DNA of 64,000 nt from a virus. Taxonomy: Duplodnaviria; Caudoviricetes. Of this stretch, positions 1-64,000 are shown in pieces; position 1 is the stretch's first letter, and every line of letters starts with the position of its first letter. The stretch covers positions 1,540 to 65,539 of IMG/VR virus record IMGVR_UViG_3300037065_000037; one strand, written 5' to 3'. The notes under the pieces are model-generated. The model searched no databases, was not told the DNA's origin, and saw only the letters and a list, made by a program, of their open reading frames with translations. Position numbers and translations under genes: made by a program.

Positions 1-240
1 GCGGAGGCGGCGGAGTGGGCGGCGGCGGAGGCGGCGAGGACGGCGGCGGAGGCGGCGGCGGCGAAGTGGATGGCGGCGGCGGCGAGGGCGGCGGCGGAGG
101 CGAAGCGGACGGCGAAGTGGGCGGTGGCGAGGGCGGCGGCGGCGGCGGCGAAGTGGACGGCGGCGGCGGCGAGGGCGGCGGCGGAGGCGCAGAAGGACTT
201 TGATGTCCTCAACATCATCAAAAAGGTCGTCAGCCGATGA
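1..240 (+). CDS. 3' part of an Ala-rich repeat phage protein (frame 1, 5'-truncated by the window edge)
   Basis: Frame 1 is open from base 1: AEAAEWAAAEAART...EAQKDFDVLNIIKKVVSR*. Its TGA (238-240) overlaps the next ATG (ATGA coupling). The poly-Gly track ORF is the shadow frame. Confidence 0.7.
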   Translation, partial: AEAAEWAAAEAARTAAEAAAAKWMAAAARAAAEAKRTAKWAVARAAAAAAKWTAAAARAAAEAQKDFDVLNIIKKVVSR

Positions 241-740
241 AAGCACCCGATTATGTACTTGGCATTGACCCAGGCCTCCACGGCGCGCTAGCGCTGCTCA
301 GTCTCAGCACGCACAAAATCTGCGATATTTGGGACATGCCGACGAGGGAAGGTAAAGTGGACCCGGCGGGCGTGGCCTTGGTCGTTGATATGGCGAAGTC
401 AATAGCCTCCGGCAGGTTGGTGGCGGCCGTTGAGAATGTGAATAGCCGGCCTCATCAGGCCCATGCCTTTTCATTTGGGCTGTCGGTCGGAATCATTCAC
501 GGAGTGCTGGGAAGCTTGGGAATTCCTTTTTGTCTGGTGGCCCCGCAGTCGTGGAAAGGCTCTTTTGGGCTGTGTCGTGTAGGAGCTGAGGCCCAGTCCG
601 GCACCAAGGCGCGAGCGAGAGAACTCGCGTCGCGTCTATGGCCTGAGCACGCCGTGGACTTTAAAAGGGTAATGTATGCAGACAGAGCGGAGGCTGCGCT
701 TATTTCGAGATTTTTTGCGTCGAAGAATAGCTGGATGTAG
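237..740 (+). CDS. RuvC-like Holliday junction resolvase
   Basis: N-terminal VLGIDPG..GA motif, acidic VE, PQSWK helix and C-terminal DRAEAALI. Confidence 0.85.
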   Translation: MKAPDYVLGIDPGLHGALALLSLSTHKICDIWDMPTREGKVDPAGVALVVDMAKSIASGRLVAAVENVNSRPHQAHAFSFGLSVGIIHGVLGSLGIPFCLVAPQSWKGSFGLCRVGAEAQSGTKARARELASRLWPEHAVDFKRVMYADRAEAALISRFFASKNSWM

Positions 741-797
741 AATGGGGTTGTAGGAGTCGTAAGCTCCTGCACATCTCAGGTCTCAGGAGGACCAGCA

Positions 798-1697
798 ATG
801 TCAACCCCAGAACAACATAATAGCACGAATGTCATTCCTGCGAGAACCAAGTCAAGAGATCTCTCGGGGCAGAGATTTGGAAAGCTTCTTGTAGTTGCTA
901 GAGCCGAAGGCACTCGTAAAAGGGATGCCGCTTGGCTATGTGTCTGTGACTGTGGGAAAACGAAGATCGTGGTGGGTTATAGCCTCCTCGGAGGAAGAAC
1001 GAAGTCTTGTGGGAAACACGGTTCAGGGCACAGATTGAAGGACGTAACGGGTCAACGATTCGGAAGACTTGTTGTGGTTCGCCGTTTTGGAAGCAACTCT
1101 AAAAAGTCAGCCACTTGGCTGTGCGCTTGCGATTGTGGCGGCTCTACAATTGTTCCTACCACTCATCTCTTAGACGGTCACACAGCATCATGCGGATGCC
1201 TTTCAAAGGAGAGATTCAGGGCTATGGTTACTCGTCATGGGCAAGCAAGACGGTCTGGTTATAGCGGGGCGTACAGTAGCTGGACGGGCATGATAAAACG
1301 ATGCACAAATCCTAATTTTCGCTTTTGGAAAGATTACGGTGGGCGTGGAATAAAAGTCTGTGATGCTTGGCTGAAATTTGAGAATTTTTACTTATCCATG
1401 AAGGATAGGCCTGAGGGCCTGACCCTAGATAGGACCGATAACAACGGAAACTATGAGCCTGAGAATTGCGAGTGGGTTGGGAGGCGTAGGCAGGCTCAGA
1501 ATCAGCGTCTTCGAGTGGATAATAAGACAGGGGTAAAGGGAGTTACTAGCCCGGGGAGATTAAGATATAAGGCAGGTATTAGTTATGCCGGCAAGAAGAT
1601 CTATTTAGGAAGTTTTCCTTTTACACCAGAAGGCCTTGAAGCTGCCAAGAATGCGCGCCAAATTGCAGAGGAAACGTATTGGGGTGAATCTAGATGA
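798..1697 (+). CDS. HNH-type homing endonuclease with C-terminal AP2-like domain
   Basis: Repeated D(L/V)xGQRFGxLxV..WLCxCDCG..SCG modules; YGGRGIKVC..W..FENF..LTLDR.DNNGNYEPENC core; YKAGI..KKIYLGSF..AA AP2-like tail; AGGAGG SD. Confidence 0.85.
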   Translation: MSTPEQHNSTNVIPARTKSRDLSGQRFGKLLVVARAEGTRKRDAAWLCVCDCGKTKIVVGYSLLGGRTKSCGKHGSGHRLKDVTGQRFGRLVVVRRFGSNSKKSATWLCACDCGGSTIVPTTHLLDGHTASCGCLSKERFRAMVTRHGQARRSGYSGAYSSWTGMIKRCTNPNFRFWKDYGGRGIKVCDAWLKFENFYLSMKDRPEGLTLDRTDNNGNYEPENCEWVGRRRQAQNQRLRVDNKTGVKGVTSPGRLRYKAGISYAGKKIYLGSFPFTPEGLEAAKNARQIAEETYWGESR

Positions 1698-3040
1698 CTC
1701 CTACAGATTTTCGTCCCGAACTTATTCAGCCGTTCCCTTTTCAAATTGAGGATGCGAAATGGCTGGCTTCCAAAGATTCAGCCTTTCTAGCCAATGAGAT
1801 GCGGGTAGGGAAAACACCTGCTGTTATCAGAGCTATCGACATTCTTGGCTTGAAAAATTGTTTGATAATTTGTCCAGCGAGTGTGCGGGCTAACTGGGCT
1901 AGGGAGCTTCAACGGTTCTCCCCGTTTGATCGTCCAACGCAGGTGGTTTTTCCGGGCATGAGGCCTAACACTTCCGATGTAGTTATCATCAGTTACGATA
2001 TGCTTGTGACTTACAAAGACCTTCTTAAATCCGTCCAGTGGGACATTGTCGTGGCAGATGAGGCTCACTTGGCAAAAGAGAGAACTGCTGCGCGCACAAG
2101 GGCTTTGTATGGGCATGGGAAGCGATCTTTGGGCATCATTTCCAGTGCGAAGCGCTGCTGGCGCCTCAGCGGTAGCCCCTGTCCAAATAATGTGTCAGAA
2201 TTATGGCCTCACCTTCACTCCGCTGGTCTGGCGCCGGAGAGTTATTGGGATTTTACATTTTTTTTCTGCTCAGGATTCAACACCGACTATGGCTTTTCGA
2301 TTACAGGCTCGAAGAACGTTAACGAGTTGAAAGCGCGGCTCTCAGGGTTCATGCGTAGGCGCACGCTCGCAGAGGTTATGCCTGATTTACCTCCCGTCAC
2401 ATTCGAGACTGTCACCGTGCCGCGTTCAGAGGCTTGCTTGAGCCCGGAGTTCATTCCACTGATACCTCAGCTTGCGCAGGTTGACCAGGAGTTACAAGTG
2501 GCTTTGTCGGCTATTCCTCTAGATGAGCAGGCTAGTATGATCGAGCGCACGGCGGGCAGTGTGACAACTCTGAGAAGGTTTACGCTGATGCTGAAGCTTC
2601 CTGCAATCGGAGAGCAATTAGAATCTGATTTAGAAAGCGGAGCGATCGACAAGATCGTGATATTTTGTGTGTTCAAAATTGGTGTGGAGTGGATGGCCGC
2701 GCGTCTCAAAAAGTTTGGGGTGGTGACTCTCAACGGGGAGACTCCGGCCAAGAAGCGCCAGGAAAATATTGATCAGTTCAAATACCGAAAAGACACGCGG
2801 GTTTTCATTGGGAATTTGATCGCAGCAGGAGTTGGCATCGATCTCACTCCATGCACTGAATGCGCGCTTCTGGAATGCTCTTACGTCCCTGGGGACAATG
2901 CTCAAGCTGTCAAAAGGCTGCAAGGCGTCAATCAGAAGGCTCCCGTTCGTGTTAGAGTCTTTTCGCTGTTCAAATCCGCAGACGAAAGGGTATCCGAGGC
3001 CCTCGTGCGTAAGGTCAAAGAGCTTGCAAAGATTCTCTAA
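1694..3040 (+). CDS. SNF2-family (SF2) helicase
   Basis: EMRVGKT Walker A variant, DEAH, LSGSP, MRRR and C-terminal AAGVGIDLT. Confidence 0.9.
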   Translation: MTPTDFRPELIQPFPFQIEDAKWLASKDSAFLANEMRVGKTPAVIRAIDILGLKNCLIICPASVRANWARELQRFSPFDRPTQVVFPGMRPNTSDVVIISYDMLVTYKDLLKSVQWDIVVADEAHLAKERTAARTRALYGHGKRSLGIISSAKRCWRLSGSPCPNNVSELWPHLHSAGLAPESYWDFTFFFCSGFNTDYGFSITGSKNVNELKARLSGFMRRRTLAEVMPDLPPVTFETVTVPRSEACLSPEFIPLIPQLAQVDQELQVALSAIPLDEQASMIERTAGSVTTLRRFTLMLKLPAIGEQLESDLESGAIDKIVIFCVFKIGVEWMAARLKKFGVVTLNGETPAKKRQENIDQFKYRKDTRVFIGNLIAAGVGIDLTPCTECALLECSYVPGDNAQAVKRLQGVNQKAPVRVRVFSLFKSADERVSEALVRKVKELAKIL

Positions 3041-3049
3041 AAATACTTC

Positions 3050-3078
3050 TTGACAGCCCAAACAGCATGATGTAGGGT
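3050..3078 (+). promoter_or_regulatory. sigma70-type promoter
   Basis: TTGACA-17 nt-TAGGGT in the intergenic gap. Confidence 0.6.
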
Positions 3079-3097
3079 TATGTCAGTTTTGAACAAC

Positions 3098-3210
3098 GAA
3101 CGGCAGAAAAGAGAGCAGGAGTGCAGGGAACACAAATGATGAGCGAGACTCCAAAGTTGATAGCCGAGTCATTTCCCGATCGCTAATACCTGCTCTCTTT
3201 TCTGCTGTTC
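3098..3210 (+). repeat. 22-bp inverted repeat enclosing a 69-nt structured loop (5' leader)
   Basis: GAACGGCAGAAAAGAGAGCAGG (3098-3119) pairs with CCTGCTCTCTTTTCTGCTGTTC (3189-3210), with one G-U pair. Confidence 0.85.
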
Positions 3211-3235
3211 ACAATTTTGAAAGGCGCATCGAACA

Positions 3236-3865
3236 ATGAACATTCAATTTGACACATCGAATTTTTCTCAGACAGAGGCGCGGGGCCTTATCTCTCTTCT
3301 GGCCACTTTGATTTTGGCTGCCGATCAATTGGCTGAAGCTGTCACTGAGCCAGCCGCCGGTATAGCTCTCGTTCCCACCGCATCACCTGCATCACCTGCA
3401 TCACCCGCATCACCCGCATCACCTGCATCACCCGCATCACCTGCACCTGCATTTCCTGCACAATCGGCTGCGCCAGTGCAGCCCGCGTCGCCTGAGCCTT
3501 CTCCCAGCATCGGCGCTGCAACGCAACATGGCGCCCAGCCTACTCTGGCCGCCCCCGCAATCGAGCAGCCTGCCAAGCGGCATCGCCGCACCAAGGCCGA
3601 GATCGAAGCTGACGAGGCCGCGGCGAAGCAAGCATCAGCAGTTACCGATGTCCCAGCTTCCACGGCCGCCCCTGAGACCAAGACCGTTGAGATCGAGATC
3701 GTCGATGCGGACAAACTGCGCTTCCTGCTGAACGGCTACATTGCCAAGCACTCCATGGAAGAGGCGATCGGCCAGCTTCAGACTTTCGGCTGCAACCGCG
3801 TCACCGAAGCCCTTGCCCTTGATCCTGTAAAGCTGAATGACCTTGCCGGGGCGCTCCGTGGATAG
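3236..3865 (+). CDS. Hypothetical protein with Ala/Pro-rich linker, upstream of DUF2800
   Basis: AAGG SD; KRHRRTKAEI motif and short helical C-terminal domain, as often seen ahead of DUF2800/DUF2815 genes. Confidence 0.7.
   Translation: MNIQFDTSNFSQTEARGLISLLATLILAADQLAEAVTEPAAGIALVPTASPASPASPASPASPASPASPAPAFPAQSAAPVQPASPEPSPSIGAATQHGAQPTLAAPAIEQPAKRHRRTKAEIEADEAAAKQASAVTDVPASTAAPETKTVEIEIVDADKLRFLLNGYIAKHSMEEAIGQLQTFGCNRVTEALALDPVKLNDLAGALRG
3380..3442 (+). repeat. 9-bp tandem repeat (GCATCACCY x7) encoding ASP x7
   Basis: Read directly from the sequence. Confidence 0.9.
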
Positions 3866-4032
3866 CGGGGCCGTTGTCCCCCGCGACTCTGTAGTCCGAT
3901 TTCTTCTCGCGGAGTTTCGCAGGGATTGGGCTCGAAAATTGGAGGGGTGCTCAGATCCAGACTGTCTTTCCTGTCAGCGTAAGAAAGACTTTATTGCCCG
4001 TGTCGACGCGGCATTAGGAGAGGGTGAATCCA

Positions 4033-5259
4033 ATGGCTAGTCCTACTGATCATTCCAAGCTCCCGCCCTCCGGGGCGGAGCGCTGGATGACTTGTCCTGG
4101 CTCGGTCGTTCTGAGCGAGGGGATGCTGGAGAGCGAGTCCGAGTACGCCGAAGAGGGCACCAGGGCGCACGCTATGGCCGAGCGCTGGCTGCTGATGTAC
4201 TTGGCGCAGCATGGATCGCAGCCTACGTTCACAACCCCGGAAGACGTCGAGATGGCCAAGCACGTCAAGGTCTACATCGACGAGTGCATCGGTCTTACAG
4301 GTCCGGGCGTCAAAGTCTTCGTGGAGACGAAGGTCGCGGTGAACGAGGACGTTTACGGGACCGCGGACTTCATTGCGTGGCATCCGGGGCCGCAGATTCT
4401 CTACGTGCGGGATCTGAAGTATGGCGCGGGCGTTGCTGTCGACGTAAGTCGCAACGTTCAGCTCCGTATTTATGCTCTCGCCGCTCTGATGGCTATGAAG
4501 CTTCCGGCGAAGGTCGTGAACATAGGTATCGTTCAGCCACGCTACGACCACCCGGATGGTTTGGTGCGCACCATTGACTTTGATGCTACCGATCTTCTGG
4601 ACCTGTACGCCGACGTGTTGGATGCGGTTACCCTGGTAAACATAGCGAGCGATAAGCGGGACTCAAAGACTTGGGATGCCGATTTTCTGCATCCTTCCGA
4701 GAAGGGTTGCCGGTGGTGCTTGGCCGCGCCCAAGTGCCCGGTGCTCAAGTCAAAGGCTCAGGCTATCGCCAAGCAGGTTTTTGCACCTGTGCCGGAGGGG
4801 GCCGTTCTGTCCCCAGAAAACAAGCTGGTCCTGGCCTATGATCCTCTGGAGCTGGCACGTACGCTTGATTTCCTTCCGATCTTGGAAGCGTGGATCAAGA
4901 ACACACGCGAGTTTGCCTATGGTGAGGCCGAGCGGGGTATTGAGATTCCTGACTACAAGCTGGTTGAGAAGCAGGCTGTCCGCAAGTGGAAAGAGGGGAT
5001 CAATCGGGTCGATCTGGCGCGCGTTCTGCGTGTGCCTATGTGTGATGTTCTGAAGCCTGTCGAGTTGATCAATATTGGCGACGCGGCGAAGATGGCGCCG
5101 GGGAAGAATGCCAAGGAACGGGACGCTGAGCTTGAGCGCTTTGTCGAGCGCAAATCCAGCGGTCATACCTTGGTCCATGTCAGCGACAAGCGCGATCCTG
5201 TTCGAGTGGACGCGAAGGCTGCCTTTGCTCCGGTCACGATTGCGGGGATACTGGAATGA
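4033..5259 (+). CDS. DUF2800 / Cas4-like PD-(D/E)XK exonuclease
   Basis: HSKLPPSGAERWMTCPGS, EGTRAH, YGTAD..DLKYG, QLRIYAL, CRWC..C. Confidence 0.85.
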   Translation: MASPTDHSKLPPSGAERWMTCPGSVVLSEGMLESESEYAEEGTRAHAMAERWLLMYLAQHGSQPTFTTPEDVEMAKHVKVYIDECIGLTGPGVKVFVETKVAVNEDVYGTADFIAWHPGPQILYVRDLKYGAGVAVDVSRNVQLRIYALAALMAMKLPAKVVNIGIVQPRYDHPDGLVRTIDFDATDLLDLYADVLDAVTLVNIASDKRDSKTWDADFLHPSEKGCRWCLAAPKCPVLKSKAQAIAKQVFAPVPEGAVLSPENKLVLAYDPLELARTLDFLPILEAWIKNTREFAYGEAERGIEIPDYKLVEKQAVRKWKEGINRVDLARVLRVPMCDVLKPVELINIGDAAKMAPGKNAKERDAELERFVERKSSGHTLVHVSDKRDPVRVDAKAAFAPVTIAGILE

Positions 5260-6044
5260 GAGAACTTAGCTGGAACGATCTTCAGTGGTGCTTGCGCCGG
5301 TCGCCTAAGTGCCTATTGGAGTTGCTCAAGGAGAAGCCGGGAAAAGTGTTTGTTGGCGGTGGATTCGTTCGCGCTTGCATAGCCAACGAGACTGTCAATG
5401 ATATTGATCTGTTCGTTGGCAGCAAAAATGATGCTTGGGGTATGGCACATTTTCTGGTAGCGAAATTGGCAAACAAGGGCGCGCGGCTGCACGAAACAGA
5501 TAATGCCTTTACCATTCACGGTGCGGGGATACCTATTCAAATTATCCATCGTTGGACGTACACGACTCCAGAACAGCTGATGAAGTCATTCGACTTCACA
5601 ATTGCTATGGCTGGTTTTTGGTGGCGCTCTGCGGAGACCGATGGGGAAGTAGCACAATCTGTGGTGCATCACGTGAATCGTCCAGCGGGATGGCAGTCTA
5701 TTTGCGATGATAGGTTCTACGAGGATCTGGCCGCGAAGCGCTTGCGATACACATCTCCTCAGCGCAATGAGGATGCTGGTGGAAGTTTGCTTCGGGTGCT
5801 GAAATTCTATCAGCGTGGCTATCGGATTCCGTTGGATAGCTTGGGCGCGGTAGTTGCTCGGCTTCAAACGGGCGTGATTACAGAAGCGCTGCATGGGGCT
5901 AAAGGGTCTACCGAAGAAGAAAGGTTAGCGCGAGTTTTGACGGGCTTACTTCATGAGGTCGATCCTAATATCGACCCGGAGCACATAGCCCATCTTCCGT
6001 CGGCAGAAGAATCAGACGAGAAGGCATCAGAAAAAGTTTCGTAA
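5256..6044 (+). CDS. Class II CCA-adding/poly(A) polymerase-like nucleotidyltransferase
   Basis: GGFVR..NDIDLF (DxD), SFDFTI (cf. RRDFTIN), EDL..KRLR, LLRVLKF. Confidence 0.7.
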   Translation: MRELSWNDLQWCLRRSPKCLLELLKEKPGKVFVGGGFVRACIANETVNDIDLFVGSKNDAWGMAHFLVAKLANKGARLHETDNAFTIHGAGIPIQIIHRWTYTTPEQLMKSFDFTIAMAGFWWRSAETDGEVAQSVVHHVNRPAGWQSICDDRFYEDLAAKRLRYTSPQRNEDAGGSLLRVLKFYQRGYRIPLDSLGAVVARLQTGVITEALHGAKGSTEEERLARVLTGLLHEVDPNIDPEHIAHLPSAEESDEKASEKVS

Positions 6045-6081
6045 GGCAAGAGCAACAGCGAGCAGAAACAAGGAGTGGTAA

Positions 6082-6168
6082 ATGGGAGTGCAACTTCTAA
6101 TCGTAGCGGCTTCAGGAATAGCGGGAATCATTCTTGGAATAGTCGCAATTGTGAGGACACAGGAATGA
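6082..6168 (+). CDS. 28-aa hydrophobic micro-protein (not in ORF track)
   Basis: AAGGAG SD; MGVQLLIVAASGIAGIILGIVAIVRTQE; TGA overlaps the next ATG. Confidence 0.6.
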   Translation: MGVQLLIVAASGIAGIILGIVAIVRTQE

Positions 6169-6626
6169 GCGATCACTTCATTTATCGTGACGGAGACGAA
6201 GTAGAAGTCAGCTGGCTGGAATGGAAGCTGGACAATTTACGCCGTTCTGCGGTAGATCTTTGGCGGGGATTTCGTGATACCGATTGGCTACACTACTTTT
6301 GCGAAAACGGACACGGTGACGTAACGTTCAAGGAGTTCAGCGGATTCCGAAAATGCCAAAATGTTGTGGCCGTTTTAGGTCAGTGGACGATCTGTATTAA
6401 AGGTGGAAGGCGTAGGTACTTGGGAGAGTGCTACTACCGCAGCGTCATGTTGCGAGATCCTGAATCAATAATCTGTGCTGTCCACGGAGAAGCCTGTTGG
6501 TCAGATTATGTTAAAAACCGTGTCGCGATGGCAGAGGCTGTCGTGGATCGATACGCTTACCCCAATTGTACTTGCCGCGTAGGATTCCATCGCCGATGTC
6601 CACATCATTTTAGGACACGGGATTAA
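6165..6626 (+). CDS. Hypothetical Cys/His-rich protein
   Basis: ATGA-coupled start MSDHFIY; C-terminal CTC..CPHH. Confidence 0.55.
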   Translation: MSDHFIYRDGDEVEVSWLEWKLDNLRRSAVDLWRGFRDTDWLHYFCENGHGDVTFKEFSGFRKCQNVVAVLGQWTICIKGGRRRYLGECYYRSVMLRDPESIICAVHGEACWSDYVKNRVAMAEAVVDRYAYPNCTCRVGFHRRCPHHFRTRD

Positions 6627-6717
6627 CTAACTTTTTTCGTAAGGCAAGAGCAACAGCTCCCCAGCCGATAACCGATAACGACGATCAACAGCAAACAGAA
6701 ATAAGGAGAGCACTTCG

Positions 6718-7287
6718 ATGAGTGACAATTTGATCACCCCTGAATTTCGTGCCGCTTTTATTAGTGTCTTCAAGGCCACAAGCATGAAGAACGCAGACGG
6801 CTCCGTCAATAAGCCGAAGTACAGCGTCCGTGCTTGCTTCGCCCCCACGGCGAAACTGGACGAGCTCAAGAAGGAAGCCGGGCTCGCCGCCAAGGAGAAG
6901 TGGGGAGACAAGATCCCGAAGACCCTGCGCTCACCCTTCCGGCTGAACGAGGAGCTGGAGAACCCCATCGTCGGCATTGGCGACGATTGGATCATCATGA
7001 GCTTCTCGGCCAACGAGGACCGGCGGCCTGGCATTGTGGATGCCAAGCTGCAGGACATCATGGACGACAGCGACGTATATTCCGGCGCATGGTATCGGGC
7101 TCAGGTTCGCGCCTTTGCCTACGAGAACGCGGGCAACAAGGGCGTCAGCTTTGGTCTGCAGAATGTGCAGAAGCTGAGGGACGACGATCCCTTGGGCAGC
7201 GGCCGTATGCCGGCGTCCAAGGCCTTCGAGCCGGTCGATGTGCCGAACGAAGGCGGAGCGAAGACTGCAACGTCGATCTTCGGATAA
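6718..7287 (+). CDS. DUF2815 / T7 gp2.5-like ssDNA-binding protein
   Basis: PKYS..LRSPFR..RPGIVD..VYSG..GNKGVSFGLQNVQKLRD; strong SD. Confidence 0.9.
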   Translation: MSDNLITPEFRAAFISVFKATSMKNADGSVNKPKYSVRACFAPTAKLDELKKEAGLAAKEKWGDKIPKTLRSPFRLNEELENPIVGIGDDWIIMSFSANEDRRPGIVDAKLQDIMDDSDVYSGAWYRAQVRAFAYENAGNKGVSFGLQNVQKLRDDDPLGSGRMPASKAFEPVDVPNEGGAKTATSIFG

Positions 7288-7308
7288 TTTTGATTTTGAT
7301 TTTGACCG

Positions 7309-7347
7309 CAAGGGGGCCGAGGCTGGATTTGGTCCCCTTGATTTTTT
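7309..7347 (+). terminator. Rho-independent terminator
   Basis: CAAGGGGGCCGA / TTGGTCCCCTTG hairpin followed by ATTTTTT. Confidence 0.75.
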
Positions 7348-7390
7348 GGGACATGGGCCAAGAGGCCTGTCTTGGAATCGAGGGATACTT

Positions 7391-7714
7391 GTGAAATATG
7401 TTTTGGCAGTTATCGCGGTGATCGCTCTTTTCTTCGGCCTGTCATGGGCAGTCGAAGGCAACGATTTCTTCTTGTACAAATACTTTGCCCCGAAACGTGC
7501 GAATGTAGAGCGCGAAGTCTTTGTCAATACCAACAGCTATATTCAGGGCAAGACGGACTATCTTAGCCGTCTTCGGCTTGAATACCAGACCAGCAAAGAC
7601 CCGGACCAAAAGGCTGCGCTGAAGACTTTGATCCTGACCGAAGCATCGAACGTGGATAATTCAAAGCTCCCGGTCGATCTACAGGGGTTCGTTGCGAATC
7701 TCAAGGAGAACTAA
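7391..7714 (+). CDS. Hypothetical membrane-anchored protein
   Basis: GTG start; N-terminal hydrophobic helix. Confidence 0.65.
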   Translation: MKYVLAVIAVIALFFGLSWAVEGNDFFLYKYFAPKRANVEREVFVNTNSYIQGKTDYLSRLRLEYQTSKDPDQKAALKTLILTEASNVDNSKLPVDLQGFVANLKEN

Positions 7715-7715
7715 C

Positions 7716-8246
7716 TTGAAAAAACTGATTTTTCCAATCGTTGCTATGGTGGTCATGTCGTGCTGTGCGTTTGATGATCGGGGATGCGCAGGAACAAAGT
7801 CCGCAGATGAGCAGGTTGCGCAGCAGCAGGAAACGTCGCAACGTCAGCAGGTAGCCCAGACTGGGCTGCCAGGAATCACAAATTACACGGAAGCAAAACT
7901 GGTCAAGCATCTGTACGAGCTTCGTGACCAGAAGATTGTGACGTACACTTATGTCCCGGACATGAATGGAAAGCTGTGGCATTTGTGTAACTCGATTGGC
8001 TACGGACTTCCTTATGGAGTGCAATTCAGCAATCCAGAGAAGGTTACAAAGGACAGCCAGTACGGCTACGGAACGCTGCCTCAGGCCGAGCCGAACGGGC
8101 TTTACATGCCGCCTTCAGCGGAGGGTACGTGGGTGGTGTGTGCCAATCCTAACGGCTCAGGAGATGTGTCCCCTGTGTATGTTGAGCCCCGTGTAATTGT
8201 CAGTCCTTTTAAGTTGCGGTCTGAAGGCGAGTACGCAGCTAAATGA
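7716..8246 (+). CDS. Putative lipoprotein or exported protein
   Basis: AAGGAG SD, TTG start, signal-like MKKLIFPIVAMVVMSCC; CNSIGYGLPY and QAEPNGLY motifs. Confidence 0.7.
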   Translation: MKKLIFPIVAMVVMSCCAFDDRGCAGTKSADEQVAQQQETSQRQQVAQTGLPGITNYTEAKLVKHLYELRDQKIVTYTYVPDMNGKLWHLCNSIGYGLPYGVQFSNPEKVTKDSQYGYGTLPQAEPNGLYMPPSAEGTWVVCANPNGSGDVSPVYVEPRVIVSPFKLRSEGEYAAK

Positions 8247-8336
8247 ATTCGCAGTAGCCATCTTTTTGTCAATTCTTCGTGGGGGCGACGTGTGACGTGC
8301 TGGGTGTCTCTTCGACAGGGACGCAGGTTCAGCGAA

Positions 8337-8528
8337 ATGAAATGCTTTGAAGGCTGCGGCAGAGTCGTTCCCGAAGATCGCCTGACAGAATCGTCCCTTA
8401 GTCGCGTAAGATGCGACGAATGCACTCGAAGAATACTAATCGAGCGGGCTGCAATGTCGCTCGGCGAATTGCGAGTGCATGATCAGGCTATTGTCAGACA
8501 GCAAAATGGAGCGCGGCCAGGACGGTAA
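8337..8528 (+). CDS. Small C4 zinc-finger protein, DksA/TraR-like
   Basis: CFEGCGRVVPEDRL..RCDEC resembles the TraR/DksA CxxCG..IP.ERL..CxxC pattern. Confidence 0.45.
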   Translation: MKCFEGCGRVVPEDRLTESSLSRVRCDECTRRILIERAAMSLGELRVHDQAIVRQQNGARPGR

Positions 8529-8593
8529 TGGAACTGGTTGCTAACCAGCACAGCTTTCGGGCTGACGGTGTTCGACTCACCGGCGCTCCGCCA
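8508..8593 (+). tRNA. tRNA-Ser(GCT)
   Basis: Acceptor GGAGCGC/GCGCTCC, G73, encoded CCA; anticodon arm CTGG-TTGCTAA-CCAG; long variable arm; T arm CGGTG-TTCGACT-CACCG. G at position 8 is atypical. Confidence 0.85.
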
Positions 8594-8616
8594 TTTAAGC
8601 TAAGAAAGAATCCATC

Positions 8617-10653
8617 ATGCAATCTCTTGGTCTTGATTTTGAAACCTTTTCCGAAGTAGACCTGAAAAAATCAGGCTTGCATAACTATGCCACCAATGAA
8701 TCCACAGGTGTGCATTGCTTCTCTTATGGCCCCGACCCGGAGCAAGTCAAGACTTGGGTGGAAGGTGAGCCCTTCCCCGAGGATCTCAAGGCTCACGTCG
8801 AAGCAGGCGGCATCATCACGGCGTGGAATGCGGCTTTCGAGTGGGCTATCTGGAATCTCTGCTGCGTTCGCAAGTACGGTTGGCTTCCCCTCCCCATCAA
8901 ACAGGTCCGTTGCTCCATGGTGCGGGCCTACGCGATGGCTCTTCCTGGTGCGTTGGAAGACGCCGCGCCGGCGCTCGGAGTAGACCAGCGCAAGGACGCA
9001 GTAGGCCACAGGATCATGCTGCAGTTGGCGAAGCCGAAGAAAGATGGAACGATGTGGCGCCGCACGCCCGAGACTTTGGACAAGTTTCTCGCACTCTACA
9101 GCTACAACAAGCAGGACGTGCGTACCGAACTGGCTTGCCTTGGCCGGTTGATGGACCTGTCTCCGTCCGAGTGGGCTCTGTGGGAGCTGGACCACAAGAT
9201 CAACAACCGTGGCGTGATGTGCGATCTGGAGAGTGTTGACAAGGGCATAGCGATTATCCAGTCTGAGCAGAAGCGGCTGAACGGAGAGATGCTGAGGGTC
9301 ACCGGTGGCGTGGTCGGTTCCTGCACTGAGGTCCAGATGCTTGGCAAGTGGATTGCCTCTCAAGGCGTCGAGATGGATGGCTTGGCCAAGGCTGACGTGC
9401 TGAACGCTTTGGCCAACGATGACGAGGAGTCTGCTTCGTGGGGGGTAATACTTCCTCCGGCGGTACGCCGCGCGCTGGAACTCCGTCAGGAGGCTGCCAA
9501 GTCTTCTACTGCGAAACTGATCGCCATGCGCGACAAAGCGTCGGCAGACGGCCGCATTCGCAATATGCACCAGTTCCACGTGGCATCGACTGGTCGATGG
9601 GCAGGCCGGGGGGTACAAGTCCAGAATCTTCCGCGGCCTCGATTGGGGACAAAGTTTGCGGATGTCGAGGCTATGTTCTCGATGCTCGACGATAAGGAGA
9701 TGCTTGATTTGTTTTACGGGCCGAGCATGACTGCGATTTCCGATTGCATCCGTGGGATGCTGATCGCGGGTGAAGGCAACGAACTGGTGGCCTGTGACTT
9801 CTCTCAGATCGAAGCACGCGCGCTCCCGTGGCTTGCCGGGCAAGACGATGTGCTTGAAGTCTTTCGCACGCACGGCAAAATCTACGAGCACGCGGCGGCG
9901 GGCATCTACCACATCCCGATGGAAGAGGTAAATTGGTTTCAGAGGTTGGTCGGAAAAGTGAGCATTTTGCAACTTGGATATGGCGGAGGAGTCGGGGCTT
10001 TTCAGTCAATGGCTAAGAATTATGGTATCCACGTCCCAGATGAGGAAGCGGACGAGATTAAAACGAACTGGCGCCAAGCGAACAAAAAGACGGTTTCCTA
10101 CTGGTACGCTCTGGAGCGCGCCGCGCTCGATGCGATGCAATCGACTGGCGTGTACGCTGTCGGTCCCGCTGGCCGTCAGGTGAAGTTCCGCAAGGCCGGC
10201 TCGTTCCTGTGGATGTTGTTGCCCAGCGGCCGCGCTCTGTGCTATCCGTACCCAGAGATTCGTACAGTGATGACTCCTTGGGGCGCAGAAAAAGAAGCGC
10301 TCACGTTCATGACTGTCGTTGATCAGACGCAGAGAAAGAAGCTGAAGGTTTTGCCAGATCCTAATTCGAAAGGCAGATGGCAGCGTGTGTCCACGCATGG
10401 CGGGCCGTTAGCTGAGAATGCGACGCAGGGCTTCTGTCGTGATCTTCTGGCTACAGCGATGACCGCGATCGAAGCTGAGGACATTCCCATTGTTTTCCAC
10501 GTTCACGACGAGCCTGTGGCTGAAGTTAAGCAGTTCCGCGCGCAGTACGCGATGGAGCGTATGATCGCGATCATGTCCACAACGCCAAGCTATGCGCCGG
10601 GATTACCATTGGCTGCCGAGGCTTGGCACGGGAAGCGTTATAGGAAGGGGTGA
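8617..10653 (+). CDS. polA: Family A DNA polymerase with 3'-5' exonuclease
   Basis: DFET exo I, STGRW..QNLPR, DFSQIEAR (motif A), K...L..GYG (motif B), HVHDE (motif C). Confidence 0.95.
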   Translation: MQSLGLDFETFSEVDLKKSGLHNYATNESTGVHCFSYGPDPEQVKTWVEGEPFPEDLKAHVEAGGIITAWNAAFEWAIWNLCCVRKYGWLPLPIKQVRCSMVRAYAMALPGALEDAAPALGVDQRKDAVGHRIMLQLAKPKKDGTMWRRTPETLDKFLALYSYNKQDVRTELACLGRLMDLSPSEWALWELDHKINNRGVMCDLESVDKGIAIIQSEQKRLNGEMLRVTGGVVGSCTEVQMLGKWIASQGVEMDGLAKADVLNALANDDEESASWGVILPPAVRRALELRQEAAKSSTAKLIAMRDKASADGRIRNMHQFHVASTGRWAGRGVQVQNLPRPRLGTKFADVEAMFSMLDDKEMLDLFYGPSMTAISDCIRGMLIAGEGNELVACDFSQIEARALPWLAGQDDVLEVFRTHGKIYEHAAAGIYHIPMEEVNWFQRLVGKVSILQLGYGGGVGAFQSMAKNYGIHVPDEEADEIKTNWRQANKKTVSYWYALERAALDAMQSTGVYAVGPAGRQVKFRKAGSFLWMLLPSGRALCYPYPEIRTVMTPWGAEKEALTFMTVVDQTQRKKLKVLPDPNSKGRWQRVSTHGGPLAENATQGFCRDLLATAMTAIEAEDIPIVFHVHDEPVAEVKQFRAQYAMERMIAIMSTTPSYAPGLPLAAEAWHGKRYRKG

Positions 10654-10657
10654 TTTA

Positions 10658-11113
10658 ATGGCTAATTGGAATAAAAGATTTCTTGACATGGCATGTTTGT
10701 TTGCGAGCTGGTCGAAAGATCCTTCTACGAAAGTCGGATGTGTCATTGTGGACGAAGATCATAACCTGCTTTCGGCGGGTTTCAACGGTTTCCCCCGTGG
10801 CGTAGCTGACGACCGTCGCCTGTATGATCGCGAGACAAAGCTGAAGCTGGTGGTCCATGCGGAGGCAAATGCTGTAGCCGCTGCGGCGCGGAATGGGCAC
10901 TCGCTCAAGGGAAGTGTGGCATACATCACTCTGCCGCCATGCGCACAGTGCGCCGCGCTGCTCATTCAAGCCGGTATGTGCCGGGTCGTGTTTCTAAGTG
11001 GAACCAAACCGAGTAAGTGGGAAGCCGACTGGGCATTGGCCCAAGGGCTACTGACCGAAGCTGGCGTTCAATTTGAGGAAAAAGATCATGAAAACAGTTA
11101 TGAGGCCACCTAG
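10658..11113 (+). CDS. dCMP deaminase
   Basis: SKDPSTKVGC, GFNGFPRG, HAEANA, PCAQC. Confidence 0.92.
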   Translation: MANWNKRFLDMACLFASWSKDPSTKVGCVIVDEDHNLLSAGFNGFPRGVADDRRLYDRETKLKLVVHAEANAVAAAARNGHSLKGSVAYITLPPCAQCAALLIQAGMCRVVFLSGTKPSKWEADWALAQGLLTEAGVQFEEKDHENSYEAT

Positions 11114-11540
11114 TCTGGAGCTCCTTGAGAAGAAAGTTCGGGGCTCAAGTGAAGTGGATCGGTATTGGATAGTCCGTGATAATAACAGGAGGGGTTTCAT
11201 CGCTCTCCAGGTTCACGTATCGTATCCCTTTTCGAGAGAGGTAGCAAAGCGATTTATGAATACTTTGAATGGGGTTCCTGTCCCGACTCGTAAACTTGAT
11301 CTTCCTGAGGGGGTGTAGGGCTATGGGTTACAACGATCTAAGTCAATCCACGTTGACGCCGCAGGAGAGACGTCTCGAAGCATCCAAGATTGTGGGCCGA
11401 ATTCAGGACTGCCTGGATCAGATGACTCTAGGCGAACGTAAGTTTGTGGAGTCGATGGGCTGTGACTTCGCGCCTGTTAGCGTGAAACAGTTGTTTTGGT
11501 TGCGGGATCTGAATGAGAAATACTGAAGGAGGGCACAAAG

Positions 11541-12035
11541 ATGAGTTTTAGCGCAAAGAGGTACTCGGAAAAGCATCACGAGATAGCGAAGGCGGCGAAG
11601 AAAGTTTTGTTCATGTGGGAGATGGACAAACGGTATATGGCTGATGTGCGGGATCGCAGCAAGATACAATGCTGCGGGGTCATTTCCAGGGAAAAGGCTC
11701 GCAGGATATGGGCGATCATTCAGGATCGGGACGAAGCTGAAGCTAAGCCATACGAGTTTCTGAACTCTGGATTCCTTGAGTTGATGAACGAGATCGGCCG
11801 CTATGGCGAGGAGAAATACGGTGCCGATAGCTTCCACGCCAGAGCGCAGACCGGGGATCGCTCACGAGGTAGCCTGTTACGGACGCGGAAGGAACAGATT
11901 CTCAATCACGCGCGTCAACACATTACAGACTACGAGAACGGTATTCTGCACGACCATTTTGGCGACGCAAGTCACCAGCTTGCCGCCGCGGCTTTCAATC
12001 TGCTCATGGAATTCTACTTTTCTCAGGGTGAGTAA
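11541..12035 (+). CDS. Protein with C-terminal dATP/dGTP diphosphohydrolase-like (DUF5664) domain
   Basis: GRYGEEKYG..NHARQHI..HQLAAAAFNLL pattern. Confidence 0.55.
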   Translation: MSFSAKRYSEKHHEIAKAAKKVLFMWEMDKRYMADVRDRSKIQCCGVISREKARRIWAIIQDRDEAEAKPYEFLNSGFLELMNEIGRYGEEKYGADSFHARAQTGDRSRGSLLRTRKEQILNHARQHITDYENGILHDHFGDASHQLAAAAFNLLMEFYFSQGE

Positions 12036-14210
12036 GTGTCCTCTTCTCAATTCGAATTCGCGCTGCGTTTGGCTGCCGGTGGATTCCGTATTTTTCCGTG
12101 CATATCCAACTCTAAGTTGCCGGCGGTTAAAGACTACCCGAACGTCGCGACTACGGACCCAGAGCAAATCGAATCCTGGTGGAGAGATCAGCCGGGGAAC
12201 ATTGGAATATCCACCAGTCACTACAGCAGGGATCAAGCCCTAGTGGTTGTGGATGTCGACATAAAGAAGGGCAAGCGCGGAGATCTGAGCCTTCTCAATC
12301 TCGAACTTGAGGGCTTTGAGCTACCCGAGACATTCACGGTTTTAACGCCAAGTGGTGGCTCCCACTTCTACTACCGGACGCCCAAGGCTTTGCGCCAAGG
12401 GACCGACACCCTCGGAAGCGGTATAGACACAAGAAGTCGTGGCGGATATGTCTTGGGACCAGGTAGCGTCATCGATGGCAAAGAATACGTGGTTTCGCAT
12501 CACACTCAGATTGCACTGGCTCCAGACTGGCTAGTCCAGCGCCTCGGCGCGGCCAAGGAGCGCGCTGAGGGGGATACGAAGGCGCTGACGGGCATTGAGC
12601 CGGGCCGAGCGGCGCAGCGGGCCGCTGCGTGGCTGGAATCCTATGCCCCGACAGCGACCGAGGGCGCCGGGGGCGATACCGAGACCTACAAGGTGGCTTT
12701 GCACCTGAAGGACTTGGGCTGCTCGGCCGATCAGGCGATCGAGCTGATGACCTCTTGGAATGAGCGCTGCTCTCCTCCCTGGAACGACGAAGAACTTGAA
12801 ACGAAAGTTCGCAACGCGTTCAAGTATGGAAAAGATCCGCAAGGTGTGGCTGCGCCGGAGGCAATTTTCCCTCCAGTCGAACCCCAGACTGAGGAGCAGG
12901 CTAAACTCCACCCTTTCTATAAGTTGAACGAGAATTTTGCTTTTGTCTTCGCCGGGGGCACAGGCAACATCTTGTGGGAAACGACGGATCGGAAGGCTGA
13001 CTATGCCTTCCACCTGATGAGCAAGCAGTCGTTTCTGGACATGCAGGCCAACAACAAGCTGCAGATCGCAGATAAGCTCAGACCTGTGGCTCCGATGTGG
13101 TTGGAGTGGCCTGAGCGCAGGAGCTTCGACGGTATGGTCTTCGAGCCGGGCTTGGATGCAGGCGCTCGTTGGTTCAATATGTGGAGGGGCTTCGCCGTGA
13201 AGCCGGCCGACACCCCGGATCACCCCATGGTCGAGCGCTGGAAAGAGCATCTGCTTGAGAACATCTGTGGTAACGAGAAGCTATTGGCTGACTGGCTCAC
13301 CGGCTGGTTTGCCCATCTGGTGCAGAAGCCGTACGAGAAGCCATTGGTGGCTGTTGTCTTCCGCGGCGGGAAGGGCACAGGCAAGAATGCACTTGTGGAG
13401 CGTGTCAGCAGATTGCTCGGCGGCCATGCCATGACCACGTCTCGCCGCCGATATTTGGTTGGCAACTTTACCTCGCACTTGCAACGGTGCTTGCTGTTTG
13501 TTCTCGACGAGGCTTTCTGGTCCGGGGATAAGGAAGCGGAAGGCGTGGTCAAGGATCTGGTGACCGGCACAGAGCACCTGATCGAGTTGAAGGGAAAAGA
13601 GTCATTTACGGTTCGGAACCTGACCAGGGTGGTCGTGATCGGCAATGAGGAGTGGCTTGTGCCAGCCAGTGAGGACGAGCGCCGTTGGGCGGTCTTTGAG
13701 GTGGGGGATGGGCGCAAGCAGGATCGCAAGTATTTCGAGGAGATGCGCCTGGGCTTGGACGAGCAAGGAGGCTCGGCTTATCTGCTGCGCTACCTCATGG
13801 ACTACAAGATCACGCAGGACGTGAACCTGGCTCCTAACACGGCGGGCCTTACCTCTCAAAAGATTTCGTCTCTGGAGCCCGTACCACAATGGTGGTACGA
13901 TACATTGTCGGCGGGTACGATCGCCGGCGGCGACTGGGGTGGCGAATGGCCGGATACGATTCCCTCTAATCGGCTGCGGGAGGCTCTTCGCCGTTGGTCT
14001 GGCAATCGGAACATTAAGGGGAGGCTGCCCAACGACGTGGGCTTTGGAAAGATCCTTCGCCAGATGGCGCCAAGCTTTGAGAAGAGGAAGATCGGTGGCG
14101 CGCGGCTGGCAGAGGGTGATACGAGCTACGCCTACTTCAAAGCGCCTCTGGAAACTTTGCGGAAGGAATTTGACAAGTATATAGGGGGTGGCGTGCCGTG
14201 GACGGAATGA
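12036..14210 (+). CDS. Bifunctional primase-polymerase fused to SF3 (DUF5906/D5-like) helicase
   Basis: NIGI..VVDVD..TPSGGSHFYY..IDTR..GGYV Prim-Pol; GGKGTGKN Walker A, LDEA. Confidence 0.9.
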   Translation: MSSSQFEFALRLAAGGFRIFPCISNSKLPAVKDYPNVATTDPEQIESWWRDQPGNIGISTSHYSRDQALVVVDVDIKKGKRGDLSLLNLELEGFELPETFTVLTPSGGSHFYYRTPKALRQGTDTLGSGIDTRSRGGYVLGPGSVIDGKEYVVSHHTQIALAPDWLVQRLGAAKERAEGDTKALTGIEPGRAAQRAAAWLESYAPTATEGAGGDTETYKVALHLKDLGCSADQAIELMTSWNERCSPPWNDEELETKVRNAFKYGKDPQGVAAPEAIFPPVEPQTEEQAKLHPFYKLNENFAFVFAGGTGNILWETTDRKADYAFHLMSKQSFLDMQANNKLQIADKLRPVAPMWLEWPERRSFDGMVFEPGLDAGARWFNMWRGFAVKPADTPDHPMVERWKEHLLENICGNEKLLADWLTGWFAHLVQKPYEKPLVAVVFRGGKGTGKNALVERVSRLLGGHAMTTSRRRYLVGNFTSHLQRCLLFVLDEAFWSGDKEAEGVVKDLVTGTEHLIELKGKESFTVRNLTRVVVIGNEEWLVPASEDERRWAVFEVGDGRKQDRKYFEEMRLGLDEQGGSAYLLRYLMDYKITQDVNLAPNTAGLTSQKISSLEPVPQWWYDTLSAGTIAGGDWGGEWPDTIPSNRLREALRRWSGNRNIKGRLPNDVGFGKILRQMAPSFEKRKIGGARLAEGDTSYAYFKAPLETLRKEFDKYIGGGVPWTE

Positions 14211-14410
14211 GCCGAATCATCACATCCGATCAGCTTGCGGTCCGCTGGCGCACCAGCCGCGGGTACTTGGCAAATCTGAGGAGTCAGGGAAAGGGCTGCC
14301 CTTATGTCAAGCTGGGCCGCCGCGTGGTGTACCGCTTGGCCGACGTAAAGAAGTATGAGCTGGACCGGCGCGTCGCTGCCGAGTTTGTCAGACCAAGAGT
14401 TCGCAATTAA
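14207..14410 (+). CDS. Excisionase-like HTH protein
   Basis: LAVRW..LANLR..G.G.PYVKLGRRVVYR..DV. Confidence 0.8.
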   Translation: MSRIITSDQLAVRWRTSRGYLANLRSQGKGCPYVKLGRRVVYRLADVKKYELDRRVAAEFVRPRVRN

Positions 14411-14430
14411 AGAAAGTTTGCAAATAAGGA

Positions 14431-14459
14431 TTGACAGGATGTAAGAAGAGTGATACAGT
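14431..14459 (+). promoter_or_regulatory. sigma70-type promoter
   Basis: TTGACA-17 nt-TACAGT with TGn extension. Confidence 0.65.
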
Positions 14460-14966
14460 TTGGGAAGTGGAGGGATCAGATTATGAAAATCGAAGATTGC
14501 TCTAGCCTTCCTCCGCCACAGCCGCCGGATCGGCCGGGAATCAGGCCAGCGACGAACTGGCAGAAGGTAGCGGATATGGTCAGACTGATTCAAAAGAAAC
14601 TGGCCGGAGAACGGGTGAAGGCGAAAGGGCAGATCGATGAGCGGATCAACTTTGACAATTCGCAAGGATTCTTCAGGCAAGATCAGGTCTGTGTCTGCAT
14701 CAGGAAAGTACGCGATGGCTTTGTTCAAGGCTATGCAGCCGGTAACGGTTGAACGGGCGGCCAAACAGACGCAAAAGATCGGGGGCAATCGTGCCCGACA
14801 AGAAGATTCATGACTCGACTTGGGATCAGAAGCGGTGTGAGCATCCAGAGCACAACGCGCCAAACATGCTTTACGTGCCTCCCGGCGAAGTTTGGGAGCA
14901 TACTTGTCCGGCGTGTGGCGCCAAGACGTTTATACGTGGATCTGGCGTCTCTCTTTGATTTAAGTT

Positions 14967-15191
14967 TACGACGGCTTGTAGTGTTGGACTATGACTTGTA
15001 TGGGTGGTTCAAAATTGCTTGGAGTCCAGCCGCGGTGACGCGGTGCATATTAGTAGGACTTCTCCAGGGGTAGCCAATCCCGCTTACGCGGCGATAAGGG
15101 CGTCGAGGAATGCGGCAATCAAACATAGCCAAGTGTCCCGGTTCGATCTTGGTTATACCGAACCAAGTTGGTGAAAACCCAACCCGTCGTA
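14967..15191 (+). ncRNA. Candidate tRNA-framed structured ncRNA with pseudoknot
   Basis: TACGACGG/CCGTCGTA closing stem stacked on GTTGG-TGAAAAC-CCAAC T-arm; internal stems and an H-type pseudoknot; no credible ORF. Confidence 0.6.
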
Positions 15192-15197
15192 TCAAGT

Positions 15198-15362
15198 TTG
15201 CAGCCCCTCGGCCCGCCCAGACCGAGCACCAGGCTTCCAGTACAGCTTCAGCGCGGGCCTTTCCCTACTCCACTCACCTCGCGCTGAGGCTTGGAAGTTG
15301 GGCTGCAACGAAGAGGGCCTGAGCTGAGATTATCTGGCGATTCTCCCAGCTTGGGCCTTCTT
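15198..15362 (+). ncRNA. Candidate structured RNA(s): multibranch element plus 16-bp hairpin
   Basis: TTGCAGCCC/GGGCTGCAA, CTCGG/CCGAG, CTTCCA/TGGAAG, AGCTTCAGCGCG/CGCGCTGAGGCT; then AAGAGGGCCTGAGCTG/CAGCTTGGGCCTTCTT. Confidence 0.5.
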
Positions 15363-15400
15363 TGAAACAATTGGGCGCGTTTGGAAGAGAGGAATCGGGA

Positions 15401-15637
15401 ATGATTGTCGATTTGGAGAAAGATCAATTCGTGGCTGACTGCCCGCTTTGTGGGACTGAGGCTAAGTTGCACACAAATAACGATCGGGTGAGCCAAGCTA
15501 GTCGGTCACAGTTTTGGGTAAAATGCGATAACTTGGCTTGCCGTTGCACGACTATCGCGTATGAGTCTTCGCAAGATGCTCTGGCTATGTGGAACCGGCG
15601 TCACATCTGTGGCAGTGACGCGAGCAGAAGCGCTTAG
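15401..15637 (+). CDS. Lar-like (restriction alleviation family) zinc-ribbon protein
   Basis: CPLCG..WVKC...C..ALAMWNRR. Confidence 0.7.
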   Translation: MIVDLEKDQFVADCPLCGTEAKLHTNNDRVSQASRSQFWVKCDNLACRCTTIAYESSQDALAMWNRRHICGSDASRSA

Positions 15638-15639
15638 CC

Positions 15640-15843
15640 GTGCGCCCGGTCAACGATGCGGAAGTTCTAGCCGATCTGGACCAGCACACTGAGGGCTATG
15701 GATCTGGCGCGCGGCTGGCCCGACAGATTGGCATCGATCCCGCTCACTTGCGCGAAGTGAAGTCTGGCCGGCGGCCTATGAATCCAAAAGTGGCCGCGGG
15801 CTTAGGGTGGGAACTAAGGTGGGTTAGGAAGGTGAAGCCATGA
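15640..15843 (+). CDS. XRE-like HTH protein
   Basis: LARQIGIDPAHLREVKSGRR. Confidence 0.7.
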   Translation: MRPVNDAEVLADLDQHTEGYGSGARLARQIGIDPAHLREVKSGRRPMNPKVAAGLGWELRWVRKVKP

Positions 15844-16292
15844 ACTACGCACAAGAGCAGTACATCGAAGCGCGTAAGATGATTTACTACGAGACTGGGA
15901 TCGAGTTGCCTGACAAGAAAATCGACCGCATACTATCCATCTTCTCCACGGTTCCGAAGGTAACACTTGGAGAAGCAAACGAGATGCACGACAGATATCT
16001 GTCTACAAAAAATGGGTTGCATAACGCGTGCGTAGATTTCCTCGATGCGGTCAACGCCGTCCTTGCCAAGCAGGAGCCGGTGATTGCAGCACAGCCAACC
16101 GTCACGCTGCTAGACCCCACCGGAGGCCAGTCTATGGATGTACCGGCCAGCGCGGTGCATGAGATGGAGTACCCGGAGGTCGTCATGTACACGCCTATCG
16201 ATTTTACAGAAACAGACGAGTGCAATATCTGCGGAGCGTGTGTTGCTGACAGGGATAAGCATACTGCGTTCCATGGAAGGGCGGCGCGGTGA
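15840..16292 (+). CDS. Hypothetical protein
   Basis: Coupled to neighbours; C-terminal CxxC..H..H. Confidence 0.55.
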   Translation: MNYAQEQYIEARKMIYYETGIELPDKKIDRILSIFSTVPKVTLGEANEMHDRYLSTKNGLHNACVDFLDAVNAVLAKQEPVIAAQPTVTLLDPTGGQSMDVPASAVHEMEYPEVVMYTPIDFTETDECNICGACVADRDKHTAFHGRAAR

Positions 16293-16609
16293 TGGACAAG
16301 CCAATTCCTGAAGACCTGAAGGATCAGTATAACCGTATTGCTAATAGTTTGCGCTCAGATTGGCGGTGGGCGCTACCACTCTTCGAGCGCATAGGACACT
16401 TGGAGCAGACGGTCGCAAGCCAGCGCAAGTTGCTGGACAAGTACGACGCCGCCAATACCAAGCTCTTGCATGAGAACGCCAAGTATTATCTGAATGGGCG
16501 TAACGAGTACTACAACCGAATGAAGCACGAGCAGCGCGTCAACGCTTCGTTGCGGGGAGTTATCACACGCATGAAACGGAAGGAGAGGGATTCTATCCGC
16601 CATGACTGA
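16289..16609 (+). CDS. Hypothetical coiled-coil protein
   Basis: Overlap coupling on both sides. Confidence 0.55.
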   Translation: MMDKPIPEDLKDQYNRIANSLRSDWRWALPLFERIGHLEQTVASQRKLLDKYDAANTKLLHENAKYYLNGRNEYYNRMKHEQRVNASLRGVITRMKRKERDSIRHD

Positions 16610-16776
16610 GCACTCCATGAAAAGCTACATCCCACTGTCGTCCGCATTTCTCTGCCAGGATTGTAGCAATATCGGCAATGATGCGCTGGTGTGTCCCGCT
16701 TGCGCGTCTACCGTGCTCCTGCCCCTTGCTGGTGTGTTGGGCAGAGAAACGCCCGTGCCGCGGGGTGACGACGGGC

Positions 16777-17043
16777 CTATGGCTGGGCGTCGCGAACCAT
16801 CTGCGCGATTGCGGATTCTATCTTCCCTGACGCCCAACTTGCGGGCCATGGCGCCGCTAGGCACTGAAGTGACAGGACACCAGTGCTCGGACTGAACTGA
16901 TAAGTGACAGTGTACCCTTGAGATGACGCCTGTCCTTCTAGGCCAGTGATGATCACGCCTGTTTTAGCCTTCACTTTTTCTATCAGTGAAGCGTAGATCG
17001 CAGGAGTGATATTCTCAAAAAGCTGTTCTCTGCATAGCGCCAC
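16777..17043 (-). CDS. Hypothetical protein, last gene of the leftward block
   Basis: GAGGTG SD and GTG start. Confidence 0.6.
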   Translation of the reverse strand: MALCREQLFENITPAIYASLIEKVKAKTGVIITGLEGQASSQGYTVTYQFSPSTGVLSLQCLAAPWPASWASGKIESAIAQMVRDAQP

Positions 17044-17054
17044 AATTCACCTCG

Positions 17055-17087
17055 AAAAAACAGGGCCGCTGCAATGAGCGACCCTTG
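17055..17087 (-). terminator. Rho-independent terminator
   Basis: AGGGTCGCT/AGCGGCCCT hairpin followed by GTTTTTT on the minus strand. Confidence 0.6.
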
Positions 17088-17106
17088 TCAAATTTTGTTC
17101 ACTAGT

Positions 17107-17688
17107 TTACACCTTGGCGAATCCGGCGCCGGGGTTATTCTTCACCGCTTCGTTCCAAGCCGCTCTGAAGTCTCCCTCACGCGACCGGCCAAAGCGATGT
17201 TTGATGTTCGCCTTTCCCGCCCACGGACTGCTGGTCGACCGCAGCGCACTCTTCGCGAGTGATGCCGATGTGGTTCCGACATAAGAGTAGATGGCCTCGA
17301 TGCCCGCAATGGCAATAGGCAGGAACTCCGAAATCGTCTGCGTCACGGTTGTTGGGATAGCCGACAGAATCGTGTCAAGCGCCTCAAGCACGGCAATCAG
17401 GCGGGCCTCGGTGGTTGTGCCGGAGAGCAGCGCATTGGCCACGCTGGACACGTCGTTGGCCGCCAGGGTGATCTTGGCCGAGATGGTCGGATAGAGGTCT
17501 GCGGCGGCCGTGGCAATCTGGAGCGCAACCTTGGCTACGGCAGTCGCGTCGTTGGCGATCTGCGTTGTGGTCACCGTGCAGCCGGTCATGGTGACAGCGG
17601 TTGCAGGGACAAACATCGTGGCAAAAATCATCAGCGATGCCATCGTCAGGACTTTCATCTTTTCTGTGAAGCGATCAATCGTGGTCAT
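17107..17688 (-). CDS. Putative lipoprotein in the lysis region
   Basis: Hydrophobic N-terminus ending in MTGC (lipobox-like). Confidence 0.6.
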   Translation of the reverse strand: MTTIDRFTEKMKVLTMASLMIFATMFVPATAVTMTGCTVTTTQIANDATAVAKVALQIATAAADLYPTISAKITLAANDVSSVANALLSGTTTEARLIAVLEALDTILSAIPTTVTQTISEFLPIAIAGIEAIYSYVGTTSASLAKSALRSTSSPWAGKANIKHRFGRSREGDFRAAWNEAVKNNPGAGFAKV

Positions 17689-17720
17689 GTGTTCCTTTCG
17701 TGTGCGCCATCTTGCGGCGG

Positions 17721-18017
17721 TTACTTGTTCAGGCCGAGCGTGTTCGCGCCGTCCACAGGAGGCTTCGCCGGATCATAGGGCTCGCCGTGCAGACCATAGG
17801 GAGTGGCATCCGTGTCACCCGGCAAAGGGCTTTGCTTAAGCAGCGCCAGAACCGGGATGATGGCACCTGTGATGGCAAGCTCCAGAATGTGCAGAGCGCC
17901 GGTCGTAGTGAAGTTGAAAATGGTCGGCGCGACGATCACTGCCGACAGCGCACTAACCGCGCCGCCAATGGCGGCTGCGGCAATGGAATGAAGCCATGCT
18001 TTCACGGTAGTTGACAT
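17721..18017 (-). CDS. Putative holin
   Basis: Two hydrophobic segments, LKQSPLP tail, AGGAG SD, next to the endolysin. Confidence 0.65.
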   Translation of the reverse strand: MSTTVKAWLHSIAAAAIGGAVSALSAVIVAPTIFNFTTTGALHILELAITGAIIPVLALLKQSPLPGDTDATPYGLHGEPYDPAKPPVDGANTLGLNK

Positions 18018-18028
18018 GATTGTTCTCC

Positions 18029-18433
18029 TTACTTCGTCTTGAAAAATGTGTGCGCCCCGATGACGGCGGTCTGTGTCAGTTTTGACCAGTTCCAATCGGG
18101 ATGGCAGACGTGCAGGTTCGCGTACATCGTAGCCCCGCCCGTGGGATCATTATCAGAACCATTGTAAACCGATTCTGCTATCTGCATAGCGTCTTCAAAG
18201 GCAGCGTCCGGTTGCTTGGGCCATTTAATCAGCATAGGATCGCCCGGAGCAGTAATGCTGGAGAACTGAGCCTTGGCTTCGATAACATCTTCCCATTGAA
18301 AAGGAAGGTGCGTAGCCAACACGCGATTGCGGATGACGTGAGCCACGGCCCGCATTCCGGTATGTCCCTGATCTGCCGCCTCTCGCCAAAGCACAAGAGA
18401 AAGCAGCGACTTGAAATAGGCTTCCCAGTTCAT
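18029..18433 (-). CDS. SleB/Hydrolase_2-like cell wall hydrolase (endolysin)
   Basis: WREA..G..AVAHVIRNRV..QFS..DPTGGAT.Y..IGAHTFF. Confidence 0.9.
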   Translation of the reverse strand: MNWEAYFKSLLSLVLWREAADQGHTGMRAVAHVIRNRVLATHLPFQWEDVIEAKAQFSSITAPGDPMLIKWPKQPDAAFEDAMQIAESVYNGSDNDPTGGATMYANLHVCHPDWNWSKLTQTAVIGAHTFFKTK

Positions 18434-19230
18434 CTCGTCACCGCCGCAAGATCAGCCTGAAGCTGTGCCTGATTGAACCCGGAGGGGGCTGCGTCTTTGT
18501 TGAACCAATCGTAGCTCAGAATTGCGTGCGCCTCATCCACGTACTTATCCCAGAAGGCCCAGGTCATGTAGTACCTCTCGCCCCAAGAGATTACCTCAAG
18601 CTTCTGGTCATCATAGCCAACCACAAACACACAGTGGCCACCGTCTGTCGCTTCAGCACCGGCCACGTCCCACGTCGCCCCGGCATCCTCATCGATGTTG
18701 CTCGGAACCTCGAAGCCGATGTACAGACCGCCAAATAACCAGATGGCCGTCTTGACCTCGGTGTGATTCTTCGGGTTGGGGTCAGCAAAGGCGTAAATCC
18801 TGTGACCGGAGAATCCCTGAGCACGCCATTTCTTCAGCACGTCCAGCTCAATGCCTCCCTGGTCGCTGTCTGGCGTCCCGTCGTAGCCGTCCCACGACTT
18901 GTAATACGCTTCCACTGTCGAGTCTGGAATCGTGACGACCGCGCCGTTTGCCGCCGTCCACGTCTGGATGCCATGCGCCACACCTGCGATTGTACAATCC
19001 CCTAAAGTCGCATTGAGCATCATGCCCCAAGTCGTGAAGCTGGAAGCCCAGTGCTGCACAGACGGAGGCGTGGGAAGGGCGATTCCTTCGACGTAACGCG
19101 CCAGCTTCAGCGTTCTGGAATCAGTAACAAGAGCCTTGCGGCCACGACGGAACTTGTGGCACTCAATGATAGGATGCGGGTCAGGCCTGGGCCATGGCGT
19201 AATCGGATATCCGTCTTTTTGGTCACTCAT
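18430..19230 (-). CDS. Papain-like (C1-type) cysteine peptidase
   Basis: GDCTIA (Cys), GGHCVFVVGYD (His), ISWG. Confidence 0.75.
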   Translation of the reverse strand: MSDQKDGYPITPWPRPDPHPIIECHKFRRGRKALVTDSRTLKLARYVEGIALPTPPSVQHWASSFTTWGMMLNATLGDCTIAGVAHGIQTWTAANGAVVTIPDSTVEAYYKSWDGYDGTPDSDQGGIELDVLKKWRAQGFSGHRIYAFADPNPKNHTEVKTAIWLFGGLYIGFEVPSNIDEDAGATWDVAGAEATDGGHCVFVVGYDDQKLEVISWGERYYMTWAFWDKYVDEAHAILSYDWFNKDAAPSGFNQAQLQADLAAVTR

Positions 19231-19233
19231 TGT

Positions 19234-19599
19234 CTAGCGTCCTTTCAATTCTGTTGCAATTGCGGCTGGAATACTGCTATCAACGGGACGGCGTTGTTCT
19301 GCGTTTGCGTGGGGTGTGTCCGTTTGGCTTATCCTGTGACTGAGCTGCAAATACCCGACGTATAGCGCCGCCGCAGCGATAGCAAGGCTAAGCACGACAC
19401 CAATGCCCTTGACCCACTTCAGAGACGTGGCAGCGATCACCTTCAGCTCTGCTACCTCGGCCTTGATCCCCGGTTTCCCATTGCCGTTCACTGTCTTGTC
19501 AAGCTGCTCAAGTGTGGTCCGAATCAGAGGCGCGGCTTGTTCCCAAGTACCGTCTCCAAAATCGAGTTGATCGCTCATCTCTGGCCCTTTCGTGCCCAT
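19234..19599 (-). CDS. Hypothetical membrane protein
   Basis: NGNGKPGI motif followed by a transmembrane helix. Confidence 0.55.
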   Translation of the reverse strand: MGTKGPEMSDQLDFGDGTWEQAAPLIRTTLEQLDKTVNGNGKPGIKAEVAELKVIAATSLKWVKGIGVVLSLAIAAAALYVGYLQLSHRISQTDTPHANAEQRRPVDSSIPAAIATELKGR

Positions 19600-19603
19600 A
19601 ATT

Positions 19604-19867
19604 TTACCTCTTCGACAGCCACACAAACAATGCTGCGATCCCTGCTGCTACCAGTCCTGCCACCCACTTTAGCACCGCGCTGATAGGGCTGGTGGACGCG
19701 GCTGACAGTGCCACCTCGTTGCTGACCGCCAGCTTTAGGGTTTTTTCGGCCTCTTGAGCCTCGCGGGTGTGGCGCTCTTCGTGGGCCTCCATCTGCGCCT
19801 CCAGCTTCGCCACCCTCTCGTTCGTGTCCGCGATGTCCCTGTCGATTACCATGATGCCCTCTCGCAC
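19604..19867 (-). CDS. Coiled-coil protein with C-terminal transmembrane helix
   Basis: ERVAKLEAQ..KWVAGLVAAGIAALFVWL; start uncertain. Confidence 0.55.
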   Translation of the reverse strand: MREGIMVIDRDIADTNERVAKLEAQMEAHEERHTREAQEAEKTLKLAVSNEVALSAASTSPISAVLKWVAGLVAAGIAALFVWLSKR

Positions 19868-20920
19868 TTAGGGAGTATAAGTGATAACTACGATACCTTG
19901 TCCGCCCGCTCCACCTGAACCCATGGTCGATGTACTACTAAATCCTCCACCTCCACCGCCACCGCCATACAGACCACCGGAACCACCGTTTCCAGCCGGA
20001 CCAGTACACCCAGATGATCCCGTGGAGCATCCTCCACCGCCACCGCCACCGCCGCCAGAACCTACCGATCCCCATTCAATCCCATTGCCACCTGAGCCCC
20101 CTATATTGCCGACAGTGCTAGCTGTGTTTTTAGTGCCGCCGCCACCGCCAGAAGCACCGTTTGAATCTCCGCTTCCCGCAACAGCTCCCGCACCTGTGTC
20201 GCCCGCGCCTCCTGCAACCGACGCCGTGTAATTCGCGCCGCCAGCTCCGCCTATGGCGTCATTTCCGGAAGGATCGCTACCCGCCGCACCACCCCCAGAC
20301 CCTCCGCCTCCGCCAGCTCCCGGTGCACCGGTGGTCGTGTTTCCTGCTCCTCCGTTGGCCCCGACTCCGTTCGGACCCGCTGCGCCACCACCGCCACTAA
20401 AAGCAGTGTGCGTATTTGGAGTGCCTGCCGATCCTCCATCATGCAGCGTTGAACCTGTTCCCGCCGTTCCTCCCGACGCCAGAGTGGAGGTATTTGTCGC
20501 ACCGGCTCCTCCATTGGCGATAACAGAAGACCCGAAAGAGCTTGCGCTGCCAGCGTTGCCTGTACTTGTGTTGCTTAATGCACCGCCTGCACCTACCGTG
20601 ACAGCGACAACCGACCCGGACGTGTAGGATATCGAAGATTCGGCGTATTCCCCGCCGCCGCCGCCTGATCCATAACTGGCGTTACCTTGATTTCCACCGC
20701 CGCCACCACCTATTGCCTCCACCGTGATATTGGAGCCATTGGTGACAGCGTGCCAGGACACGCTTGACGTGCAGAACTCTCTGACCTGAGAGCCAACAAT
20801 CACCGATGGGCAGACAGTGGGTGAACCTGCAACGGGCGCAAAAGAGCGCGATCCGATTGTCCATTGGCCTTGAGCCACTGTCGTCAACAAAAGCACGAGG
20901 ATAAAAATAGCCTTCTTCAT
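19868..20920 (-). CDS. Glycine-rich fibre-like protein with signal peptide
   Basis: MKKAIFILVLLLTTVAQG-Q; GGGGG repeats; terminal GQGIVVITY. Confidence 0.75.
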   Translation of the reverse strand: MKKAIFILVLLLTTVAQGQWTIGSRSFAPVAGSPTVCPSVIVGSQVREFCTSSVSWHAVTNGSNITVEAIGGGGGGNQGNASYGSGGGGGEYAESSISYTSGSVVAVTVGAGGALSNTSTGNAGSASSFGSSVIANGGAGATNTSTLASGGTAGTGSTLHDGGSAGTPNTHTAFSGGGGAAGPNGVGANGGAGNTTTGAPGAGGGGGSGGGAAGSDPSGNDAIGGAGGANYTASVAGGAGDTGAGAVAGSGDSNGASGGGGGTKNTASTVGNIGGSGGNGIEWGSVGSGGGGGGGGGCSTGSSGCTGPAGNGGSGGLYGGGGGGGGFSSTSTMGSGGAGGQGIVVITYTP

Positions 20921-22884
20921 TGTGCGCTCACATTCCAGGTGGTACTTGATCCAGGCACTATCGCCGTGCTGGTCGCATTGCACACTTGATAGTTCAAGGT
21001 ATTTGCTGTCGGATAGGATGTAAAGTACAGACCGGGTGTGCTAGGCGTCCATCCGCTCACTGCGGAGTAATCCGTGCTCCATGTAAAGCTGAAGGTCATG
21101 CTTGTGGTCACGCCGGTCATCGTCGCCGTGCTGTAAGTCGTTCTGGTAGGCAAGCAGCCACCTGCCGGAACGCTCGTCGTACCTACTGCAATCATAGTGT
21201 GGATGGCAGAACTACTTCCTCCCGAGTATACGGGGATGTTCAGCACGCCTCCAGTGTAGGTTGCCGGTCCGCTCGTGCCTGTCGTGGATAGCGCGAAAGA
21301 TGAGGAGCCGCCACTGAACGTTGTCCACGTCCCGCTGAGGCAGCGTGTCAGCGATCCATCAACAGCAGGGACCCATTGGCCATTCGTAGAGCATGAACCT
21401 GTAGGCGCAGCGGTCGCTGTAGCGAAGACGCTGTACAGCCTCGCACTCCCCAGTCCGTCGTTGAAGTTTGGTCCATCAAAACTAAGAGTTCCGTCCGCAT
21501 AGCGTGAAAGTCCTGTGGTGCAATTACTTATACCGTTATCACTATTCTTCGGGCACCACCGAAACGTGGTCTTATTGAACATCATCCGCTGAAAGGCTGT
21601 TACCGCTGCGTTCGGTCCCCACTTCTCTACGGGCATACGAGAATTAGTTCCGAAGATAGTCTGCGTGTTGGAGTCATCTATCAGGAATTGAAAATCATAG
21701 GTGTTGCTCGGGCCACCACCGCCAGCAACATCTGTTCCTACATACATATGCGGCGTATTGTAGACAGGATAGTAAAGGCCCAACAATAAACTAGAAGAGC
21801 TGGGATATACAGTCACCGTGGGGTTATAGGAGCTGTCAAGAAACGTTAATGAAGAGTCGTAGGCTAAGCCATTGGTCCACGCGTTCCAGAATGGTAGATG
21901 ACCTGTGTGGTCACCCTCCTGAGTGGCATATGCACGATTTACATACGTCGCAAAAGCGTGCGCTCCGCTGGCCGTGTTTGCCACCAAATTGTTCGAGGCA
22001 TACAAATCCGAGCCAAACTCAATCCAACGATCCCAGTACGCGCCACCGGAAGCACCCGAAGAACTCTTTGCCTGTAGCTCCAACCATGTGTTGACTGCGG
22101 CAATTGTTCCCCTTGCGGTATCGCCATCGTATAGGCCAAAAGATGTCGGCAGAATAGCTCCCTGCACCACCACGCATCCGGCAGCGTGCGCCTGGGTCCA
22201 CACGGATTTGAAATTTTGCTCCACCGTGTATGCGCTGTTGCTATTCACTGCTATATCTGCTTGGCCTATTTGCAAAATAAGATAGGTCGGTGTACCTAGA
22301 GAACAATTCACCTTGCTCGAAAAGTAGGTGTTGGCATCCGCAAGAGTTGACCCTACTTGCGAAAGACTCCCGTGACCCTTGATGAAGGGCATGTTTGCAA
22401 GCTGATACGCGGCCCAATAGTTCGCCGAATTGATCGTGCCTCCCGTGCCACTTCCAGTGTTGGTCGAATAGGAAAAGGTGAACTGGGTTGGAGACGTTAC
22501 CGTAACTTGGAATACACCCTGACCTGTATCATAGGAACTTCGGTTTGTCTGCGGTGAAAACCAGCCAGTGAGCCCCAGAACCTTCACCCAATCGCCTGTA
22601 GTAAGTCCGTGCGCTGTGGTCGTATTGACCGTGCCAGTCGTTCCGTCAGCCGACCATGCACCGGCAGTAATAGACGGTCCGCTCAGTCCTCCAAAATCAT
22701 CCGTTGTGACCGATGAGCTGAGAATAATATAGGCTGTCGTGGTTGGGTTGTAATGCACCGCGTCGGCATCCGTGCCGCCTCCTCCGCTCTGGATAATCGT
22801 CGGTCCGGTGATCCTGGTCTGTGCCTGGCAAACAGGCAGAAGAATCGATGATAGTACGAAAACAATAGCAGCCAGCTTGCGCAT
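20917..22884 (-). CDS. Fibre/spike-like protein with SGNH-hydrolase-like region and signal peptide
   Basis: MRKLAAIVFVLSSILLPVCQA-Q; TTAHGLTTGD module; LILQIGQAD..VVVQGAILP SGNH-like blocks. Confidence 0.65.
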   Translation of the reverse strand: MRKLAAIVFVLSSILLPVCQAQTRITGPTIIQSGGGGTDADAVHYNPTTTAYIILSSSVTTDDFGGLSGPSITAGAWSADGTTGTVNTTTAHGLTTGDWVKVLGLTGWFSPQTNRSSYDTGQGVFQVTVTSPTQFTFSYSTNTGSGTGGTINSANYWAAYQLANMPFIKGHGSLSQVGSTLADANTYFSSKVNCSLGTPTYLILQIGQADIAVNSNSAYTVEQNFKSVWTQAHAAGCVVVQGAILPTSFGLYDGDTARGTIAAVNTWLELQAKSSSGASGGAYWDRWIEFGSDLYASNNLVANTASGAHAFATYVNRAYATQEGDHTGHLPFWNAWTNGLAYDSSLTFLDSSYNPTVTVYPSSSSLLLGLYYPVYNTPHMYVGTDVAGGGGPSNTYDFQFLIDDSNTQTIFGTNSRMPVEKWGPNAAVTAFQRMMFNKTTFRWCPKNSDNGISNCTTGLSRYADGTLSFDGPNFNDGLGSARLYSVFATATAAPTGSCSTNGQWVPAVDGSLTRCLSGTWTTFSGGSSSFALSTTGTSGPATYTGGVLNIPVYSGGSSSAIHTMIAVGTTSVPAGGCLPTRTTYSTATMTGVTTSMTFSFTWSTDYSAVSGWTPSTPGLYFTSYPTANTLNYQVCNATSTAIVPGSSTTWNVSAQ

Positions 22885-22893
22885 AAATCTCTC

Positions 22894-24129
22894 CTAATTT
22901 CCCGTCACGGTGCAGAACGCTCCCCAGCCGGAATTGTCAATGGCCAGCGAGATAGTTGATAGTGTCCACGCATAAGTTGCCAAGCCTGACGCATAGTCAT
23001 TACCAGTGGTGCAGGATGCGCCCGAAGCGCATCTGGACGGCAGGCATGTGACGTTCTGAATTGTGTTCGGCAGCGCATACGGTAAAGTGTACGTGTGCGT
23101 CACTTGTATATCCGGTGCCGCGTAGAATTGCTCCCAGATAAGCCCGTTCGCGTCTGTCCAATAGCAGCCATTCGAGTTGCATGTGCGCGCCGTCGCTGTA
23201 CCCGCAACGATTGCCGTTATTCTGCCGTAGATATCCACGGTGATTGAAGACGGGTAGGCATAGGTTCCTGCTGTGACGCCACTGGTTGCTGCTCCCAAAG
23301 TAAAGGTTCCGCTTGAGGTGACCGGAGAGCCGCTGACCGTCAAGGGTGATCCTGCCGCCACCGTTACTGCAACGCTGGTGACGGTACCGTTTCCCGTGCC
23401 GCATGGAATACCGCTACCGCTTACTACGCCGCCGGCGACAGACAGACAACCGGATTTTCCGCCAAGGATACTATCCGCCGTGGTCTGTGGCGTGGAGTCG
23501 TCCAAGATCCACGAAGCGGTAAGCGCCTCTTGCGGTCCGATGGTAACGGTGAAGCTCTGGGGGCACCCGTCTATGCACAGGCCGACAGCAGGATCGTAAG
23601 TTAACGTGGCGTATCCGGCGAACTCGCCGTACGAATTAACCTGGACGTCGGTATTGCTGCCACCGGGGGTGCCGCTGCCACCGCCCCCACTGCCTTTGCA
23701 AGGATCGGTTGGAACTGCTGCGGTAACTTCAGCCGAGATGTCCTCGGTTCCGCCGCCGCCAGTGACCGGAATCGCGACCAGAAAGCCATTATTGGTTGCC
23801 CCAGCGGGACAGGCCACAGTGAAGGCAAAAGTCCAAGTTGAGGGTGATGGGCAGATCTGCGCAGTGTCAGCGAGCAAGATTGAGAAATGTCCGTTAGAGT
23901 CCAGCCGACCGTTTACCGTGGTCTGGAAGGTAGACACGCAGCCAAGCAGTCCGAGTTGAACCGAAGAGGAAAGATTGGTCCAGGAGGCGCCAAAGGTTCC
24001 ATTGGCCAAAGCTGAAACCGTGGCCGTAGTCTGGACGTAGCCAGAGGGGATCTGCGCCGACAGAGAGCAAGGGACAGAAGCGCCAGCGAGCGCGAGCAAC
24101 GCCACCACGCGTTTGACAGAATTTTTCAC
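22894..24129 (-). CDS. Tail-fibre-like protein with signal peptide
   Basis: VALLALAGASVPCSLSA-Q; GTVTSV and ITVDIYGRIT fibre motifs; C-terminal H-type-lectin-like end. Confidence 0.7.
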   Translation of the reverse strand: MKNSVKRVVALLALAGASVPCSLSAQIPSGYVQTTATVSALANGTFGASWTNLSSSVQLGLLGCVSTFQTTVNGRLDSNGHFSILLADTAQICPSPSTWTFAFTVACPAGATNNGFLVAIPVTGGGGTEDISAEVTAAVPTDPCKGSGGGGSGTPGGSNTDVQVNSYGEFAGYATLTYDPAVGLCIDGCPQSFTVTIGPQEALTASWILDDSTPQTTADSILGGKSGCLSVAGGVVSGSGIPCGTGNGTVTSVAVTVAAGSPLTVSGSPVTSSGTFTLGAATSGVTAGTYAYPSSITVDIYGRITAIVAGTATARTCNSNGCYWTDANGLIWEQFYAAPDIQVTHTYTLPYALPNTIQNVTCLPSRCASGASCTTGNDYASGLATYAWTLSTISLAIDNSGWGAFCTVTGN

Positions 24130-26657
24130 TGGATTCCTCCTTGTGCTTCAGGCAGATATTGCTCTTGCTGGTCAGGCCTACTTTGGCTTCGCTGCATTGC
24201 GGCGGCATACGCGGCGAGCAACGGACTGACCGGCACGCCGCGCCCTTTGGCCGCGGCCACAATGTTTGGCAGCTCTCCGCGCAGTTCAGACGGAATCTGC
24301 GCGACTTGCTGTCGGGTAGGACGAGTGAGAAATTCTCTAACATCGGGATGAGCAAGTAGCTCTTCGATAGCCATACTGGTAGCTCCAGCGGCCGGAATGG
24401 CCGCCAGGCCATTAGGCTCAACCTCTTTTCCCCGCATGAGATCGCTTAGCATGTGAAATGCGGGCCAGACCATAGCGAGCCGGATCAGACTGCCTGCTGC
24501 TGATGATCCGCGACGCTCAACGGCGGCTTCGTTGGCACGGCGCAAGTCAGCCTCAGAAATCACTTGAGTAGGTGTGATTTTGGGCGCATGAAATGGCACA
24601 GCTTCAGGCTCAGGTAGAATCGGAGGCAGAGGTGCATTGACCGCACGGGGCTCAGGGGCGGATTCCATAATTGGGGGCAGAGATAGATTAGCCCCGGCAG
24701 GAACGGGCTGAACCTTTGGCGCGGGAATATCCGCAACGGTCTTACGAGCTGGAATTGAAACTTTGGTTTGCGCCGTTTGCCGAACTTTTTGAGCGAGGTT
24801 GGCCAAGCTGTCGCTGTATTGGCGTAGATTGGCTACACCGCGATCGCCGGCGTCGCCGGCAAATTTATCGACGGCGGTAAGAGGATCTTTAGCCAAGAGT
24901 GCCTGGGCAATGGGCGAGCCTGAACTAGACGGCCCGGTCGGGTCGTGGAACGCTTTCATATAGTCACGGTAAAACGCGCGCGCAGCTTGAAATTGGGGGC
25001 CCGTGTCGTGCGCATCAGCTAACTGTTGCATCTGATCGCCAATAAAACCATGAACCTGCTGAAGCGCTTTGTAAATGTCTCCTTTACCGGGCTGAGGACC
25101 GTCGGCGATTTTGGCCCCAGTCTCTTCGTAAAACCCTTGAAGATCGTTCCAAGAAATAGGCTTGGTTCCTTGACCGATTGCCGCTTGCCATACGTCGGGC
25201 GGAAGTACACGCGAAAGCGTGTCACGCATCTGCGGGCTGGTAATCGCGGCGTGAAAGTCCTTATATCCAAGGTTTTGCGCGGTTTGATTGGCTAGGGCAA
25301 GTTCTGGGCCGGGTTCTCCTGTAGAGAGCATCGCGTTGAATTCACGAACTTTCTCCGGCGACCCACGGATCCACTTTTCCTGCGCGGCTTTAACAGCGTC
25401 AGTCAAGGCGTCTGAGGGGAGAGAAGCGCTGGACATACGCTCACGGACAACATCATACAGTGAGTTGGCCCGTTCACGAAGAGAGCGGTCAAGCTGATTC
25501 AACCCATAGATGAGCTGGCTCCCGCCTACTTGCATTTGGACAGCTTGATCAGACTTGGCGCGCTCAGCCGCAGTAGCTGCGCGGTTTTGCTGCGCAACTT
25601 GACCAATTTTATGTGCGTGCTCACGTTCCGCCGCGGTATTGGCCTTTTGCGCCGCAGCGCGCGCCTGTTGGAATTTTTCTTTTGCGTCTCGAACAGATTG
25701 GTCGTACTTCTGTTTGGCGGCCAACTGCTTTTCCTGGTACTGCGCTCGATCGGCGGCAGTCCCTGTGCGAGCTTTTTCCTGAGCGACGCGCGTATCCTGC
25801 GCATACTTTTGCTTAAGTCGAAGCAACTCGGCCTTGTGGCTCTCTAACGCCTCAGCCTGCTTCTCTTGCCAGGTTTGCTGCGCGTCGGCCCTTCGATCGG
25901 CATTGTGCAAGCTGATCTTACGATTATCTTCAGCAACCTGTCGCGCGAGATTACGCGCTACGCCGGGGCCGGAGCCAGCCAATCGCCGAATGACAGATTG
26001 CGCCGCCTCAGGCGCAGCGTGTAGCGCCTTGCCCGCGGCCTTGGGTGCGAGGGCCAGTGCGGCGTTACCCAGCGCTGTTCCCGCTGCACCCGCGTAGTTT
26101 CCTGTTCCGATCTGTTCGCCTTCCAGCTCGCCTAACTGTGCAGCCCAAGGGCCAGCCATGGGCACGGCAGCTGCTAGTCCATGGCCAAGAGCTTTCTCAC
26201 GATGCTCTACAGCCTTTGCTGATGGGTGCATGGATGTCCAAGACGTTTCTTTACCAGCTTGCTGAAATTCTGACCTCGCTTGCCTTCCCTGCTCGACTTG
26301 GGGGTCGACCAACATACGCTTTGCCGCCAAGACAGCCCGGCCGACAATTGGCGAAGCGTCCTGCCACAAGCTTACCCCTGGTCGTGCATTTACGATCCGG
26401 GCCTCAACTGGATTCTGCGGGCCTTCGTAAATGGCCGATTTGAGTCCTTTGGCTGCGCCTATGAAGGGCGCGGCCAAGGAAGACAAAAAACCTTCCTGAG
26501 ACGCTGCGGACGGCTGCGGTGCCGGAGGTGGAGCAAAGCTACGCTGAGGCGCAGAGACAGCTTTATCTTCATACTGCGCCCACTTGTCGGGCTTGGCCTT
26601 AGCAGCGGGCGCGGCAACCTCGTATTGTGCCCATTTATCTGGCTTATTGACGGGCAT
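24126..26657 (-). CDS. Large internal virion / ejection protein
   Basis: DKWAQYE repeats at N-terminus, Ala-rich helical composition, position upstream of the fibres. Confidence 0.6.
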   Translation of the reverse strand: MPVNKPDKWAQYEVAAPAAKAKPDKWAQYEDKAVSAPQRSFAPPPAPQPSAASQEGFLSSLAAPFIGAAKGLKSAIYEGPQNPVEARIVNARPGVSLWQDASPIVGRAVLAAKRMLVDPQVEQGRQARSEFQQAGKETSWTSMHPSAKAVEHREKALGHGLAAAVPMAGPWAAQLGELEGEQIGTGNYAGAAGTALGNAALALAPKAAGKALHAAPEAAQSVIRRLAGSGPGVARNLARQVAEDNRKISLHNADRRADAQQTWQEKQAEALESHKAELLRLKQKYAQDTRVAQEKARTGTAADRAQYQEKQLAAKQKYDQSVRDAKEKFQQARAAAQKANTAAEREHAHKIGQVAQQNRAATAAERAKSDQAVQMQVGGSQLIYGLNQLDRSLRERANSLYDVVRERMSSASLPSDALTDAVKAAQEKWIRGSPEKVREFNAMLSTGEPGPELALANQTAQNLGYKDFHAAITSPQMRDTLSRVLPPDVWQAAIGQGTKPISWNDLQGFYEETGAKIADGPQPGKGDIYKALQQVHGFIGDQMQQLADAHDTGPQFQAARAFYRDYMKAFHDPTGPSSSGSPIAQALLAKDPLTAVDKFAGDAGDRGVANLRQYSDSLANLAQKVRQTAQTKVSIPARKTVADIPAPKVQPVPAGANLSLPPIMESAPEPRAVNAPLPPILPEPEAVPFHAPKITPTQVISEADLRRANEAAVERRGSSAAGSLIRLAMVWPAFHMLSDLMRGKEVEPNGLAAIPAAGATSMAIEELLAHPDVREFLTRPTRQQVAQIPSELRGELPNIVAAAKGRGVPVSPLLAAYAAAMQRSQSRPDQQEQYLPEAQGGIQ

Positions 26658-28089
26658 CAGGATGATCCTTCTTAAACTCGGCTACTTGGCTACGAGGAAT
26701 GTTGTAAGTCTTGCCCCCGGCATGGAGAGCTACCGTACCTTTTGGCGGGCTCGTGTGGCTTCCAGTTCCGCCGGCCGCTCTCGGTCCCGGTCCCGGTGCG
26801 GCCGTGCCTTGAGTCTGTTGAATCGCCCCACTCAGATCCACACCGTAAGTTGCTCCGGTATCCTTGACTTGTTGCCACTGCAGGTCATTACGCTGCCGGG
26901 CGAGATCCACCATCTGGCCGACTTGTTGGCCAGTGAGGTTAGTTCCCCCCTTAGGCCCGTCATAGATAAAGTCGCCATTCATATCGCGATGGCCTATGGA
27001 TGAAAGCTTAGTCTCCAGCCACGGCGCGGACCGTTCTGCATCGTTGATAGTCGCCTTGGACACATGGGTGCCCTTCTGCGCGCCAAGGGTCATCCCGATG
27101 TGGTTCATCAAGAGAGAAACCATCGCCTGCTGGTTTCCTTGGTAAGCTTCTTGCGCATTCTGCTGCATGATTCTGAATCGGGTTTGTGCGTCCCTGGCCA
27201 CACCGAATTCTTTACCAATCGTGGCGGCGATTGCAGGCGGAAGAGGAATGGACGAGCCACCACCGTTGGCAAACGTAAGGCCGCCAGTACGCCGATTGAA
27301 GCTTCCCATCGCGATCGATTCAGTTTGTGGGTTGTAGGAGGCCATCGGCTCGAACAATCCTGTCTCTGCAAAGGTTGTCTGCGGCCTGAAGTCAGGCATC
27401 GCATTTCCCGCGGCGTCCTGCCACTGCTTCTTACCAGGGTTGAAGAATCCGAACGCGTTGCGCCCGTGAGAAAGTCCTGGATGTGGAGCGCCGGGCTTCG
27501 GCTCAGGGGGCTTGTAGCCTGCCTCGACTGGCCGGGATACGATGTTTCCGGTTTCGTCTCGGCCAAACTCCACAAAGGACTTTCCGGTCGGATCAGCCGA
27601 ACTAGGCTGCGGTTGACCTGCTGCTCCGGGTAGCGGAGTAAATTTGGCAGCGGGGGGTGGCTTTATGCCGTAAAACTCCGGCGCAACAGCCTCTTTCTGC
27701 TCCGGCGTAAGTTTGAGGCCCATCTTCTCTACAGAGTCAATGTAATTCTTGAACCTGGCTTCGTTAGACGGTGTGTCTGCTACGCGCTTCACCCCGGTCG
27801 GCGTGAAATAGTCGGTGTAATTTGATCCATCCTCGCTTTTGCCCTTACGTAGCGGGATGCCTAGCTGTTGTTGAACGGTCTGTCTCTCCTGCTCCTCTCT
27901 GGCGGCGAGTGCGTTTTGCTGGCGCGCGCCCTCAGCAGCGAGCTGCTGCACGATCATCTGGGCCTTGTGTGATTCGGCTTCCTGCGCAGCTTTGGCCGCA
28001 TCCTGCGTCCGTTGGGTACGGATGTCCTGCGCGTCGGACAACGCTGGTCCGACTGGGCCAAGTACTGAGAGTGCGTTCCAGAATCCCAC
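26644..28089 (-). CDS. Internal virion / ejection protein
   Basis: AGGAG SD; Gln/Ala-rich; synteny. Confidence 0.55.
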   Translation of the reverse strand: MGFWNALSVLGPVGPALSDAQDIRTQRTQDAAKAAQEAESHKAQMIVQQLAAEGARQQNALAAREEQERQTVQQQLGIPLRKGKSEDGSNYTDYFTPTGVKRVADTPSNEARFKNYIDSVEKMGLKLTPEQKEAVAPEFYGIKPPPAAKFTPLPGAAGQPQPSSADPTGKSFVEFGRDETGNIVSRPVEAGYKPPEPKPGAPHPGLSHGRNAFGFFNPGKKQWQDAAGNAMPDFRPQTTFAETGLFEPMASYNPQTESIAMGSFNRRTGGLTFANGGGSSIPLPPAIAATIGKEFGVARDAQTRFRIMQQNAQEAYQGNQQAMVSLLMNHIGMTLGAQKGTHVSKATINDAERSAPWLETKLSSIGHRDMNGDFIYDGPKGGTNLTGQQVGQMVDLARQRNDLQWQQVKDTGATYGVDLSGAIQQTQGTAAPGPGPRAAGGTGSHTSPPKGTVALHAGGKTYNIPRSQVAEFKKDHPDARQ

Positions 28090-28120
28090 GATTTAGCTCC
28101 TTTCCTGCCAAAGCACACGC

Positions 28121-28756
28121 TTAGTCTTCGCTACCACCGCCTGCACCCCCTGGGGTGTACATCTCCGCCGTATAGTCTGGTTGCCAGGTTTGCGTCTGCT
28201 CGGTTGGAAGAGCTTGTCCTGGTGTGTCAGTCGTTTGTGGAGTAGAGCCTGAGTTCACCAATTGGAGAAGCTGCTTGAGCGCAGCGCTGCCATTGTTCGC
28301 GCCGCCCAATGACGAAAAGGCCTTGGCCAGACTGGAAACACCATTTGCCGCTTGCGCGCCAGTATTAGCCGCCCCGCCGCCGAGATTCAGTGCTTGAAGC
28401 GCGTCCGAGTAGCCTGTTTTCTGATTCTCTTGTACGTAGGGCGCGATCGCTTGAGATTGAACCTGCGCAGCGATCTGCGGCGACTCTGACAATCCGCGTT
28501 GCGCAAGATAAGCCTGTGTATTATTGCCTACGGCCGAGTTGAGCCCGGCGGTCAAGGGCTTAGTGAACTTGGACGCGTAAGCATTCATTTTTGATGGGTC
28601 TTGCGCGTAGCTGCGGAGCTGATTTTGGTAGGCCTGGTTCTGATAGTTGTTGTACAGTCCGTAGCCAATAGAGCCAAGGTTGGCAAGATTTGTTGCGCTT
28701 TTGGTTGCAGATGAATTGCCGACCGATTGGAGCGCCGAATTGATGGATTCTGTCAT
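28121..28756 (-). CDS. Internal virion protein
   Basis: Gln/Ala/Asn-rich, AQRGL motif; synteny. Confidence 0.5.
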   Translation of the reverse strand: MTESINSALQSVGNSSATKSATNLANLGSIGYGLYNNYQNQAYQNQLRSYAQDPSKMNAYASKFTKPLTAGLNSAVGNNTQAYLAQRGLSESPQIAAQVQSQAIAPYVQENQKTGYSDALQALNLGGGAANTGAQAANGVSSLAKAFSSLGGANNGSAALKQLLQLVNSGSTPQTTDTPGQALPTEQTQTWQPDYTAEMYTPGGAGGGSED

Positions 28757-28796
28757 TGGGCTAAGTCCTTTGCTTGCACTTTCCTTCGCGTTATGG

Positions 28797-29417
28797 CTAA
28801 ACGAGAGGGTTGGCCAGTTCGTGGTAGGGCTGCGGCTGTGCAGTTTGTGACTGCCAGTTACCACCGGAGATTGTAGAGGCGGAGTTGGCGCCGCCGCTTC
28901 CTCCCCCGCCACGCAAAGCTGCCAAGATTGACGCTATGGCCGAGGAAGAATCCGTACCGGCACCTGTTCCGCCGCCACTACTGTTCGCGCTCAGCGTCGT
29001 AGGTGAGATGGATGAGCTCGCGCCGACGCCACTAGCCATGCCCCCGCCAGTTGCGTTTGCTGTGTCAGCGATTGCGGTACTCGTCGTGCCTGCGTTTGCG
29101 TTCGATCCTGTGCCTGAGTTTGAGCCTGTACCCGAGGCGGTTGAATACCCTGGATACCCGGCCAGCAGGTCAGTCAAAGCTGCCGTACCCGAGTCTGTCA
29201 ATGATCCGCCAGTTTGCTGCTGTGCCTGACCCTGCTGGCCGAGAACGGCCTCTCGCTTGGTAAGATTGGCTTGGGCAGCGGTAGACTGCGCTGACTTTTT
29301 TGCATTATCCGCTGTCGCGCTACGGGTTGCCTGACCCTCGTAGATAGAAGTTCCCACACCCGCCGCAGATGCCGCGATCGCCGCTATTGAGAGAGCTGTT
29401 CCAAGAGTACCTGCCAT
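28797..29417 (-). CDS. Internal virion protein (P22 gp7-like position)
   Basis: Hydrophobic Ala/Gly N-terminus; AGGAGG SD. Confidence 0.55.
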   Translation of the reverse strand: MAGTLGTALSIAAIAASAAGVGTSIYEGQATRSATADNAKKSAQSTAAQANLTKREAVLGQQGQAQQQTGGSLTDSGTAALTDLLAGYPGYSTASGTGSNSGTGSNANAGTTSTAIADTANATGGGMASGVGASSSISPTTLSANSSGGGTGAGTDSSSAIASILAALRGGGGSGGANSASTISGGNWQSQTAQPQPYHELANPLV

Positions 29418-29441
29418 ATTGCTAACCCTCCTTTGTCAATT

Positions 29442-29912
29442 CTACTGACCCGTGACAGTAATCGTGTCCTGGCTGCTGTCTTTGCGCGACATCAACTGGC
29501 CAGCTTCGGAGAAAATCTCATTTTCTGCTTCCTCAACAGTAGTAGCTGAAGTTGGAAAAATCATTGTCATCTCGACCGCGCTACGAGTCAGGAACAATTG
29601 CTTCCGGCCAGCACAGCCAGGGATAACGCTGTATCCAGACAGTTCAAGCGTTTTATCACCGACCACAACCGCGCAGTCGCCGTGTACGATCAATGTAGTT
29701 GCCAGCCTGATCAGCGACCCTATCATCCACTCTCCGGGGATCAGCCGAATCGTCCTTGCGTACATTCCACCATGGAGAAGATGCTCAGTGGCGACGGGGA
29801 CTTGTGGCTGAGCCAGGATTAGTTCCTGTGCCTGAGCCAACTTGTCAAGTGTCTCCGGCGAAGGCGGGGTTAACGCAGCGGTGATCGGAAGCGGAACAGC
29901 AAGGGCGCTCAT
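29442..29912 (-). CDS. Cupin-fold-like podophage protein
   Basis: H..GGMYARTI..PG...G; G.KQ. Confidence 0.6.
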   Translation of the reverse strand: MSALAVPLPITAALTPPSPETLDKLAQAQELILAQPQVPVATEHLLHGGMYARTIRLIPGEWMIGSLIRLATTLIVHGDCAVVVGDKTLELSGYSVIPGCAGRKQLFLTRSAVEMTMIFPTSATTVEEAENEIFSEAGQLMSRKDSSQDTITVTGQ

Positions 29913-30430
29913 GCCGGGTCTCCATTCTCGCTCAGCCATCGCGTGTGCTGTGTGTGGGTCAAAGTGTACCCCTCGCGCCGGGAGAGCACCTTATCGAAGG
30001 CACTGCCGATACGAGACATGCAGGTCAGAGCCACACAACCAGAATCCACTGCATACTGTTCGGCAGTGGATAGAAGCTTCGCTCCAGCACCGGTGCCTCG
30101 ATAAGCCGGATCGACAAACAGGGACTCAACAGTGGCGATAAGTTGTCCACTGTGGGGCATGACAGCTCGGATAATTGAGATAAAGCCCACAATCAGAGCC
30201 GAAGGGTCTTTGCCTAGCAAAAAGTTACCGACATCAGTGTATGAATATGCTGCAAAGCACCGAAACGCTTTTACCTTTTCCATTGCTTCGTAAGTCTCAC
30301 GCTGAGGCTCAGCGTCCGGGATCAAGCATTCTTTGGCGTAGGCACGGATCAGAGTATCCGAGTTCGGAGCGTCAAAAATCGCAGCGACAGGAACGTGAAG
30401 AATAATGATTTGGGCCTTGGTGTCTGTCAT
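29909..30430 (-). CDS. GNAT acetyltransferase
   Basis: LFVDPAYRGTGAGAKLL acetyl-CoA-binding motif. Confidence 0.85.
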   Translation of the reverse strand: MTDTKAQIIILHVPVAAIFDAPNSDTLIRAYAKECLIPDAEPQRETYEAMEKVKAFRCFAAYSYTDVGNFLLGKDPSALIVGFISIIRAVMPHSGQLIATVESLFVDPAYRGTGAGAKLLSTAEQYAVDSGCVALTCMSRIGSAFDKVLSRREGYTLTHTQHTRWLSENGDPA

Positions 30431-30870
30431 TGTGATTTTCCGTCCTCTTCCTCAATTCCAGGGAGTAACCCGCACCCCATAGCTCCTTGAAATGAAAGGC
30501 TTGTCCCCCCTACCATTCGAGTGACAATCCGAGCAATCTGGGCCTCTTCCGGGCGGTTGTCGGCCAGCAGAGTCAGAAACCCAACGCACCCCCGCACCCG
30601 CGCCTCAGCGAAGACTTGGGGAAAGGCTTCCTTGATCCAGTTTAGCGGAATTTCGGGGGGGAGTGGGGATACCGCGATCAGTCGCCACAACACTAACCAG
30701 CCGTGGCAGAAAGAAGTGACAACGATGGCAAAAGGCTCTGGGCTATCCCTGGTCTCTATGATCCAAACCCATTCGGGAACCAAATATGGCATTCCGGTGT
30801 TTTGGAGGGCCGGAGGGAGGGTATCCGCCTCTCCCTCGCGAAGGTTACGAACGTAGATAGCCATGGTCAC
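30427..30870 (-). CDS. Hypothetical protein, possibly GNAT fold
   Basis: YVRNLREGE start; coupled to the GNAT gene. Confidence 0.55.
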   Translation of the reverse strand: MTMAIYVRNLREGEADTLPPALQNTGMPYLVPEWVWIIETRDSPEPFAIVVTSFCHGWLVLWRLIAVSPLPPEIPLNWIKEAFPQVFAEARVRGCVGFLTLLADNRPEEAQIARIVTRMVGGTSLSFQGAMGCGLLPGIEEEDGKSQ

Positions 30871-31148
30871 GCTAATCTCTGATTCTTTTTGGCTGCAATT
30901 TCAGCCAAGAGCATTGCCAATTTGGTTTCTGTCATGCGCTTTTGTTTGACGATCACTTCGCCAGTATCCATGTCTGCGCATCCGACTAGCGGGCAATGTG
31001 CTCTCCATCTTTTCCCCAGGTCGACGGACACGATGTACCGATTGGGAAAAACAAAGCTCACGTGGTTTGCGCTATCTTTGTTCCCCAGTGCATAGTAAGG
31101 AAATGTTTCGACCGCAGAGGTGCGCTTAACTTCGTATTCGTTTTTCAT
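30867..31148 (-). CDS. Hypothetical protein
   Basis: AGGAG SD; coupled stop. Confidence 0.55.
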   Translation of the reverse strand: MKNEYEVKRTSAVETFPYYALGNKDSANHVSFVFPNRYIVSVDLGKRWRAHCPLVGCADMDTGEVIVKQKRMTETKLAMLLAEIAAKKNQRLA

Positions 31149-31165
31149 CTTCTTCTCCTGTCTTC

Positions 31166-33862
31166 TTAGCTAATAACCCGCCTCGACATTGCCGACTTCG
31201 GACTCACGGCCCAGTCGATCGAATCGATCACCCCCGCCGCGCCGCCATTGTTTCCTGACACGTCCAAGTGCGCCCGACTGCCAGAACGAAATATCCTGAC
31301 TCGTGCCTCGAACAGATTTGATCCGCCCTGGGGAATGATGTCGATGGCTTGAGCGCCAAGTTGCTGACCGTCCAGCCAAAGTGCAGCGATAATTGATTTG
31401 GCCATGGCCGTTGACCCATAGCCTGTGATCGTAGCCTGCTCATAAAACATCTTCTGCGTACCACCTTCGCCGAAGAGATCAGGCGAACGGAAGGACCACT
31501 GGACGGCGGCCTGAGCGTTATCGCCCTGGTTCCAGTTCAAGTCCCCTGCTTGAATGCGATGAACTGCGCCATCGACCTTCCCGGCCAGCACAAGCGGATA
31601 CCCCTCTCCTGCAGCAATGGTTGAAAGGGTGGTGATTGCCCAAGGCAAATCTAGTATTGCCCAGGACTTCATTACCAGATCGTAGCAGAATAAGCGGGTC
31701 AGCAGACCTGATCCAGCCACGCCGCCCACCCCCGGCGCCCCGGCCAGGGGCATTGCGCACATGTACATCGGCGGAGTGATCGTTTGCGCAGATTGAGAAA
31801 GATACAGGTAACTGGGGTCGACGGGGGTTATGTCTGCCTCAGAGTCCACCCCGCCGAACATATATGGCCGGATGTCTTCTGAGATTAGCCGATCGTTGAT
31901 CCCGTCAAACACTGCGAACCCAAGATGGCTGTACCGGACAATGCCAAATCCTGGCAGAAATTGAATCGAGCGCGAGGCAATGCAGCCAAGATTGGTCTGT
32001 GCAGGCTGAATCTCATACGAGGTAGATCCGAACACACCAATAAACTGGTACGTAGTGAATTCCTTAAAAATACAAAGCGATCCGGTAGGCGAGATACCCA
32101 GGGCAGCGATTGTGAAAGGCTGAATCCCGGTGATCTGAGTTCCGTCGCTTCTTCCGATGAAGGCCACGTTAGTCGGATTCCACGAGTTTGCATTGTTCGA
32201 TTCCGACATTTTCAGGCAGCTTGGGCCGTCGATGCCCGCAGTCAACGCTGCGGTACTGACCGCCGCCGTCCAGGTTACTCCACCATCGGTTGTAGTCCCG
32301 CCATCAGTGAAATTCCACGCCGGAGTTGTGCTGCCGGAAGTCCCGCCGACCGACGCCGTGAATATCCAGTAGCCTTGCAGATCAGAAGCAACATTCGCCG
32401 TGGTGCAAGTCCACGTCACTCCGCCATCGGTTGTAGTTTCCCCGACTGTGTAATGCCACGACGGAGTCGAAGTCCCCGAGGTTCCGGCAGTAGTCACGGT
32501 AAACACATAAGACGTTGCGCTGCCACTATTTATGACAATAATCGTCTCGCCCAACGTGTAGGCTGTTGACTTTATCCAGCTTCCGTACTCCTCCACAGAG
32601 ATCTGATCGCCAGGGACGTAGTCTGTGCTCTCCACCCAGGAGTCATACTCAGTTGAGATCGGCCAAGTATTCGCAAGCCAGAGCGAGCCAGCATAAGTGA
32701 TAGCATGCGCCGCACCGATGGGCGCAATAGAGGCGATAATCGGCCCTTGACTGGTCCAGATCACAGACCCGTCAGTGGTTTTCGTCCCTTTGGCAAAGTT
32801 CCAAGATGGCTCGGAAGATCCAGAAACCCCGCCCTGAGTTGCAGTGAAATAATAGTTGGTCTTTCCGTTGGCCGCGGTGAGTTGATCGTCTGTAGTCCAG
32901 CTTACCGAAGCCTCCCAAGACGGGTATGAGTCTTGAAAGGTGTTGGTGAGCGCCGTGACTGCGCCGGTGGTTCCCTGTGCCGGAGCGTAGGACCTTGGCG
33001 CGTAGCCGTTGCCAAGAATCAGGATGGACTGACCGGCAAACTGCATGATTTGTGGCAGCGGGCCTGCAAGGCCAGCAATGCCCCCATAAGGGGAGAAGCT
33101 CGGTATGCTGGGGGTGGCGTTAAAACCGGCAGTTCCCGGCGCAAGCGTGGCGGGTTGCGGCGGCGTGAAAGGAAAGACCCCCGCGGTGACTTGCCCAAAG
33201 GTTATTTGCGGGGGCAAAGAAACTAGAGCGGTGTTCACATAAAGAAGAAGCTCGTAAGTGTTGTTGAACGTTGGCGCGGGACTAACGGCGCCGGTAGTGG
33301 GCAGCACGCCCGTGTAGGTAAACGCTGTGCTGGTCGAAGTTCCAAGAGGAATGTAGCCCCTCCATAGTCCTTCACGAACAATTAGATACACGGTGTATCC
33401 GGTTGCCCCAGTAACCGCTGTCCAGGTGAAATTTACTGCATTAAATGTGCCAAATTGACCCACTGTCAATGTGTACGCAGAATTTTTCGCATTGGTGTGC
33501 GTAGCACCCACATTTGCCGCAACAGCAAAAGTGTACGAGCCTGCTGGATTGTCCGTTCCGTGCACAATTGATGAAACGGTGAAGTCCGTCACGTCGGCCA
33601 GTTGCGGTGTGGAATCATAGGCCAGCGCTTCGTAGTAAGGGAATTGACCCGGCTGCAAATTTGCAAACGATCCCAACGCAGCGATCAAGGACGAGGGAAT
33701 GGCCGTAGAAATAGCGGTGGAGCCATCCGCAATCTGGAGTGAGCCTCGCTGAGTGAACAACAGGTTCGAGAGGCGAGTGATCGCACCAGAGGCTTGAGAA
33801 AGCGCGCCTGTCGAGGCCACGAGCTTGGCCCACTTCTTTTGGCTGACAATTTTCGCGCTCAT
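31166..33862 (-). CDS. Tail nozzle / tubular-B-like protein with inserted carbohydrate-binding-like repeats
   Basis: LGCIASRSI..GF.VFDG..LISEDI nozzle motif; W..ST.Y..G(D/E) and GTSG..P.W...G.TTTDG.VTW repeats. Confidence 0.7.
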   Translation of the reverse strand: MSAKIVSQKKWAKLVASTGALSQASGAITRLSNLLFTQRGSLQIADGSTAISTAIPSSLIAALGSFANLQPGQFPYYEALAYDSTPQLADVTDFTVSSIVHGTDNPAGSYTFAVAANVGATHTNAKNSAYTLTVGQFGTFNAVNFTWTAVTGATGYTVYLIVREGLWRGYIPLGTSTSTAFTYTGVLPTTGAVSPAPTFNNTYELLLYVNTALVSLPPQITFGQVTAGVFPFTPPQPATLAPGTAGFNATPSIPSFSPYGGIAGLAGPLPQIMQFAGQSILILGNGYAPRSYAPAQGTTGAVTALTNTFQDSYPSWEASVSWTTDDQLTAANGKTNYYFTATQGGVSGSSEPSWNFAKGTKTTDGSVIWTSQGPIIASIAPIGAAHAITYAGSLWLANTWPISTEYDSWVESTDYVPGDQISVEEYGSWIKSTAYTLGETIIVINSGSATSYVFTVTTAGTSGTSTPSWHYTVGETTTDGGVTWTCTTANVASDLQGYWIFTASVGGTSGSTTPAWNFTDGGTTTDGGVTWTAAVSTAALTAGIDGPSCLKMSESNNANSWNPTNVAFIGRSDGTQITGIQPFTIAALGISPTGSLCIFKEFTTYQFIGVFGSTSYEIQPAQTNLGCIASRSIQFLPGFGIVRYSHLGFAVFDGINDRLISEDIRPYMFGGVDSEADITPVDPSYLYLSQSAQTITPPMYMCAMPLAGAPGVGGVAGSGLLTRLFCYDLVMKSWAILDLPWAITTLSTIAAGEGYPLVLAGKVDGAVHRIQAGDLNWNQGDNAQAAVQWSFRSPDLFGEGGTQKMFYEQATITGYGSTAMAKSIIAALWLDGQQLGAQAIDIIPQGGSNLFEARVRIFRSGSRAHLDVSGNNGGAAGVIDSIDWAVSPKSAMSRRVIS

Positions 33863-33979
33863 CCAGTCCTCGCAAACTCCCCGTGGAGTTCAAATGCGGC
33901 CTCGCAATACGCTGCGTGGGCAAAACTTTCATATTTTTGCCCCAAAAATTACATTTCTAAACCCCTTATTCTCTTATAT

Positions 33980-35260
33980 TTACGGCAAAATCACACCCCC
34001 AAAATACCCTCCGAGCCCCATGCACACCTCCGGGCCTTGACTTCCACCTACCTGCACCTGCCGCGGAGACATCACCTCACGATTTCCTCTGATGCTGCTG
34101 CATTTTGCCTCGAACTGCTTCAACAGCGCCTGTGCGCCTTCAGCGTCTTGTTCAGCCTGCTTAAACCGGGCAGAGAGATAATCTCTCAGGGCATCAATCC
34201 ACGCCGGCGGCAACTGAAGCTGGTTGGCCGATTGACCTCGCAAATAGTGCAACGGGTACCGGATACCAGAGAAGTATATGTTGGCCTCCATGACAGACGT
34301 ACCGGACGGCCACGCTTGAGCGCTGGTCCCGCCCATTCCTCTGGTGACGGGCGAAAGCGAGTTGGAGACATTGCCGGAGTAGTAAATGATTTCTGAAGCA
34401 GACGGATCAGCCGGGTACGGCCCAATCAGCGCCAACCCAAACCCCAAGACCCAGCCAGAGGAACCCGGTGTGTACGGGATCACGGTCGCCGTAGCAGACA
34501 GCGCTCCGTTCAACACACCGTTTCCTGAAGTCCGGCTCGACTGCGGGTACAGCTCAACCTGTTGCACCACGGAATCTTGATTGAGAACCGTCGTACCGGA
34601 GATTCCTCTGACGTTGCTACGACGGAAGATGTCCGACTTGCTGCCCATGGTGATGGGATACCCGTCGTAAAAGCCAGACGTGAGCTTGCGCCAATTCGAT
34701 ACCACTTGGTACTGTGCCTGGCCAGCAGTGGACGGGATTCCGGTTACGTCACGGATGCCCTCGGCCAAAGCAGTAGCCGCATCCAGCCCTTCATTGATCC
34801 ATCTGTAGAGCGCCGCGCACGACAGCGCTGTCCCATCTGTGTCCGGCAGCCAAGCAGATGAGCGTGTCGGCGGGAATCCCTGCGCAATCCCTGTCGAGGA
34901 AAGAGTGAACGGGATCGAGAACGCACCGACGCCACCGGCGGGGATCGCGTACGGGAAATAGCGATCCTCTTGGCCTGCCCCTGCGAGAGTGAAATAGACG
35001 CGAAGAGCTGTGGCCGCGAACGAGCACGATCCAGCGACCGTGAAAGTTGAGCCAATCGCGCCATTCGTGACAACAGTCTCAGTCGACGCAGGAGACTCGC
35101 CCCAGGGGGTAAGCTGGGTGACGACAAACCAGAGAGAAGTTGCGCCTGTCGGAGAAGGCGTGACCGTGACAGAAGACGGCGCGGGGAGGGACGACGGCGG
35201 GTCCGCTGCTTGCTCCCGCAGTGCCATCAGCACATCCCCTACCAGTGACCATTGCGGCAT
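33980..35260 (-). CDS. Head-tail adaptor / tubular-A-like protein with extra domains
   Basis: RWINEG, VELYP, LPPAWIDAL; position between the capsid and nozzle genes. Confidence 0.6.
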   Translation of the reverse strand: MPQWSLVGDVLMALREQAADPPSSLPAPSSVTVTPSPTGATSLWFVVTQLTPWGESPASTETVVTNGAIGSTFTVAGSCSFAATALRVYFTLAGAGQEDRYFPYAIPAGGVGAFSIPFTLSSTGIAQGFPPTRSSAWLPDTDGTALSCAALYRWINEGLDAATALAEGIRDVTGIPSTAGQAQYQVVSNWRKLTSGFYDGYPITMGSKSDIFRRSNVRGISGTTVLNQDSVVQQVELYPQSSRTSGNGVLNGALSATATVIPYTPGSSGWVLGFGLALIGPYPADPSASEIIYYSGNVSNSLSPVTRGMGGTSAQAWPSGTSVMEANIYFSGIRYPLHYLRGQSANQLQLPPAWIDALRDYLSARFKQAEQDAEGAQALLKQFEAKCSSIRGNREVMSPRQVQVGGSQGPEVCMGLGGYFGGVILP

Positions 35261-35282
35261 AACGGCTTTCCCTTCTCCTATG

Positions 35283-35321
35283 AAAAAAGGCGGACGCCTC
35301 CGGTTAGGTAAGGCGTCCGCC
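35283..35321 (-). terminator. Rho-independent terminator after the capsid-associated paralogs
   Basis: GGCGGACGCCT/AGGCGTCCGCC 11-bp stem followed by T6. Confidence 0.85.
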
Positions 35322-35376
35322 GATGGAGGACAGCGGTTGAACAGATGAACAAACCGAGCGGCCAGCTATCCGGTCG

Positions 35377-35817
35377 CTAATTCAAACTTACTTCCCAATC
35401 CACAGTTGCCGTCTGCGTCCCACCCAGGGTTACCACGGCGCTCAGGCTCGTGATCCCAAGATCGGTGATAAACGGGAGGGTATAGTCCATCACAGTGCCA
35501 GCCACAGTTGGGGGAATCTGCCCGACCACAACTGTGCTCGTGCCGTCAGTAGCTGTGAAATTCACGGCCACCGTAGTGTCCGATCCACCCAACCCTGACG
35601 CGCGCAAGTGCAACTTGCCCCGGCACGGCGCGGGTTCACCACTGGTGTTGAACGGCTGAAACCCATTGCTGGCCGTAGCCGCGGGCGTTGTGGACGTGGC
35701 CGCAATGACCAGAGTAGCGCTGGCCGCAGCAACGGCCTGCGAAACGCACCCATAAAAAGAGGCGCAAGCATAACTCGGCATGGTCTGCGTAAGCGGTTTG
35801 GTGAATGGTAACGCCAT
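35377..35817 (-). CDS. Capsid-associated (decoration-like) protein, paralog 3
   Basis: MALPF..SFYG..FN..G.P.P.RG..TDGT..TDL.IT..VDWEV shared with two upstream genes. Confidence 0.7.
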   Translation of the reverse strand: MALPFTKPLTQTMPSYACASFYGCVSQAVAAASATLVIAATSTTPAATASNGFQPFNTSGEPAPCRGKLHLRASGLGGSDTTVAVNFTATDGTSTVVVGQIPPTVAGTVMDYTLPFITDLGITSLSAVVTLGGTQTATVDWEVSLN

Positions 35818-35851
35818 TGTGTGTTCCTCTGCTTTCTTATTCTCCAGCTGG

Positions 35852-36289
35852 CTAGTTCTGCAACCCGACTTCCCAATCCACAGACGCGGTGTACGTCGAC
35901 CCGCCCAAGGTTACCGCGGCAGAGATCGACGTGATTGCCAGATCGGTGTTGAACTGGACGATTTCGTCGATCGCCGCGCCCGCCGCGCTGGCCGCAAGCT
36001 GCCCCACCTGTTCCGTGGTTGTTCCGTCGGTCACCGTAAACACAACCGCCGTGGTTGTACTCGCGTTCACCGTATTGGTGCGGAACCGGATGAGACCACG
36101 GGATGGAGGCGGGCCGCCATTGAGGTTGAACGGGGTACCGCCGGTTGACGGCGTGGTCGTAGCAGCCGCGATAGTCAAAGTGGTCGGCCCTGCCGTGGTC
36201 GTAATGGTCTGCGTCCCCGCGCCGTAAAACGAGGGCGATCCCCAGCCAGGCATTGCTTGCGAAACAGGATTCAAAAACGGTAGCGACAT
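35852..36289 (-). CDS. Capsid-associated (decoration-like) protein, paralog 2
   Basis: MSLPF..SFYG..FNLNGGPPPSRG..VTDGTTTEQVG..VDWEV. Confidence 0.7.
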   Translation of the reverse strand: MSLPFLNPVSQAMPGWGSPSFYGAGTQTITTTAGPTTLTIAAATTTPSTGGTPFNLNGGPPPSRGLIRFRTNTVNASTTTAVVFTVTDGTTTEQVGQLAASAAGAAIDEIVQFNTDLAITSISAAVTLGGSTYTASVDWEVGLQN

Positions 36290-36315
36290 GATGCTCTCCC
36301 TATTCTGCGCTTCGA

Positions 36316-37686
36316 CTACACTAGCGAAACTTCCCAATCCACAGCGGCGGTGTAAGTCCCCCCACCAAAATTGATGACGGTATTGACAGCCGTAATGTTG
36401 AGATCAGTATTGAACTCGACAGTTTCATCCACCGCCACGCCCGCCGCGACTGGACCAAGACTGCCAACTTGTTCCGTGGTGGTCCCGTCTGTAACGGTAA
36501 AAGATGCGGCAGTCGTAGTCGATCCACCTACAGCACTCGTCCTCAAATGAATCATGCCGCGAGACGGAGCCGGACCGCCGTCTTGATTGAAGGCGAGCGA
36601 AGAGGGAAGGACCGTTGTACCCGCGGTTGGCGTAATCGAGCCCGACGTGTAAGGATTCGCCGTAGTGTTGGCCACCACCAGCGTGCCTGTAGTCGCTCCG
36701 GCTGCGCTCACTGAGTAGATCGAATAGCTCGCCGCGCCTGCCGCCGCAGTGAATGCAAAAGCGTACGTTGTCGCCCCTGCCGCGCCGTTCGCCACAGCCA
36801 CATAAGTAGGCGGGGACACCGTGCCATCGGCGTAATTGGCAATCAGCGCAAACTCGTACTTGGTCGTACCCGGCGCGCCGACCGTAACCGTAACAGCAGT
36901 GGGAGAAGCTTTAGTGGCCGCAGTAATCCCCCAGGCACTCGCGCCTGACCCTGTGGTAGTTATGGCTGTCGCTGCCGAAATAGTGACCGCGCCGGTACCC
37001 GCAAGCGCGCGGCCATTCAGTACACCGCCACCCAAGGTAACGCTGGCCGCCGCGAGAACGTTCCCGTTTACGGTCGAGGTCGCAACCGAGGTGAAGGATG
37101 TTCCGGCAACGAAGACCACATTCGCGGCCAAGGCGCCGTTAACCAACGTGATAGCCTGCCCACTGGCGAGATTGATTGTCGACCCTGCTACGAACACAAA
37201 TTGCGCAGCAGAATTGCCCTGCGCGTCAAGGATAATCCCCGTCGGCATGGTCAAGCTGGTTGAGCCAAAATAATTTCCTGCTGTGTAAGTGGCCGCTGTC
37301 GAGCCGTTTCCGCCGGTGCTGAGATTGGACAGGCCGGAAAGTGTTGGGGTCAGCCCCTGATAGTAACTGATCGCCGCCGTCAAGGCTGTCTTCGCTGCCC
37401 CGGCGTTGGTGTTATCAATCACTGCCGGCGCTGTGAAGTTGGCACTGGTCAGGCCGGTAACCGATGCCGTCGGAGAGCTGCCAACATTCCCGCCGGTAAT
37501 GGTCGTGCTGCCAACGTTCGTGACCCCGCTACCAGCCAAGAGGGAGTACGCGGCCGCGCTACCCAGTGCCGCCGCAACAGCCGCGCCACTGCCGGAGGCC
37601 AAAGTGAATGACCCGGAACCGTAGTTCGAGGGGCTACCGTAAGCAGGCGTGCATTGTGCTACCGAATTGTAAAATGGCAGTGCCAT
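36316..37686 (-). CDS. Capsid-associated paralog 1 with inserted DUF3494 ice-binding domain
   Basis: Same N- and C-termini as the two paralogs; insert LGSAAAYSLLAGSGVTNVGST..GNVGSSP..LDAQGN..FVF..LVNGALAANV..GNVLA..LNGRALA..AVT is the DUF3494 signature. Confidence 0.85.
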   Translation of the reverse strand: MALPFYNSVAQCTPAYGSPSNYGSGSFTLASGSGAAVAAALGSAAAYSLLAGSGVTNVGSTTITGGNVGSSPTASVTGLTSANFTAPAVIDNTNAGAAKTALTAAISYYQGLTPTLSGLSNLSTGGNGSTAATYTAGNYFGSTSLTMPTGIILDAQGNSAAQFVFVAGSTINLASGQAITLVNGALAANVVFVAGTSFTSVATSTVNGNVLAAASVTLGGGVLNGRALAGTGAVTISAATAITTTGSGASAWGITAATKASPTAVTVTVGAPGTTKYEFALIANYADGTVSPPTYVAVANGAAGATTYAFAFTAAAGAASYSIYSVSAAGATTGTLVVANTTANPYTSGSITPTAGTTVLPSSLAFNQDGGPAPSRGMIHLRTSAVGGSTTTAASFTVTDGTTTEQVGSLGPVAAGVAVDETVEFNTDLNITAVNTVINFGGGTYTAAVDWEVSLV

Positions 37687-37786
37687 GAAGTTAAGCCTCC
37701 TCGGCGCGAAAAAGAAGGAAAGAGAGGGAGAATTCAAGCTTAGCCTGATTTATCCGCCCTCTCCCTCCGTGCTCAGTTCCGTTCTG

Positions 37787-38773
37787 TTACAGAATGCTCG
37801 TAAACGCAACATTCATTCTGGGCGAGATGCAGCTCAGGTTCCAGGTCAAGTACATGCAGCTCACCAGAACACGCTGGTTGCTTGGCTTCAGGAACGGGTC
37901 CACGTTGAAGTAATCCGCCTCGTGAAACACGGGGAAGATGTACTTCGAGTTCAGCAGCATGGCCTGATTGGCGGTCGCAAAATAATCCGCCACCGTGACC
38001 GCGTTGTTGAACAGGAAGTGGTTGCGGAAGCCAACCTGCAAAGCTTCATCATCCTGCATTCCCTGGCCGAAGCGAATCTGGCCAACGTAGGTGTTCTTGA
38101 ACGCCGCGTAGCTGGTCCTGTTCATCACGAACAGATCCGGCTCGTCATAGCCCCAAGTGACGGACTGATAGCCCGGCTCGGCAATAGTCGAGGACAAGGC
38201 CGCCGAGCCGCCGGCAACTGCCGTCGCGGGCAGCCACCAGGCATTGGCCGAACTGGCGCGATTGATCCCGGCGATCGTATTGGTCGTCGAGGCCACCCAA
38301 GCGTTCAGATCATCCACGTCGAGAGAAGTGTTCTGTGGCGAGGTGTGCCAGAGCGCACGAGAAAGCTTCTGAAGGAAGCTGCCCGATGCGGTCTGGAACT
38401 TGGCCCGGATGATATCCAGATTGTTCGACCCGCCACGGTTGAGAATGATGTCTGTGATCGGAATCACGACAGGCTGGCGGTACGGCTTCCATTGCTGGTT
38501 CGCCGGCTGCACGGAATCGACCACGGAAGTGTCAAGCAACTGGTCGCCATAGTAAGCGCCACCAGGAAGCTCTTCCTGGTAGATTTCAGGGAAGATCAAC
38601 TCCCCGGCGCCGAACCGCTTGCCCTCGCGCGTGAGAGCCCAGAAAACCGGGCTCGGCTTGAACACGTTGTCGCCGAGGACAGGAACGATAAACTTCTGGG
38701 AGATTGCGTTGACGGTATTGGACAACTGTACCGGCGGTGATGCTAGTCCCAGTCCAACCACGCTCTGTGCCAT
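37787..38773 (-). CDS. Major capsid protein
   Basis: 328 aa, strong codon bias, AGGAG SD, follows the scaffold gene; DNVF..SP N-arm and W.L.C..P C-terminus. Confidence 0.8.
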   Translation of the reverse strand: MAQSVVGLGLASPPVQLSNTVNAISQKFIVPVLGDNVFKPSPVFWALTREGKRFGAGELIFPEIYQEELPGGAYYGDQLLDTSVVDSVQPANQQWKPYRQPVVIPITDIILNRGGSNNLDIIRAKFQTASGSFLQKLSRALWHTSPQNTSLDVDDLNAWVASTTNTIAGINRASSANAWWLPATAVAGGSAALSSTIAEPGYQSVTWGYDEPDLFVMNRTSYAAFKNTYVGQIRFGQGMQDDEALQVGFRNHFLFNNAVTVADYFATANQAMLLNSKYIFPVFHEADYFNVDPFLKPSNQRVLVSCMYLTWNLSCISPRMNVAFTSIL

Positions 38774-38909
38774 GATGGCTGCTCCTGGTCTGGCAACGGG
38801 GAAGGGGGAGGTACCGCGCCGGACATGGTTAAAAGTTAAAGTCAAGGGAGAAGGCCAGTTTCACCCATCCCAGAAAAACTTGTGCCGCTGCGTTGCAGCG
38901 GACGACGCG

Positions 38910-39899
38910 CTACTGTACGGCGCCGCCAAAACTTGCCGAGGACATCGCCGACTTCAGAACATCCTCGTCAGCCATCGCTTCGGACATCGCTTGCTCGAAG
39001 GACTTTACCTCGCGAACCTTGGTTCCCTTCGCGTCGGTGCGCTCGGTGTATGGGTTGAACTCGCCCTCTTTGGCCACGGTCGTGTGAAGCGGATTGCGTG
39101 ACTGAGGCGGGGTGAGAGAAGCCAACTTGCTCTTATCCTCGATCTCTTTGGTAAGCTTGACCGTTTCCTGTGCCTTCCACTCGTCGCGCTCGGCCTTCTT
39201 GCGCGCATCCCATGTCAGCCGGTCCACAGCGTCATTGATCTGAAGGAAGCCGTCCTTGTCTTTAAGCTGGTGATCGGAGGCATATTTGTAGGCCGTCTCA
39301 TAATCGACCGTAACGCCTTTGGGAAGGGACTTGGTAGCGTCGGCAAACTGCTCCTGGTACTGATCATTCAGATAACGGCCAACCGAAGTGTTCAGGACAC
39401 CCGTCACACGGCCAAGCGCGTCGGTCATGGTCGTCTTCAGGCCGTTGATCTCAGTTGGAAACGCATCCAGCTTGGCGCGCAGATCAGTGATGGTCTGATC
39501 TCGCTGGGCCAGCTCTGACTTGACCAACTTGACTACTGGGCCGAGGAGCGGATCATTCTCGTCCAAATTGAACTCTGCAGCCGCGGCGGTGCGGACCTGA
39601 GCGGCGGTGGGCTGAGATGGAAGGGATTGAGCCGACTGCGGAGGCGGAACAACATGAACCTTGCCGTCGCTGTCTTGCACCATCCACCCGGCATTGATCG
39701 CTTCTTGAAACTTAGACGTAAAAGCCAATTCAGCTTGGTTAAGATAGCCTTGACGCTCTTCAATCTGCGCAGTCAAGGCCTTGCGTTCCTCGACAGGAAG
39801 AGAACGAATCTCGCCGACCTGCACAGTCGAGCCATCAGGCAGGCTTAGCACCATATCATCAGCGTATTTCCCGTTGGAAAGAATATCTTTGAGGGCCAT
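38910..39899 (-). CDS. Scaffolding-like protein
   Basis: Charged helical protein directly upstream of the capsid gene; AAGGAG SD. Confidence 0.6.
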   Translation of the reverse strand: MALKDILSNGKYADDMVLSLPDGSTVQVGEIRSLPVEERKALTAQIEERQGYLNQAELAFTSKFQEAINAGWMVQDSDGKVHVVPPPQSAQSLPSQPTAAQVRTAAAAEFNLDENDPLLGPVVKLVKSELAQRDQTITDLRAKLDAFPTEINGLKTTMTDALGRVTGVLNTSVGRYLNDQYQEQFADATKSLPKGVTVDYETAYKYASDHQLKDKDGFLQINDAVDRLTWDARKKAERDEWKAQETVKLTKEIEDKSKLASLTPPQSRNPLHTTVAKEGEFNPYTERTDAKGTKVREVKSFEQAMSEAMADEDVLKSAMSSASFGGAVQ

Positions 39900-39936
39900 G
39901 GGGGAGGACTCCTTTTAGGTCTGTTGCGGCTGGGGG

Positions 39937-40461
39937 CTACCCAGCCTGTTGTGATTGCTGCCCGCCGACTGGCGCGGAACCTTGCCGACCAGCCGGATGC
40001 GGAATAGCTGCGTTGTTGGCGATAGGTCCAGCGGCGGACGTAGTCGCCGCGGCCTTCTCCGCTTCTTGGATTGCGCTATCAAGATACTTGACCACGTTGG
40101 CCAGATTGCGCGACACGCCCGGCATAGTGAACGCGGCTCTTGTGTAGAGCTGAACCGCCATGGACTTCTGCGAGGTTAATGACTTGACCATCGCATCCGG
40201 GTCCGCGCCCTGCAGCTCGGCCAATTGCTGAGAAAGCTGCAAACCAGCGGGAACGGTAGGAGGTGAATTCGGATCGGAGCCCGAACCGCCCGCACCAGAA
40301 TCGGAACCCGGGCCAGGTCCGCCCGCTTGTCCAGTCATTCCCGATTGGGGAGGCATCGGACTACCGGGACCAGCAGACGAGCCACCACCGGCTCCGCCGA
40401 CAAACTTACCAATCAGCTGCCGAGCCATCATCTGTGCCAAAGCCGGATTTGCTGTTCCCAT
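39937..40461 (-). CDS. Hypothetical Gly/Pro-rich head-region protein
   Basis: GAAGG SD; helical core. Confidence 0.6.
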   Translation of the reverse strand: MGTANPALAQMMARQLIGKFVGGAGGGSSAGPGSPMPPQSGMTGQAGGPGPGSDSGAGGSGSDPNSPPTVPAGLQLSQQLAELQGADPDAMVKSLTSQKSMAVQLYTRAAFTMPGVSRNLANVVKYLDSAIQEAEKAAATTSAAGPIANNAAIPHPAGRQGSAPVGGQQSQQAG

Positions 40462-40521
40462 TGAAAGCCTTCTTGTTATGCTCAACTACGTTCGCGCCGA
40501 ACGATTTATCAGGCTCGTGCT

Positions 40522-40707
40522 TTACCGACCCGCCCAATGAGGCTTGTCGCCGCCCTCGGGAATCAGGCCAAGTGGATCTTTGGGCTGAGCAATCGGGTTG
40601 TTGTAAACATCGGGACCGGGTTCGTTACCGACGCGGCCGACGGTCAGGGGGGACTTCAAAATGTCCTCGTTAAAAGTGTTGCCCATCGATTCCTTGATCT
40701 TCGCCAT
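40522..40707 (-). CDS. Small hypothetical protein (61 aa)
   Basis: AAGGAG SD. Confidence 0.65.
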   Translation of the reverse strand: MAKIKESMGNTFNEDILKSPLTVGRVGNEPGPDVYNNPIAQPKDPLGLIPEGGDKPHWAGR

Positions 40708-40763
40708 GATGCTGCTCCTTGGAACTGAGTTCGTTGTGCTGATTGATCGCTTCGACAGGCTGA

Positions 40764-40847
40764 CTACTTCCTGCCGGCCCTGCTCTTGCCTACGCGCCGG
40801 TCAACCTTCTTGGTCATCCGGGGAATTGCACAGCCTCTACCTGCCAT
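40764..40847 (-). CDS. 27-aa basic micro-protein
   Basis: AAGGAG SD; MAGRGCAIPRMTKKVDRRVGKSRAGRK. Confidence 0.65.
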   Translation of the reverse strand: MAGRGCAIPRMTKKVDRRVGKSRAGRK

Positions 40848-41000
40848 GATCGAATCTCCTTGGGACTTGGGCCAGAAGATTTACATCCCTGGCCCGCATC
40901 CTGTCTTGCGCATCGAACGCTTTCAGCGGGGAGGGCGGGGTTAGTCCCCCACCAACTCCCACCATCGCCGCCGAACGGGCAGACTGGCGAGCCAGTCCCC

Positions 41001-41060
41001 CTACTTGCGAGCGGCGGTGCGCCGACGCCGAACGGATCGTCTTCCTCCGCGAGCAGCCAT
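41001..41060 (-). CDS. 19-aa Arg-rich micro-protein
   Basis: AAGGAGGT SD; MAARGGRRSVRRRRTAARK. Confidence 0.65.
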   Translation of the reverse strand: MAARGGRRSVRRRRTAARK

Positions 41061-41182
41061 GCGTACCTCCTTCGCTCCGGTTGCCAGACAACAGGCCTGT
41101 CAGGAATGGTTGCTCCTGAAGGTCCAGTCCAACTGTTAAGAAGGCGGGGCGCGAAGGCCAGCAGCACCGTCTCCGGGATGAG

Positions 41183-41323
41183 TCAGGACCGCTTGGCCGC
41201 ACGGGCAGAACGAGTCTTTCCAGCACGGTTGCCAATCTTGGCACGCATGTCACGCAGGAACTTCCGGGGTTGACCAAAGTCCTTGACAACACGGGATGGA
41301 ATTTTACGGGGAGTTCCGGCCAT
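41183..41323 (-). CDS. 46-aa basic micro-protein
   Basis: AAAGGAG SD; MAGTPRKIPSRVVKDFGQPRKFLRDMRAKIGNRAGKTRSARAAKRS. Confidence 0.65.
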   Translation of the reverse strand: MAGTPRKIPSRVVKDFGQPRKFLRDMRAKIGNRAGKTRSARAAKRS

Positions 41324-41410
41324 CTGGATTCGGGCTCCTTTCAAGAAGTTGACGCGTGACTAAAATGAAGCGCAAAAGGCAACGGAAGAGGATAAATCCT
41401 CTCGGGCTGA

Positions 41411-41476
41411 CTACTTACGCTTTGCAGCGGCACGCCGCTGCGCCTTGGTCTCACCGCGATGGGTACGCTTGGACAT
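41411..41476 (-). CDS. 21-aa basic micro-protein
   Basis: AAAGGAG SD; MSKRTHRGETKAQRRAAAKRK. Confidence 0.65.
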   Translation of the reverse strand: MSKRTHRGETKAQRRAAAKRK

Positions 41477-41545
41477 GATGGTTCTCCTTTTGCACAAACT
41501 CAAGTCAGAGCCGAAGCCCAAACATGAACAGGTGCGATTGAGAAA

Positions 41546-41596
41546 AGGATATGGCAAGGAAAGGGCGAAGTCCATCCCCTAGGCACAACACTAAAT
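41546..41596 (-). promoter_or_regulatory. Candidate activator-dependent late promoter (box ATTTAGTGTTGTG plus TATCCT)
   Basis: The 13-mer is identical to 47222-47234; -10-like hexamer 32 nt downstream. Confidence 0.5.
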
Positions 41597-41612
41597 AGGT
41601 GAGGGTAAGGCG

Positions 41613-42257
41613 TTAGTAAATATTCTGAATGAAAGTTCTGCCTGAATGCGGCCTGCCTGAGCAAAATCGATAAGTCGGAATGCCAAACGCGGCCAACGTG
41701 CCATTTCTAAGCCAAGCATGAACCGTGTAAGGACGGCGGCCTACTACCTGAGCAAATTCATTGACCGTCAACCAATGAGTACGCCACAAACAGGGAGGAA
41801 TGCGCCGCGCGGAAGAAGCGTGTAAAGAAGGACGGCGAGGGGCGGCGGCAAGAGCGCAATCCCCAGATAAAACTGGAGCCACTGTTTCGTGCATTTTATC
41901 AGCTCCAAGCATCGCGGGTAGCAAAATTGCGTGTCCGCTATCGGATCTTCTGCTAATCGCAAATTCCCAACGGGTAATCCAGCGACAATTTCCGGCCGGC
42001 GGGCAGCAACGAGGGCAAAGAAATCCTAAATCAGAATTTCTCCTACTAAGGCACATATTCTGCGCACGCGGACCCATATCAGCCGCGAACTGATCAAAAT
42101 CACGCAACCAATGCTCGCACATCACCAACCCACGTTTGCCAATCCGTTGCCAACTATCCTGGTTGGGATTAATTGCACTCTGCTTAGCGCCTTGCCAAAC
42201 AGCGTACACAGGATTGGCGGTAGATCGTATGCGCATTTTCGTTAGCATTTCCGTCAA
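41613..42257 (-). CDS. Degenerate HNH-like domain fused to an excisionase/MerR-like HTH
   Basis: YAVWQGAKQ..NP..GKRGL.MC..W..F..F..DMG.R..NCRW parallels the 798..1697 core; WLTVNEFAQVVGR..TVHAWLRNG HTH. Confidence 0.6.
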   Translation of the reverse strand: MTEMLTKMRIRSTANPVYAVWQGAKQSAINPNQDSWQRIGKRGLVMCEHWLRDFDQFAADMGPRAQNMCLSRRNSDLGFLCPRCCPPAGNCRWITRWEFAISRRSDSGHAILLPAMLGADKMHETVAPVLSGDCALAAAPRRPSLHASSARRIPPCLWRTHWLTVNEFAQVVGRRPYTVHAWLRNGTLAAFGIPTYRFCSGRPHSGRTFIQNIY

Positions 42258-42318
42258 CCCTCTCGATCCTGCTTTTGCGTGCGTTGCGCAAACTTTTTCA
42301 TCTTTTCACCCAAATACC

Positions 42319-44091
42319 TTATTTTCTACCCGACTTCACCTTAGCCAGCGCAGCCAAAGCCTGACTGGTCTGCTGCTCGTGCGCGATGCCCTCTGGATCA
42401 GGATAGCCCAACGTGCGCAGTCCACGTTCCGGCCCGACCACGCCGGACTTCATCAGGTCAGGTGTGATCTTGCGCACAATGGCCTCCGACAGCGGCCGCA
42501 CACTTGCCTCGTCCAATGCCACATCAAACGTGCTCGGATCAACCTGTCCGTTCCATGCCGCAAGAGTGATCCCCTCTGGACCTCGATAAGGTAATGTCGT
42601 CGACTGTTGGTACTTGCACATCGTGTCGAAGAAAAACTCGCCTGTCATTTGCGCCGTTTCGGTGAGCCAACGTCCGGCAAGCTGAAGCAGACCGGAGGAC
42701 TGCAGCACAGCCGAGTCAAACAAATCGGTCGAAACGTTCCCCGCACCAGGATTACCCTGCCGCGAAGCAGAGAATCCAAGGCAATCATTCTGAAGAGAAA
42801 GCAGCTTCTCAGCCCCTTGCAGCGCACTGTTGCCTATGGCCTGGGGAGTGATCGGCGATGGAGGCTTGCTACCTGGCTTGATCGTTACCACCTCGCCCGG
42901 AAGACCTCCAAAGCCATCAATGTCAATTCCTGTATTCTCTTCGATCACCCACAATGCGTTGTTCATACGCAGGCCATTCTCGAAGATCTGCGAGTAAAAT
43001 CTCTGGGCAAGCCTCTGCATATTCTCGGTCATACGAGTAGCTGGAATCCCCCACGGACCGAACAGTGGTGGCAGAACGTAATTTGGGAAGATAGGAAACC
43101 TGGGCGCGTTCAAATCGCGGCGGCGAGGATATGGGTTGTCTCCATCCTGCAAAATCACACCCTCGCACTCGACCAGCCAGCGGCCGTTGGGATACTTCAG
43201 CCGAACTTCCGGGTCAATCAACGAAGTTGCGGGCACGTCCGCCTTCTCGACCGTCTCACGGGTGTAATCCCGACAGAACACATGCCTTACCAGCACACGC
43301 CACTCGGAGGTTTGCGTGCGGGCGTTCTGGCCGGAGAGCCCAGGCATCGACGACATCGGGCCGGAGGGCTGATGAATACCATATCCCGAGTCACCTGAAA
43401 AAGGCTGGAATCCACCTGAAGTGTGCCGCGGGGCGATCGCACGAGCAGTTCCTGGCCATTTCAGCCGAACATCTTCCAAGTTCATCCATGTGCCCCAGCC
43501 TGCGTAGGCGGGATTCCATGTGTAGTCCGCGCCGGGATCGAAAAACACCAGCCGTGGATCAATCGACCTTGCCCACATACCGCCGCGCGCGCGAGAGAGA
43601 TCAGAATCGAACCCGGCAACAATCCACCCGGCGCCGCAATACCGTGCCGTCAGCCCAGCCATAAGCAGATGCAGATTCATTTTGCTGATCTGCCACTGAG
43701 CCTGAAGGGAAACCTCACGGGCGAGGTCACGAGCGGAGGTGGGAGCTAAGGAGGAATCCGCTTGCCGCGCGCCAGAGTAGGAGGGGTCAGATGCACCGGC
43801 AGACGGGAACACATACATCCGTGGGGAGAGGTTCGAGACCTGATTCGCCTCCTCCAGCATGATCCGCTGCAGCATGGGAATTGACAGAGATGGACGGTAA
43901 ACGGGACCGGGGGCCATCGCATCTTGAAGATTGTAGAGGTCTTCGGCAGATTTAGCGAAATTCTCCCCAAGGGCTTTGTTGCGCGCAGAGTCCGAAGCCT
44001 CCACCCACTCCTGTATGTGGCGAGCCCTGGGGTCGATTGACTCCTGCTTCGCGGACTTGCGCGCCGTTCCGATGAACGTCAAATTCCCCAT
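42319..44091 (-). CDS. Portal protein
   Basis: 590 aa between terminase and capsid genes; IDPRLVFFDP, NPY...FP, PGEVV, LG...SRQG features of P22-type portals. Confidence 0.75.
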   Translation of the reverse strand: MGNLTFIGTARKSAKQESIDPRARHIQEWVEASDSARNKALGENFAKSAEDLYNLQDAMAPGPVYRPSLSIPMLQRIMLEEANQVSNLSPRMYVFPSAGASDPSYSGARQADSSLAPTSARDLAREVSLQAQWQISKMNLHLLMAGLTARYCGAGWIVAGFDSDLSRARGGMWARSIDPRLVFFDPGADYTWNPAYAGWGTWMNLEDVRLKWPGTARAIAPRHTSGGFQPFSGDSGYGIHQPSGPMSSMPGLSGQNARTQTSEWRVLVRHVFCRDYTRETVEKADVPATSLIDPEVRLKYPNGRWLVECEGVILQDGDNPYPRRRDLNAPRFPIFPNYVLPPLFGPWGIPATRMTENMQRLAQRFYSQIFENGLRMNNALWVIEENTGIDIDGFGGLPGEVVTIKPGSKPPSPITPQAIGNSALQGAEKLLSLQNDCLGFSASRQGNPGAGNVSTDLFDSAVLQSSGLLQLAGRWLTETAQMTGEFFFDTMCKYQQSTTLPYRGPEGITLAAWNGQVDPSTFDVALDEASVRPLSEAIVRKITPDLMKSGVVGPERGLRTLGYPDPEGIAHEQQTSQALAALAKVKSGRK

Positions 44092-44131
44092 CTAAGCCCC
44101 TGTCCATCTTCAGAGTAGCACCACCCTGTCG

Positions 44132-45976
44132 CTAGTGCACCCGCCGCGCAGTGATGTTTCCATAAGCCGTCACCGTACCCGCCGTGAATGTCGCTTCAGC
44201 CACAAGGTAGATGGGAGTTGACACAGACACGTTGACAATCTTGCGTGTGATAGCGAGGCTGGTGTTGAAGGATGTCGTGGCAATTACCGCCATAACTCCG
44301 AAGAACTGCTCTGTACCATCGGTGGGAAGAGCGGCCGTGGCAGTGCCGATTCCGCTCTCCCAGATGGACGAAACCGAAGCACTTGCAGTGCTCGCCACAT
44401 AAGTAACGCTACCTGAGACATCCCAATCGCCAGCCGTCAAGGTAATTGATGTGACATTCTTTGGGGTAGCTGTCGTCAGAGAAACGGCTGAGCCTGATGG
44501 GATCAAAGAGGAAAGTGGCTGCCCAACGTATCCCGCCGCCGCTGCCGCTCCGCTTGTCACGCCAGCAATTCCTACTGTCGATGAAATCGCGCCAAGAAAG
44601 TTGGTTGGACCCTGGTTTCCAGGGACCAGTATGCAACCAGTTTCCGTCGTTAAATTGAAACCAAAGGAGAGGTACACATTAGAGTTTGGACAGCTTACCC
44701 CCGCGCCAGCCGTGGTAATAAGCCCACTGATCGCATGCGCCGTAGTTGGGCTGTTGGCTGTTGGGAGATATATGTTTGCCGTCCCCGCTACCGTACTCAA
44801 CAGCCCCCCATTGAGAAGAAGCTGCCCCCCAGCGGTCATATCAACGTTGTACCCGCTGGATTTGATCATGTTCGGGTTGTAGAGCGCAATTAAAGCGCCC
44901 GGTCCACCCGATGTGATCTTTTGGCTTCCGGTGATTGCCTCTCCGTAAAGCAACGCCGCTGTCGAGGCCCCTCCAACTGTAAAAATATTGCTGTTCCCGC
45001 TCAGATTTGTGCCGAACGCATGGAGATACCCTTGGGCTAAATTCACATTTCCGAGAAATGCCCCACCATGCTTCTCGCTGCGATCTGTGCCTGCATAGTT
45101 GTATGTCACAGCCGCGCCATCGATCAAATCGTAGGAGATAGTCTTGGCAGTGAGGGTAAGGCCGCCGGTGACCGTCCACGTCGAGTTGTTTCCGTAGACT
45201 GTCAGTGGAATGGCTGGAAGAACGGTTGCCACAGAATTGGCATATGAAGCGTTCGGACTGGTGAATACCGATGCCAATCCTGTGCTTGGAATAACCAATG
45301 TTGGGAGGTTTTTATACGGGCGCTCAATCGTTCCGTCTTCAACGTAGCCGTCGGTTCGGTTCAAGCTCAAGGTGAGATTATGTGTGTCGGTCGCCGGATA
45401 CACAAAAGCAGTCGTATTGAGCGCAGTCTGATAAGGCTGTGCACCCGCTGATCCCCCGGACAGACTACTCGCACCTGATCCACCGCTACCAAAATAAGCC
45501 ACTCCCGTTTTGTTGTCCTGGTAGTAGAGCGCTGGCGCACCCGCACTGACAGCAGTGGAGTAATCCCCGGCAGCGCTTACGGTCACCAACGACGAATAGC
45601 ACTGTTGATATGTGTCAAGCCACGTAAGCGAGGCCGGAGCCGGATAAGCTGGAGCGGAGCAAATGGCGAACTTCCAGTAAGTTGCAGTCGTGCCCGGAGG
45701 AGGCGCGAAGGCCGAGTTTGGGTAGATTGAGACCGCGAGCGAGCCCGTTGAGCTAAGCGAACCAGAAAAAGAAGGCGGGATGACCGTGCCACTGGATTGA
45801 ATCGCCGCGCCAGAGGAGTCCACCAAAGATATTTGGTAGGAACCGTACTCGTAAGGCGCGGAATTGGCGCCAATGGCGGTCGCGGTTACGGCAACGGGGA
45901 CCGGCACTTGCGCCGAGGCGAGCGCCACGCACCCGGCCAAGGATATGGCAGCAAAGATCATCTTCGACGTAGACAC
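44132..45976 (-). CDS. Fibre-like protein with signal peptide, outside the tail cluster
   Basis: AAISLAGCVALASA-Q; DGTIERPYK; C-terminal VTSITLTAGDWDVSG..ITARRV fibre-tip domain. Confidence 0.65.
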   Translation of the reverse strand: MSTSKMIFAAISLAGCVALASAQVPVPVAVTATAIGANSAPYEYGSYQISLVDSSGAAIQSSGTVIPPSFSGSLSSTGSLAVSIYPNSAFAPPPGTTATYWKFAICSAPAYPAPASLTWLDTYQQCYSSLVTVSAAGDYSTAVSAGAPALYYQDNKTGVAYFGSGGSGASSLSGGSAGAQPYQTALNTTAFVYPATDTHNLTLSLNRTDGYVEDGTIERPYKNLPTLVIPSTGLASVFTSPNASYANSVATVLPAIPLTVYGNNSTWTVTGGLTLTAKTISYDLIDGAAVTYNYAGTDRSEKHGGAFLGNVNLAQGYLHAFGTNLSGNSNIFTVGGASTAALLYGEAITGSQKITSGGPGALIALYNPNMIKSSGYNVDMTAGGQLLLNGGLLSTVAGTANIYLPTANSPTTAHAISGLITTAGAGVSCPNSNVYLSFGFNLTTETGCILVPGNQGPTNFLGAISSTVGIAGVTSGAAAAAGYVGQPLSSLIPSGSAVSLTTATPKNVTSITLTAGDWDVSGSVTYVASTASASVSSIWESGIGTATAALPTDGTEQFFGVMAVIATTSFNTSLAITRKIVNVSVSTPIYLVAEATFTAGTVTAYGNITARRVH

Positions 45977-45980
45977 TGGT

Positions 45981-46166
45981 TTATCTCCTTTTGCGGCTGC
46001 GCTTGGATTGAGACTTCTTCACGACAGAATTGGCGCCGCGGATCGCGCGCGCATCGCTGCCGGTTCGCTCAAGAATCGAATTCGCCACGTCACTCCACTG
46101 GCGCCTGCGCTTCGGCGTATTGGCCGCATGATCATATTTGCCAGCATCTTTGGCCTTCCACGGCAT
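45981..46166 (-). CDS. 61-aa basic protein
   Basis: GGAGGT SD; MPWKAKDA..RQWSDVANS..AIRGANS..KRSRKRR. Confidence 0.7.
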   Translation of the reverse strand: MPWKAKDAGKYDHAANTPKRRRQWSDVANSILERTGSDARAIRGANSVVKKSQSKRSRKRR

Positions 46167-46170
46167 ACAG

Positions 46171-46446
46171 CTACCTCCGCTTGCCTGCCGCAGGCCTTGC
46201 CGGCGCACGCTTGGGGGATCGCTTTGTAGGCTGTCTGGCCGTGCCAGCTGCCTTTGCCGCCGCGTCTTTCTCAGCCTGCTGCCGAAAAGAGTCGTTAGCC
46301 TTCCGAACCATATCGTCGTGCCAGGAAGTGTCCTGCCGCTTAGGAAATACGGGCTGGCCCAATCGATCATACACAGCTTCAGCCTTACGCATAGACCTCA
46401 TATAAGGCCCAACGAGTGGCTCCGCAGCACCGTAATCCTGTGGCAT
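46171..46446 (-). CDS. Small protein with basic C-terminal tail
   Basis: Ends PTKRSPKRAPARPAAGKRR. Confidence 0.6.
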   Translation of the reverse strand: MPQDYGAAEPLVGPYMRSMRKAEAVYDRLGQPVFPKRQDTSWHDDMVRKANDSFRQQAEKDAAAKAAGTARQPTKRSPKRAPARPAAGKRR

Positions 46447-46449
46447 AGA

Positions 46450-46590
46450 TCAGCCCCGTTTCCGCGCCCGGCGCTTGCCGGGCTTCTTCTTGGCGTCGCG
46501 GACGGCTTGGCGAAGGAACTTGACAGGGTGAGAACGAGCTTCAAGAGCGGGAGTTTCCTGACTTTCGGGAACTGCGGCTTCGTGCTTCAT
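46450..46590 (-). CDS. 46-aa protein with basic tail (not in ORF track)
   Basis: AGGAGG SD; MKHEAAVPES..AKKKPGKRRARKRG. Confidence 0.6.
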   Translation of the reverse strand: MKHEAAVPESQETPALEARSHPVKFLRQAVRDAKKKPGKRRARKRG

Positions 46591-46952
46591 CGACGGCCTC
46601 CTACGCGCGGACGACGGCGACGAGCGCTGTTCCGTGCGGATGTGTGTAAAGCGTGACCAGATTGGGCAGCGGGGGCAGAGAATTCCTCCCCCGCTTCGGC
46701 TGGACTTGCGCCTGACTGCCCATCCCGTTTAATCGATTTCCGCTTGGACGCCTTGCCCCCGCCACCAAGCGCTGTCCTCGCGTGCTCCAAAGCGTCGTCC
46801 ACAGAGGCGGCGACACGCCGGATAGTCCGGCCATCCCCGTCCTTCTTTCCCCCGCGCTGATAGTGCCTGACAACAAATCCGTTGTCAGCAGGCTCGATGG
46901 TGACTTCGGGAGCTTCAGGAGAGGCGTGCATGGGAATGGAAGTGTTAGCCAC
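46587..46952 (-). CDS. Small protein with basic tail
   Basis: AAGGAG SD; VTIEPADNGFVV; ends RRRRPRVGGRR. Confidence 0.65.
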   Translation of the reverse strand: MANTSIPMHASPEAPEVTIEPADNGFVVRHYQRGGKKDGDGRTIRRVAASVDDALEHARTALGGGGKASKRKSIKRDGQSGASPAEAGEEFSAPAAQSGHALHTSARNSARRRRPRVGGRR

Positions 46953-47148
46953 GATGGCGGCTCCTTGCCTTCACCCGGCGGCGGGAGGACGAAACGCGAT
47001 GAGGCGTCGACACGGCGAGGCCGCCGCCGGAACGGCCGGGAGGCCTGGCAGAAGGATCACGAAAATTCTTGCGAGGATTTTCCGGGAGACCGGAAGAGAA
47101 CTCAGCGGGATCATTCGCGTCGTATTTGGGGCGGGCAGTGTTGGCCAA
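46945..47148 (-). CDS. Small protein with basic tail
   Basis: AGGAGG SD, TTG start; ends SRRRVKARSRHRG. Confidence 0.6.
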   Translation of the reverse strand: MANTARPKYDANDPAEFSSGLPENPRKNFRDPSARPPGRSGGGLAVSTPHRVSSSRRRVKARSRHRG

Positions 47149-47181
47149 GAAGGTTCCTCCTGTGGCGAGACGGTACTACTG

Positions 47182-47234
47182 AGGATAATAGTCGAATTGC
47201 GGGACAAGAGACCCGACATGACACAACACTAAAT
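47182..47234 (-). promoter_or_regulatory. Candidate activator-dependent late promoter (box ATTTAGTGTTGTG plus TATTAT/TATCCT)
   Basis: The 13-mer is identical to 41584-41596. Confidence 0.5.
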
Positions 47235-47239
47235 GCGAG

Positions 47240-47268
47240 TTGACAAAAATGAAAGTTTGCAATAAACT
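47240..47268 (+). promoter_or_regulatory. sigma70 promoter of the methyltransferase
   Basis: TTGACA-17 nt-TAAACT, 9 nt before the GTG start. Confidence 0.75.
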
Positions 47269-47277
47269 CTGAGCATC

Positions 47278-48408
47278 GTGGCAAATTCAACAAGAGCCTA
47301 CTATAACGAGATTGATCCTTTCGCAGCCGCCTGGTTACGAAACCTGATCGCAGCAGAACTGATCGCAGATGGAGACGTGGATGAACGAGACATTAGAGAC
47401 GTGTTCCCTATCGACCTTGCTGGGTACACCCAATGCCATTTCTTCGCCGGAATCGGCGGCTGGAGCTACGCTCTCCGTCTCGCAAGTTGGCCCAACGATG
47501 AGCCCTGCTGGACCGGCTCGTGTCCTTGCCAGCCTTTCAGCGCGGCAGGCCAAGGAGCAGGGTTTGATGACGAGCGGCACCTATGGCCTGCCTTCTTCCA
47601 CCTCATCCAGCAGTGCAAGCCTCCAGTCGTCTTTGGAGAGCAAGTTGCCAGCAAGGATGGACTCGCGTGGCTCGACCTTGTTCAAACTGACCTGGAAGCG
47701 GCGGGCTACTCCGCAGGGGCGGTCGATCTTTGCGCTGCGGGCATCGGGGCTCCGCACATCCGTCAGCGTCTATTCTGGTGTGCCGACACCTTGCACGCTC
47801 AACGGCGGTCGGTCAATGAGCATCGAGAAGATGAATGCGACCGGGAAGACACTGGACGGACGGAAGCATACGGCGAGCTTGGAGCATGTTGCCAAGTTTT
47901 CGAGCGTGCCAACACCGATGGCCGAAGCACCAGCACAGAACGGGAACAACGAAGCCGGGAACACAGACCTCAGCCGAAAGATTGTAGCTCTGGCCTCAGT
48001 CCCGACACCAACGTTACACGATTCAGATCGGGGAGGCCAAGCGAAACGCGCGATGGGCGAGGATCGCCACGGCAGCAACCTTCAGGACTTTGCGTTGCTC
48101 AGTTCGACGGCGACTCCCGCCGCCAGGGACTACAAGAGCAACTCATCCTCGGACGAATTTCAATCGCGGCAATGGAACCACCCGAGAGGGAAGCCTTTGT
48201 CCGCGCAGGCTACACTCGCGGATTCTGGGGAGGGTGCGACTGGTGGCATGGTCGTGACGAAAAGTTCCGGCCAATTGAACCCGGAGTACAGCCGCTGGCT
48301 ACAGGGATATCCAAGCGCATGGGGAAACTGCGCGGATACGGTAATGCTATTGTCCCGCCGCTCGCGGCGGAATTCCTGAAATCCTACATGGACTGCTGCC
48401 CATCCTGA
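47278..48408 (+). CDS. C5 cytosine DNA methyltransferase, alpha polypeptide
   Basis: FFAGIGG (motif I), PCQPFS (IV), EQV (VI), PHIRQR (VIII), YGNAI (X); motif IX absent from this frame. Confidence 0.9.
   Translation: MANSTRAYYNEIDPFAAAWLRNLIAAELIADGDVDERDIRDVFPIDLAGYTQCHFFAGIGGWSYALRLASWPNDEPCWTGSCPCQPFSAAGQGAGFDDERHLWPAFFHLIQQCKPPVVFGEQVASKDGLAWLDLVQTDLEAAGYSAGAVDLCAAGIGAPHIRQRLFWCADTLHAQRRSVNEHREDECDREDTGRTEAYGELGACCQVFERANTDGRSTSTEREQRSREHRPQPKDCSSGLSPDTNVTRFRSGRPSETRDGRGSPRQQPSGLCVAQFDGDSRRQGLQEQLILGRISIAAMEPPEREAFVRAGYTRGFWGGCDWWHGRDEKFRPIEPGVQPLATGISKRMGKLRGYGNAIVPPLAAEFLKSYMDCCPS
47567..48379 (+). CDS. Methyltransferase beta polypeptide nested in the alternative frame (TRD-like repeats plus motif IX)
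   Basis: AAGGAG at 47552-47557 before ATG 47567; four (VP/TA)TP modules; C-terminal QLNPEYSRWLQGYP resembles motif IX. Confidence 0.75.
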   Translation: MTSGTYGLPSSTSSSSASLQSSLESKLPARMDSRGSTLFKLTWKRRATPQGRSIFALRASGLRTSVSVYSGVPTPCTLNGGRSMSIEKMNATGKTLDGRKHTASLEHVAKFSSVPTPMAEAPAQNGNNEAGNTDLSRKIVALASVPTPTLHDSDRGGQAKRAMGEDRHGSNLQDFALLSSTATPAARDYKSNSSSDEFQSRQWNHPRGKPLSAQATLADSGEGATGGMVVTKSSGQLNPEYSRWLQGYPSAWGNCADTVMLLSRRSRRNS

Positions 48409-48896
48409 TCGCTTTCATCTTCAGGATCTACTTCCTCGGCCTCAGTCAACTCTTCTGGCTCCGGCTCCGCAACGGCTCCAGCTTCCAACTCGGCCACCTC
48501 AGTGGCGTCCATCCTCAGCCACCGACCCAAGATAGTCGCCGGAGTCTCGGTCGATTCGGTCTCCGTCTCCTTGGTGTACTGCTCCAGGTTGGTGATGATG
48601 GCCGTCGCTTCCTTCAAATCAAGCGCGCCGCCCATGATCAACGTGTCCAGATTCGCCATCAGATCGTGGCGGAAAGCGGCATAGGCTGCCGTCTTGGACT
48701 TCTTCCGGTTTCTGTTGAACGTCTCACCGATCTCGCGGAACAGACGCCGGGCATCGGAGCGCTCAGTCTCGGTGGGGACCAGACGCGGAGGAACAGTGGA
48801 CGCCTGGGCATCCTTCGGAATCAGCTTCGCTATGGCTTTTGGGAGTACGGCGGCAGCACCGGACGCAAGCGGCTTCGCCGACCCGCCTCCGGCCAC
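48384..48896 (-). CDS. Hypothetical helical protein with acidic tail (start uncertain)
   Basis: Only the C-terminal half of ORF 48384..49343 looks protein-like; GTG at 48896 follows GGGAG. Confidence 0.5.
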   Translation of the reverse strand: MAGGGSAKPLASGAAAVLPKAIAKLIPKDAQASTVPPRLVPTETERSDARRLFREIGETFNRNRKKSKTAAYAAFRHDLMANLDTLIMGGALDLKEATAIITNLEQYTKETETESTETPATILGRWLRMDATEVAELEAGAVAEPEPEELTEAEEVDPEDESDQDGQQSM

Positions 48897-49336
48897 ACTC
48901 CCGGCACGCCGTCCGCGAACCCGCCCTCCGCCGCCGCCCGCTGCCGCGGACTGGGCTGGCCCGTCGGCTGCGGCGCTTGTCCCGGCCGGCTGAACGGCAG
49001 CACCCCGTCCCTCAAGGTCGTCTGCGCGCGGAGCAATCGGTCGTGCGCCGTCTGCCCCGACTGCCGCTGATTGAACAGTTGATCCTGCCGCTCGGGCGTT
49101 AAGACGATGCGGCGCGAGCGGAAAGACGCGGACTCCGGGGAAGCCGGGATCTGGTCCGGGCCCGCCGCTGGCGTGATCTCCGGGGACAACTCTGAAGGTG
49201 GCACGGAGACTACGCCCGATGCGGGGGCCTCGGACGGGCTTGGCCGGAGCAGAGTCGCCAAGAAAGCTGCGAAGGTCGTCGCCGAGTCCGGCGTCGGAAA
49301 GGTGAGAACCAACTTGCCGCCCTGTTGCTCGATCAT
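48830..49336 (-). CDS. Hypothetical protein
   Basis: MIEQQGGKLVLTFPT.. start follows AGGA; overlaps the downstream gene. Confidence 0.45.
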   Translation of the reverse strand: MIEQQGGKLVLTFPTPDSATTFAAFLATLLRPSPSEAPASGVVSVPPSELSPEITPAAGPDQIPASPESASFRSRRIVLTPERQDQLFNQRQSGQTAHDRLLRAQTTLRDGVLPFSRPGQAPQPTGQPSPRQRAAAEGGFADGVPGVWPEAGRRSRLRPVLPPYSQKP

Positions 49337-49358
49337 TTTGCATCCTGCTCTCCTAAAT

Positions 49359-51161
49359 TCATTCCAAATGGTTTCTCTTTGACTTCTTCTTCCCGTATGC
49401 TTCCAGCTTGCGAAGATGGTCGTTTCCACTGGTCAGCAGCATCCCGCTCCCCGTCACGCTGGGGTCACGCAACCATTGGGGCATCTTCCCACGCTCCAGC
49501 GAGAACCCAGCCTGCTCGATCTCTTCCTTGGTCAGCATGATGTTGCGAGGAGCGACCGGATGACAGGGCGTAGGGTGATTCTGCTCCTTGGCGATCCAAG
49601 CAAGCAGGATAGCCATCAAAAGGTCATCGTGGCCAACCGAAACTGTCCACCGCCATCCCATCTCCATCTTGGCTTTTTTCATCTGACTGATAAGCGTCTT
49701 ATCCTTGGGAACAACTTCCTTGCGATGCAACGACGTACGAAACAGTGAAAACATCATCCGGCGGAAACGATCGCTGGTCTCGAAGCCGTAAGCCTGGCCG
49801 CGCTTCGATCTGTCCGCACGGTCGTCGCGGCCTTTCCAAAGGTACTGGTTGGGATAGTAGAGCCGATCGCGCAATTCCCGCATGGTCACGTAGCCAATGT
49901 TGTTCAGCTCAACATTGAGCATGGCCGAGTTGAAATAGTAGCCCAACGCGGCAGCAATCCCAGACAGCTCCTCGGGCGAGACACGGGCCATATACGTCGC
50001 AGCCACATTGCCTGTCTCCGCGTTCACGCAGCCCAACGCGGCGTAGTCACCGGGGGCCAAAGTGGATTCCTCACCACGCGCCGAGTCCACGCCGATGAAG
50101 TAGTGGTGTTTAGGCTGAGGCGTTTCGTACAAGCAGAGAGGCCCCTCAATAGACTTCCTGATCTCACCGTGCTTCTGATCAGGGGTCAGGACACAATTGC
50201 CACGCCAAGGGATTGGCGTCTTTGAATTCTCAGCGAATTGCATCTCCTCAATGGTGAAAGCGGGGTTGCCTGTAGCAACAAAGGCTTCCTCGGGAGTTGC
50301 CGGCATCTCAGCTCGCCATTTTTCAATGATTCCTTCGCAGCGCGTCGAGAGGGTCTCTCTGAACCAAGCTATCTGTGACTTAGTTATTTTTACTTTCTTT
50401 CCCGTCTTCCAATGCTTGATGTCATTCATCAAGTAGCGTTCGTACTCATCCCGTGGCGCGTCAAGCGCAAACTCTTCCGGGAGCTGATACGCCGGATCAT
50501 CCCACCACGGCAGAAAAATAGGGAGGAACTCGTTGTCACCCGCAACTGCTGCTTCCCACGCTTGATAATACGCTTCGCCTGGGCCTTCCATCCCGTTGGC
50601 CGTTGTTTCTATAAGCACTATGTTGTTTGGATCTTTACTTACCGTGTTCATGAGTGACGTGAACGCGCCATCGTATGGGTAAAAGGCTGCTTCCGTAAGA
50701 TGGAGACAACTTGAAGTCAGTCCTCTCTGACCGTGAACAGTCGCCGCCGTGTGGTGGGTGAACTGAGAATCCGGTCCGTCACTGTGAGGCCAAATCAACG
50801 TCTTCTTAGTCGGCTTCGGCGCGCCCGGATAAAGATCACGGCAATCCTCTCGAAACTCGCAAGCCATGGCAAAGTTCGCAGCGGCAACTTCCGAATTTTG
50901 CGCGATGCAACGTGCGAGGGAACCCGGATGAGCTATGCAGTGCGCTTGGCCAAGAGCTGTCGCAAGAGTGGAAATTCCCAATCTGCGTGCTTTAAGAAAG
51001 CAGATGAAGAGTCTTCTCCTACGTGCAAGATGCGCCTTGGCTAATTCAAAAATCTCAGCCTGCTGTGGCCGAAGCACGAAAGGCACCTGCGTACCTTCGT
51101 CGCGATCACGAATGTTTAGTCGCTCGAAGAAACGAGTTACGTGATTAAGATCAAGAGGCGT
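49359..51161 (-). CDS. terL: Terminase large subunit, probable ACG start
   Basis: LKARRLGIST Walker A, LHLTEAAF, IETTANG, FLPWW, IGVD and HDDL nuclease motifs; frame open 25 codons upstream of the track start. Confidence 0.9.
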   Translation of the reverse strand, partial: TPLDLNHVTRFFERLNIRDRDEGTQVPFVLRPQQAEIFELAKAHLARRRRLFICFLKARRLGISTLATALGQAHCIAHPGSLARCIAQNSEVAAANFAMACEFREDCRDLYPGAPKPTKKTLIWPHSDGPDSQFTHHTAATVHGQRGLTSSCLHLTEAAFYPYDGAFTSLMNTVSKDPNNIVLIETTANGMEGPGEAYYQAWEAAVAGDNEFLPIFLPWWDDPAYQLPEEFALDAPRDEYERYLMNDIKHWKTGKKVKITKSQIAWFRETLSTRCEGIIEKWRAEMPATPEEAFVATGNPAFTIEEMQFAENSKTPIPWRGNCVLTPDQKHGEIRKSIEGPLCLYETPQPKHHYFIGVDSARGEESTLAPGDYAALGCVNAETGNVAATYMARVSPEELSGIAAALGYYFNSAMLNVELNNIGYVTMRELRDRLYYPNQYLWKGRDDRADRSKRGQAYGFETSDRFRRMMFSLFRTSLHRKEVVPKDKTLISQMKKAKMEMGWRWTVSVGHDDLLMAILLAWIAKEQNHPTPCHPVAPRNIMLTKEEIEQAGFSLERGKMPQWLRDPSVTGSGMLLTSGNDHLRKLEAYGKKKSKRNHLE

Positions 51162-51181
51162 GGGGAAATCTCCTAATTTTA

Positions 51182-51613
51182 TTACCTATGTTCTTGCAGC
51201 GCCAACGAAAATTTCTGCCTACGGACTATCCTTGGAAACTGCTCGCAAGCGTAGCTAAACGCTGCCTTAGGCTCAGGATAGCCGAACCCACGAACGTAGA
51301 AACCTGAGTTACAAGCACCCCGTCTATCAACTGACCGATCCCACCAATAGAAAGCATACCAAAAAGCATCTGCCCCGCCACAAGTCCAAAATACGCGTCC
51401 ATCAGGAATGTCAGGAACCTTGCCGTTCGCAAGCAAAAGTCCATCCATGGCCGTCTCATCCCAAGGAAGGTCAACAGGCCTGTGGTGATCCTGCCAGATT
51501 GTTCTCCCGTCAATGCCGTGCAAGTAGTGTCCTGGTTGATCCCAACAGCCAAAGTAAAGCGCTAGCTTACCAAGCAACTTGCCATTCTCGACTGCTTGTT
51601 CCAGAGTTTTCAC
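51182..51613 (-). CDS. Hypothetical aromatic-rich protein
   Basis: YFGCW..GHYL..WWDRSVD.R..NS.F; coupled start. Confidence 0.65.
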   Translation of the reverse strand: MKTLEQAVENGKLLGKLALYFGCWDQPGHYLHGIDGRTIWQDHHRPVDLPWDETAMDGLLLANGKVPDIPDGRVFWTCGGADAFWYAFYWWDRSVDRRGACNSGFYVRGFGYPEPKAAFSYACEQFPRIVRRQKFSLALQEHR

Positions 51614-51927
51614 TGCACCCTTTTCAGTGCTGGCGCATTCAAATCAGTGATGATCCGGCTGACCGAGTCCGTCACCTTCGCCCGCTCCGCCGCAGCCTGA
51701 TCGATCACACTTAACGCCTCAATCAGATCTTGCCTCGTGGCTTTCTCCAGCCCGCCCCGAACAAGCAGAACCGGATTAGCGTAAGGCGTGAAGCCCACAC
51801 CCTGGTTGGTCATCTGGAGAAAGGTATCCATGTCCCGCTCATCGCGAACGATCAGCAAGTCATTGGGCTGGAGGGACAGCTTGGCAACGCGGGACTGCAT
51901 CTTGGCAAATCGATCAGATTCAGACAT
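51610..51927 (-). CDS. Hypothetical protein
   Basis: Coupled ORF with GGAG SD. Confidence 0.6.
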   Translation of the reverse strand: MSESDRFAKMQSRVAKLSLQPNDLLIVRDERDMDTFLQMTNQGVGFTPYANPVLLVRGGLEKATRQDLIEALSVIDQAAAERAKVTDSVSRIITDLNAPALKRVQ

Positions 51928-52240
51928 TACGCTTACTCCGTTTCCGAGTTATAATTTCCAGCCCAGTTGAAGGCTTCGGCCTGAGCACGCTTCCTATGCG
52001 CGCCTCACAAGGAATGACCACATAGGCTTGTCCATCAACATAAAAGTGAAGCGCCTTGTCAGGATCTACGGTGGGCAAACGGTGATTCATATGCTTCCAC
52101 TTGGCGTGTGAAATCAGCACGGCCACAGTATCTTTCCCATAAGTCATAAACACTGGACCGCCGTCAAGAACAATACCGGCAACTTCTCCCGGGCTAACCT
52201 TTCCCCATCTCTCATAAGGAAGACGCGGCGTTTTGCTCAC
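51920..52240 (-). CDS. Hypothetical protein
   Basis: Coupled ORF. Confidence 0.5.
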   Translation of the reverse strand: MSKTPRLPYERWGKVSPGEVAGIVLDGGPVFMTYGKDTVAVLISHAKWKHMNHRLPTVDPDKALHFYVDGQAYVVIPCEARIGSVLRPKPSTGLEIITRKRSKRNV

Positions 52241-52881
52241 AGAATATCCCCCTGCTCCTGCCCGTCAAACCGCAATTTGTTACGCTCCTCAGGGGGAAGC
52301 ATCTTGTCGCGGTTGCGCTTGCGAATGCACTGCGGGCCACAGTAGCGATAAGGCATAGGCACCCCAGTCTCAGAATCGACCTCGCTTCCCATCATCAAGA
52401 ACTGACTCTTGTGGGCCTCTTCCAGAGTCTTTCCGCAACCGGAACACCTCTCCTGGCTCCCATCGTCTATTCTGCCCTGCAAAGTCTCGGCCGCCAGATC
52501 GCACTGATGGCGCATCTTGGCCAGTTCCTCCAGCCCGCTCTGGACCGAAATCGAGCGAAAATACTTCCTGACTTCCAGCTCCGTGGCCGAGAGAGACAGC
52601 CACGCGGCAGTCGTCGCGGCGCGCGTGGCGGAGTATGGGTCACGAGGGTTGACCTTCGCAGAGGCAGGGCTACCATGGCCTTGATTAGCATCGGAAGCCG
52701 GGTCGTTGTGGTTCATGGCTTCAAGATCGGCGACCAAAGCCTCTGCCACGTCCGCCTCGACGCGCTGAGCCTCAAGGGGAGAGGCGTACTGACGGGTGGG
52801 GACGGGCTTGACTGCGTGCGCTGGACTGGCGCCTATTCCCTGCGTGGGCTGGCCGGTGTGAACTGCTGCAAGACGAGACAT
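52237..52881 (-). CDS. Hypothetical protein with C-terminal CxxC..CxxxC zinc finger
   Basis: AAAGGA SD; CSGC..YCGPQC. Confidence 0.65.
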   Translation of the reverse strand: MSRLAAVHTGQPTQGIGASPAHAVKPVPTRQYASPLEAQRVEADVAEALVADLEAMNHNDPASDANQGHGSPASAKVNPRDPYSATRAATTAAWLSLSATELEVRKYFRSISVQSGLEELAKMRHQCDLAAETLQGRIDDGSQERCSGCGKTLEEAHKSQFLMMGSEVDSETGVPMPYRYCGPQCIRKRNRDKMLPPEERNKLRFDGQEQGDIL

Positions 52882-52950
52882 TGAGTTTCCTTTCGGTGAT
52901 TGATGACTGACTAGACTACTAACAAACTGACACGACTCTACTAACTCCGT

Positions 52951-53409
52951 TTACTCGATAACTTTCACTTGATTTTTGAGTAGCTCAACCGTGTTTTCAA
53001 ACGCCTTCTGAAGAACTTCAGGCTTGATGTTGAGCGGATAAACAGAGCCTGAACGCGCCATACCAGCCATAACGCAATCGGCGATCATCTCCAATACGTC
53101 GATCAAGTTTACATCAGTAGGAACGCCATCCTCCTCAATGAGGTGATGACGATTGATCTTACGATGCTTATCCCACCAAGAGTGCTCCTTAAAGCCTGTG
53201 AGAAAATCAGCGTGGAACCCATCAATGTCACTGATCTTATCGAAATCATGAGTAGAAGCCGCAGAACCGAGCATCTGGGCAAACAGCATCATCGCGCTTT
53301 CGACGTCAGAGATGTGATGCTCACTGCTTGTGGTTAACGTCTCTTTACTCACCTTCGAGAAGTCGCAAGTTCGAGTATCCGCTGTCGGACTCTTCTTGAT
53401 TTGGATCAT
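52951..53409 (-). CDS. HD-like (DUF5662-type) protein
   Basis: HDFDK..H...NRHH..NLIDVLEMIADCV; AGGAGG SD. Confidence 0.65.
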   Translation of the reverse strand: MIQIKKSPTADTRTCDFSKVSKETLTTSSEHHISDVESAMMLFAQMLGSAASTHDFDKISDIDGFHADFLTGFKEHSWWDKHRKINRHHLIEEDGVPTDVNLIDVLEMIADCVMAGMARSGSVYPLNIKPEVLQKAFENTVELLKNQVKVIE

Positions 53410-53485
53410 GCTAATACGCCTCCTGCTCACGCTGAGCAGATTCCTCTGGCAACAGCGGCGAGCTATCTACCAAACAAGTCTCACA

Positions 53486-53746
53486 CTACTTGGCTACGCG
53501 CTCTTCCTTCACCGCGGATACCAGCCCTTTGATGGGAATGATCGCCTGCACCAACGGCTCTTTGATAATGACGCTGCTATTGCCCTCACCCTCAAATACC
53601 GCCTTATTTAAAACGACAATCAATCCCTTCTCCAGCATGTCCTGATCTATATACGAGGACGGCATGTCCAAAACCTGTGCGACGTACTCGCCCTTACTAT
53701 CGAGCATATCGTATGTGAACTTCCAACGATTGCCTATGTCGATCAT
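53486..53746 (-). CDS. Hypothetical protein
   Basis: AGGAGGT SD. Confidence 0.55.
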   Translation of the reverse strand: MIDIGNRWKFTYDMLDSKGEYVAQVLDMPSSYIDQDMLEKGLIVVLNKAVFEGEGNSSVIIKEPLVQAIIPIKGLVSAVKEERVAK

Positions 53747-53786
53747 GCTCAAACCTCCTTTTCTGGTTAAGGCAGAATTGCCATCA

Positions 53787-54344
53787 CTAATACGCTTCCG
53801 TTTCCCTTTGTTGGCTTTCTTCTGGACTAAGCGGCGCGCGCGGGTCGCCATACAAATGCAGCATCAACTCGCTCCCGTGCGCCACCCGAGTCCAGTACGC
53901 TTCCTCGGTCCTGAACTCTTCCCGGCTAGCGATGTGATCGTCCATCTGTGGGCAAAGTTTGCCGCCAACTGCCATTTGGATGTGAAGATCACCGTCAGCT
54001 AGATGCTCGTACCGCACCAGCTCGTACTTGCCGTCGCGAGAGCGGCGCGCGGCCGCGTCCCAACCGATCGTGTCCGGTTGCCGGGGGGCAAAGTGCGGCT
54101 GACGGATCGGCGGCGGCGCATTCAGCAGGCCACCCGAGGCCGCCAACGCACGATGAACCTCGCGCTTGTAAAACTGATCGGTCATTACCCGCACGGAAAG
54201 TTTGTGGTTCACATCCCGGCAAGCCTGACAACCAAACACATGCGCGTGATCCTTGGTCTGAAGATAAATCATCCGGCGAGGGAACCCCGCCGGATGCTGC
54301 GGATTATCGCAGAGGGGAAGGGCGGATTCAGAGATAGTAGACAT
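53787..54344 (-). CDS. Hypothetical zinc-ribbon protein
   Basis: MSTISESALPLCDNPQH..CQAC; the track ORF extension through the repeat is probably spurious. Confidence 0.6.
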   Translation of the reverse strand: MSTISESALPLCDNPQHPAGFPRRMIYLQTKDHAHVFGCQACRDVNHKLSVRVMTDQFYKREVHRALAASGGLLNAPPPIRQPHFAPRQPDTIGWDAAARRSRDGKYELVRYEHLADGDLHIQMAVGGKLCPQMDDHIASREEFRTEEAYWTRVAHGSELMLHLYGDPRAPLSPEESQQRETEAY

Positions 54345-54379
54345 TCGGGGGGTGATGCCTCCACTAATTCGTTCGCAAT

Positions 54380-54871
54380 TTATCCTAACACGCCAGCATT
54401 GTGACCCAGACCAAATGCCGCTGACACGGACTGAACCAACGATCCCAAACCAGATTCCGCCGGATGAGCCTGGGCCAACGATCCCAAACCAGATTCCGCC
54501 GGATGAGCCTGGGCCAACGATCCCAAACCAGATTCCGCCGGATGAGCCTGGGCCAACGATCCCAAACCAGATTCCGCCGGATGAGCCTGGGCCAACAAAG
54601 ACAAATACCCAAGCATAGCTCCGGAATTTACCAACATACAGCTTCCCGGAACCAGCGCCATCACCTGAGCCTGAGCTTCCTCTGGCATCTGATCCAGCTC
54701 CATCCGAGCAATCCCGGTCAGCTTCCATTCAAGACCGACGACGTTACAGTCAGGAAAGAAGTTCCGCGCGTAGCAAACTACGGTGCGATCCCACGCTGGA
54801 TGACGAAACACGCATAGAAGAGAGCGTGGCGCAGGGCGGTAAACGTAATTTGTCCAGTCAATTCCGATCAT
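54380..54871 (-). CDS. Hypothetical protein with 13-aa repeats
   Basis: MIGIDWTNY..; LAQAHPAESGLGS x4. Confidence 0.55.
   Translation of the reverse strand: MIGIDWTNYVYRPAPRSLLCVFRHPAWDRTVVCYARNFFPDCNVVGLEWKLTGIARMELDQMPEEAQAQVMALVPGSCMLVNSGAMLGYLSLLAQAHPAESGLGSLAQAHPAESGLGSLAQAHPAESGLGSLAQAHPAESGLGSLVQSVSAAFGLGHNAGVLG
54436..54596. repeat. 39-bp perfect tandem repeat, about 4.1 copies
   Basis: CCAACGATCCCAAACCAGATTCCGCCGGATGAGCCTGGG x4 plus CCAAC. Confidence 0.95.
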
Positions 54872-55200
54872 CGTAAACCCTCTCCACAAGCCTAAGTGTG
54901 CCCGCATTTAGAATCAGGAGTCTGGATCAGGCTAGGCTCCGCGGCTGTCACAGTCAGCGGCATTCCATGCTCGCTGCAAACCGATTGTAGTCTCGCAGCA
55001 ACGCTTTTGAGAAGCACGCTCTCCGCTCCCTCAATAGAAATCAGCTTAGCCTGAGCACAATCAGCAACGCTAGTCCGATGCCCTATAAACGCAGCCTTTA
55101 TTTCCTCAGGAGTCTCGAGCCACGAAGGCATGGTCCAATCGCACAAGCTACACTTCTGAGTACGAACTCGCAATTCTCCCAGTTTCATCTCTTATCTCCC

Positions 55201-55383
55201 TTACCGAAACTTCGGACTGCGGGCGAACGCCTGAACCTGCCCGGCGACGTTAAACACAGACAAAAAATCTTTAGCGTAACCCACGAATTGCCAAAGATAA
55301 TCTCCGTCCTGACGACGAAACTGGCACAAGAGGGAACGCGGCGCGGGGTGGTAAGCGTAATTTGTCCAGTCAAGTCCGATCAT
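55201..55383 (-). CDS. Chimeric small ORF (N-terminus like 54871 gene, C-terminus like 55547 gene)
   Basis: MIGLDWTNYAYHPAPRSLLC..QVQAFARSPKFR. Confidence 0.5.
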   Translation of the reverse strand: MIGLDWTNYAYHPAPRSLLCQFRRQDGDYLWQFVGYAKDFLSVFNVAGQVQAFARSPKFR

Positions 55384-55546
55384 CGTAAAGGCCTGACTTC
55401 AAGTGAGGAACAGCGCTTGCACTTAAAATAATATTCAGGCGGCTTCCCAAATGCCTTCATCTTCACATCGAAATACGGACGCCAGTCCGTCCGTACAAAA
55501 TCGTGCCCAAACAGAAAACACAAAAACTTTTTCATTTGATGCTCCT

Positions 55547-56353
55547 TTACCGAAACTTCGGGCTACGGGCAAACGTTTGAACCTGCCCGTCACCGTGACA
55601 AACCGGGCAAGCTCCCTGGAACCCGCTCTCACCAACAATCTGACCCGCGCCGCCGCAGCGACCACAGGCTCTGCCGGTAACGGCAAGCTGCCGCGGCGCG
55701 CGCTTGCGCGGCTTGGCCGCAGCAGGCTCAGCCTGTTCGGACTCATCGGCCCCGGCCTGCACAGCCTGCTGGCGCTGAAAGCGCTGATCCTCTGCCACCT
55801 TCTCCGCATCCCTCTCGGCCTGAGCGGATTCCTCGACCAACCGGGCCATCTCAGCTTCAGCCAGCTCCGGCGCCGGCGGCGCGGCGGCATCCTGAAAAAT
55901 CTGGTGGCGGGGCTTACGCCTGGATGGAATCTCAACAGGATCATTCGGGCCAGGAGTGGGTGTGGAAGACTCACCTGTCGCAGCCTCACCAGTCCTGCCA
56001 GCTTCAAGATCGGCTGCAAATTGCTCCTGAACATCAGACTCGGAGTTGCTGAGGGAGGCCACGGACGAGGCTTGTGAGGCAGCCCGCTGGGCAACAGAGT
56101 TAACCGTCACCGGCCCCTGCTGCGCCATTGCCGCTTGCCCGTGGCCTCCCTCAACAACCGCCTCGCTCCCGCTACGCTTCATCACCTTCATCTCGCCGTC
56201 AGTGATGATCGTCACTTTACGCGCGGAAGCAGCGAGAGGGAGCACGGCCTGAGCCATGGCCTTACCGACCGACCCAGTCGAGTTGATGATGAAGTCCCCG
56301 TCATCAAGAACAACTGAAAGGGCTGGCTTTACAGATTCTATTTCGCTACTCAT
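55547..56353 (-). CDS. Hypothetical protein with C-terminal DnaJ-like CxxCxGxG zinc finger
   Basis: CGRCGGAG..CPVCHGDG. Confidence 0.65.
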   Translation of the reverse strand: MSSEIESVKPALSVVLDDGDFIINSTGSVGKAMAQAVLPLAASARKVTIITDGEMKVMKRSGSEAVVEGGHGQAAMAQQGPVTVNSVAQRAASQASSVASLSNSESDVQEQFAADLEAGRTGEAATGESSTPTPGPNDPVEIPSRRKPRHQIFQDAAAPPAPELAEAEMARLVEESAQAERDAEKVAEDQRFQRQQAVQAGADESEQAEPAAAKPRKRAPRQLAVTGRACGRCGGAGQIVGESGFQGACPVCHGDGQVQTFARSPKFR

Positions 56354-56354
56354 A

Positions 56355-56753
56355 CTAATCATGCCTTTCATGATCCCGCAAATCTTTCACTTCAGATTCC
56401 AGATCATCGACGTAACTGACCAACGCCAGAAACACCTCGGCTACGGATCTAGGCAACTGCGCCCCAGCCAGAACATCCAACAATTTCTTCGCTTGATCGT
56501 TGCCCAAGGCCTTGCGTATGTGAGCGTAAGGCGTTATATGGGGGACCAAACTTACCCAGTAGCCAGACTTCAGAACCTGATCAAGCGAGCGAGAAAGCTT
56601 TGCGTCTCGAAACTTCATTCCTGGATATCTCTCGCCGAGCCTGGCAATAGACCGACGAGAGTCACTCCCCAAAACAAATAACCAGCGGCGACTTGGGCGA
56701 TCATAAACTTGCAGCGAAAGGGGTGACTTTACGGATTCTATTTCGTTGCTCAT
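56355..56753 (-). CDS. Hypothetical protein
   Basis: Start MSNEIESVK duplicates that of the downstream gene. Confidence 0.5.
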   Translation of the reverse strand: MSNEIESVKSPLSLQVYDRPSRRWLFVLGSDSRRSIARLGERYPGMKFRDAKLSRSLDQVLKSGYWVSLVPHITPYAHIRKALGNDQAKKLLDVLAGAQLPRSVAEVFLALVSYVDDLESEVKDLRDHERHD

Positions 56754-57682
56754 TTGACCACCTTCACAATCTGTGTGCAGGACAGACTTTCTTCCAGCGT
56801 ATACACGTGGCCATGCTGGGGGCAATCAGGATTAGGGCAGTAGGCGTCACGAATAAACCGGCCATTCTGCTCAGGAAAAAATCTCCAATCCTGTCCACAT
56901 GATGGGCAATGAACCGTAGTCGAAATTCGCCAAGTTAGAGGAAGAGGAACTGGTGCGCTCATGCTTGCCTCGATCCTTCCACAGCCTTAGCCATATCCGA
57001 TAGCGCTTCGCCGAACTCTGCACCAGTCATGTCTGCCAAACGCTTTCTTGGCCCGCGGCGCTCAGGCACTTGAAGATTGCGCTCCACCCAACTGATCGCG
57101 CCGCCACCGTCGGCCTCAGCCCGTGCACAGTACTCGCAGGTTTCTGGCAGCCCAGAGCAGTAAGCTTTCTCTCCATCCTTGGCCGCCAACAGATGGGGCC
57201 CATTACGATGGATCGGACTATTCTCCGGCAAGCCACACATGACCTGTCCGCCAAGCCATGTGTGAAAATGGCTGCATCGATTTTCCTCACCGGGACGCCA
57301 ATGAAACGGATGGGCCAAATCCGGGCGGGATTTATCAAGGTTGGCTAGATTTGCGCTCATTGCGGCCCTCGTCCTGGATCTTCCTTTTCTACTTTGACGG
57401 CGTCTTCTACCAAAGGCAAAGCCCCGCCAATTACCGGAAAAGTATCTGCCTTTACTGGCCGTACCCGACCACTACGCTGATCTCCAACAACCAAATCAAT
57501 CGTCCCGTCAGGACGCTTAGGCCAATTGTCATGTGCAGGAAGCTTCTCACGCTTGCGCCAATCCACCGGAGCAGGACCACCATAAACCGTCTTCCCGTAG
57601 TCTCCACACTCCATCGCGGTCTTGAGCAGAACCAAAATCTGAGCTCCGCGCTTCAGCGCTTCGTAAATAAAATTCCGTAAGG

Positions 57683-58216
57683 TCATGACTTCCTCCCCAG
57701 ATACTCTTGCAACCGGGCATCCACTTCCTCGTCGCTGGTCCCGTTCAACACCAGATCCGGCGCCTGCTCGCTGACCGCGCCATAGCTGACCTTTATGGCT
57801 CCAGCCATGCTCGCTGCATCCCGATTCAGATCGGCCATCTCGTCCGCCAGCTTCCGGCCGTCCTCAGCGACTTCCAGAATCCTGAAACCTGAATATGGAG
57901 AACCCCAAGCGGCGTCAGCCTCAGCAAGAGAACTTCCCTTGCGCGTTCCGACCGCCATCGCGCCGGGCTTGCCATCACGCCCGGCCCCGGCAAAGAGAAC
58001 TCGGTCAACCTTCTTCCCAGCGGCGTCATAGTACGCCACGTTGCCTTGGTCATCCATACGGGTTTCAAGGGGCGAGCCGTCAGCGGAGACAGGGGAGGGC
58101 AAACCCTCGCGCTTGCGCAGAGAGATCAAGGCAGCAAGACGGAAGGCTTTCCTCTGCTCAAAGAAATCCCCAACACGTTGAACTTGACGCTGAGGAGAGA
58201 TCAAGGGATCAAACAT
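57683..58216 (-). CDS. Hypothetical protein
   Basis: AAGGAGGT SD. Confidence 0.6.
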   Translation of the reverse strand: MFDPLISPQRQVQRVGDFFEQRKAFRLAALISLRKREGLPSPVSADGSPLETRMDDQGNVAYYDAAGKKVDRVLFAGAGRDGKPGAMAVGTRKGSSLAEADAAWGSPYSGFRILEVAEDGRKLADEMADLNRDAASMAGAIKVSYGAVSEQAPDLVLNGTSDEEVDARLQEYLGRKS

Positions 58217-58562
58217 GAGGAACCTCCTTTCCTACCGGCTCATCCACCGCCTCAAGCCGCACACCATCAAGAGACTTCAGCCAAAGAATCAACTGCTCGC
58301 GGAACCAGCCGGCGGTATCGGGATCTTTGCAATGTATCGTAGCGGACTCTCCAAGCAGCCAAAAATATCGAGCCTTGGGCTTTGTCTCCGTGCCTGGGCC
58401 ATAACAGCCAAGCATAAGACGCAGCTTGACCTCGTTCAGCTCACTGTGGCAAGCGGAAAAAACTTTCTGATTCTCAGGCTCATCCGTCAGACCGGACGAC
58501 TTGACCTCAACACGGATCGAGTCCTGGTCCCACTGAGCACGAGGTAATCTAGGCCTGGGCAT
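58209..58562 (-). CDS. Hypothetical protein
   Basis: Coupled ORF. Confidence 0.55.
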   Translation of the reverse strand: MPRPRLPRAQWDQDSIRVEVKSSGLTDEPENQKVFSACHSELNEVKLRLMLGCYGPGTETKPKARYFWLLGESATIHCKDPDTAGWFREQLILWLKSLDGVRLEAVDEPVGKEVPHV

Positions 58563-58950
58563 TATTTCTTAGCCTTTCCTGGAAAGACTTCCTTAACCCT
58601 GAACTCTTCCTCTGGAAAACTCTCTCGCGCCTGGGATAACGCCAGCTTCGCCGCACGCGCCGACACGGGCTTGCTGCCGCGAGTCCAGAACGCTGGCTTC
58701 GACTGCCAGCGGCCATTCCTCTTGATCTGGATTACGAACATCCGCCTCAACTTCGTCGATAGCAAAAACTTGGTTTCGCTCATTTATCTGCCTGCTTCCC
58801 TTTTCTGCAAAATTTCCCGGCACGACTTGTTCGCATACTTGGCCAACGCTTCGCGACCCAGCACCGGGCCATGCTTCAACCGGCGGAGAATCTCCTGGCG
58901 CTCAGCCGAAGTCAAGCCAGAAAGTTCATGAGCATACGTGGCGAGATCAC

Positions 58951-59349
58951 TCATGCCAGCCACCGCCGGCCCGCGCGCTGCTCAATCTCTGCCCGCTGCT
59001 TCCGGGTCTCCTGCCTCTCACCGGACTTGACCTGCCTGCTGGACTTCTGCCCCTTGATGAGATCGGCAAAGGCGCTGCCGATCGAGAAGTTGTACTCGCG
59101 GTCCGGTTGCATCACGCGGCGAGCCTCGTCCTCACTCACGGGCCAGAACTCCCACTCTGCTCCGGTCGTTCTGTAGCGCACATGGAGCAGGGGAGCGGCA
59201 GGACGGAGAGCGCGACCCGTAACTTCATCGAACAAAGCTGAAGCATCGGGGGACCACTCCAGCCAGGAAAATACTTTACTCGGACTGGGATCAAGCCGAA
59301 AGCCCGCGGGGGAAGCCGCAGCGGTATTGGGGGAGGGCAAAGTCATCAC
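58951..59349 (-). CDS. KTSC-domain-like protein
   Basis: S..FSWLEW..LHVRY..G..W.F.PV..SIGSAF..LIKG pattern. Confidence 0.6.
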   Translation of the reverse strand: MMTLPSPNTAAASPAGFRLDPSPSKVFSWLEWSPDASALFDEVTGRALRPAAPLLHVRYRTTGAEWEFWPVSEDEARRVMQPDREYNFSIGSAFADLIKGQKSSRQVKSGERQETRKQRAEIEQRAGRRWLA

Positions 59350-59356
59350 GAAAAGG

Positions 59357-59385
59357 ATCATATCAATTGGTTGCAATCTTTGCAA
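59357..59385 (-). promoter_or_regulatory. sigma70-type promoter (near-leaderless transcript)
   Basis: TTGCAA-17 nt-TATGAT, 7-10 nt above GTG/ATG. Confidence 0.6.
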
Positions 59386-59864
59386 GAGAAAAGTTCAGAA
59401 AAAGTCTACAACCATCTGGATAGCTCCACTCCTACAGACACTCGGCCAAGATACAACCTCCACGTCCTGAATGGACCACGTTTCAAATACCAGCCGCGGA
59501 AGTATTGCAGCGTAGACCCAAGGACAACCGTCTTACGGCCTAACTTAATTTTCAGCATGGCCTCTCCTTCCTTTCCTCCCAATACCGGCGCACCGACGCT
59601 TCCTCGCCTCTTCACGCTCATGCCAGTAGGGATGCAAATACCCATACTTGCCCCCGATCACCGGAGGAGCCCAGCTATCCTCCACCCATTCAAACAACTG
59701 GCGAGCGCTGACGGGAACGCCAAACAAGTCCTCACCAAAATGAATGAAGCCCTGGTGATCCTCCGAATAGACACGATCCACAGTTGACTCACAGCCTGGG
59801 CTCAATTCTTCAATCAGCTCAACCCGAGCGTTAGTTCCATCACCGATAAGAGAAAACTCGATCC

Positions 59865-60467
59865 TCAAGCCCCTACCTCCGCCGCTCGCAAGATCCTGCT
59901 CACCACCATCTGGCCTATGCCGACCATCTTGCCAATCTCCGTCTGGCTCAGTCGCCGCCCATCGTCCGGGTCCACCCAGGCAAGCCAATCAAGAGCCGTG
60001 GCCCTCTGTTTCGCGCTCACCTTCCTGGCCCGCGGCACGGCCACCCCGGCCACGCGCCGGCAGCGCCAGCAATTGCACCCCATCTGCCATCTCACCTTTG
60101 TTCCGTGAGCGGGGCGAACATCCTTGGCCCGAAAGCCCAACTGCATCGCCATTGACAAACTGAGACCAAGGGCGCGGGCGACAGATTCAGCAGACTCACC
60201 CGCTGCAACCCTGGCGCGCAAATCCACCATCTTCTCGGCGGCGCGATCTCGCTTCGGCGCGGGCCGAGGGCCAGAGGGGCAGCAATTTGGCCGTCCAAGA
60301 GGACCAACGAGCGAGGCAACACGCTGCCTGGTGACACCAAGGGATTGAGCAACCGCAGCAAGAGTGATACCAGGATCGGCCAGCAAGATGACCCGAAGCT
60401 GGGAGCAAAACTCTGCAAGCGGAAGAGCCTCACGAGAATGAAGAAGAGAAACAAGTTTACTACTCAT
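59865..60467 (-). CDS. Multi-HTH DNA-binding protein
   Basis: TLAAVAQSLGVTRQRV, ESVARALGLS, SQTEIGKMVGIGQMVVSRIL; HG..GCNCWRC. Confidence 0.7.
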   Translation of the reverse strand: MSSKLVSLLHSREALPLAEFCSQLRVILLADPGITLAAVAQSLGVTRQRVASLVGPLGRPNCCPSGPRPAPKRDRAAEKMVDLRARVAAGESAESVARALGLSLSMAMQLGFRAKDVRPAHGTKVRWQMGCNCWRCRRVAGVAVPRARKVSAKQRATALDWLAWVDPDDGRRLSQTEIGKMVGIGQMVVSRILRAAEVGA

Positions 60468-60473
60468 TCTTCA

Positions 60474-60502
60474 AACTTAGCACAATTACTGATTGTTGTC
60501 AA
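60474..60502 (-). promoter_or_regulatory. sigma70 promoter, leaderless mRNA
   Basis: TTGACA-17 nt-TAAGTT with TGn; ATG 6 nt downstream of the -10. Confidence 0.65.
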
Positions 60503-61250
60503 CAGTTGGCGCTGTCTTCTTTACCAACTCTCGGTAGGCCTTCAGCAGCCGGGAATAGTCCTCCGCTCGAACGCAGGTCACGTTCTCCCGAATCCCCTGC
60601 TGCTTCTCGCGCTCAGAAATTGGCTCGTCGGCTGCCGTAGCCGGCCGCTCAAGAATGGCGCAAAACATAGGGACAGGGGCGAAAATCTCGACCTCAGAAC
60701 GAGAAGGCTCTACTGTGGGCGGCTCCTTGTGGCCGCAACCCAATTTCCCATTTACGAACGAATGAGCCCACGTCGTCCTCATTTTTGTCCGGTCTATCCC
60801 GCATACGGGACAAAGCCTATCATCCACTTCCTTCGGCTTTGAGGCTGTCGAAACCTCCGTCTCCGGCACTCTGTGCCCAGGCATCACCTGTCCGCTCGGA
60901 CCAAAGTGCGCCAGAGTCGTATCCCGCCGCTTGCCGTCGGCCCCACAGATTGAACAGATGCCAAACTCATACGAGGGCACAGGCACGTCGTACATCCTAC
61001 GTATCCAAGCGTGGCATATTCTTTGGAACTCAATCGCCGGAGATTCGCGGGTTAGCTCATCGTAATGCCACTTCTTATGCAACTCATCGTACTGTTCTTG
61101 CATTGGAACTCGCGGATGCTCCTTCTGCCAGAGAAGCGCGACTTCGATATGATGCCTGGCGACGCCCTCATGCCCCGCTACGCAAGGGTCCGCCTCCAAT
61201 ACCGCGGCCAGCATCCCTTCCGGTACTACAACCTTCGTCTGCTCGCTCAT
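60486..61250 (-). CDS. Hypothetical protein with two CxxC..H modules
   Basis: MSEQTKVVVPEGML; CSICG..AH, CPVCG..AH. Confidence 0.55.
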   Translation of the reverse strand: MSEQTKVVVPEGMLAAVLEADPCVAGHEGVARHHIEVALLWQKEHPRVPMQEQYDELHKKWHYDELTRESPAIEFQRICHAWIRRMYDVPVPSYEFGICSICGADGKRRDTTLAHFGPSGQVMPGHRVPETEVSTASKPKEVDDRLCPVCGIDRTKMRTTWAHSFVNGKLGCGHKEPPTVEPSRSEVEIFAPVPMFCAILERPATAADEPISEREKQQGIRENVTCVRAEDYSRLLKAYRELVKKTAPTVDNNQ

Positions 61251-62392
61251 CCCAATTCCTTTCTCCCTGAAATGATCCAACACCGGAGTGGTCAAATATC
61301 CCCCACCGGGGCCACCGATGATCTTCATAGCTGGCACCATATCTTCTCGGATAGAGTTCTGTTCCACCCGTGGACTAGAACCGCCAGCCAAGCCTCCACG
61401 GACACGTTGACCGGCGCATTGGCCGGAAGATTCGGTCTGACAAATCGATACCAAGACAACAGCTTGATAGTCTCCAACCTATGCCACGGCAATCCCTTGC
61501 TCATCCCCGTTTTCCTTCCTCATCCAGAATAGGGCAGCCGTTCTTGTAGCCAGCATCCTGGCGGCCGTGCTCCCTCAGCAGGTCCAACGCGCGCTGCAGA
61601 CCGGCCTCGTACAACACATCGGTTCTGGCTTTCCGAATGTGATTCAACTCATCGCAGATCAGCCAATATGCCTCGTTATCCATTATGCGGATTCCTCCCG
61701 CGCCCACTCATGCGCCTTCGCCCAGTGACTCCGCCAAGCGTCATGTGAGGGGAAGAGAAGCCCGCAGAGGGGACAAATGCGCTCGTGAAAATGGATCACT
61801 TCTGTTGATCCCTCGATGGCAGATACTGAAATCCCATGCCCGGCAGATCTGCGTCCTTATGCAAAAGCCTCGGCGCCCACCGCTTCAGCGCCAGGTTCGC
61901 GCCCTGCGCAATCTGCTGGGCCTCGTAGCAGGATCGAATGCCACGGAAGACTGTCTCGTAGACGACAGAAAAAAGAGACTCGAACCTGATATTGACCGTG
62001 TAACTTTGACCTGGACCGCCTCCCCAAGTGAACCGAATTCGGGGATTAACTGTCAGCCTCTCCCAAGCAAAGACCAGTTTGTTGAATGCGGATTTGAGCT
62101 TCATAAAGCCTCCGTCAGGCCGCGTTTGTACTCGCCCAGCATCTTCCCGCACCGCGAGCAATGCAAGGTGCCAACCTCATAAAGTCCATCCCAGGAAAAA
62201 AAGAAAACAGCAGGAATCTTGGCAGACGTGTGGCCAAAGAGCCGGCAGATCAGCTTGCGAAACAGTTTCATTTTGCGACCTTCCTCGTCGCCACCCACTC
62301 CGCCGCGCTCTTCCACGCGGCCACCCGGCGCTGCTCCGTGGTTCCTGTACTGATCGTGTCCCCAAGAACAAAGGGAATATCCCCTTGCTGCA

Positions 62393-62725
62393 TCATGATG
62401 CAAGCCTGACCATTTCCCCAGGGTACACGCTCTTAACTTGCGCTTCATAGTCCACCGACGACTGCGAATCGACTGTCGGCACCGCCGCGGCCTTACGATC
62501 ACTGCCAGTCTCTTTGTCGTTGATGCTTGCCACATTCGGAGGATACAGAAAAAACTCCAGACCATCACCTGCCGTCAGAACCACTGGAGGATGAGCCAGT
62601 GCAGCCACGATTCCCCGGTACAGACGCTTGTCCTCCTCGGCCAGAGTATCGTACTTCTCAAGGTAAAGGCGAAGAATTGCGAGCATGTCAGGGGATGGCG
62701 AATCGGGAATTGATAACGAATCCAT
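62393..62725 (-). CDS. Hypothetical protein, first gene of the leftward operon
   Basis: AAGGAG SD immediately after the structured RNA. Confidence 0.6.
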   Translation of the reverse strand: MDSLSIPDSPSPDMLAILRLYLEKYDTLAEEDKRLYRGIVAALAHPPVVLTAGDGLEFFLYPPNVASINDKETGSDRKAAAVPTVDSQSSVDYEAQVKSVYPGEMVRLAS

Positions 62726-62740
62726 GCGGAACTCCTTCTT

Positions 62741-62982
62741 GTGCGCGGGCCGGATTTTCACCGGAATCTAGGAGAACATGCTCTCCTGTGTCTTCGTGGC
62801 TGGCCATGCCACAGAACGCTTTCACGTCGGATTGGCTAATAAGGCAGGCGCTCTACCATGCTGAGCTAGTAAGGGTTTCCCCAAACTACGGATTTGAACC
62901 GTGGACCTCCTGTTATCCCTACAAGCCGTTCCCCCTTTGGACTCAAAGACACGCGATTTTGGCTCAAGGGCCTACCGCGCAC
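62741..62982 (-). ncRNA. Nested tRNA-mimic RNA (outer tRNA-like frame, inner circularly permuted YrlA-like module at 62845-62912)
   Basis: Outer GTGCGCGG/CCGCGCAC plus CCGG-TGAAAAT-CCGG; inner T arm ACGG-TTCAAAT-CCGT precedes a GAAA-capped acceptor stem and D arm GCTC-AGCATGGTA-GAGC. Confidence 0.8.
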
Positions 62983-62988
62983 AAAAAA

Positions 62989-63016
62989 AGTATATCATGA
63001 TTTAGTTAATTTGCAA
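62989..63016 (-). promoter_or_regulatory. sigma70 promoter of the nested RNA and leftward operon
   Basis: TTGCAA-16 nt-TATACT with TGn; predicted +1 falls near 62982. Confidence 0.7.
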
Positions 63017-63369
63017 CCTTGATTTTTTCAGAATATTTTACACGCTCTCATAGTATAAGCATCGACCCGTACCCTTCCTGGCGCGGCCGGAGGCTCGGAC
63101 AAACGAGTTGTACCACCTCCCAGTACCTTTGCGCGCATCCTCACGCCCGCGGCGGACTAGGCGAGCACCTATCTGTCCAGATAGACACTAGACCACCCTT
63201 ACCACCCTGTCTAACTAGGAGAATCCCTGTCTAGCTAGACACACTTACCTGCCCGCCCGCCCGTCTCGCTGGAGTGTAGCCTAAATGGACGCGCCCGCCG
63301 CGCAGAGACGAACGAAAGGAAAGGCGCGCGCAAAATTGTTTGACCGCGTCTTTATTGATCAAAAGGCAC

Positions 63370-63398
63370 TTATCCACAGGTTTGTCCACTTTTACACA
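63370..63398 (+). promoter_or_regulatory. Tandem DnaA-box-like sites
   Basis: TTATCCACA (63370-63378), TTGTCCACT (63382-63390), TTTTACACA (63390-63398). Confidence 0.5.
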
Positions 63399-63419
63399 GG
63401 CTAAATAGAATCTTAGATG

Positions 63420-63447
63420 TTGACAGAGAAAGGAATAGTGATAAGGT
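63420..63447 (+). promoter_or_regulatory. sigma70-type promoter (rightward, early)
   Basis: TTGACA-16 nt-TAAGGT with TGn. Confidence 0.55.
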
Positions 63448-63609
63448 TAAGAAGTCGCAGGCAAGACGGGACGATGGGCACAGCGGATAGCTCCCAGTTA
63501 GAGACGCTGATAAAGCCGGAAACACTTATAGACTGGGGCGCAAGCGCTTCTAACTTGCCAAGGTGGCCGGCCAGACGGGCCGCCAAACAGGAGAGCGGAG
63601 AACAAGACA

Positions 63610-63957
63610 ATGAACACTCAAAAGACAATCGCACCTCTCAACAAGTCGACTAAACTGCGTCAACGGTTCGCTGGCATTACGTGGGAGTGGCGCGGCTGGA
63701 ATGGCTCGGTCGGGGAATGGGTACCTGTGGACGTGCAAGGCAGCCGCATTATCGGCTTGAACGTCGTGAGCACAGGATACGCCGTTTACGCATCGCTTAC
63801 GGCGGAAGACACGGACACCTGCAGAACGATCATATCGAAAGGCCGGCAAGAATGGCGCGGGAACTCCGCTGTAGTCCGCTCTCGCCGTGACCAGCGTTAC
63901 TTTGACGCGATGCTGTGGGCAAGCGACAAATACCAGTGTGGCGCCCTATCACGTTAA
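63610..63957 (+). CDS. Hypothetical protein
   Basis: GGAG SD; first gene after the rightward promoter. Confidence 0.5.
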   Translation: MNTQKTIAPLNKSTKLRQRFAGITWEWRGWNGSVGEWVPVDVQGSRIIGLNVVSTGYAVYASLTAEDTDTCRTIISKGRQEWRGNSAVVRSRRDQRYFDAMLWASDKYQCGALSR

Positions 63958-64000
63958 ACTGCCTGAAGAGCCGGCGAGATTCCGGCGAAACTAGGCTATC

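What the first reader, a model, noticed from the sequence alone, without database searches (positions are those of the whole stretch)
14967..15191. tRNA-framed ~225-nt RNA with a pseudoknot; not a tRNA or tmRNA
Seen: a 7-bp acceptor-like stem ACGACGG/CCGTCGT stacks directly on a 5-bp T-arm with loop TGAAAAC, giving the canonical 12-bp tRNA top half. In place of D and anticodon arms there are ~190 nt: TGGACT/AGTCCA, a CCGCG-GTGA-CGCGG GNRA hairpin, and an H-type pseudoknot ATAGCCAAG(15125)/CTTGGTTAT(15148) with GGTTCG(15140)/CGAACC(15159). That pseudoknot can alternatively fold as the hairpin CTTGGTT/AACCAAG. No G3-U70 pair or tag frame. Inference: a phage ncRNA that uses a tRNA minihelix as a processing and stability handle.
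Basis: partly seen in the sequence, partly recalled or inferred. Interest (0 to 1): 0.75.

Follow-up and report, generated by a model that had tools for sequence, protein, structure and literature searches.

The report
Orphan structured non-coding RNA in peat phage
A 440-base gene-free stretch of an uncultivated peat phage probably makes a folded non-coding RNA that turns up in RNA libraries, but its resemblance to the top half of a tRNA is no more than chance would give.

Summary
The tRNA look is not supported. A 7-bp stem abutting a 5-bp/7-nt-loop hairpin occurs 2 times in the window, against 2.6 on average in random sequences. ARAGORN and Rfam find nothing. The T-like hairpin has only about 0.25 pairing probability, the TGGACT/AGTCCA helix about 0, and the 225-nt fold scores z = -1.7. 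The stretch lies in a 443-nt ORF-free gap (14959-15401). That gap is the tail of a small cassette running from a promoter-like site (14431-14459) through two small ORFs to a terminator-like hairpin (15309-15368). Fifteen related phages lack the cassette. The strongest structure lies just downstream, at 15198-15372 (z = -5.9). Contigs from three RNA libraries cover 14983-15185, 15012-15187 and 15136-15359, and a diverged copy ends at the equivalent of about 15190. Only near-identical copies could be read, so covariation could not be tested. My reading: a real, orphan, plus-strand structured RNA of unknown function. tRNA mimicry is unproven.

The parts
14431..14459 (+). Sigma-70-like promoter (TTGACA, 17 nt spacer, TACAGT, with TG before the second hexamer) at the head of the cassette
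   Evidence: 10 of 12 matches. It is the only promoter-like site in 14000-16500, but shuffles average 1.5, so the consensus match alone is weak. Sequence read.
14483..14752 (+). Small ORF (89 aa from an ATG preceded by GGAGGG), no known family
   Evidence: No NCBIfam hit; the Atlas gives no usable feature hit and a low-confidence model.
14749..14958 (+). Small ORF (69 aa, Cys-rich), PHROG 28447 of unknown function; a real coding gene
   Evidence: E = 1.1e-10; 10 of 14 natural variants are synonymous third-position changes.
14967..15191 (+). Domain 1, the finding itself: a multi-hairpin stretch closed by the long-range stem 14967-14974/15184-15191
   Evidence: Contigs from RNA libraries cover 14983-15185 and 15012-15187.
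15030..15043 (+). CCGCG-GTGA-CGCGG hairpin inside the AGTCC/GGACT helix (15023-27/15056-60)
   Evidence: Pair probability 0.98. The sub-domain 15019-15065 has z = -2.80, with 0 of 200 shuffles as good. It is invariant in L020.
15125..15167 (+). Three mutually exclusive pairings: S1 at 15125-33/15148-56, S2 at 15140-45/15159-64, and the hairpin 15148-54/15161-67. This is the part best kept in the one diverged RNA-library copy.
   Evidence: X19 record 7 matches only 15129-15173 at 85% or more.
15167..15183 (+). T-arm-like hairpin GTTGG-TGAAAAC-CCAAC
   Evidence: Pairing probability 0.22-0.26.
15198..15308 (+). Domain 2: a Y-shaped fold. A 9-bp closing stem TTGCAGCCC/GGGCTGCAA encloses a short hairpin and a long hairpin with a 20-nt C/U-rich loop.
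   Evidence: I5, 100% complementary; z = -4.38, 0 of 200 shuffles as good. The variant T15279C turns a G-U pair into G-C.
15309..15368 (+). Long hairpin (18 pairs plus an inner part) ending in TTCTTTG; a terminator-like end of the unit
   Evidence: -34.4 kcal/mol, z = -6.05 on + and -27.3 kcal/mol, z = -4.63 on -. The X16 RNA-library contig ends at 15359. The simple terminator scan did not flag it.
15401..15637 (+). Lar-like restriction-alleviation gene, the first gene after the gap
   Evidence: PF14354, 1.5e-09; phrog_599; TIGR03655, below its cut-off.

Best explanation
The finding is the first of two folded domains in a 443-nt non-coding stretch. That stretch forms the 3' part of a small, self-contained plus-strand transcription unit carried by this phage and its near-identical variants. 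The unit runs from a promoter-like site at 14431-59, through two small ORFs and about 410 nt of structured RNA, to a terminator-like hairpin at 15309-68. Domain 1 (about 14967-15191) is closed by an 8-bp long-range helix and holds several hairpins. Domain 2 (15198-15368) is a very stable Y-shaped fold plus the terminator hairpin.

I infer that the primary transcript is cut in the A/U-rich single-stranded linkers. AAGTTT lies on both sides of the closing helix, at 14962 and 15194. The folded domains would then survive as stable RNAs of about 200-230 nt that act in trans, by base pairing or by binding a protein, early in infection or from a prophage.

Shown: the stretch is non-coding, the helices are thermodynamically present, RNA-library contigs cover it, and it matches no known family. 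Inferred: the strand, the cleavage sites and any function. The tRNA-like frame is most likely coincidental.
For: Non-coding:
- The gap ORFs have no Pfam or PHROG hit at or below E = 0.1.
- Two gap ORFs searched against 5.8 billion proteins gave nothing.
- Variants in the gap ORFs are 2 of 6, 1 of 4, 0 of 2 and 1 of 3 synonymous, against 10 of 14 in the upstream ORF.
- L020 carries a 2-nt and a 1-nt insertion inside the gap.

Unit boundaries:
- Promoter-like site.
- Hairpin 15309-72 with z = -6.05.
- The homologues of the genes flanking 14411-15640 lie next to each other in several related phages (for example L016, L015, L007, L005, L006 and L003). The tblastn found no homologue of the two cassette ORFs in any of the 17 loci.

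Structure:
- Terminal stem P = 0.85-0.95, even within the 907-nt transcript.
- 15019-65 has z = -2.80; 15192-15372 has z = -5.88.
- The plus strand folds better than the minus strand: -173.4 against -157.4 kcal/mol for the gap, and -78.4 against -69.7 for the finding.
- T15279C changes a G-U pair to G-C, and A14968G changes A-U to G-U.

RNA:
- Contigs of three RNA libraries from three studies cover 14983-15185, 15012-15187 and 15136-15359.
- A fourth, diverged contig matches 15129-15173 and ends 16 nt later, at the equivalent of about 15190.

Variation:
- Between the window and the X10 variant, 10 of 14 listed differences in the upstream ORF fall on third codon positions.
- Only 3 differences are listed in the covered parts of 15012-15400.
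Against: - No diverged homologue could be read in full, so no pair is supported by covariation.
- The fold z-scores of the finding itself are weak: -1.71 and -0.21 without the terminal stem.
- The low variation runs on into the first 91 nt of Lar (0 differences) and is followed by 12 differences in 46 nt. A recent recombination block explains the conservation as well as selection does.
- Contigs cannot show strand, ends or level, and an RNA library can contain DNA (caveats printed).
- G15088A breaks the loop-closing pair of the CCGC/GCGG hairpin, and T15005C breaks a pair of the 14984-92/15004-12 helix.
- The promoter and terminator are consensus or fold matches only. The host's promoter type is unknown.
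- The RNase E-type cleavage motif is recalled and was not tested.
Confidence: 0.45

Rival explanations
1. A ~225-nt ncRNA has paired ends and an adjacent hairpin that mimic the acceptor/T-arm minihelix of a tRNA. RNase P and RNase Z (or the CCA-adding enzyme) therefore cut it out and stabilise it.
For: - The 7+5-bp arrangement is present with no nucleotide between the strands.
- The terminal stem has P = 0.85-0.95.
- Three RNA-library contigs end at 15185, 15187 and the equivalent of about 15190, next to the predicted 3' end.
- The loop begins T-G-A-A-A, which fits the looser general T-loop motif (recalled).
- A14968G in L020 keeps the pair as G-U.
Against: - The arrangement occurs at chance frequency: 2 observed against a simulated mean of 2.6.
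- There is no ARAGORN or Rfam tRNA/tmRNA signal, even at E up to 10.
- Relaxed ARAGORN calls are at noise level: 48 in the window against 45 in random sequence at ps80, and 319 against 381 at ps60.
- The loop lacks U55 and C56, and no CCA follows.
- The T-like hairpin has P of only 0.22-0.26.
- The RNA-library contigs begin at 14983, about 14990 and 15012, so none contains the 5' strand. One contig crosses 15191.
Confidence: 0.12
2. No discrete functional RNA. The gap is merely a long, GC-rich, structured 3' untranslated tail and terminator left at a mosaic junction. It shows up in RNA libraries because folded RNA decays more slowly than the coding part.
For: - The cassette is missing from 15 related phages and from 2 nearly complete relatives.
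- No homologue was found in IMG/VR, in GTDB genomes or in 802 genomes of the candidate host's family and phylum sampled.
- The z-scores of domain 1 are weak.
- The conservation is explainable by a recombination block.
Against: - A diverged copy of the 3' module exists in an RNA library and ends at the same place.
- The structure of domain 2 is far beyond shuffles: z = -4.4 to -6.1.
- 410 nt is very long for a phage 3' tail.
Confidence: 0.25
3. A cis-acting leader or attenuator. The mutually exclusive hairpins at 15125-15167 and the strong terminator hairpin decide whether transcription reads on into Lar and the early genes behind it.
For: - Three competing pairings share the strand 15148-56.
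- A terminator-like hairpin sits 33 nt before the Lar start codon.
- One RNA-library contig spans 15136-15359.
Against: - The competing hairpins are about 140 nt from the terminator, with an independently stable Y domain between them.
- Nothing pairs the switch region with the terminator in the predicted folds.
- There is no riboswitch or leader hit in Rfam.
- Lar homologues in L012 and L010 are preceded by small ORFs, not by such a leader.
Confidence: 0.1
4. A DNA-level element (replication origin, or a recombination or packaging site) next to the primase-helicase gene, or an unrecognised small protein gene.
For: - The gap lies about 750 nt downstream of the PrimPol/D5-type helicase gene.
- Long inverted repeats are present.
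- A 68-aa minus-strand ORF (14989-15195) spans almost the same range as the RNA-library contigs.
Against: - There are no iteron-like repeats (best direct repeats are 70-72% identical, 2 copies) and no AT-rich dip or skew change.
- The helices rely on G-U pairs that exist only in plus-strand RNA.
- The ORFs have no homologues or families.
- Variants are mostly non-synonymous, and L020 carries frame-breaking insertions.
Confidence: 0.08

Closest known systems
tRNA and tmRNA top half (acceptor stem stacked on the T-arm)
   Same: A 7-8-bp helix formed by the two ends, abutting a 5-bp hairpin with a 7-nt loop.
   Different: - No D-arm or anticodon arm, no U55/C56 in the loop, no G3-U70, no CCA and no tag frame.
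- No ARAGORN or Rfam signal.
- The arrangement occurs at chance frequency.
tRNA-like processing signals inside longer transcripts: plant mitochondrial t-elements (PMC1920247, seen only as title and start of abstract in the listing) and MALAT1/mascRNA (recalled)
   Different: Those elements are defined by mapped ends and cleavage. Here neither is available, and the RNA-library contigs do not include the 5' strand.
Bacterial and phage YrlA Y RNAs (PMC4201824, abstract and passages read)
   Same: Modular ncRNA, partly tRNA-like, also found in phages. The ends pair in a stem.
   Different: - YrlA lies next to a Ro60 (TROVE) gene, and its tRNA-like part is internal with D- and T-arms and a GNCGAAN0-1G motif.
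- There is no TROVE gene in this phage record, no such motif on either strand and no Rfam hit.
Phage T4 RNAC and RNAD (PMC9697503, passages read)
   Same: Small stable phage RNAs with no assigned function.
   Different: No sequence match to any of 50,697 phage records. Their link to the T4 tRNA cluster is recalled, not checked. This element is 6.4 kb from the phage's only tRNA gene.
3'-UTR-derived bacterial sRNAs cut out by RNase E and sharing the mRNA's terminator (recalled from the literature; no paper read here)
   Same: It lies behind the last ORF of a unit and ends at a terminator-like hairpin. A/U-rich linkers flank folded domains, and one RNA-library contig runs from 15136 to 15359.
   Different: Much longer (about 410 nt, two domains) than typical examples. 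Neither cleavage, nor Hfq or ProQ binding, nor targets are known.

Membership tests
tRNA | Cloverleaf detected by a tRNA finder or by the Rfam tRNA model | tested here: not met
   ARAGORN at default settings finds only tRNA-Ser at 8508-8593. Rfam gives no tRNA hit at gathering score or at E up to 10. The sub-threshold 'tRNA-Phe' at 15091-15160 appears only at ps80, where random sequence gives as many calls (48 against a mean of 45).
tRNA | 7-bp acceptor stem coaxial with a 5-bp T-stem | tested here: met
   Present at 14968-74/15184-90 plus 15167-83. But it is expected by chance (2 observed, simulated mean 2.6), and the T-like hairpin has P of only 0.22-0.26.
tRNA | T-loop with U54, U55, C56, purine 57 and A58 (recalled consensus); D-arm and anticodon arm | tested here: not met
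   The loop is TGAAAAC, while the window's tRNA-Ser has TTCGACT. About 190 nt replace the D-arm and anticodon arm.
tmRNA | G3-U70 pair, tag reading frame with a resume codon, pseudoknots, 3' CCA or discriminator context | tested here: not met
   The third pair is G-C, and ATCAAG follows the stem. ARAGORN at default settings finds no tmRNA. A 'tmRNA' call at 14968-15191 appears only at ps60, where random sequence gives more calls (319 against 381).
YrlA / bacterial Y RNA | Encoded next to a Ro60 (TROVE) gene; GNCGAAN0-1G motif; internal T- and D-arms (PMC4201824, passages) | tested here: not met
   No TROVE match in the 65.5-kb record, while the control genomes do give matches. The motif is absent on both strands of 14940-15400. 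The record is estimated 85% complete, so absence of the gene is not absolute.
Any Rfam 15 family | Covariance-model match | tested here: not met
   0 matches at gathering score in the window. In 14600-15600 the only matches are two chance-level ones, at E = 1.4 and 2.3 and about 20 bits below gathering score.
H-type pseudoknot | Two stems that can coexist, with loops long enough to cross the grooves, and pairs kept in variants | tested here: inconclusive
   Both stems exist in sequence. Only 2 nt (15157-58) are left to cross the 9-bp S1 (geometry recalled, not computed). G15141A (X10, X19, L020) breaks S2, and no change at 15163 is listed in the two contigs that cover both sites. The nested-fold tools used cannot score pseudoknots.
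Intrinsic terminator | GC-rich hairpin followed by a U-tract | tested here: inconclusive
   The hairpin at 15309-15364 folds at -34.4 kcal/mol with z = -6.05, and its 3' end reads TTCTTTG. The pattern scan did not list it, because its apical part exceeds the scan's loop limit. Termination itself was not tested.
3'-UTR-derived sRNA | Discrete RNA processed from the 3' end of an mRNA, with mapped 5' and 3' ends | not testable with these tools
   Only contigs from RNA libraries were available. They show neither ends, nor strand, nor level.

The most novel reading that the evidence does not exclude
The RNA is the founder of an unrecognised family of phage tRNA-top-half mimics. On this reading, a ~225-nt RNA with a minihelix end is released by tRNA-processing enzymes and acts as a decoy for host factors that recognise the tRNA acceptor/T-arm, such as tRNA-targeting defence toxins. 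That would fit its place beside the anti-restriction gene Lar. The diverged copy seen in one RNA library, whose 3' tail differs at four positions yet ends at the same place, would be a second member.
Probability: 0.08. Interest if true: 0.7.

Novelty: new member of a known kind. Interest (0 to 1): 0.33.

Why it matters
Phage non-coding RNAs from soil and peat are almost unexplored. This one has some support from RNA libraries of environmental samples, sits in a portable promoter-to-terminator cassette next to an anti-restriction gene, and belongs to no described family. If it proves to be a discrete stable RNA, it would be a tractable example of an accessory RNA gene in phages whose only host hint points to Acidobacteriota. 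For the scan, the useful lesson is negative. An acceptor-plus-T-arm look-alike arises about twice per 64 kb by chance, so it should not be read as tRNA mimicry without a canonical T-loop, covariation or mapped ends.

Tried and rejected
**Homologue searches that found nothing useful**
- blastn against 50,697 phage records.
- blastn and nhmmer against 17 related loci.
- Whole records of 5 relatives (only one 20-nt match, at E = 0.1).
- Exact and degenerate DNA patterns in viral contigs: searches gave none. One search gave 5 hits, all chance matches on inspection.
- The same degenerate pattern in genome contigs (none).
- The upstream ORF as a protein query in viral contigs (none).
- 401 genomes of the family and 401 of the phylum of the MAG that holds a PrimPol relative. 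One search gave 0. One search gave 7 matches of 20-34 nt at E = 0.002-0.01, which is what 401 genomes give by chance.
- In metagenome contigs the upstream ORF gave 5 loci. Only L020 carries the RNA region, and it is cut at window position 15148. L022 (52% protein identity) has ordinary genes behind the ORF.
- Because only near-identical copies could be read, I built no covariance model and made no covariation count.

**Other analyses that led nowhere**
- Relaxed ARAGORN is rejected as noise after calibration.
- A scan for targets of the C/U-rich loop at 15255-82 gave only GC-rich chance duplexes, and the Lar start region was unremarkable.
- The neighbouring small proteins gave no functional hint.

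**Points about the RNA libraries that are not evidence**
- The three laid RNA-library runs show no cover on the flanking genes.
- The 5' parts before 14983 are uncovered.
- The DNA run X10 has a hole at 15172-15214, so it does not show DNA 'going on' where the RNA contigs stop.
- The 16 loose letters before 15136 in X16 look like sequencing adapter (recalled). That would mean many fragments end there, but the library chemistry is unknown, so I draw no strand or end from it.

**Tools and files not available**
- Supplementary files of papers were not opened. Those of PMC4201824 (lists of YrlA RNAs, including phage ones) could bear on the Y RNA comparison.
Full report
**Where it lies.** The window is bases 1540-65539 of a 65,539-base IMG/VR virus record, estimated 85% complete. 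The finding sits in the plus-strand early and replication module:
- SNF2 helicase, DUF2800 nuclease and Enc34-type SSB.
- tRNA-Ser(GCT) at 8508-8593.
- Family A DNA polymerase, dCMP deaminase and a PrimPol/DUF5906 primase-helicase at 12036-14210.

Coordinates 14967-15191 fall in an ORF-free gap, 14959-15401. The gap lies between a 69-aa ORF (14749-14958, PHROG 28447) and a Lar-like restriction-alleviation gene (15401-15637).

**Check of the observation.** It is not beyond chance:
- I counted, on both strands, every perfect 5-bp hairpin with a 7-nt loop that is followed at once by 7 nt whose complement lies 40-300 nt upstream. The window has 2: the real tRNA-Ser and this one. One hundred first-order Markov simulations of the window average 2.6, and 74 of 100 have at least 2.
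- The window holds 180 perfect 8-bp inverted repeats 150-300 nt apart.
- The fold of 14967-15191 is -78.4 kcal/mol with z = -1.71 (8 of 200 shuffles as good). Without the terminal stem (14983-15190) z is -0.21.

Pairing probabilities are as follows:
- Terminal stem: 0.85-0.95, even in the 907-nt putative transcript.
- GTGA hairpin: 0.98.
- T-like hairpin: 0.22-0.26. It competes with a 3-bp extension of the terminal stem (inverted repeat I1) plus a GGT-GAAA-ACC hairpin.
- TGGACT/AGTCCA: 0.00, because both strands have better partners (14984-92/15004-12 at 0.73; 15023-27/15056-60 at 0.71).
- S1: 0.15-0.23. S2: 0.06-0.07. The alternative hairpin: 0.63-0.71.

The pseudoknot as drawn leaves 2 nt to span a 9-bp stem. 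By general pseudoknot geometry (recalled) that is not feasible in full.

**Not a tRNA, a tmRNA or a known RNA family.**
- ARAGORN finds only tRNA-Ser.
- Rfam 15 gives no match at gathering score in the window. In 14600-15600 at E up to 10 there are only two chance-level matches.
- With thresholds lowered, ARAGORN calls a 'tRNA-Phe' at 15091-15160 (ps80) and a 'tmRNA' at exactly 14968-15191 (ps60). At those settings the window gives 48 and 319 calls, and random sequences give 45 and 381. These calls mean nothing.
- The loop TGAAAAC lacks the U55 and C56 seen in the phage's own tRNA-Ser loop TTCGACT. The third pair is G-C, and ATCAAG follows the stem.
- The YrlA features taken from PMC4201824 (passages) are absent. 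There is no TROVE gene in the record and no GNCGAAN0-1G motif.

**Non-coding.**
- Four ORFs of 56-82 aa overlap the gap. None has a Pfam or PHROG hit at or below E = 0.1.
- The two most plausible, 14989-15195 on the minus strand and 15110-15322 on the plus strand, have no relative among 5.8 billion proteins.
- Natural variants (below) are synonymous in 10 of 14 cases in the upstream ORF. In the gap ORFs the counts are 2 of 6, 1 of 4, 0 of 2 and 1 of 3.
- L020 has a 2-nt and a 1-nt insertion inside the gap. That contig may carry errors, since its upstream ORF also looks frame-shifted.

**A cassette that relatives lack.**
- PrimPol relatives at 73-87% identity were found in 15 IMG/VR loci, with 2 more at 31-38%. 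None has any similarity to 14900-15420 by blastn or nhmmer. The whole records of five of them, two of which are 97-100% complete, also lack it.
- In several of these loci (for example L016, L015, L007, L005, L006 and L003) the homologues of 14198-14410 and 15640-15843 are adjacent. So 14411-15640 is an insert relative to them. L012 and L010 have a Lar homologue there, preceded by small ORFs.
- The insert starts with a promoter-like site (TTGACA, 17 nt, TACAGT with an upstream TG, at 14431-59). Then come an 89-aa ORF with a GGAGGG ribosome-binding site (14483-14752), the 69-aa ORF and the gap.
- The gap ends in a long hairpin at 15309-15364 followed by TTCTTTG (-34.4 kcal/mol, z = -6.05).
- This layout, promoter then genes then terminator, is that of a moron-type accessory unit (the term is recalled).

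- 15198-15308 folds into a Y shape closed by a perfect 9-bp stem (I5), with z = -4.38.
- 15192-15372 as a whole has z = -5.88, with 0 of 200 shuffles as good.
- Inside the finding, only 15019-15065 (AGTCC/GGACT enclosing the GTGA hairpin) stands out (z = -2.80). 15120-15191 has z = -1.40 and 15066-15124 has z = -0.25.
- The plus strand folds better than the minus strand throughout, because several helices use G-U pairs. That is my main reason for assigning the RNA to the plus strand.

**Near-identical copies and their variants.**
- The upstream ORF as a query in metagenome contigs gave five loci. L020 carries the RNA region at 93% mean column identity over the whole alignment (about 97% over the part they share, since the contig stops at window position 15148).
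- Twenty public runs hold part of 14750-15650, labelled peat, permafrost, freshwater or wetland metagenomes.
- From the laid DNA run X10 and the RNA-library contigs, the variable sites are: 14992 T>C, 14994 A>G, 15005 T>C, 15011 A>G, 15088 G>A, 15141 G>A and 15279 T>C.
- L020 adds 14968 A>G and 14977 T>C.

Read against the helices, the variants sort as follows:

| Site | Effect |
|---|---|
| 14968 | keeps the terminal pair (A-U becomes G-U) |
| 15279 | improves a pair (G-U becomes G-C) |
| 14992 | compatible with the 14984-92/15004-12 helix |
| 15011 | compatible with the 14984-92/15004-12 helix |
| 15005 | breaks a pair of the 14984-92/15004-12 helix |
| 15088 | breaks a loop-closing pair |
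| 15141 | breaks S2 with no change listed at 15163, but lies in a loop if S1 or the alternative hairpin forms |
| 14977 | breaks the 3-bp extension of the terminal stem |

This is too little, and too mixed, to count as covariation.

The covered parts of 15012-15400 show 3 listed differences. The upstream ORF shows 14, of which 10 are at third codon positions. That looks like constraint. But the first 91 nt of Lar show none either, and the next 46 nt show 12. A recombination block is an equally good explanation.

**RNA libraries.** Contigs from three metatranscriptome runs of three studies lie on the gap:
- X17 covers 14983-15185.
- X19 covers 15012-15187.
- X16 covers 15136-15359.

A fourth contig (X19 record 7, 201 nt) matches only 15129-15173 at 85% or more. 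Upstream of that match it carries a recognisably related but diverged sequence with one extra base. Downstream it carries a 16-nt tail that keeps CCAACCC but differs in the last positions. It ends at the equivalent of about 15190.

By the tool's own caveats, contigs show neither ends, strand nor level, and DNA can be present in RNA libraries. I treat this as a hint that the region is present as RNA and that an end near 15190 exists, not as proof.

AAGTTT occurs just before the terminal stem (14962) and 3 nt after it (15194). It resembles the RNase E preference R-N-cut-W-U-U (recalled). This gives an ordinary route to the same ends without tRNA mimicry.

**Host hint.** A 1,893-nt contig binned in a Terracidiphilus MAG encodes a PrimPol 82% identical to the phage's. 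This is a weak hint of an Acidobacteriota host. The RNA was not found in the 802 genomes of that family and phylum that I searched.

**Verdict.** The stretch is most likely part of a real, plus-strand, two-domain structured non-coding RNA at the tail of an accessory cassette. It is an orphan with no described family and no known function (confidence 0.45). The tRNA-handle idea remains possible (0.12), but every test available here either failed or was at chance level. The alternative that it is only a stable untranslated tail has about 0.25. The decisive data are strand-specific read mapping, full-length diverged copies from the same RNA libraries, and cleavage assays.

Noticed in passing
window 15198-15372: A very stable Y-shaped fold plus a long hairpin lies directly downstream of the finding (z = -5.88, 0 of 200 shuffles as good). 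It has a 20-nt C/U-rich apical loop at 15258-15277. It is more striking than the finding itself.
   Followed up: partly
window 14411-15640: This whole segment (promoter-like site, two small ORFs, the gap, Lar) is an insert relative to several related phages, in which the flanking genes are adjacent. Those relatives instead carry a different insert of about 1.1 kb between PrimPol and the 14198-14410 homologue (for example a 398-aa ORF at L012 6079-7275).
   Followed up: partly
window 15492-15537 (inside Lar): Twelve differences in 46 nt between the window and the X10 variant, after 91 nt with none. This is a sharply bounded hypervariable or recombined patch, including one single-site change that would read as a stop.
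   Followed up: no
RNA run X19, record 7: A diverged relative of the 3' module (15129-15173) exists in a metatranscriptome but in none of the DNA collections searched. It is the only sign of a wider family.
   Followed up: partly
window 8508-8593 and 8617-10653: The phage's single tRNA gene, tRNA-Ser(GCT), lies 23 nt upstream of its family A DNA polymerase gene.
   Followed up: no
window 10592-12035: A dCMP deaminase sits next to a protein with a near-threshold match to the N-terminal domain of dATP/dGTP diphosphohydrolase (26.2 bits against a cut-off of 27). This may hint at nucleotide-pool manipulation or a modified base.
   Followed up: no
window 42101-42190 (minus strand): ARAGORN at a 90% threshold calls a second, sub-threshold tRNA-Ser(GGA) here, inside the region of a large minus-strand ORF. 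It is probably spurious.
   Followed up: no
L030 (genome contigs): A 1.9-kb contig binned in a Terracidiphilus MAG carries a PrimPol 82% identical to the phage's. This is the only host hint, and a weak one because the contig is short.
   Followed up: partly
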